Below are positions 1 to 17,565 of a stretch of DNA of 17,565 bases, piece by piece. The first letter of the stretch is position 1. Each line of letters opens with the position of its first letter. Both the position numbers and the translations under genes were made by a program. This DNA is from Bdellovibrionia bacterium. GTDB lineage: Bacteria; Bdellovibrionota; UBA1018. Below the pieces are notes generated by a model. The model saw only the letters and a list, made by a program, of their open reading frames with translations, did not search any database and had not been told where the DNA came from. The stretch is taken from NCBI GenBank assembly GCA_045805065.1, contig JBJMMA010000078.1, positions 1 through 17,565 of the forward strand, given 5' to 3'.

Positions 1-411
1 CTCCAGCCAGGCAAGACCGTTTTTGATCGCATCCAGCGCATCGTCAAAGAAAGAGTATTGATCCGTAGGCACAGAGAGGCGGCGAGCAATGATCACAGTC
101 ACTTCTTCTGACATAATCCCATTCAAAACCGCACGAACGTTGAGATCATTCGTGTCATGGGTCAAGACCTGATATTGGTCGGTTGGATCATGCTTTCGGA
201 CGATGTATTGGGCGATATGATCTGAGTCGATCATCCATGTTTCGCCATCAACCAGAACGGGCACTCTCAGGAGAGGATTGTTTCCAAACTTCTCCGCTTC
301 GCCTTCAGCAACATTTCCAACGTCGATGATCTCGTAAGGAATGGAGTATGAATCGAGGAGGATTCTTGCTTTTCTTGCGAAGTGCGACAGTAACGATGTG
401 TAAAGTTTCAT
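1..411 (-). CDS. Glutathione S-transferase family protein (partial; 3' end runs off the window)
   Basis: Not in the ORF track; translated by hand from ATG at 411: MKLYTSLLSHFARKARILL...GNNPLLRVPVLVDGETWMIDSDHIAQYI. This matches the GST N-terminal pattern (S-x-F-x-R-K, NPL-x-x-VP-x-L, DS-x-x-I-x-x-Y). Open to position 1; starts 1 nt after the VOC stop. Confidence 0.88.
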   Translation of the reverse strand, partial: MKLYTSLLSHFARKARILLDSYSIPYEIIDVGNVAEGEAEKFGNNPLLRVPVLVDGETWMIDSDHIAQYIVRKHDPTDQYQVLTHDTNDLNVRAVLNGIMSEEVTVIIARRLSVPTDQYSFFDDALDAIKNGLAWLE

Positions 412-412
412 A

Positions 413-781
413 TCAGCGAACGCTTTCTCCGAAGCGGATTGCGTTTCCGTAGGGATCATTGACCTGCATTTCGTTCATTCCCCAGGGCTGCTTTTTCAGC
501 TCATATACAAACGGGGCGCCTCTATTTTTGAATTCTTCAAATAGGGGCTCGATATCTTGAACTCGAATGTAACAGCTACTGGCTGATCCGATGGCTTTTG
601 CTTCGGATTCTGAAGAGGCCTGCCAAAAATGAAGTTCTGCGCTTCCTCTTTTGAGGATGAGAAAGTTTTGAGCCGGATATTTCGCCACTACTTCAAAGCC
701 AAGGAACTCAATGTAAAAAGTCTCAGTCTGAAGGATATTGCCAGAAGGAAGTTGAGGAATGGCTGGACTCAATACAGACAT
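413..781 (-). CDS. VOC/glyoxalase/bleomycin-resistance family protein
   Basis: 122 aa with AIPQLP, FY..FLGF, CYIRV.D and QPWGMNEMQVNDPYGNAIRFG, typical of the VOC fold. GGAG lies upstream on the minus strand. Confidence 0.9.
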   Translation of the reverse strand: MSVLSPAIPQLPSGNILQTETFYIEFLGFEVVAKYPAQNFLILKRGSAELHFWQASSESEAKAIGSASSCYIRVQDIEPLFEEFKNRGAPFVYELKKQPWGMNEMQVNDPYGNAIRFGESVR

Positions 782-814
782 ATCGTCTCCATCTAGGAAC
801 GGTTGTCGAACCTA

Positions 815-889
815 AGTCTAGTTACCAGACTTTGCCGCATCGCTTCTTCGCTGCGAAGAGGCGATGCATCAAAATCTAAATTTCAGACT
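815..889. repeat. 75-bp imperfect palindrome (REP/REPIN-like), copy A
   Basis: Arms 815-851 and 853-889 are imperfect inverted repeats. The core GCATCGCTTCTTCGC-T-GCGAAGAGGCGATGC is flanked on both sides by AGTCT-N7-AGACT-like sub-palindromes. Homologous to 16186-16241. Confidence 0.75.
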
Positions 890-896
890 GAAGATA

Positions 897-2351
897 TCAA
901 CTCGGAATCAAATTCCGAGACTTCAAAAGCTCCATCGCCGCATCATTTGCGTAAACGCTTGGGACAAAATTGCTGAAGCCCGAAAGATGCTTCATCAAAG
1001 AATTGTCGCGCTCGACCAGAAGCGATGGCTTTCCAGCCTTGGAGACGATCTTCACCGGATCACGCTCTTGATAGAGATTTTCGCTACCGCGTTTTTTCAC
1101 GATGTGGCTCACGCTGCGAGTAAAGACGACGTCTTTGTCTGGGACATCGGCCAATATCCAAGCCTTGCCCTTGCCAAACTTCTTGAGAACCCGCTCAAAC
1201 TCTTCGATCTTGGCGTGGATTTGCTTCAAGAGCTTTCCGCGCTCGGAGTCATCGCCGTTGGCTTGCAAAATCCGATGCGCAAAGATCGGGTGATGAACCG
1301 TCTTGGGAGGCTTACGGAAAAGAAGCATATGGATCAGCTCCGCAATGCGAGGGTCCTTTAGCTTCTTTTGAACCCGAAGCTCTTGGCAGCGGTTCATAAA
1401 GTAAATGTCATTGAAGAAGAAGAAACGCTCATCTCGCTCCTCAATCATATCCAAGAGGTCATGGAACTGATGGATCAGGCCCATATCGAGCAAGCCTGAA
1501 GCAATATGCGTTGCCATGATGTCAAACTTGGCTGAGCCCTGGTTTTTGATGACCTGGCTGTACCAGTGAAAGCGCGCGATCAGGAAGTCTTCAACCGCAT
1601 GAGCCGCGTTCTCGCGTACACCGAAAGCGACCTGGTTGTCACCGGCATCATAGGTCTGAAGATTTGCCATGATATATTCACGGTCAAACTGGCCATATTT
1701 AATGCCTGTGTAATGCGAATCGCGAAGGAGATAATCCATGCGATCGGCATCAAGGTCCGAGTGCATCAGCTGATTGGCAATGAGATGAGGGGAGTCACCC
1801 TTGATGATCTTGGAGATCATCTTTACGTCAAATCCGTAGTGCTCCAAAATCTGCGTGATGCCACCGTCGTAACGCGTGTTCTTGATAATGAAAGAGCCCA
1901 GATGCTCGTGAGAGTTCGGAAGCTTCTTCTTTTCGTCTTTACGAGTGGTACGAAGATCGTTGCCATGGCGAATGTACGCATTGTCAATCGCATGAGAGAA
2001 CGGAAACGTTCCGATGTCATGCAAAAGAGCCGCAATACGCAGGCTCTTATGCAGCATGGCCTCATCACTTTGCGCGCGTGGATCAAAAAGCTGATGATCC
2101 GGTACCGCTAGCCCAAGGCCTCGGACCATCTGATCCATCGAGTGCATGACCCCAATCACGTGCGCAAAGCGGTTATGCTCGGCGCCCGGGAAGATGTAGT
2201 TCGCAAACCCCAGCTGCTTGATCCAGCGCAGACGCTGGAAGAAGGGGGAGTTGATGATCTTCTCTTCCCATTCCGTGATCGGGATAAACCCGTACATCAC
2301 GTCATAAATTACATGCTGATTTCGGACCTGCTTTTGATTCGCGGCTTTCAC
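897..2351 (-). CDS. HD-domain phosphohydrolase, SAMHD1/YwfO-like (putative dNTP triphosphohydrolase family)
   Basis: Motifs FQRLRWIKQLG, PGAEHNRFAH, LLHDIG.FPFSH, HE and DADRMDYLLRD are present, with metal ligands H64, H111, D112 and D203. GTG start 3 nt after the thrS stop. Confidence 0.88.
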   Translation of the reverse strand: MKAANQKQVRNQHVIYDVMYGFIPITEWEEKIINSPFFQRLRWIKQLGFANYIFPGAEHNRFAHVIGVMHSMDQMVRGLGLAVPDHQLFDPRAQSDEAMLHKSLRIAALLHDIGTFPFSHAIDNAYIRHGNDLRTTRKDEKKKLPNSHEHLGSFIIKNTRYDGGITQILEHYGFDVKMISKIIKGDSPHLIANQLMHSDLDADRMDYLLRDSHYTGIKYGQFDREYIMANLQTYDAGDNQVAFGVRENAAHAVEDFLIARFHWYSQVIKNQGSAKFDIMATHIASGLLDMGLIHQFHDLLDMIEERDERFFFFNDIYFMNRCQELRVQKKLKDPRIAELIHMLLFRKPPKTVHHPIFAHRILQANGDDSERGKLLKQIHAKIEEFERVLKKFGKGKAWILADVPDKDVVFTRSVSHIVKKRGSENLYQERDPVKIVSKAGKPSLLVERDNSLMKHLSGFSNFVPSVYANDAAMELLKSRNLIPS

Positions 2352-2354
2352 GTA

Positions 2355-4181
2355 TTAAGCGTCCCGTGCAACTTTTTTCGGAACATCGTTGAGTTCACGG
2401 AAAAGCTCGAGAACTTCTGCGCGGGTCAGGACCTTGGATTCGCGCTCACCATACTTACGTACGGCAAACTGTCCTTGCTCCATCTCACGATCGCCTGCGA
2501 CCAGCGAGAACGGGATCTTTGCCATCTGCGCTTCGCGGGTCTTGAGGCCCATCGACTCATTACGAGAGTCAACATCCACACGGAAGCCCATGGATTTAAG
2601 CTCACGCTCAAATTGCTGGCAGTACTCGTTGTGAGAATCCTTGATCGGAACAAGGCGAGCTTGAACCGGAGCCAACCAGAACGGGAATGCACCGCCGACG
2701 TGCTCGGTGAGCACGCCAACGAAACGCTCGATCGAACCCAAGACCGCGCGATGGACCATCACAGGACGTTGAGCCGTATTATCAGCTGCCGTGTAGGTGA
2801 GATCAAAGCGCTCTGGAAGATTGAAGTCGAGTTGAATGGTCGAAAGCTGCCATGGGCGCTTCAGAGCATCCTTTACGATGAAGTCGATCTTTGGACCGTA
2901 AAAGGCGCCATCGCCTGGATTGATGGTGTAAGGGCGGCCAAGCTTATCGAGCGTTCTTCTCAAGCCCGCTTCTGCCTTATCCCAGACTTCTTCCGAGCCC
3001 ACGCGCTTCTCGGGACGCGTCGAGAGGAAGATCTGCATATCGGTGAAACCGAAAAGATCAAACGTTCCGAAGATCATCTTCACGACCTTCAGGATTTCTT
3101 CTTCGATCTGGTCTGGCGTACAGAAAACGTGCGCATCGTCCTGGCAGAAGCTGCGAACTCGGGTCAGGCCGTGCGTAGCGCCGGATTTTTCAAAGCGATG
3201 AAGGCGTCCGAAATCCGCCATCCGAAGTGGCAGATCACGATACGAGTGCTTGGTCGTATTGAAGAGCACGCAGTGGCTTGGGCAGTTCATGGGCTTGACG
3301 CCGAACTCGCGATTTTCGACTTCGGTGAAGTACATGCTCTCGACATAGTTGTCGTAGTGGCCCGACGTTTTCCAAAGCTGCACATCCAGGATCTGTGGCG
3401 TGATGACTTCAGAGTATCCGTACGGAACATAGAGATCGCGGATGTACTGAACGAGGCGATTATAGACAATCGCGCCTTTTGGATAGAAGAACGGAGCCGC
3501 AGGCGACTCTGGCAAGAAGGTGAAGAGCTCAAGCTCTTTGCCGAGTTTGCGGTGGTCGCGCTTTTTTGCTTCTTCAAGAAGGTGCAGATGCTCATCGAGC
3601 TCAGCCTTCGTCAAAAACGCAGCGCCATAAATCCGTTGAAGCTGTGGGTTCTTCTCGCTTCCGCGCCAGTAGGCGCCAGCGACAGAGAGAAGCTTGATGG
3701 CGCCCATCTCGGACGCTTTTTGAACGTGAGGGCCACGGCAAAGGTCGACGAAGTCGCCTTCCTTATACGTGCTCACGGATGTTGCCTTCATCTTATCGCG
3801 AAGGGTTTCAATGATCTCAATCTTGAATGGCTGACCGAGCTTCTTGAACATCTCAAGAGCTTCATCAATCGTGTGCTCTTCGCGGATGAAAGGCGCGCCG
3901 GACTTCACGATCTTTTTCATCTCCGCTTCGATCTTTGGCAGATCTTCCGGCGTGAGCTTATGAGCCATGTCGACGTCGTAATAGAAGCCGTTGTCGATGG
4001 TAGGGCCAATTCCAAACTTAGCATCCGGCCAGAGGCGTTGAATCGCGTGGGCCATGATGTGAGCAGCCGAGTGGCGCATGGTTTCGACTTCAGAATGGAT
4101 CTCCGGTTCACGGAAATCTTCTGGAAGTTCGACGTTTAATTCTTTTTCGGCTTGTGCCTGGGACGATTGGATTTGGCTCAT
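2355..4181 (-). CDS. thrS: Threonine--tRNA ligase (short form lacking N-terminal TGS domain)
   Basis: Editing domain RHSAAH...DLCRGPHV, RDHRKLG, Zn ligands KPMNCP / LHRFE / MVHRA, GDGAFYGPKID, and FPFWLAPVQ leading into the anticodon domain. Confidence 0.98.
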   Translation of the reverse strand: MSQIQSSQAQAEKELNVELPEDFREPEIHSEVETMRHSAAHIMAHAIQRLWPDAKFGIGPTIDNGFYYDVDMAHKLTPEDLPKIEAEMKKIVKSGAPFIREEHTIDEALEMFKKLGQPFKIEIIETLRDKMKATSVSTYKEGDFVDLCRGPHVQKASEMGAIKLLSVAGAYWRGSEKNPQLQRIYGAAFLTKAELDEHLHLLEEAKKRDHRKLGKELELFTFLPESPAAPFFYPKGAIVYNRLVQYIRDLYVPYGYSEVITPQILDVQLWKTSGHYDNYVESMYFTEVENREFGVKPMNCPSHCVLFNTTKHSYRDLPLRMADFGRLHRFEKSGATHGLTRVRSFCQDDAHVFCTPDQIEEEILKVVKMIFGTFDLFGFTDMQIFLSTRPEKRVGSEEVWDKAEAGLRRTLDKLGRPYTINPGDGAFYGPKIDFIVKDALKRPWQLSTIQLDFNLPERFDLTYTAADNTAQRPVMVHRAVLGSIERFVGVLTEHVGGAFPFWLAPVQARLVPIKDSHNEYCQQFERELKSMGFRVDVDSRNESMGLKTREAQMAKIPFSLVAGDREMEQGQFAVRKYGERESKVLTRAEVLELFRELNDVPKKVARDA

Positions 4182-4290
4182 AACTTCAAATCCTTACCAT
4201 AGCCTGTGGGCGCTGGCCATCACCTGTTTGTAGATGTTTGCGGGGAACTCGCGACAAATTTCACCTCAGGCCTCAAAGCCGGACACCTGA

Positions 4291-4303
4291 TATCAAGTAC
4301 TTA
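4291..4303 (+). promoter_or_regulatory. IHF binding site
   Basis: TATCAAGTACTTA is an exact match to the IHF consensus WATCAANNNNTTR, and lies just upstream of a -24/-12 element. Confidence 0.6.
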
Positions 4304-4318
4304 GCCGCTTTAGAGCGA

Positions 4319-4334
4319 TGGACCATGACTTGCC
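4319..4334 (+). promoter_or_regulatory. Sigma54 (RpoN) -24/-12 promoter for the lipoprotein gene
   Basis: TGGACCATGACTTGCC has GG at 4320-21, N10, and GC at 4332-33, versus consensus TGGCAC-N5-TTGCW. An IHF site lies upstream; AGAGG RBS and ATG 4365 lie downstream. Confidence 0.6.
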
Positions 4335-4364
4335 AATGCGTCCGACTAGAAAGAGGTCCCTAGT

Positions 4365-5738
4365 ATGAAAATGAGATCAGTAGTCGTTAGATCAGCAATC
4401 GGAAGCTTAACGGTCATGGGCATTTTAGCCGGTTTTCAATCCTGTAAAGTGGCCCGAAGCGAACTTGTGAAGGCCCCGGACCAAAAGCAAGAAATGCCAG
4501 GCAAACAGGTGGTACCGAGTAATCAGGAAATTCTGAGTAAACAAGAAGGGCCTGTCTCGGCGGCCTTAAAAATGGATTTTTACCTGGCGGATGAAGGTAG
4601 CTCCGTACCTAACTTTAATCGTCCTGCACCTTCAAATCTCATGGAAGGGCTCTTGCGGGATGGAAGTGGATATCAGCTGAAAAAGAGAGTGCCTTTGGGC
4701 TCTGAAAAACTCTTTTTTGGGATTTCAGAAGGAGTAGGAAATCAGCGAATTGTAGATGCCTCTTATGAGTATCATGTTCTTTCCGAGTCGAATCAGACCA
4801 AAGGAGACATGCATCGAGCGCTCCTGGCCTATGATCCAGATCATCGCCAGTATTTCCTTTCCTTGGATCAGCTTTCCAAGGACCGAAACCAGAGATTGAG
4901 TTCGATGGATCTTCAGGTTTTGACTCTGGCTCTAAGGCATCAAGATGGGTCGATATCTCATGCAGAGATTCGCTTTTTAGTGAAAGCGCCGCTTCCATCG
5001 GCCGAGCAGATTCGAGTCTCCCAGGTTTTTCATGAGTCTAAAGGAGATCATGTGGATGCTGGAAAGACGATTTGGACAGTTTTAACGGAGCGTTACACGA
5101 ATCCCACGTCCCAACCGCTTTATCTTGAGTTTTCTTCAGCAGGCGTATCTTACCAGCTTGCGACAGAGCTGGGGGTTAAGCTCAATTGGGGAGACGTTTT
5201 GCCCGCATATCGTCCGGCCACGGAAGATGGCTTTGAGCCCGACCTTCATCGAATTTCTCTCGCTCCTCTAAACAGAGTGACTCTCGTTTTCAAGGATCTA
5301 AAAGGCGAGACGTTCAAGACGATGGGGGTGAGTTCTGCGATTTCGTTTCCAATGGAGATCCTTCCGGGTCAGACCTTCGATGTCGATTGGAAAGTCAAAG
5401 TCGGGAGCGACGCCGAGCCCTGTCCTCGGGGAGAGCGGTTTACTCGCACGGTCTGGGGCTGCGATACAACAGTCCCGGGCGAATCCTTTAGTCGCAAACC
5501 GTGGCCAGCATGCCGGCGTCCTCAAGGAGAGTTCGCAGCATTTAAGGAACCTATTGAATTGGATGGAGGATGGTTTCCTCAGCACTACCGAGTCGTCGGA
5601 GAATTCAAAAATACTGTGAGGGTCACCGACGATATCGAACTCGACGCGCAGGAGCTTTTGATTCGGACTTCCAAGCCCAGCGAGCCTTTAGATCCAAGCG
5701 TTGAGAAGTATTCCTGCCAGGGTTACTTCATGAAATGA
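4365..5738 (+). CDS. Hypothetical lipoprotein
   Basis: 457-aa ORF with RBS, basic N-terminus, hydrophobic stretch and lipobox AGFQSC (Cys27). Four further Cys in the C-terminal part. No family recognised. Confidence 0.8.
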   Translation: MKMRSVVVRSAIGSLTVMGILAGFQSCKVARSELVKAPDQKQEMPGKQVVPSNQEILSKQEGPVSAALKMDFYLADEGSSVPNFNRPAPSNLMEGLLRDGSGYQLKKRVPLGSEKLFFGISEGVGNQRIVDASYEYHVLSESNQTKGDMHRALLAYDPDHRQYFLSLDQLSKDRNQRLSSMDLQVLTLALRHQDGSISHAEIRFLVKAPLPSAEQIRVSQVFHESKGDHVDAGKTIWTVLTERYTNPTSQPLYLEFSSAGVSYQLATELGVKLNWGDVLPAYRPATEDGFEPDLHRISLAPLNRVTLVFKDLKGETFKTMGVSSAISFPMEILPGQTFDVDWKVKVGSDAEPCPRGERFTRTVWGCDTTVPGESFSRKPWPACRRPQGEFAAFKEPIELDGGWFPQHYRVVGEFKNTVRVTDDIELDAQELLIRTSKPSEPLDPSVEKYSCQGYFMK

Positions 5739-5801
5739 GTCATCCAAAGGGGGCGGTAATCAGTGGCAGCCGGATTCAAGGTATGAGAAGAGGGGAGGCG
5801 T

Positions 5802-6281
5802 ATGTCCTCCCCAGAATTTTCGCCACGCGAAGCCTCGATTGATGACCTTTCGGAACTCGTTCGCATCGAGTCCGCTGTTCACGTTGCTCCTTGGAGCGAT
5901 CAGGGTTTTAAAGGTGAGCTTGAAAAGCCTTACAGTCACACGCTCGTGATGACCGATGAAGAGACGGATGCGGTCATAGGCGGGTACATCGTGTTTTGGG
6001 AAATGGGAGAAGAGATTCAGATACTCAATGTGGCAGTCGATCTGCCTTACCGAGGCTTGGGTCTTGCCCAGAAATTGATCCGAAAAGTGGCCGATATGGC
6101 ACTCAAAAAAGGGCTAAAGAAGGTGACGCTGGACGTTAGAAAGTCCAATAACGCAGCCATCCAGCTCTATCAGAAGCTCGGTTTCACGATCCAAACAGTC
6201 CGAAAAGCCTTCTACTCAAATAGCGAAGATGCTTACGGAATGATCCTCGATCTGACGGTTGAGAAGACCTTCGAATTTTAA
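5802..6281 (+). CDS. rimI: Ribosomal-protein-alanine N-acetyltransferase (RimI-like GNAT)
   Basis: IE......PWS, ILNVAV...YRGLGLA, LDVRKSN..AI.LY.KLGF...RK.FY..EDA..M; GGAGG RBS. Confidence 0.9.
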   Translation: MSSPEFSPREASIDDLSELVRIESAVHVAPWSDQGFKGELEKPYSHTLVMTDEETDAVIGGYIVFWEMGEEIQILNVAVDLPYRGLGLAQKLIRKVADMALKKGLKKVTLDVRKSNNAAIQLYQKLGFTIQTVRKAFYSNSEDAYGMILDLTVEKTFEF

Positions 6282-6358
6282 AGACCGAGCGCTTTAGTTT
6301 GTCTTAACTATTCCCTGCTTTACAAGGCTAGAAGCGGCTGGATAAGGTCCGCCCGCTT

Positions 6359-7123
6359 ATGAAGTTTATTCAAGCGGCTTTGAAAACGGGCCAACTGCTC
6401 GTTCAAAAAGTTTTGATTTTCACCCTCGCGATCGGTTTTGTGTCGGCCTTCTGGTCGGCGATTTCTCTCCCGCAAACTCCAACGGATGATTTTGGATTTG
6501 GAGCGCATCGCTCTTCTCGTCCGACTTCGGTTGCGGGAATGTCCTACCGGGTGATCACCGCGATTCTTTCTGAGCGGATGACCTCAGCCTCTCAAGATCA
6601 GATCGACCGACTCGCCAAGCACATCATCTTTCTCTGTCAGCGATATCACTTTGATCCTGCTTTCATTCTTTCGATGATCCAGGTCGAAAGCGGATTTAAT
6701 CCAAGTGCCCTGTCTCCCGCCGGAGCAGTCGGACTCATGCAGCTCATGCCTGCCACAGCCACCGTCGTGGTCCGCGATATGAATCCACCTCTGGATAAGA
6801 AGACCCTGGAGAGCATCAAAAAGACCGCAACTCCCGAAAATCGATTCGTAGCGATGAGCCGCCAACTTCTAGTCGACCCGGTTGTCAATTTGACCCTAGG
6901 GGTGGCGTACCTGGCCTCCCTCCGGGAGCATTACCGCGAGCTCCATCCTTATTACGTTCTGGCTGCCTATAATATGGGACCAGCAAGAATTGATGAGCTG
7001 ATGTCGAAAAAGACATTCAAACCTGATAAGACCAAGAAATATTTTGAAGCGATCCGCCAAGGGACTTCCCAGTTCCGCCTCTACCGGGCTAACCGCCGGC
7101 CTGCATTCGTTGCAGCCTCCTAG
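6359..7123 (+). CDS. Lytic transglycosylase (SLT domain), N-terminal membrane anchor/signal
   Basis: IQVESGFNP.A.S.AGAVGLMQLMP.T, NL..G..YL and LAAYNMGP motifs; hydrophobic N-terminal segment. Confidence 0.92.
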   Translation: MKFIQAALKTGQLLVQKVLIFTLAIGFVSAFWSAISLPQTPTDDFGFGAHRSSRPTSVAGMSYRVITAILSERMTSASQDQIDRLAKHIIFLCQRYHFDPAFILSMIQVESGFNPSALSPAGAVGLMQLMPATATVVVRDMNPPLDKKTLESIKKTATPENRFVAMSRQLLVDPVVNLTLGVAYLASLREHYRELHPYYVLAAYNMGPARIDELMSKKTFKPDKTKKYFEAIRQGTSQFRLYRANRRPAFVAAS

Positions 7124-7199
7124 CAGTTAATCCCGCGAACGGTGGCTGTTTTGTCATCGTGCCGGCTCGCGCTAGCTAAGAGAGGTTTAGGTTTTAAAT

Positions 7200-7637
7200 A
7201 TGTACGAACTCCGTGTGAAGGTTGATTTCCCCGCCGCTCACCACCTGACTGGCTATCCGGGCGACTGCGCTCGTCCCCATGGACATAACTGGGTGCTCGA
7301 GGTTTACGCTCGCTCAACGAAGCTGGATTCCATCGGAATGGCGATGGATTTCCGCGATCTCAAGAAGGCAGCAAAAGAACTTGTGGCGCCTTGGGACCAT
7401 CAGGATTTGAATCTTCTGGATGACTTCAAGACGATCAATCCATCGGCAGAAGCGATCGCGCGCCTTTCTTATGAGCGCTTGGCGAACTTACTCGATGGGG
7501 CTGAAACCTGGGTCGATAAAGTCACGATCTGGGAAAACGAACGCTGCTCGGCGACCTATTATGGTGAGCGCTCGATTGAGCGTTTAAGCCAAAAGCTCAT
7601 TGCCCAAGACAACGCTCGGGCGTCGAATAAGGCTTAA
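7200..7637 (+). CDS. queD: 6-carboxy-5,6,7,8-tetrahydropterin synthase
   Basis: FPAAH.L...C-x3-HGHNW, DH..LN, PSAE.IA and WE motifs; adjacent to queC. Confidence 0.93.
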   Translation: MYELRVKVDFPAAHHLTGYPGDCARPHGHNWVLEVYARSTKLDSIGMAMDFRDLKKAAKELVAPWDHQDLNLLDDFKTINPSAEAIARLSYERLANLLDGAETWVDKVTIWENERCSATYYGERSIERLSQKLIAQDNARASNKA

Positions 7638-7648
7638 GGAGCACGCTC

Positions 7649-8329
7649 ATGCGTCAGCCTTCAGTCATTCTTTTATCGGGTGGGCTTGACTCGACCGCGA
7701 ACCTTGCTTTTGCTTGCGAGTATGACGAGCCAGTCTTGGCTCTTACGATTCGTTACGGTCAGCGCGCGGCAGAGCGTGAGGTGATCGCGGCTCGTGGTCT
7801 TTGCGAGTATTACGGAGTTGAGCACCAGGTGATGGATCTCTCCTGGCTGGGTGCTTTGGGCGGAAGCTCTTTGACCCAGAGCTCGATGTCGGTTCCAGAG
7901 CTGAAGACCTCCGAGCTGGATGATCTTTCTGTGATTCAAGACACGGCAAAATCCGTTTGGGTTCCAAACCGTAACGGCGTTTTCATCAACGTTGCCGCAG
8001 CCTGGGCCGAACGTCGCGGAGCCAAGCGCGTGGTCGTTGGATTTAACCGCGAAGAGGCAACGACCTTCCCGGATAATTCGATCGATTTTTTGAATCGCTC
8101 GACGCGCTCCCTGGAACTCTCCACCGCCAATCATGTCGAAGTGTTCTGCTACACGGCTGCATGGGATAAGCGCGAGATTGTTCGCGAGCTTGAAAAACTT
8201 TCCAAGCCCTTTCCGTTTGAAAAGGTTTGGAGCTGCTACATGGGAGGCGAGACGGCTTGCGGAAAATGCGAATCTTGCCAACGTCTGTCGCGCGCGCTTT
8301 CGGTTCGCACCGGGAATAAAGGGGCTTAA
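7649..8329 (+). CDS. queC: 7-cyano-7-deazaguanine (preQ0) synthase
   Basis: PP-loop SGGLDS, YGQR, VP.RN, FPD, and C-terminal Zn motif SCY-x6-CGKCESC; AAGGAG RBS. Confidence 0.95.
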   Translation: MRQPSVILLSGGLDSTANLAFACEYDEPVLALTIRYGQRAAEREVIAARGLCEYYGVEHQVMDLSWLGALGGSSLTQSSMSVPELKTSELDDLSVIQDTAKSVWVPNRNGVFINVAAAWAERRGAKRVVVGFNREEATTFPDNSIDFLNRSTRSLELSTANHVEVFCYTAAWDKREIVRELEKLSKPFPFEKVWSCYMGGETACGKCESCQRLSRALSVRTGNKGA

Positions 8330-8332
8330 ATA

Positions 8333-8926
8333 GTGAATACTTCTCTGACGACCTTGTTTTCCAAGACAGAGCGAACCTATACAGGCCCTGAGCTCAGACC
8401 TCATTTTTTGCTTACCGAGCTCAAGCTTGAAGGATCAGGGATTGGCGCTTTCATCGGCCCGTGCCGAGTCGAGACCGCTCATCTCGTCGATTGGGAAGAT
8501 CGCCTGGCCAATGACCGGATCGAAGCCAAGAAGATGGTTCATTTCATTGGGGAGTTCTTTGGCGCCTCTCTTCGTGAGGGCGTTTTGATTCAAAGACTTT
8601 TCATGGCCAACGCTTTTGATACGCTCCGAGAAAGGCTTGAAGCTTCGGGCAAGTTTGGAGTGCTGCGCCGCGATGGGGATGATCTTTTTGTTCGGGGTGA
8701 AAAAGGGGAGCGAAAGCTCTCTGTATCGATCGTGACCGCATCCCCGGTCTCGCAGCTTCTTCATGCGGGAATTAATATCGACCCAACCGGCGCTCCTGTG
8801 CCGGCAGTTGGGCTGGCTGAACTTGGCGTGGATCCTACGGAATGGGTCCCAGCTCTTCTCGAGCGCTTTGCGAAGGAATGGAAAGGCATGGAGTGGGCTT
8901 GCGTGAAAGTCCGTCCCGTGGTGTAG
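8333..8926 (+). CDS. DUF366 family protein (PH0223-like)
   Basis: Y.G.EL..HF, F.GPC.V....VD.ED, M.HFI.E.F, QRL, R.GDDL...RKLSVSI.T, H.GINI and K.R.V at the C-terminus match my recollection of DUF366. GTG start 3 nt after the queC stop. Confidence 0.82.
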   Translation: MNTSLTTLFSKTERTYTGPELRPHFLLTELKLEGSGIGAFIGPCRVETAHLVDWEDRLANDRIEAKKMVHFIGEFFGASLREGVLIQRLFMANAFDTLRERLEASGKFGVLRRDGDDLFVRGEKGERKLSVSIVTASPVSQLLHAGINIDPTGAPVPAVGLAELGVDPTEWVPALLERFAKEWKGMEWACVKVRPVV

Positions 8927-8933
8927 GTATTCT

Positions 8934-10082
8934 ATGAGCTACAACCAGGTTCCTGAATACATTCGCAAGCTTGTTCCCTATGTTCCTGGGAAGCCGATCG
9001 AAGAAACTCAGCGCGAGTTCAATCTTCGCCGGGTCATAAAACTCGCATCCAATGAGAATCCTTTAGGCCCAAGCCCGAAAGCTCTTCAGGCCGCGCGCGA
9101 ATGCATGCGCGATCTGCACCGTTATCCGGATGCAAGCGCCTATGAGCTCAAGCACGCGCTGGCTGCGCATCTGAATGTCGCACCTCAATCCATTGTTCTT
9201 GGAAATGGCTCAAACGAGATCATCGATTTTCTGATTCGCACTTATTGCATCCCGGGGGATTCGATCGTCACCTGTCAGGCTGCGTTTGTGGCGTACAAGA
9301 TCTGCGCTCAGATTCATGGCGTGAACACGGTTGAAGTTCCGCTTGATTCGGAGCTTCGCTTCAGTCCGGCGGAAATGGTTCGCACGGTCGAGAAGAATCC
9401 TCGTGCGCGCGTCGTGTTTATCGCAAATCCGAACAACCCAACGGGTACTTACGTCACGACCCAGGAGATGAAGTATCTTCTGGACCGACTCTCCAAGATC
9501 CGCGGTGGATCCGTTTTGATCGCGCTCGATTACGCTTACTGGGAATATGTGACGGCCAAGGATCTTCCGGACCCGATGGAGCTTTTACGTCAGTATCCAA
9601 ATGTCGTCGTCATGCGCACTTTCTCGAAAGTGTACGGCATGGCTGGAATGCGCATTGGCTATGGCGTTGCGGCACCTGAAATCATCGCGCATCTTGAGAA
9701 GGTCAGACAGCCTTTCAACATGAACTCCATCTCGCTCGCAGGCGCGGTTGCGGCGCTCACTGACAAGACGTTTGTCAAAAAAGCGCGTACGCTGAATGCT
9801 CAAGGCATGAAGTTCTGGGAAAAAGAACTGAAAGCTCTGGGAATTCCTTTTTGGAAGAGCCAGGGCAATTTCATTCTGGCGGATGTTCAGAAAGCGACCG
9901 GAATGTCGGGCGCCGAGGCTTACCAGGCTTGTCTTCGCAAGGGTGTGATCTTCAGGCCCGTGACAAACTACGGCCTGGCTCATGCGCTTCGGATCAGCAT
10001 CGGCACGATGGCGGAAAACCGCGCAGGCATACGGGCATTGAAGACCTTGTTTCCGAAAGTATCCGCAAAGGCCAAAAAGTGA
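8934..10082 (+). CDS. hisC: Histidinol-phosphate aminotransferase family (HisC-like PLP aminotransferase)
   Basis: Y.PGKP, KLASNENPLGPSP, YPD, GNGSNE, NPNNPTG, D.AY, RTFSK.YG.AG.RIGY, and RISIGT..EN. Confidence 0.92.
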   Translation: MSYNQVPEYIRKLVPYVPGKPIEETQREFNLRRVIKLASNENPLGPSPKALQAARECMRDLHRYPDASAYELKHALAAHLNVAPQSIVLGNGSNEIIDFLIRTYCIPGDSIVTCQAAFVAYKICAQIHGVNTVEVPLDSELRFSPAEMVRTVEKNPRARVVFIANPNNPTGTYVTTQEMKYLLDRLSKIRGGSVLIALDYAYWEYVTAKDLPDPMELLRQYPNVVVMRTFSKVYGMAGMRIGYGVAAPEIIAHLEKVRQPFNMNSISLAGAVAALTDKTFVKKARTLNAQGMKFWEKELKALGIPFWKSQGNFILADVQKATGMSGAEAYQACLRKGVIFRPVTNYGLAHALRISIGTMAENRAGIRALKTLFPKVSAKAKK

Positions 10083-10099
10083 TTCGGGAGAGTCAGGAA

Positions 10100-10870
10100 A
10101 TGACCATTCCAAAGCTTGGACCTGTCATCGCCATCGATGGCCCTGCAGGAACGGGGAAGAGTTCCGCAACTCGCCGATTGGCTGACTCGCTCGGGTTTAT
10201 CCATGTCGATACCGGCGCTCTTTACCGGGCGGTTGCGTATCTGGTTCTGCAGCAGGCAGCTAAAGCACGCGGCGACCAGGCCCCTGAGGCAGTGACCGAA
10301 GGAACTGTGGAAATCCCAAACTTTGTTGAGAACGCGACGGAGACCGCCCGCTCGGTGCACCTTGAGTTCAAGCGCATGCCTCGGAAGAATCCAAAGAACC
10401 GCATCTATGCGAACGGCAAGGATGTGACCGGCTTTATCCGTACTCCGGAAGTCAGCATGCTGGCGTCAAAAGTTTCCGCCATTCCAGCGGTTCGCGCCTC
10501 GCTTTTGGGGCTGCAGCGCCGCCTGGGTTGCGTGGGTAAAAGCATTTTGGAAGGCCGTGACATTGGGACGGTCGTTTTCCCGGATGCCGATGTGAAGTTT
10601 TTCCTCACGGCTGATGTCGATGAGCGTGCCAAAAGGCGGCTTGCTGAGCTTGAAGCTTCCGGAGCTGACGCCCCATCTTTTGAGGAACTCAAGCGGCAGA
10701 TCGCTGAGCGGGATCGCGGAGATTCAGAACGTGCGATTGCCCCTCTTAAAAAAGCAGAAGATGCGCTAGAGTTAGATACGAGCCAAATGACTTTGGATGA
10801 AGTCGTGAACAGCATGGAAGCAACCGTTCGTCAAAAACTCGGAATAGCATCGGCAAAGAGGGGCGCTTGA
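10100..10870 (+). CDS. cmk: Cytidylate kinase
   Basis: VIAIDGPAGTGKSS, DTGALYRA, EGRDIGTVVFPDA.VKFFL.A....RA.RR, RD..DS.R..APL. The real start is most likely ATG 10100 (MTIPK), not the 9851 start in the track, which overlaps hisC. Confidence 0.96.
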   Translation: MTIPKLGPVIAIDGPAGTGKSSATRRLADSLGFIHVDTGALYRAVAYLVLQQAAKARGDQAPEAVTEGTVEIPNFVENATETARSVHLEFKRMPRKNPKNRIYANGKDVTGFIRTPEVSMLASKVSAIPAVRASLLGLQRRLGCVGKSILEGRDIGTVVFPDADVKFFLTADVDERAKRRLAELEASGADAPSFEELKRQIAERDRGDSERAIAPLKKAEDALELDTSQMTLDEVVNSMEATVRQKLGIASAKRGA

Positions 10871-12045
10871 GTAACTCGATTTCTCGTCGCGCATCGCGCG
10901 CTGGACTTCGGATTCTCGTGATTCGCCCGGATCGTCTCGGAGATGTCGTTTTATCGACGCCAGTCTTTGAGGTGATCAAGCGCCATTACCCGGATTCGCA
11001 CCTGACTCTCGTGGTGCGCGAAAGCGTCGCGCCCGTGGTTCGAGGGCTTCCATCCATCGATGAAGTTCTGATCTTTGATCCTGAGAAGCGGCACGCGGGC
11101 TTCCGTGGATTTTTGAGACTTGTGGAAGATTTCCGCAAAGGAAATTACCGGATCGCGGTCGTGCTTCAGGGCAATATGAAGATTGCCGCGGCAACCTTCT
11201 TTTCCAATATCCGTTACCGGGTTGGGCCCCTGAGCAAGATTTATTCATACTTCTTATTTAATCGCGGCATCCGCCAGCATCGTTCACAAGTGGAGATGCA
11301 TGAGACGGATTATAATCTCCAGCTTTTGCGCCGCCTGGGGATTCGTGTCAGCAGTCGTCGCGTTCCATTGCGCGTCAGTGTTCCGGATGAGAAGCGCGCT
11401 CAGGCTCGCGCCTGGCTATTGGGGAAGGGCTGGAATCCTGAGCAGCCTTTGGTTGCGGTTCACCCCGGAATGGGGGGCTCGGCTCTCAATTGGCCCGAGA
11501 CTCATTATGTCGAGTTTGTCCGTACTCTTTTAAAGGAAGGTCGTCAGGTTCTATTGACCGGAGGTCCTGCGGAAGTTTCGCTTTTGAACCGCATTGGCGA
11601 CGCGCTCGGCCCCCTGAAAGAAAAGGCGATCTTTTACTCAAACACGGAGCCTGTGGGCGGACTCGGAGCAACGCTTGAGTTTTTTGCGGGTCTCATCTCG
11701 CATGTCAGCCTGATGGTCGCGCCAAGCACTGGACCGCTTCATCTTGCTGTGGCCCTGGACCGTCCGGTTCTGACCTTTTATCCACCGATCCGCGTTCAGA
11801 GCGCGATTCGTTGGGGTCCGTATTTGAAAGACGAGTCTCGCGCAAGCGTCATGGTCCCGGATGTTTACTGTGGGCAGGATTTCAAATGCCTGGGAAATCT
11901 TTGCAATTACTTCCCATGTATGAAAAGCCTAACAGTGACGCAGGCGCTTGATCAGGCTAACCAGCAGTTGGCCAAAAGATCGTTGGAGATTGCGGATCAA
12001 GTCGCAAAAGAAATGGCTCCTGAAAAAGTTCCAGAAAAAGTTTAA
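10867..12045 (+). CDS. Glycosyltransferase family 9 (ADP-heptose:LPS heptosyltransferase-like)
   Basis: ILVIRPDRLGDVVLSTP, HE...NL.LL, VAVHPG, W....Y and STGPLHLA.A. TTG start overlaps the cmk stop (TTGA). Adjacent to a heptose kinase. Confidence 0.9.
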   Translation: MSNSISRRASRAGLRILVIRPDRLGDVVLSTPVFEVIKRHYPDSHLTLVVRESVAPVVRGLPSIDEVLIFDPEKRHAGFRGFLRLVEDFRKGNYRIAVVLQGNMKIAAATFFSNIRYRVGPLSKIYSYFLFNRGIRQHRSQVEMHETDYNLQLLRRLGIRVSSRRVPLRVSVPDEKRAQARAWLLGKGWNPEQPLVAVHPGMGGSALNWPETHYVEFVRTLLKEGRQVLLTGGPAEVSLLNRIGDALGPLKEKAIFYSNTEPVGGLGATLEFFAGLISHVSLMVAPSTGPLHLAVALDRPVLTFYPPIRVQSAIRWGPYLKDESRASVMVPDVYCGQDFKCLGNLCNYFPCMKSLTVTQALDQANQQLAKRSLEIADQVAKEMAPEKVPEKV

Positions 12046-12067
12046 GTCTAATCCCTGAGACAAGCAC

Positions 12068-13153
12068 ATGGCAAAGACCCGTAAAGCGGTGCAGAAGAAG
12101 TCTTTCAAAAACTACGAAATGGAAATGATCCGCCCCGAGCATTGGGAGCGGGGAAGACTCAGAGAAATTCTTCGTCGCAAGATGCCGCGCAAGAAGGTTC
12201 TGGTCATCGGCGATGTCGGCATGGATCGTTACACGATCGGACTGGTCGAGCGGATTTCTCCTGAGGCGCCTGTTCCGATCGTTCTCGTTGAAGATGAGCA
12301 GCATAAGCTGGGCCTTGCAGCGAACGTTGCCGATAATGTTTCATGTCTCGGCGGCATCCCCCTTTTGGTGGGGATCGTAGGTGCTGATCGCATCGCGCTC
12401 GATTTTAAAAAGCTTTTGAAGGTTTCCAAGATTCCTTCCCAGCATCTGATCGAAGACGCTCATCGTCGCACTGTTTTGAAAGAGCGTATCGTCAGTGATC
12501 GTCAGCAGCTTGTGCGCGTCGATTACGAAACGGTGGGCCCGATCAGTCAGGCAACAGAAGCTGTGCTCCTCAAGAAAGTGAAGCAGCTTCTGCCGCAGGC
12601 TGATTGCGTGATTCTTGAGGACTACGCGAAGGGTCTTTTAAGTGCCGAGCTTGCTGAAGAGATTTTTGCTCTGGCAAGGAAGGCTGGCAAATTTGTCGCG
12701 GTTGACCCGAACATGAAAACACCAGTGGGTTTTTATCGGGGCGCATCGGTTCTGACCCCGAACACCAAGGAAGCTGAGAAGCTTTCTGGCATTTCCATTT
12801 ATGACAATGAGTCACTTCTGGCCGCAGGCTCTGCCATTCTGAAGGCGACTGATGCCGAGCATGTCGTGATCACCCGCGGTAAAGACGGGATGGCGATCTT
12901 CTCCAAGGAAGATCATCGAGTGATGCTCATTCCGACTTACGCGCGTGAAGTCTATGACGTCTCGGGTGCAGGCGATACCGTGATCTCCGTTCTGGCTCTT
13001 GCCATGGCGGGTGGCGCTAGTGTCGTTGAAGCTGCAATCTTGGGAAATCTTGCGGCAGGCGTTGAAGTTGGTAAGCGCGGTACCGCGACCGTCACTCCGG
13101 ATGAAGTCGAAGTCGCTCTCGAGTTCTTTGGGGCGATGGGGATTTCTCAGTAG
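12068..13153 (+). CDS. rfaE1: D-glycero-beta-D-manno-heptose-7-phosphate kinase (stand-alone RfaE/HldE domain I, PfkB family)
   Basis: VLVIGD..MDRY..G.VERISPEAPVP, AANVA.N, QQLVRVD.E, DYAKG, TPN..E and EVYDVSGAGDTV; no adenylyltransferase domain. Confidence 0.93.
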   Translation: MAKTRKAVQKKSFKNYEMEMIRPEHWERGRLREILRRKMPRKKVLVIGDVGMDRYTIGLVERISPEAPVPIVLVEDEQHKLGLAANVADNVSCLGGIPLLVGIVGADRIALDFKKLLKVSKIPSQHLIEDAHRRTVLKERIVSDRQQLVRVDYETVGPISQATEAVLLKKVKQLLPQADCVILEDYAKGLLSAELAEEIFALARKAGKFVAVDPNMKTPVGFYRGASVLTPNTKEAEKLSGISIYDNESLLAAGSAILKATDAEHVVITRGKDGMAIFSKEDHRVMLIPTYAREVYDVSGAGDTVISVLALAMAGGASVVEAAILGNLAAGVEVGKRGTATVTPDEVEVALEFFGAMGISQ

Positions 13154-13228
13154 GGTCTAGGTCTGCGGTCAATGTTTTGACTCTGCGATCGATGATCGAT
13201 TTGACAGGTTCACTAATCGGGGCATTTA

Positions 13229-13236
13229 GCCGATAA
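13229..13236 (+). promoter_or_regulatory. Possible sigma28 (FliA) -10 element
   Basis: Exact GCCGATAA, 6 nt before ATG 13243. The -35 position (TCAC, 13210-13213) is only a partial match to TAAA. Confidence 0.35.
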
Positions 13237-13242
13237 GGCGAT

Positions 13243-14103
13243 ATGGGCTCGAGAGTCGTTCTTCGACTATATCCACTTTTTTTAGCCTGTTTGCTCAGCG
13301 TCGCTCCGCTCGTCGCTGCTCGCGCGCAGGATGAGATCAGCTCTCGGCTGATTGAGGATGTGAAAAGTACAGTCGAAGAAATCGCGAAGCTGCATCCTCC
13401 TGAGGAGTCTTACTATATTGGAATCGGGGGGAGTCCAACGCCTGTCATTGCTTTGATGCAAGAAGCAGGACTCTCTGCGGCAAACGTCCCGGCTTCTCGA
13501 AGTGGAGCGCTAGTCGGTGTAGCGAAAAATAATGCTCAGTATCACGAGAATCTATTTCGACATCTCGATCAATTTATTCCCAAGCCGGAAGTGTTGGGAA
13601 ATCGAAAATTAGTGGTGATGGATTTTACGTATAGTGGCGCCTCGTTAATGAATTTCAAAGACGCGTTGGAATACTATTTCAAAGAGCGTGGTTTGCATCT
13701 TCCCCATCAATTTGTGGCTCTCAGGTCAAGCCAAACTCAAGGTCAATATCTTGAAGAAGGTGTCCAACACATCTATTTGCCTAAATATCTCGAGGAAGTA
13801 TTGTCGAATAACTCTGGGTTTAAGCAAGTGTATCGGGAATACGATTCTTGGGAAGCGTCAAAGACACAGGCGTACCGGCCACCGCAGCAACGAGCGCGGT
13901 ATCTTGAATTGCGAGCACGCTTTGGTTTAGCCTTGAGGCAAGATCCAAAGTTTTTAGAGCGTATCAAACGGACTCATTTTGTTCGTCCTCAACATGAAAA
14001 TGTGAACATGACTACGAATGCGGATACGAGTGGGAATACGGGTTCTAGAGAGAAGCGAGGCTGCGTTATTGGGTTTCTCAGACGTATCTTTACGAAGCGT
14101 TAG
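13243..14103 (+). CDS. Hypothetical secreted protein with a PRTase-like motif
   Basis: 286 aa with a Sec-type signal (…LVAARA-QD), YYIGIGGSP and LVVMDFTYSGASL. The last resembles the type I PRTase PRPP-binding loop. Confidence 0.7.
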   Translation: MGSRVVLRLYPLFLACLLSVAPLVAARAQDEISSRLIEDVKSTVEEIAKLHPPEESYYIGIGGSPTPVIALMQEAGLSAANVPASRSGALVGVAKNNAQYHENLFRHLDQFIPKPEVLGNRKLVVMDFTYSGASLMNFKDALEYYFKERGLHLPHQFVALRSSQTQGQYLEEGVQHIYLPKYLEEVLSNNSGFKQVYREYDSWEASKTQAYRPPQQRARYLELRARFGLALRQDPKFLERIKRTHFVRPQHENVNMTTNADTSGNTGSREKRGCVIGFLRRIFTKR

Positions 14104-14177
14104 CTCGTTCCACGGATACGCGCAGCAATGGGGTTCCGGGAAGGTTGATGACGATGTGCGTCTTTAGGGTAGTGGTC

Positions 14178-14206
14178 TTGTTATAGCCCAATTGCCAGGC
14201 TATAGT
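14178..14206 (+). promoter_or_regulatory. Putative sigma70 promoter of the MetRS-like gene (likely leaderless mRNA)
   Basis: TTGTTA (14178-83), 17 nt, TATAGT (14201-06). The GTG start is 7 nt downstream, with no SD. Confidence 0.45.
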
Positions 14207-14213
14207 CGGGCCC

Positions 14214-16175
14214 GTGAGCTCAAAAGAACCTTCCGCAACCAAGCCTACTTTTATCCCACCTACAGACGTCGCTGGCGTCTTAAAGCAGATCAAGCGACCT
14301 GAGAAAGCGGTCGTCACGGCAGGCATGCCTTACGCCAACGGCCCTCTTCACATTGGGCATCTGGCTGGTGCGCATGTTCCAGCGGATATTTATTCCCGGT
14401 GGCTGGGGCTTTTGATCGGACGAAAGAACGTTCTTTTTGTGAACGGAACCGATGACCACGGCTCGACGAGCGAAGTCGCAGCTCTCAAAGCCGGTCTCCC
14501 CATGCGCGAGTTCATCGATGGCATTCACGTCAAGCAGCGCGAGACGTTGAAGCGTTATTCGATCGGCGTCGACACCTACACGGGAACCTCGCGCCCGGAA
14601 TGCTTTCCAGCTCACAAGGAGCTCGCACAAGATTTTATCCGTAAGCTTTACAAGAACGGCATGCTCGAAAAGCGCAAAAGCATGCAGTGGTACGATACGA
14701 CTCTCAATCGCTTTCTCCCAGACCGCTACGTGAAGGGGAAATGCCCAAATCCTGCTTGCGATAACGAGAGCGCCTACAGTGACGAGTGCGATAAGTGCGG
14801 GTCGCAGTACGATCCATCGCAGCTTGGAAATCCCAAGAGCGCGATCAGTGATTCGGTTCCTGTGATGAAGGAGACGGTCCACTGGTGGCTCGATATGTGG
14901 AAGGTCTCGGACGTCCTTCGCGTTTGGATCCAAAGCAAAGAAGGCACGTGGCGTAAGCCAGTTCTGGCTGAAGTCCTTGGAACGGTTCTTCCGACTGCCT
15001 CCTTCGATGCGGCTCTTGAGCCTCAGTATAAAGAGATGAAGGCGCAGCTTCCAAAGCATAAGCCACGCTATGCTCCGGGCAAAAAGATCGCGCTTCAGTT
15101 CGAGTCAAAAGACGAAATGAACAAGGGTAGGGAGATGCTCAAGGCTCAAGGCATTGAAACGGCTCTTGTCGACGCTTGGGCACATCGCTCGATCACCCGT
15201 GACGTTTCCTGGGGTATCCCGCTTCCTGTGGAGCTTGATCCGGATATGGCCGGCAAGACGCTTTACGTCTGGCCGGATTCCTTGATCGCTCCGATCTCAT
15301 TCTCAAAAGTCGCATTGAAAGAATCGGGACGTGATCCAGAGATGTACGCTGAGTTTTGGCGCAATCCAAACGCTAAGGTTTATCAGTTCCTCGGCCAGGA
15401 TAACGTTTTCTTCTACGTCATCATGCAAGGCGCGATGTGGCTTGGAACTCAGGAAGACCCAATGAGACTTCCTCAGGCGGGCGAGTTGCAACTGACTGAC
15501 ATCTTTGGATGCTTCCATCTCCAAGTCAACGGCGAGAAGATGAGTAAGTCTCGCGGCAATTTCTATAGCGGCGATCAGCTTCTCGAGGAGAAGGGCTACA
15601 CGGCCGATCAGATTCGTTACTTCTTGGCAACTTTGAGCTTGCCTGAGAAGGCTTCGAATTTTGATTTCGCGACTCTCGATGAGCGTAACAAATTCTTGGC
15701 TGGCCCAATGAACGCGGCCTTTGAAAAGCCGATTTCTGCTTGCCACTCGAAGTTTGGCGGAAAGATTCCAGAAGGCGTTCTGAACGAGAAGGTTGTTCAA
15801 GAGACGCTTCAGGTCGTGCGCCGATATGTCAAAGGCATGGATCGTTCCGAGTACTCCAATCTCTTGGGCGCGATCGAAAACTACGCACGCTCGATCAACA
15901 GCATGTTCACGCAGTTCAAGCCGCATGACGATCGCTTCCCAGAAGAAGCTCGCAAGAACGCGCTTTACACCTGCTTCTATGTTCTCAAGAACATCATGAT
16001 CATGCTCTATCCATTTGTCCCTGAGACGATGGATCGCCTCCGTCAGTCGCTGAGACTTCCAAAGGAAGTCTTTACGATTGATGAACTGGGTAAGCCAATT
16101 CCTGGCGGTCATGAGATTGGTGAGAAGCTTCAGTATTTCCCGGCGGTGGCTGGGGCGGAAGTGGGCGAGGCTTAA
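14214..16175 (+). CDS. metG: Methionine--tRNA ligase-like class Ia synthetase with divergent amino-acid and anticodon pockets
   Basis: PYANG.LHIGH, D.HG, FL.DRYV.G.CP...C...D.C..CG Zn knuckle, ITRD..WGIP.P, LYVW.D, G.DN, KMSKS, D..RY.L and helical anticodon bundle (P..PET). No C-terminal tRNA-binding appendix. The MetRS family is certain; Met specificity is doubtful (see findings). Confidence 0.85.
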   Translation: MSSKEPSATKPTFIPPTDVAGVLKQIKRPEKAVVTAGMPYANGPLHIGHLAGAHVPADIYSRWLGLLIGRKNVLFVNGTDDHGSTSEVAALKAGLPMREFIDGIHVKQRETLKRYSIGVDTYTGTSRPECFPAHKELAQDFIRKLYKNGMLEKRKSMQWYDTTLNRFLPDRYVKGKCPNPACDNESAYSDECDKCGSQYDPSQLGNPKSAISDSVPVMKETVHWWLDMWKVSDVLRVWIQSKEGTWRKPVLAEVLGTVLPTASFDAALEPQYKEMKAQLPKHKPRYAPGKKIALQFESKDEMNKGREMLKAQGIETALVDAWAHRSITRDVSWGIPLPVELDPDMAGKTLYVWPDSLIAPISFSKVALKESGRDPEMYAEFWRNPNAKVYQFLGQDNVFFYVIMQGAMWLGTQEDPMRLPQAGELQLTDIFGCFHLQVNGEKMSKSRGNFYSGDQLLEEKGYTADQIRYFLATLSLPEKASNFDFATLDERNKFLAGPMNAAFEKPISACHSKFGGKIPEGVLNEKVVQETLQVVRRYVKGMDRSEYSNLLGAIENYARSINSMFTQFKPHDDRFPEEARKNALYTCFYVLKNIMIMLYPFVPETMDRLRQSLRLPKEVFTIDELGKPIPGGHEIGEKLQYFPAVAGAEVGEA

Positions 16176-16185
16176 TTAAGTGTAT

Positions 16186-16241
16186 GACGCGCTGTTTCGC
16201 CGCAGCGGCGAAGCGGTGCGGCGAAGTCTGATTTTCAGACT
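16186..16241. repeat. Structured intergenic repeat, copy B (inverted relative to copy A)
   Basis: GACGCGCTGTTTCGCCGCAGCGGCGAAGCGGTGCGGCGAAGTCTGATTTTCAGACT aligns ungapped to the reverse complement of 815-870 (39/56 identical by hand count), with two hairpins preserved. Confidence 0.72.
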
Positions 16242-16333
16242 ATAGGCTGCAATTCGACCCACATCTAACTTGAGCAAGTGGACAACGCTATTCCACTCGA
16301 TTGCATTTCGAGTTGTGAGTTTTAAGGAGCTAC

Positions 16334-17308
16334 ATGAGTACACCTAAACGACCTCTCGGAAAGTCTGGTATCTTGGTTGCGCCCCTGGCGTTTGGCGGAA
16401 ACGTATTTGGCTGGACAGCCGATGAAGCGGCATCGTTTCGACTCCTTGATAGATTTGTCGACCGGGGATTCAATCTGATTGATACAGCTGACGTGTACAC
16501 GCGCTGGATCCCAGGACATCAGGGCGGCGAATCGGAGTCAATTATCGGAAAGTGGCTCAAGAAGAGCGGCAAACGTGACAAGGTCGTGATTGCCACCAAG
16601 GTTGGATTCGATATGGATCCAGCAAAATCCGGAATGTGGTCTGACACGCGTTGCTTGAAGAAGGACTACATTCTTAAAGCAGTCGAAGACTCTTTGAAGC
16701 GACTTCAGGTCGAGACCATCGATCTATATCAAACTCACATCGATGACTTGGATACGCCCGTCGAAGAAACGATGGAGGCATTAGATCTTTTGGTTCGTCA
16801 GGGAAAAGTCAGATCAATCGGGGCGTCTCAGTATAAGCCCGAGCGTTTGATCGAATCGCTGACGTTTGCCGAAAAGAATCATCTCACGCCCTATACTTGC
16901 TTGCAGCCTGGATACAATCTTTACGACCGTGAAGACTACGAGCGCGACTTGCAGCCCATTGTTGAAAAGTACGGCTTGGGGGTCATTACTTACTTTTCGT
17001 TGGCAGGCGGGTTTCTGACCGGAAAATACCGCACGGATCAGGATCTTTCGAAGAGCGCTCGCGGACAGGGCATCGTGAAAACGAAATACTTCAATGAGAA
17101 GGGACTGAAGATCGTTCGTGCTTTGGATCAGGTAGCAGAACGAGTCCATGCCCCTTTATCCACCATTGCTCTGGCCTGGATTTTATCCAATCCGACGATT
17201 ACCGCCCCGATTGCCAGCGCTACGAACTTGGAGCAGCTTGATGAAATTTTGAAGGCTCCAGAGCTCAAGTTGGATACTGAATCTTTAGAGCTTTTCAATC
17301 GTGTATAA
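16334..17308 (+). CDS. Aldo/keto reductase
   Basis: LAFGGNVFG, IDTADVY (catalytic Asp/Tyr), IATKVG (Lys), SLKRLQ...IDLYQ.H, GKVRSIGAS and SLAGGFLTGKY; AAGGAG RBS. Confidence 0.95.
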   Translation: MSTPKRPLGKSGILVAPLAFGGNVFGWTADEAASFRLLDRFVDRGFNLIDTADVYTRWIPGHQGGESESIIGKWLKKSGKRDKVVIATKVGFDMDPAKSGMWSDTRCLKKDYILKAVEDSLKRLQVETIDLYQTHIDDLDTPVEETMEALDLLVRQGKVRSIGASQYKPERLIESLTFAEKNHLTPYTCLQPGYNLYDREDYERDLQPIVEKYGLGVITYFSLAGGFLTGKYRTDQDLSKSARGQGIVKTKYFNEKGLKIVRALDQVAERVHAPLSTIALAWILSNPTITAPIASATNLEQLDEILKAPELKLDTESLELFNRV

Positions 17309-17309
17309 A

Positions 17310-17565
17310 ATGCATCGTATGATTCGATGTTTTTGGGTTTTAATGCTTTTCGCTCTGACGGCATCAGCAGAAACACCTTCTATTTTTGGAAAGTGGCAAA
17401 GCAATTGTTTTGCGCTTCCAGTTCGACATTCTTTCATTGCTGACCTTTCCGCTGGTTCAAAAGATCTAGCATTGGATGTGAACCTCTATTCGGACAGCTC
17501 GTGTGCGAATCCGAGCCTGATCATCAACATTGAGGGGGGCTACAATACAGGACAAGCGATGGGTC
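17310..17565 (+). CDS. Hypothetical secreted protein (partial; runs off the window)
   Basis: Hand translation: MHRMIRCFWVLMLFALTASA-ETPSIFGKWQSNC...NLYSDSSCANP. It has a signal peptide, is open to the window end, and starts 1 nt after the AKR stop. Confidence 0.7.
   Translation, partial: MHRMIRCFWVLMLFALTASAETPSIFGKWQSNCFALPVRHSFIADLSAGSKDLALDVNLYSDSSCANPSLIINIEGGYNTGQAMG

Follow-up and report, generated by a model that had tools for sequence, protein, structure and literature searches.

Known systems

Two textbook routes lead to Gln-tRNA-Gln, either glutaminyl-tRNA synthetase (GlnRS) or a glutamyl-tRNA synthetase (GluRS) together with an amidotransferase, and both descend from GluRS. The distribution of GlnRS (TIGR00440, GluRS-derived) is patchy and optional, with or without GatCAB, and its gene tends to adjoin gltX. 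Class I and class II LysRS are a precedent for two unrelated families that handle the same canonical amino acid and whose distributions are patchy and mutually exclusive. In the indirect route of GlnRS-less genomes, GluRS2 attaches glutamate to tRNA-Gln and GatCAB is required, as stated in an excerpt of PMC3927822. The MetRS scaffold itself has been re-tuned to other amino acids, glutamate included, in hydrazine synthetases (e.g. PyrN, PDB 9l8v), whose MetRS-like domains are described in excerpts of PMC2922099 as cupin-fused or cupin-adjacent, located in biosynthetic clusters and tRNA-independent.

The protein analyzed here is a MetRS-like paralog that shares its fold, HIGH and KMSKS motifs, zinc knuckle, amino-group Asp and domain order with canonical archaeal/E. 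coli-type MetRS (the best relative with a solved structure is P. abyssi 1rqg; E. coli 1qqt/1f4l are others). It differs from these enzymes, to which it is 28% identical, in its pocket and anticodon-reading residues, which are replaced, in an extra insertion of ~70 aa, and in being found alongside a canonical MetRS wherever examined. The reaction that we propose for it is that of GlnRS, whose patchy, optional distribution and tendency to adjoin gltX it shares. However, homology between the two is limited to the class I core, as they have different anticodon-binding domains and origins; the paralog has no PF00749 match at E<=0.01 and TIGR00440 is absent from its NCBIfam matches. It is likewise of MetRS descent where GluRS2 is not. 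The case would differ from the LysRS precedent in the amino acid and in that GlnRS and the paralog are both class I enzymes, the paralog being derived from the synthetase of another amino acid. Unlike the hydrazine synthetases it is a stand-alone protein in a housekeeping or Glx-tRNA context with its anticodon-binding domain kept. Literature searches turned up no description of this MetRS-like family.

Gene, fold and catalytic core

The gene occupies positions 14214..16175 of the forward strand of the 17,565-nt stretch of DNA that was analyzed (the window). It encodes 653 aa from a GTG codon and reaches 745 nt past 15430, where the first-pass annotation had placed its end. This GTG is the sole in-frame start codon upstream of conserved residue 38. 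A weak promoter-like element (TTGTTA-17-TATAGT, 14178..14206, forward strand) lies just 5' of the start codon, with two such sites found against 1.7 expected, and a scan for promoters and terminators gave nothing exceeding shuffled sequence. The listed sources of the sequence comprise four DNA runs from one soil-metagenome study and no RNA run on expression.

The paralog matches the Pfam family tRNA-synt_1g (7e-93). Its AF2 model has a pLDDT of 93.7 and its best PDB folds are all MetRS, with Foldseek values of E 1e-39 and TM 0.76-0.81 against archaeal/E. coli-type structures; in the tree, the family branches beside the same type of MetRS. Conservation was counted over 125 family sequences of 41-100% identity. 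All elements of a class I catalytic core are present, namely the MetRS fold, HIGH (H46-H49, 14349..14360, kept in 124/125), KMSKS (442-446, 15537..15551, kept in 124-125/125) and the amino-group Asp motif TDDHG (residues 79-83). The zinc-knuckle cysteines of the CP domain (C177, C182, C192 and C195, 14742..14798) are each conserved in 125/125. These features, like those given below, are on the forward strand, and the motifs that the first-pass annotation had quoted are all where it placed them (TAGMPY 35-40, HIGH 46-49, TDDHG 79-83, YVWPDSLIAP 351-360, GQDNVFFYVIMQG 394-406 and KMSKS 442-446).

Amino-acid pocket and anticodon-binding domain

Three segments of the amino-acid pocket depart from canonical MetRS. 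The pocket lid G37-M38-P39-Y40 (14322..14333) is equivalent to E. coli A12-L13-P14-Y15, with G37 found in 123 and M38 in 124 of the 125 sequences. W353-P-D-S-L-I-A-P360 (15270..15293) stands in place of W-(F/L)-D-A-P-I-G-Y (E. coli 253-260), and positions 353, 354, 356, 357, 359 and 360 are invariant (125/125). The third segment, GQDNVFFYVIMQG (residues 394-406, 15393..15431), begins at G394, includes Y401 and Q405, and replaces G-K-D-I-x-x-F-H-x-x-(F/W)-W-P (E. coli 294-306); N397, F400, Y401, M404 and Q405 are conserved in 125/125. Ten pocket positions (38, 354, 356, 357, 359, 360, 397, 401, 404 and 405) hold the same residue in 124-125 of the 125 sequences. The check on conservation among homologues for which the first-pass annotation had called therefore came out in its favor.

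That annotation had aligned the pocket by eye and read the changes A12G, L13M, A256S, P257L, Y260P, H301Y and W305Q. Gapped HMMER alignments to MetRS chains of P. abyssi and E. coli gave the same equivalences, so that a proper alignment restores neither Y260 nor H301, and they added the changes F/L254P, G259A, K295Q and P306G. E. coli L13, A256, P257, Y260, H301 and W305, which are reported to hold the methionine side chain, are therefore M, S, L, P, Y and Q in the paralog.

The anticodon-binding domain is altered in a comparable manner. N500-A-A-F-E504-K-P506 (15711..15731) has Glu in place of the arginine of the canonical GN(L/F)xxR helix, with N500, E504 and P506 conserved in 125/125, and K569-P-H-D-D-R574 (15918..15935) stands in place of the canonical PW (E. 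coli P460-W461), all six positions being invariant in 125/125. E. coli W461 and the helix Asn and Arg are reported to read the CAU anticodon; in the paralog the tryptophan is replaced by H571 and the arginine by E504, both in 125/125. On the evidence of the alignment, the substitutions are neither chance nor decay, as strong constraint acts across the family on the residues of the pocket, the catalytic motifs and the anticodon reader.

The insertion is specific to the family and covers residues 248-321 (14955..15176). It was recognized from the alignment and from HMM matches that fall into two stretches, and canonical MetRS is without it; the secondary structure of the model predicts a helix-strand-helix-strand-strand-helix module. 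The insertion, KPHDDR for PW and NAAFEKP in place of the GNxxxR helix had been missed in the first-pass annotation.

Distribution among Bdellovibrionota genomes

The paralog and GlnRS were never found together in the phylum survey. The first 201 Bdellovibrionota genomes contained the paralog in 56 and GlnRS in 27, and 200 further genomes contained them in 79 and 55 respectively, with no overlap in either set. For the total of 401 genomes (paralog 135, GlnRS 82), 27.6 co-occurrences were expected. Fisher values overstate the significance since the genomes are related, and the weight of the evidence lies in how many shallow switches there are: both states are found inside eight genera, among them the genus of the source genome.

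The partition is sharpest in one family (f19) of 35 genomes, mostly 97-100% complete, where 23 have only the paralog, seven only GlnRS and five only GatB, without overlap. Absence of GatB in the 23 means that no GatB_N homologue was present at E<=1e-20, with a profile that detects archaeal GatE-type controls. AsnRS is present in all 35 (and in 195 of the 201 genomes of the phylum), and therefore only Gln-tRNA-Gln lacks a provider. Five of the paralog-only genomes that were inspected have one GluRS each and no other PF00749 synthetase. As a replicate, 12 additional genomes of this family with a canonical GatB were found to have neither the paralog (0/12) nor GlnRS (0/12). An extra PF00749 fragment in one genome (G133) was considered as a relic of a GlnRS pseudogene and rejected, as it is a 258-aa GluQ-like ORF with no GlnRS remnant.

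The paralog and GluRS2-type copies are mutually exclusive in 26 genomes examined: a second GluRS was found in none of 13 genomes with the paralog against eight of 11 relatives without paralog and GlnRS, and within one genus (g15) the split is five against three. The GluRS copies also vary at one column of the anticodon domain, which is K, R or Y in all 13 paralog genomes and likewise in all eight GlnRS genomes, Q in the single GluRS of GatB-only genomes (5/5), and D or E in second copies (5/5); these counts leave out four longest-ORF picks in wrong frames (G080, G117 copy a, G197 and G173). The column is not aligned directly to T. thermophilus Arg358, as the PDB alignments to 1j09 end at residue 339, and it is no universal predictor because T. 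maritima GluRS2 aligns a Lys there.

GatB is kept in 33 of 56 paralog genomes, the source genome included, so that the paralog is not provably essential in these, and in 18 of 27 GlnRS genomes. None of the paralog, GlnRS and GatB was found in eight genomes, each of them a multi-contig assembly of 65-97% completeness. The paralog is present where other routes to Gln-tRNA-Gln are absent and is not redundant with GlnRS, with a possible exception in G203, an 8.0-Mb MAG that was reached via a locus. It contains a paralog of only 57% identity together with GlnRS and GatB, which points to genuine co-occurrence or else to a mixed bin. Two genomes, G202 and G204, hint that beyond Bdellovibrionota too the paralog fills the gap left by a single GluRS with neither GlnRS nor GatB.

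Gene neighborhood and tRNA-Gln

The gltX gene lies immediately upstream of the paralog in 10 of 99 loci, and in nine of 98 a tRNA-Gln(CUG) gene follows it on the same strand at a distance of 40-110 nt; in close relatives the gene order is gltX, paralog, tRNA-Gln(CUG). In the genus Bdellovibrio the paralog adjoins the initiator tRNA-fMet gene instead. Synteny with GlnRS-type sister genomes is lost exactly past this tRNA gene, which suggests an insertion hot spot. No conserved neighbor was found in 18 diverse loci.

Of 26 paralog genomes, 14 have A73 as the discriminator base of tRNA-Gln(UUG), against none of 20 others. This shift is not general, because the Bdellovibrio tRNA-Gln is the same in paralog and GlnRS genomes, with U73. 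The tRNA-Gln BLAST over 24 genomes had no match in G042, G081, G113 and G182, which hence stand outside the comparison.

Proposed function

As the paralog is present, among predatory Bdellovibrionota, exactly where the usual routes to Gln-tRNA-Gln are missing, it is probably an unrecognized kind of GlnRS. We put at roughly 0.7 the probability that it is a MetRS-derived glutaminyl-tRNA synthetase and a third route to Gln-tRNA-Gln, a reading drawn from comparative genomics (co-occurrence, context and sequence). From the observed anatomy, conservation, fold, phyletic complementarity and gene context we infer that glutamine and tRNA-Gln would be the amino acid and tRNA used.

The unchanged HIGH/KMSKS Rossmann core would form the aminoacyl-adenylate. 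In the pocket, the residues that hold the thioether of methionine (E. coli Y260, H301, W305 and L13) are lost, and the polar Y401, Q405, S356 and N397 that are gained may suit the carboxamide of glutamine, a near isostere of methionine. The exchange of the CAU readers (W461 to H571 within KPHDDR, helix arginine to E504) would allow the YUG anticodons of tRNA-Gln to be read. In genomes without GlnRS and GatCAB the paralog alone would supply Gln-tRNA-Gln, and in the source genome, where GatB is kept, it would take the role that GlnRS has in B. bacteriovorus HD100.

It also appears likely that this enzyme evolved independently from MetRS and not from GluRS, with its amino acid switched from methionine to glutamine and its anticodon from CAU to YUG, that within Bdellovibrionota it has taken over from GlnRS, GluRS2 and GatCAB again and again, and that it is the sole and therefore essential GlnRS in many species. 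If true, a canonical amino acid would gain a new synthetase lineage, and a synthetase would have exchanged, in nature, its amino acid as well as its tRNA across non-sister amino acids, which bears on shifts of genetic-code assignments. It would account for genomes seemingly unable to decode Gln codons (one GluRS, no GlnRS, no GatCAB) and would correct the widespread annotation of these proteins as 'methionine--tRNA ligase' or 'class I tRNA ligase family protein'. The family would further provide a naturally optimized model of MetRS pocket re-engineering and possibly an orthogonal Gln pair for synthetic biology.

Alternative explanations

Attachment of glutamate to tRNA-Gln, with the product then amidated as in the GluRS2 pathway, is an unlikely alternative, although several observations point that way. 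The paralog and GluRS2-type copies are mutually exclusive, as described above. GatB is retained in the 33 paralog genomes mentioned above, the source genome among them, and a MetRS-like domain has been solved with a glutamyl-adenylate analogue, to judge from the title of PDB 9l8v. However, the 23 genomes that have the paralog and no GatB_N homologue have no amidotransferase that could convert the product. The pocket offers a carboxylate no added Arg or Lys, its invariant residues (Y, Q, S and N) being neutral. Furthermore, the paralog is exclusive with GlnRS, the direct enzyme, as well.

It is very improbable that the paralog is a second, divergent but genuine MetRS (auxiliary, stress-specific or inhibitor-resistant) that still makes Met-tRNA-Met. 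Its fold, intact HIGH, KMSKS and zinc knuckle, the name methionyl-tRNA synthetase given by the sources, and its place beside the initiator tRNA-fMet gene in Bdellovibrio would all fit such an enzyme, and the canonical MetRS of the source genome has an odd HVGW where HIGH is expected. This HVGW-type MetRS is presumably functional because it also occurs in paralog-free relatives (G173, G127 and G112). The first-pass annotation had held that its proposal would fall if the paralog were the only MetRS of a complete genome and activated Met with normal kinetics; a second, canonical metG is present on another contig, encoding 536 aa with normal pocket motifs and scoring 444.5 against TIGR00398 (cut-off 336.35). 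The paralog falls under both curated MetRS cut-offs, with 295.5 for TIGR00398 and 363.8 for NF001100 (cut-off 587). Both proteins occur together in five of five near-complete paralog genomes, and 266 of the 401 phylum genomes are without the paralog at E<=1e-150. The paralog is not the cell's housekeeping MetRS. A second MetRS also leaves unexplained why all the reported Met side-chain and CAU-anticodon residues were replaced and then frozen, why GlnRS never overlaps with the paralog, and why GlnRS, GatB and the paralog partition the genomes. The proposal of a competent paralog that would have been selected for a different amino acid, as opposed to a decaying gene, is supported by the second MetRS, by the conserved substitutions and by the alignment.

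We also give very little weight to the activation of a further amino acid, whether a Met analogue, a non-proteinogenic residue or another standard one, that would serve an expanded code or a dedicated tRNA, although the changed pocket positions are those altered in engineered MetRS (PDB titles 3h97, 8bru and 8brw). The window is devoid of tRNA genes, and the 45 tRNAs of the genome make up a standard set that includes neither suppressors nor unusual species; code expansion with a dedicated tRNA was rejected on these grounds. A conserved biosynthetic neighborhood is absent, and the distribution follows the Gln-tRNA-Gln machinery specifically, AsnRS being near-universal. Among the substrates that the first-pass annotation had left open, comparative genomics favors another standard residue, glutamine, and favors neither a Met analogue nor a non-proteinogenic amino acid.

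Least probable of all is a role in secondary metabolism as an amino-acid ligase that works without tRNA, like the cupin-type hydrazine synthetases. The MetRS-like domains of those enzymes have many amino-acid specificities (excerpts of PMC12376268 and PMC2922099), and PyrN is among the fold matches of the paralog. We rejected this reading because the protein has no cupin domain, neither a cupin nor a lysine N6-monooxygenase was found in the 17 ORFs of the window or as a conserved neighbor in the 18 loci, the anticodon-binding domain is complete and highly conserved, and the PyrN chains match far more weakly than true MetRS (E 5e-17, N-terminal part only).

A sister family

A sister 'group B', mostly from Bacillota and Actinomycetota and annotated as 'class I tRNA ligase family protein', forms one clade with the paralog family (SH-aLRT 100). 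The taxa and names of group B and of the divergent family members P0125-P0127 are those of the Atlas. Group B differs from the paralog in that KMSKS is replaced by K(A/I)SSS, the anticodon-helix Arg is retained and KPHDDR is absent, whereas the insertion, GMPY, VWPESL(W)APISFT and DNxxFY are common to both.

The MetRS-like paralog and its family

The MetRS-like paralog (14214-16175, + strand) encodes 653 aa from a GTG codon, the sole in-frame start ahead of the conserved residue 38. It matches Pfam tRNA-synt_1g (7e-93) in two stretches with a gap of about 70 residues between them, and it also matches NCBIfam MetRS equivalogs, with scores that do not reach the curated thresholds (295.5 for a cut-off of 336.35, 363.8 for one of 587). 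The closest solved chains are the MetRS of P. abyssi (E 2.7e-67), of the human cytosol and of E. coli. AlphaFold2, run on an alignment of 50 sequences, gave a confident model (pLDDT 93.7, pTM 0.92), the top structural matches of which are all MetRS (1rqg; E 1e-39, TM 0.76/0.81).

All the motifs quoted in the first-pass annotation were found in the paralog, and the pocket substitutions which it had read by eye (A12G, L13M, A256S, P257L, Y260P, H301Y and W305Q in E. coli numbering) are the same in gapped HMMER alignments, where F/L254P, G259A, K295Q and P306G were also observed. It had overlooked an inserted module at residues 248-321, predicted in the model as helix-strand-helix-strand-strand-helix, as well as two replacements in the anticodon-binding domain, namely KPHDDR (569-574) in place of the canonical 'PW' (E. 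coli W461) and NAAFEKP (500-506) in place of the 'GN(L/F)xxR' helix. We take the equivalent E. coli residues to be involved in forming the thioether pocket and in reading CAU.

More than 120 proteins with 68-95% identity to the paralog turned up in a word-indexed search, and their sources label them as 'methionine--tRNA ligase' or 'class I tRNA ligase family protein'. A HMMER scan of 1.84 billion cluster representatives showed a clear gap between classes of relatives: the paralog family (group A) with a few full-length clusters at 42-62% identity, sister proteins (group B) at 25-31% identity that still align in a single stretch and, below these, ordinary MetRS aligning in two stretches. M38, P354, S356, L357, A359, P360, N397, F400, Y401, M404 and Q405 are identical in 124-125 of 125 group-A sequences, G37 in 123, and the four zinc cysteines, KPHDDR, N500, E504 and P506 in all 125, while HIGH and KMSKS are retained in 124-125. 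The earlier view that the gene is not decaying is borne out by this conserved family with its near-invariant pocket substitutions. The paralog combines an intact class I catalytic core and a MetRS fold with a frozen, more polar substitute pocket and frozen substitutions at the anticodon-reading positions.

In a quick maximum-likelihood tree of 36 sequences hand-picked from the search matches, group A and group B each form one clade (SH-aLRT 99 and 100 respectively). The two join in a common clade (SH-aLRT 100), whose stem is long (1.14 substitutions per site) and which adjoins the archaeal/E. coli-type MetRS. Group B is found mainly in Bacillota and Actinomycetota. When aligned with group A and MetRS, these proteins (P0135, P0139, P0141, P0151, P0160 and P0219) have the insertion and most pocket changes in common with the paralog, carry K(A/I)SSS for KMSKS and do not contain KPHDDR; they may represent a further re-specified or a tRNA-independent MetRS derivative.

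A split paralog was observed in genome G162 (C1:150489-152368), where two adjacent frames cover residues 17-311 and 308-645 and meet inside the insertion domain. This genome is 98% complete, with neither GlnRS nor GatB found, and the split reflects a frameshift or an assembly error, or else the enzyme really consists of two parts.

Canonical MetRS in the same genome

The paralog is not the cell's MetRS. A second MetRS, of 536 aa, is encoded on contig C30 (L001:1012-2622, minus strand; TIGR00398, 444.5 bits) of the window's genome (4.22 Mb, 262 contigs, 94% complete) and has the canonical motifs VWFDALLNY and GKDISRFHCVYWP, which justifies the earlier designation as a paralog. In another family, five of five near-complete genomes carry the paralog alongside a canonical MetRS (492-567 aa).

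The C30 enzyme has RMSKS, and HVGW for HIGH with the last histidine replaced by tryptophan. HVGW also occurs in the relatives G173, G127 and G112, all paralog-free, and is therefore presumably a trait of the family's functional MetRS. H(M/L)GH was found in the MetRS of G017 and of the genomes of f19, a family of Bdellovibrionota.

Distribution of the paralog, GlnRS and GatCAB

The pattern was first noticed in four closed Bdellovibrio genomes, where a 570-aa GlnRS is present in the two without the paralog and missing from the two with it. Among 201 genomes of the phylum, 56 carry the paralog and 27 carry GlnRS with none having both, and a prediction test on 200 further genomes gave 79, 55 and again none. 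Altogether, the paralog occurs in 135 of 401 genomes, patchily even inside genera, and GlnRS in 82, with no co-occurrence observed against 27.6 expected if the two were independent. Relatedness is not taken into account in the Fisher values (7e-5 and 1.5e-17), which overstate the significance. A stronger argument is that both states are found inside eight genera (g1, g10, g12, g35, g36, g58, g77 and g170), including the window's own genus g1 in which G268 carries GlnRS, amounting to at least eight shallow switches with zero co-occurrence.

The sole co-occurrence seen was in G203 (locus L063), a MAG of 8 Mb that bears the label Vulcanimicrobiota and contains the paralog (57% identity), GlnRS (691 bits) and GatB; it is a possible counter-example or else a mixed bin. 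In G202 and G204, possibly incomplete MAGs labelled as other phyla, the paralog was found with neither GlnRS nor GatB.

GatB_N, used to score GatCAB, was found in 161 and AsnRS in 195 of the 201 genomes. The 35 genomes of f19, mostly 97-100% complete, fall into three states with no overlap: paralog only (23), GlnRS only (7) and GatB only (5). AsnRS is present in all 35, so that Gln-tRNA-Gln is the only unfilled need in the 23 paralog-only genomes. In five of these 23, a single GluRS is the sole PF00749 synthetase; the one additional PF00749 fragment, in G133, is a GluQ-like ORF and not a GlnRS remnant. A second draw of 101 f19 genomes gave canonical GatB in 17, and the 12 of them that were newly classified contain neither the paralog (0/12) nor GlnRS (0/12).

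A divergent GatB_N-like protein (660-684 aa), scoring about 162 bits compared to about 370-390 for canonical GatB in f19, was found in three genomes, two with the paralog (G299:C12:85031-85873 and G433:C7:49922-50755) and one with GlnRS (G296:C175:14076-14858). None of paralog, GlnRS and GatB was found in eight of the first 201 genomes, all multi-contig and 65-97% complete, and GatB occurs in other members of their families.

According to a published argument, GlnRS is essential where gatCAB is absent. The paralog acts like one more, fourth member of the exclusive set described there, and by the same logic would be essential in paralog-only genomes.

GluRS and tRNA-Gln features

Among 26 genomes drawn from the same family and order as the window, all 13 with the paralog have one GluRS-family gene and the two with GlnRS have GluRS plus GlnRS, while two GluRS genes are found in eight of the 11 having neither. 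Genus g15 is split in this way, with a single GluRS in five paralog genomes and two in each of three genomes that do not carry the paralog.

One column of the GluRS anticodon domain (position 364 of the 478-aa enzyme of G128) separates the genome classes. It is Q in the single GluRS of GatB-only genomes (5/5), D or E in second, GluRS2-type copies (5/5), K in the first copies of two-GluRS genomes (4/4), K or Y in GlnRS genomes (8/8) and K (9), Y (3) or R (1) in the 13 paralog genomes. This pattern, in a column whose match to the published residues is tentative, resembles two switches described in PMC2978374: Arg358 to Gln, which turns the discriminating T. thermophilus GluRS non-discriminating, and Glu334Arg with Gly417Thr, which converts H. 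pylori GluRS2. The Arg358 effect is phylum-specific according to PMC3927822, and T. maritima GluRS2 has Lys aligned at the column examined here.

The tRNA-Gln(UUG) carries A73 in 14 of 26 paralog genomes, and G73 or U73 in GlnRS genomes (A73 in 0/17) and in genomes with GatB and neither of the others (0/3). A73 is an identity element for MetRS and G73 for GlnRS. In Bdellovibrio, paralog and GlnRS genomes have one and the same tRNA (U73), and hence a discriminator shift is not required. A1:U72 replaces U1:A72 only in GatB-less genomes, three with the paralog (L125, L130 and L132) and two with GlnRS (L126 and L128), which fits a release from the GatCAB requirement for U1-A72 stated in PMC4206432.

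Gene context of the paralog

No common neighbour was found among 18 diverse 18-kb paralog loci. In 10 of 99 loci the gene immediately upstream, on the same strand, is gltX. In 9 of 98, all of them close relatives (77-81% identity), tRNA-Gln(CUG) is located 40-110 nt downstream, and G073 adds one more such case. These loci probably go back to one or two ancestral arrangements and not to ten independent events. In the window's genome tRNA-Gln(CUG) follows gltX on contig C39, and no tRNA gene was found in the window. Adjacent glnS and gltX on the same strand were observed in the GlnRS-only f19 genomes G009, G088, G118, G138 and G198. Counting against a tRNA-Gln context, the paralog in genus Bdellovibrio is found 150-250 nt downstream of the gene for initiator tRNA-fMet. 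Up to this tRNA gene, and no further, the region is syntenic with GlnRS-type sister genomes, and we read the position as a tRNA-flanked variable site, not a functional link.

Proposed function

Distribution and context tie the paralog to the problem of charging tRNA-Gln. As a probable MetRS-derived GlnRS, it would activate glutamine, which is nearly isosteric with methionine, and pass it on to tRNA-Gln; Y401, Q405, S356 and N397 could hydrogen-bond the carboxamide. The title of PDB 9l8v, a PyrN MetRS-like domain with a glutamyl-adenylate analogue, indicates that the scaffold can accept a Glx side chain, and engineered E. coli MetRS L13M variants exist (title of PDB 8bru), the paralog having M at the equivalent site. 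The window's genome, with the paralog, GatB and AsnRS present and GlnRS not found, mirrors B. bacteriovorus HD100, where PMC4206432 describes GlnRS, AsnRS and GatCAB together and proposes GatCAB for Asn synthesis.

Formation of Glu-tRNA-Gln by the paralog is unlikely, as this route needs an amidotransferase, which is missing from the 23 f19 genomes. A second true MetRS is more improbable still, leaving the pocket changes, the anticodon changes and the complementarity unexplained, and we give similarly little credence to a dedicated non-canonical system, which would have neither tRNA nor biosynthetic context. A hydrazine-synthetase-type ligase is the least probable, its cupin partner being missing (compare PMC2922099).

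Neither a MetRS-derived GlnRS nor a function for this family was described in the results of full-text literature searches, the coverage of which excludes most subscription journals. A MetRS-derived GlnRS would, if true, add a third route to Gln-tRNA-Gln, hence its high interest, and is directly open to standard assays.

Other genes in the window

The neighbouring genes are of housekeeping type (thrS, queD, queC, DUF366, hisC-like, cmk, and genes for a heptosyltransferase, a PfkB kinase and an aldo-keto reductase). Two ORFs on the + strand, of 457 aa (4365-5738) and, directly upstream of the paralog, of 286 aa (13243-14103), have hydrophobic N-termini and no Pfam match at 1e-5. A 665-aa open frame (2142-4139, + strand) that runs antisense to thrS (minus strand, 2355-4181) is unlikely to be a gene. 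The DUF366 gene (8333-8926, + strand) directly follows queD (7200-7637) and queC (7649-8329), a position that suggests a link to 7-deazaguanine/queuosine metabolism.

Follow-up and report, generated by a model that had tools for sequence, protein, structure and literature searches.

Why would a bacterium with a canonical methionyl-tRNA synthetase carry a second MetRS-like gene, and which amino acid and tRNA would its product serve? The question is raised by a window of 17,565 nucleotides from a Bdellovibrionia bacterium (contig JBJMMA010000078.1), the whole stretch of DNA that was analysed. There, a gene with a GTG start at 14214..16175 (+) encodes a MetRS-like paralog of 653 aa, which coexists with the canonical MetRS found on another contig (C30) of the host genome. 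The evidence leads us to predict that this paralog is a glutaminyl-tRNA synthetase of MetRS descent. Members of its family are currently labelled 'methionine--tRNA ligase' or 'class I tRNA ligase family protein', and these labels are widespread. No description of the family was found in the literature covered, subscription journals lying outside that coverage. No Rfam family matched within the window.

The protein matches Pfam PF09334 with an E-value of 7e-93, the match being split into two stretches, while profile searches gave no match to PF00749 or TIGR00440, which places it outside the GlnRS/GluRS sequence family. It misses all the curated MetRS equivalog cut-offs (profiles NF001100, TIGR00398 and NF008900; scores of 363.8 vs 587, 295.5 vs 336.35 and 132.5 vs 598). 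The best Foldseek match of its AlphaFold model (pLDDT 94.4) is P. abyssi MetRS 1rqg, with TM values of 0.77/0.82. Sequence and alignments show that HIGH (46-49), KMSKS (442-446), D80 (= D52), Y40 and W353 are retained. The intact KMSKS motif, K442-S446, lies at 15537..15551 (+). Residue conservation is given throughout for the 121 closest relatives, whose pairwise identity is 62-92%; in this set K442, S444 and K445 are kept in 121/121 and M443 and S446 in 120/121. A zinc knuckle, CPNPAC...CDKC (C177, C182, C192, C195), is read from the sequence of the connective-peptide domain at 14742..14798 (+), and C177, C182 and C192 are invariant in a 76-row alignment with canonical MetRS. Sequence and model together point to a class I core with its catalytic apparatus intact, and the paralog is predicted to be catalytically competent.

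The catalytic domain also holds a family-specific insertion of ~70 residues (252-321, at 14967..15176 (+)), predicted to be ferredoxin-like (beta-alpha-beta-beta-alpha). It is absent from solved MetRS, where it corresponds to the alignment gap between stretches 33-251 and 322-637, and is common to the paralog family and to a sister family, B. The best VIA-align Z values for it were 9.6, 9.1 and 8.2 (Pol II N-terminal subdomain, ACT domain of TyrA), with KH/RRM domains at Z 6-7. These structural matches are only generic ferredoxin-like ones, so the modelled fold is generic.

The amino-acid pocket was compared with that of E. coli MetRS through alignments. In GMPYANGPLHIGH (14322..14360 (+)) M38 stands at the L13 position, and Y40 (Y15) and HIGH (H46-H49) are retained; M38 is kept in 120/121 relatives and HxGH is invariant save for one gapped row. 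In YVWPDSLIAPISF (15264..15302 (+)) W353 (= W253) is retained, extra residues follow and F363 occupies the Y260 position. Along this segment Y351, V352, W353, P354, S356, L357, A359, P360, I361 and F363 are invariant in 121/121 relatives, and conservation falls to 119/121 at D355 and I358 and to 98/121 at S362. Furthermore, GQDNVFFYVIMQG (15393..15431 (+)) has Q395 for K295, Y401 for H301 and Q405-G406 for W305-P306, with Q395, D396, N397, F400, Y401, M404 and Q405 invariant in 121/121 relatives; N397 itself is no change because archaeal-type MetRS also has it (KDN). Hence the methionine pocket L13/Y260/H301/W305 has become M38/F363/Y401/Q405, invariant in 120-121 of 121 relatives. According to PMC4453564, E. 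coli MetRS has been re-targeted by mutating three of these pocket residues, L13, Y260 and H301. No residue set recognisable as Gln-specific was found in the paralog pocket.

The initial annotation had proposed that the residues reading the CAU anticodon are replaced too. In E. coli these are N391, R395 and W461, which, according to Table 4 of PMC10535265, read the tRNA-Met anticodon in a base-specific manner. In the anticodon-domain helix ERNKFLAGPMNAAFEKP (residues 490-506, 15681..15731 (+)), the CAU-reading Asn and Arg have given way to A501 and K505. The second segment, ARSINSMFTQFKPHDD, comprises residues 558-573 (nt 15885-15932 of ORF 14214-16175 (+)), and in the FKPHDDR loop (15915..15935 (+)) H571 replaces the Trp of the PW motif. 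When the protein is aligned by HMMER with solved MetRS, the Asn and Arg of the N...R helix fall on A501 and K505, and the PW Trp falls on H571. Four independent alignments, to the structures of P. abyssi (1rqg), A. aeolicus (2csx), Brucella (4dlp) and T. thermophilus (1a8h), concur, so that the proposed replacements stand, and the neighbouring anchors said to be kept, ARxxN and FGGKIP, are indeed present. At the same places the canonical MetRS of the host genome has GNLVNR and KPW. A501 is kept in 118/121, K505 in 115/121 and H571 in 121/121 of the closest relatives, where K569, P570, H571, D572, D573 and R574, and with them the flanking KPHDDR motif, are invariant. Given this fixation among the 121 relatives, the replacements are not drift. 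Moreover, 51/136 positions of the paralog anticodon domain are invariant, a constraint as strong as that on the catalytic core, and the domain is net positive in 5/5 representatives of family A, the paralog's own family. As had been suspected, reading of tRNA-Met(CAU) by this enzyme is very improbable.

These two sites bear directly on the idea that the paralog is still a MetRS, a second one that is stress-specific or inhibitor-resistant and has another way of reading CAU. The overall MetRS fold with intact HIGH and KMSKS speaks for this, as does an initiator tRNA-fMet gene that lies ~100-260 nt upstream of the paralog at four Bdellovibrio loci. However, all three sulfur- and shape-determining pocket residues and all three CAU readers have been replaced by other conserved residues, and the distribution of the paralog follows GlnRS, not MetRS: metG matches over cut-off occur in 285/301 genomes of the phylum, whether the paralog is present or not. 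We therefore consider a surviving methionyl function very improbable.

The altered pocket and anticodon site had earlier been taken together as a sign of a new tRNA specificity, to be explained by a dedicated tRNA, a modified anticodon or a codon reassignment, or of a non-tRNA acceptor. The tRNA inventory of the host genome gave 44 tRNAs, an ordinary set with no extra or odd anticodon, and its three CAU tRNAs resemble initiator, elongator Met and Ile2; the tilS check found TilS present. With this ordinary tRNA set, TilS and the class I synthetases in place, neither a dedicated or unusual tRNA nor a modified-anticodon scheme nor a codon reassignment is supported. The class I set of the host comprises MetRS, LeuRS, two Ile/Val-type enzymes, CysRS, ArgRS, TyrRS/TrpRS and GluRS, the CysRS being split over two contig ends. 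The possibility that the paralog fills in for a missing class I synthetase was rejected, as all those looked for are present. A role with a reassigned codon, or with a non-standard tRNA of its own, would agree with the alteration of both sites, but the repertoire is standard with TilS and an Ile2-like CAU tRNA, and the tRNA-Gln of genomes that hold only the paralog matches that of GlnRS genomes, which makes the proposal barely credible. The PF00749 search of the host genome returned solely GluRS and a GluQRS-like gene. Since GlnRS was not found there but GatB was, the paralog would work in this genome beside the GatCAB route.

The distribution of the paralog, which carries the most weight in the argument, was examined in a sample of 301 genomes of the phylum, with TIGR00440 as the GlnRS profile. 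These searches scored just the best few prescreened candidates, so that an absence means not found in those searched. On this basis the paralog occurs in 91/301 genomes, GlnRS in 58/301 and both in none (0/149 overlap); a naive Fisher test gives p 5e-11 for this exclusion, a value that is overstated because related genomes are not independent. The two enzymes alternate inside at least six genera: g97 has eight genomes with the paralog, eight with GlnRS and two with neither, g55 has 2 and 7 respectively, g56 1 and 3, and g1, g10 and g12 1 and 1 each. GatB is also present in 45/91 paralog genomes, the host included, and gave no match in 46/91. Where both occur the paralog would be redundant, yet 42/58 GlnRS genomes also retain GatB. 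None of the three routes was found in 8/301 genomes, two of which are 97% (G024) and 91% (G027) complete; their near completeness suggests imperfect detection or a further route.

In the 67 genomes of family f21, the paralog is the only one of the three in 45, GlnRS in 13 and GatB in 7; a weak GatB_N match accompanies the paralog in one further genome and GlnRS in another, and 0/67 were without all three. The paralog is the sole candidate for making Gln-tRNA(Gln) in these 45 genomes, in which GlnRS and GatB were not found. Twenty high-quality paralog-only genomes of this family were checked further: exactly one GluRS-sized PF00749 protein and an AsnRS were found in 20/20, and GatA over cut-off in 0/20. 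An ordinary tRNA-Gln(UUG) was recovered in 6 of the 8 that were pattern-searched, and it is nearly identical to that from 2/4 GlnRS-only genomes searched. Specificity for tRNA-Gln(CUG) only was considered and rejected; the corresponding pattern, which could miss divergent tRNAs, matched 26/301 genomes, none of them in the paralog-holding families f20, f21, f15 and f3. As for Bdellovibrio itself, MetRS and the paralog occur together in 5/5 genomes, a biased sample since these genomes were found through the paralog, and a BLAST search of five Bdellovibrio genomes with a 74-nt tRNA-Gln gave no match and is uninformative. B. bacteriovorus 109J has GlnRS and is therefore probably without the paralog. 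An identification of the paralog with EP01_RS06555 or RS06560 in the Tn-seq data of that strain (PMC6561027 supplement) was rejected for this reason and because no row is so annotated.

Gene order gives further evidence. At four loci (L011, L048, L070, L074) the order is gltX-paralog-tRNA-Gln(CUG), and in a GlnRS-bearing genome (G265) it is gltX-glnS-tRNA-Gln(CUG); in another genome (G289) tRNA-Gln(CUG) is preceded 70 nt upstream by glnS. The paralog thus takes the position that glnS has beside gltX and tRNA-Gln(CUG) in relatives. In the host, tRNA-Gln(CUG) comes after gltX on a separate contig (C39). gltX directly adjoins the paralog at 6 family-A loci; no other conserved operon partner was found, the remaining neighbours each occurring at <=12/73 loci. 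Across 73 family-A and 76 family-B loci the neighbours are gltX, relA/spoT, gmk, prfC, rimP/nusA, mnmA and similar housekeeping or translation genes, and no biosynthetic-cluster context was seen around paralog loci. A complex prediction of paralog residues 28-486 with the GluRS of its own genome, run without controls, scored 0.00, which speaks neither for nor against an interaction.

In light of these results, the paralog most probably descends from MetRS and forms Gln-tRNA(Gln) in a direct reaction, its anticodon site having been converted from CAU to YUG reading. Glutamine, nearly isosteric with methionine, would be activated in the rebuilt side-chain pocket and transferred to ordinary tRNA-Gln, and the rebuilt helix-bundle site (A501, K505, H571, D572, D573, R574) would read YUG, not CAU. 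An ordinary tRNA-Gln is favoured as the acceptor because of the exclusion of GlnRS, the sole presence of the paralog in the 45 f21 genomes and its place in the glnS slot. That the amino acid is Gln and not Glu, and which tRNA is charged, we infer from these observations, and likewise any base-by-base assignment of the readers and any role of the insertion. The proposed link between an altered pocket and a new tRNA specificity holds, and the evidence points to tRNA-Gln; a non-tRNA acceptor is not supported, as it would leave the 45 paralog-only genomes without a route to Gln-tRNA(Gln).

The choice between glutamine and glutamate deserves separate consideration, since the paralog could charge tRNA-Gln with glutamate, like Helicobacter GluRS2, and so feed an amidotransferase. 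This would be in keeping with the adjacency of gltX in families A and B, with GatB in the host genome and in 45/91 paralog genomes, and with the ability of MetRS-like scaffolds to activate glutamate, as stated for PyrN in 10.1101/2025.08.22.671884. Against it, 45 f21 paralog genomes have no GatB match and GatA is over cut-off in 0/20 of those checked, so that Glu-tRNA(Gln) could not be converted there and would be toxic. Moreover, there is no conserved Arg/Lys where PyrN binds the gamma-carboxylate; a pocket without a carboxylate-binding Arg/Lys is a mild argument for Gln over Glu and proves nothing. Taken together, charging with glutamate appears quite unlikely.

The sister family bears on a further alternative. 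In a FastTree analysis (23 rows against 59 others, one of them LeuRS) families A and B form a separate clade with SH-like support of 100. Family B is hosted by gut and rumen Clostridia (Oscillospiraceae), and gltX adjoins it at 17/76 loci in both gene orders; no T-box leader was found upstream of its genes (0/10 loci). It has KxSSS instead of KMSKS, the second Lys being lost, has lost the conserved anticodon-site residues, and its helix bundle is non-conserved and mostly negatively charged. Family B may represent another branch, whose role is either the same or derived. Look-alike clusters in the ESM Atlas (features only) hint at relatives in Actinomycetota. The KxSSS of family B, comparable with the KFSTG of hydrazine synthetases, and its non-conserved, negative helix bundle would suit a scheme in which the exclusion of GlnRS is indirect: the paralog would be some other tRNA-linked or tRNA-independent ligase and an unrecognised enzyme would supply Gln-tRNA(Gln). 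The inserted ACT/RRM-like domain without known role and the eight sampled genomes without any of the three routes could be read in the same way. Nevertheless, this requires a second unknown enzyme, leaves the 0/149 anticorrelation recurring in at least six genera and the paralog in the glnS slot unexplained, and sits badly with translation-gene neighbours and no biosynthetic cluster. Nor was a cupin domain found in the protein by Pfam search, or a longer protein with a fused paralog at E 1e-30 or better, the latter being weak evidence. Indirect exclusion is therefore judged unlikely, and we retain the direct synthesis of Gln-tRNA(Gln) as the preferred reading.

How cells form Gln-tRNA(Gln) is a classic example in the study of genetic-code evolution, with two accepted solutions: GlnRS, a late GluRS offshoot, and the transamidation of Glu-tRNA(Gln) by GatCAB or GatDE. 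We think it likely that the paralogs constitute a new synthetase family, a MetRS-born GlnRS on which an entire Bdellovibrionota family depends for all its Gln-tRNA(Gln). If so, it would add a third way of glutaminylation to GlnRS and GluRS/GatCAB, and would be a rare natural synthetase that has changed both amino acid and anticodon, making the evolvability of specificity directly testable. It would also account for what looks like a gap in the translation machinery of dozens of genomes of predatory bacteria, correct the widespread annotation of its members and offer a ready-made scaffold for an orthogonal pair in synthetic biology.

Finally, the paralog can be set against known systems. It shares with canonical MetRS (P. 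abyssi 1rqg, E. coli 1qqt) the fold (TM 0.72-0.82), HIGH, KMSKS, the zinc knuckle, the alpha-amino-binding Asp and the helix-bundle C-terminal domain, and differs in its extra ~70-residue domain, its changed pocket and CAU readers and its sub-cut-off scores. The hydrazine synthetases (PyrN, Spb40, Tri28; the 'paralogous MtRS' of PMC2922099) are likewise MetRS scaffolds that have been re-targeted to another amino acid, glutamate among them. The MetRS-like scaffold of PyrN activates glutamate according to 10.1101/2025.08.22.671884, and its C-domain (9l8v) ranks 16 among Foldseek matches to the paralog model, with TMq 0.67. However, hydrazine synthetases have KFSTG, a hydroxylamine acceptor and a place in secondary metabolism, whereas the paralog has an intact KMSKS, no cupin and housekeeping/translation neighbours, without the nearby lysine N6-monooxygenase that marks a hydrazine synthetase locus. 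Helicobacter GluRS2 (PMC3439900) is comparable as a dedicated class I tRNA-Gln enzyme beside the GluRS of tRNA-Glu. It is a GluRS paralog that needs GatCAB, whereas the present enzyme is a MetRS paralog that 45 sampled f21 genomes have without a GatB match. With GlnRS (class Ib, TIGR00440 / PF00749) the paralog has in common its predicted function, a mutually exclusive distribution and the same operon slot, and both can occur without GatCAB; there is, however, no specific sequence relationship, as the paralog matches the MetRS family PF09334. The anticodon-binding domain of GlnRS consists of beta-barrels, and that of the paralog is a helix bundle. The class I and class II LysRS are a non-orthologous synthetase pair with complementary phyletic patterns, and the likeness here is that enzymes of unrelated or different descent perform one aminoacylation function. 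In contrast to the LysRS pair, the replacement proposed here would have come about by a change of specificity inside class I, from MetRS to Gln, and not by recruitment of the other class.

The MetRS-like paralog is encoded on the plus strand at 14214-16175, as an ORF of 653 aa with a GTG start. Its sequence matches the MetRS catalytic family of Pfam (PF09334) with an E value of 7e-93, in two stretches with an insertion between them, while it scores under the cut-off of the Pfam anticodon-domain model and under the curated cut-offs of all NCBIfam MetRS equivalogs (363.8 against 587 and 295.5 against 336.35). The closest solved structure is the P. abyssi MetRS 1rqg (E 2.7e-67, residues 33-251 and 322-637 of the paralog), and the predicted AlphaFold model, obtained with 76 sequences as input at a pLDDT of 94.4, superposes on MetRS structures with a TMq of 0.72-0.77. 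The HIGH motif (residues 46-49), the KMSKS motif (442-446), the zinc knuckle (C177, C182, C192 and C195), the alpha-amino-binding D80 as well as Y40 and W353 are all present. The insertion, residues 252-321, is predicted to adopt a ferredoxin-like beta-alpha-beta-beta-alpha fold with generic structural matches only (Z of 9.6, 9.1 and 8.2; Pol II subdomain, ACT domain of TyrA), KH and RRM domains matching it at Z 6-7. Long antisense ORFs at 14280-15059 (-) and 15303-16112 (-) opposite the paralog gene, and at 2142-4139 (+) opposite thrS, have no family support and were taken as composition artefacts.

Relatives of the paralog at 62-95% identity (family A) are found chiefly in Bdellovibrionota, namely Bdellovibrio, Bacteriovorax, Halobacteriovorax and Oligoflexia, and are labelled in databases as 'methionine--tRNA ligase' or 'class I tRNA ligase family protein'. 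A sister family at 25-30% identity (family B) occurs in Oscillospiraceae/Ruminococcus (e.g. proteins P0134, P0138, P0140, P0150, P0218 and P0159; loci L099-L178) and carries, like family A, the insertion together with the WPESLWAPISFT and DNIYFY motifs. In a FastTree phylogeny of 12 family A rows, 8 family B rows plus three more, and 59 others (58 MetRS-family matches, including the MetRS of the window's own genome, and a LeuRS outgroup), both families form one clade with an SH-like support of 100. Family B carries KxSSS where family A has KMSKS, and its helix bundle is unconserved and net negative in most members; given this degenerate form of KMSKS, the clade is functionally non-uniform. Look-alike clusters in the ESM Atlas, matched on features only and without alignment, are most frequent in Actinomycetota and Bacillota, where further relatives may occur.

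Both anticodon-site strings on which the initial annotation had based its claim of replaced CAU readers were found where it had placed them. A501, K505 and H571 align with the CAU-reading Asn, Arg and Trp of four solved MetRS and of the genome's own MetRS (N391, R395 and W461 in the E. coli numbering of PMC10535265, Table 4). Among the 121 closest relatives A501 is conserved in 118, K505 in 115 and H571 in all, KPHDDR is invariant, and 51 of the 136 helix-bundle positions of the paralog are invariant, a constraint equal to that of the catalytic core. The amino-acid pocket is changed as well: L13, Y260 and H301, three E. coli MetRS positions reported as mutated for re-targeting (PMC4453564), correspond to M38, F363 and Y401, W305-P306 is replaced by Q405-G406, and additional residues follow W353, the changed pocket residues all being invariant or nearly so. 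N397 in place of I297 was dropped as a genuine pocket change, since KDN is also found in archaeal-type MetRS.

A new tRNA specificity or a non-tRNA acceptor had been proposed on these grounds. The genome of the window, which at 94% completeness comprises 4.2 Mb in 262 contigs, encodes a canonical MetRS of 536 aa carrying GNLVNR and KPW on another contig (C30:17679-19289). ARAGORN found 44 tRNAs, none with an odd anticodon, and a tmRNA; the three CAU tRNAs resemble, as judged by eye, the initiator, elongator Met and Ile2 species, giving no sign of the suggested dedicated tRNA. TilS is present, together with AspRS, LysRS, AsnRS, GluRS, CysRS, ArgRS, TyrRS/TrpRS and GatB. A profile search found no GlnRS. 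The synthetase and tRNA inventory is thus ordinary, with nothing absent that the paralog must replace in this genome. The genome also has an EpmA/GenX-like gene (C126:6526-8097; 523 aa with an N-terminal extension of ~170 residues, above the TIGR00462 cut-off) and a gene for a 304-aa GluQRS-like protein under every GluQRS cut-off (C40:24160-25077). ARAGORN recovered tRNA-Lys(CUU) as the sole tRNA-Lys, the missing tRNA-Lys(UUU) being probably an assembly gap given the 94% completeness and 262 contigs. The canonical MetRS type varies by lineage, with 686-709 aa in the Bdellovibrio genomes G001-G005; despite this difference, the paralog is 64% identical between the two lineages.

All phyletic counts on the paralog derive from one set of 301 genomes drawn evenly from the phylum, 258 of them high-quality. 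The search scored a few first-look candidates only, hence absence stands for not found in those searched. At a threshold of E 1e-120 or better, the paralog was present in 91 of the 301 genomes (85 of the 258), as an accessory gene that is patchy even inside Bdellovibrio; a metG match above cut-off was found in 285 and GlnRS (TIGR00440) in 58. The paralog and GlnRS occurred together in 0 of 149 genomes (naive one-sided Fisher p of 5e-11, overstated since relatives are not independent). The exclusion extends into single genera, with 8 paralog genomes, 8 GlnRS genomes and 2 with neither in g97, paralog and GlnRS counts of 2 and 7 in g55 and 1 and 3 in g56, and one of each in g1, g10 and g12. Furthermore, the sole other sampled genome of the window's genus has GlnRS and not the paralog. 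GatB was found in 231 of the 301 genomes, 45 paralog genomes among them; for family f21 the figure is no more than 9 out of 67. This family divides into 45 genomes with the paralog only, 13 with GlnRS only, 7 with GatB only and 0 without all three; one GlnRS and one paralog genome (G296 and G299) show a weak GatB_N match (~1e-47 against ~1e-120 elsewhere), which may represent remnants or another GatB_N-containing protein. Across the sample, none of the three routes was found in 8 of the 301 genomes: G024 (97%), G027 (91%), G020, G090, G134 and G139, 65-97% complete, and two others from family f17.

Twenty f21 paralog-only genomes (93-99% complete, 1-30 contigs) were checked more closely. Each has exactly one GluRS-sized PF00749 protein (476-511 aa), with an extra short GluQRS-like one in 7, and GatA was above cut-off in none, one amidase being under it; the paralog is therefore the only recognisable route to Gln-tRNA(Gln) in those genomes. 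AsnRS is present in all 20, which indicates a direct Asn-tRNA route. A pattern search of 16 f21 genomes recovered tRNA-Gln(UUG) in 6 of 8 from this paralog-only set, 2 of 4 GlnRS-only and 0 of 4 GatB-only genomes, the genes being near-identical between the paralog-only and GlnRS-only ones.

No conserved operon was found around the paralog across the loci compared. Translation genes adjoin it, namely gltX, relA/spoT, gmk, prfC, rimP/nusA, a rhodanese/TrhO-like gene and mnmA. In 6 family A loci gltX lies immediately beside it and co-oriented (gaps of -45 to 66 nt). In family B, gltX directly adjoins the gene in either order (17 of 76 metagenome loci), and mnmA lies beside it in one lineage (11 loci). 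Moreover, tRNA-Gln(CUG) is found ~50-110 nt downstream of the paralog in 9 of 80 family A loci, all of the window's own family. In the window's genome, gltX (C39:6424-8028) is followed by tRNA-Gln(CUG) 73 nt downstream, and relatives carry either glnS or the paralog between these two genes. G265, of the window's own family, shows gltX, glnS (4-nt overlap with gltX) and tRNA-Gln(CUG), and in G289 a gap of 70 nt separates the end of glnS from the downstream tRNA-Gln(CUG), while loci L011, L048, L070 and L074 show gltX, the paralog and tRNA-Gln(CUG) (gltX of L048 and L074 being split in two by the ORF caller). Hence, the paralog occupies the slot of glnS. In Bdellovibrio loci L034, L035, L072 and L078, the paralog is preceded on its own strand, at a distance of roughly 100-260 nt, by an initiator tRNA-fMet gene, which is 0.7-3.5 kb away in other Bdellovibrio loci; the arrangement may be chance synteny. 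Elsewhere in the window, queD (PTPS family), queC and DUF366 form a 7-deazaguanine/queuosine precursor cluster (7200-8926), followed by a hisC-like aminotransferase, cmk, a GT9 heptosyltransferase and a PfkB-family kinase. Predicted secreted/lipoprotein-like proteins of no Pfam family are encoded at 4365-5738 and 13243-14103, the latter just upstream of the paralog and not kept there in relatives.

The most economical reading is that GlnRS was displaced, non-orthologously, by an enzyme derived from MetRS. The pocket would have been re-shaped for glutamine, which is near methionine in size and shape, and the helix-bundle site, once a reader of CAU, for UUG and CUG, the anticodons of tRNA-Gln; the amino acid, the pairing of residues with bases and any role of the insertion are predictions. 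This reading would explain why precisely the residues that read CAU and determine methionine gave way to a different set, itself invariant, why the anticodon domain is strongly constrained and net positive, and why gltX and tRNA-Gln are neighbours. The absence of GatCAB in f21 argues for direct glutaminylation rather than glutamylation, and in the window's genome the paralog would work beside GatCAB. The reading is limited by the 8 genomes with none of the three routes, by the 45 paralog genomes that also have GatB and by the functional non-uniformity of the clade. The paralog would combine ancestry and specificity in a way new for a class I synthetase and, if confirmed, would count as a new synthetase family. 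A full-text search, covering literature outside subscription journals, found no paper on this family or on a MetRS-descended GlnRS. The MetRS-like offshoots known so far, the hydrazine synthetases, are defined by a cupin domain, a KFSTG motif and a partner lysine N6-monooxygenase (PMC2922099; 10.1101/2025.08.22.671884), features that the paralog does not share.
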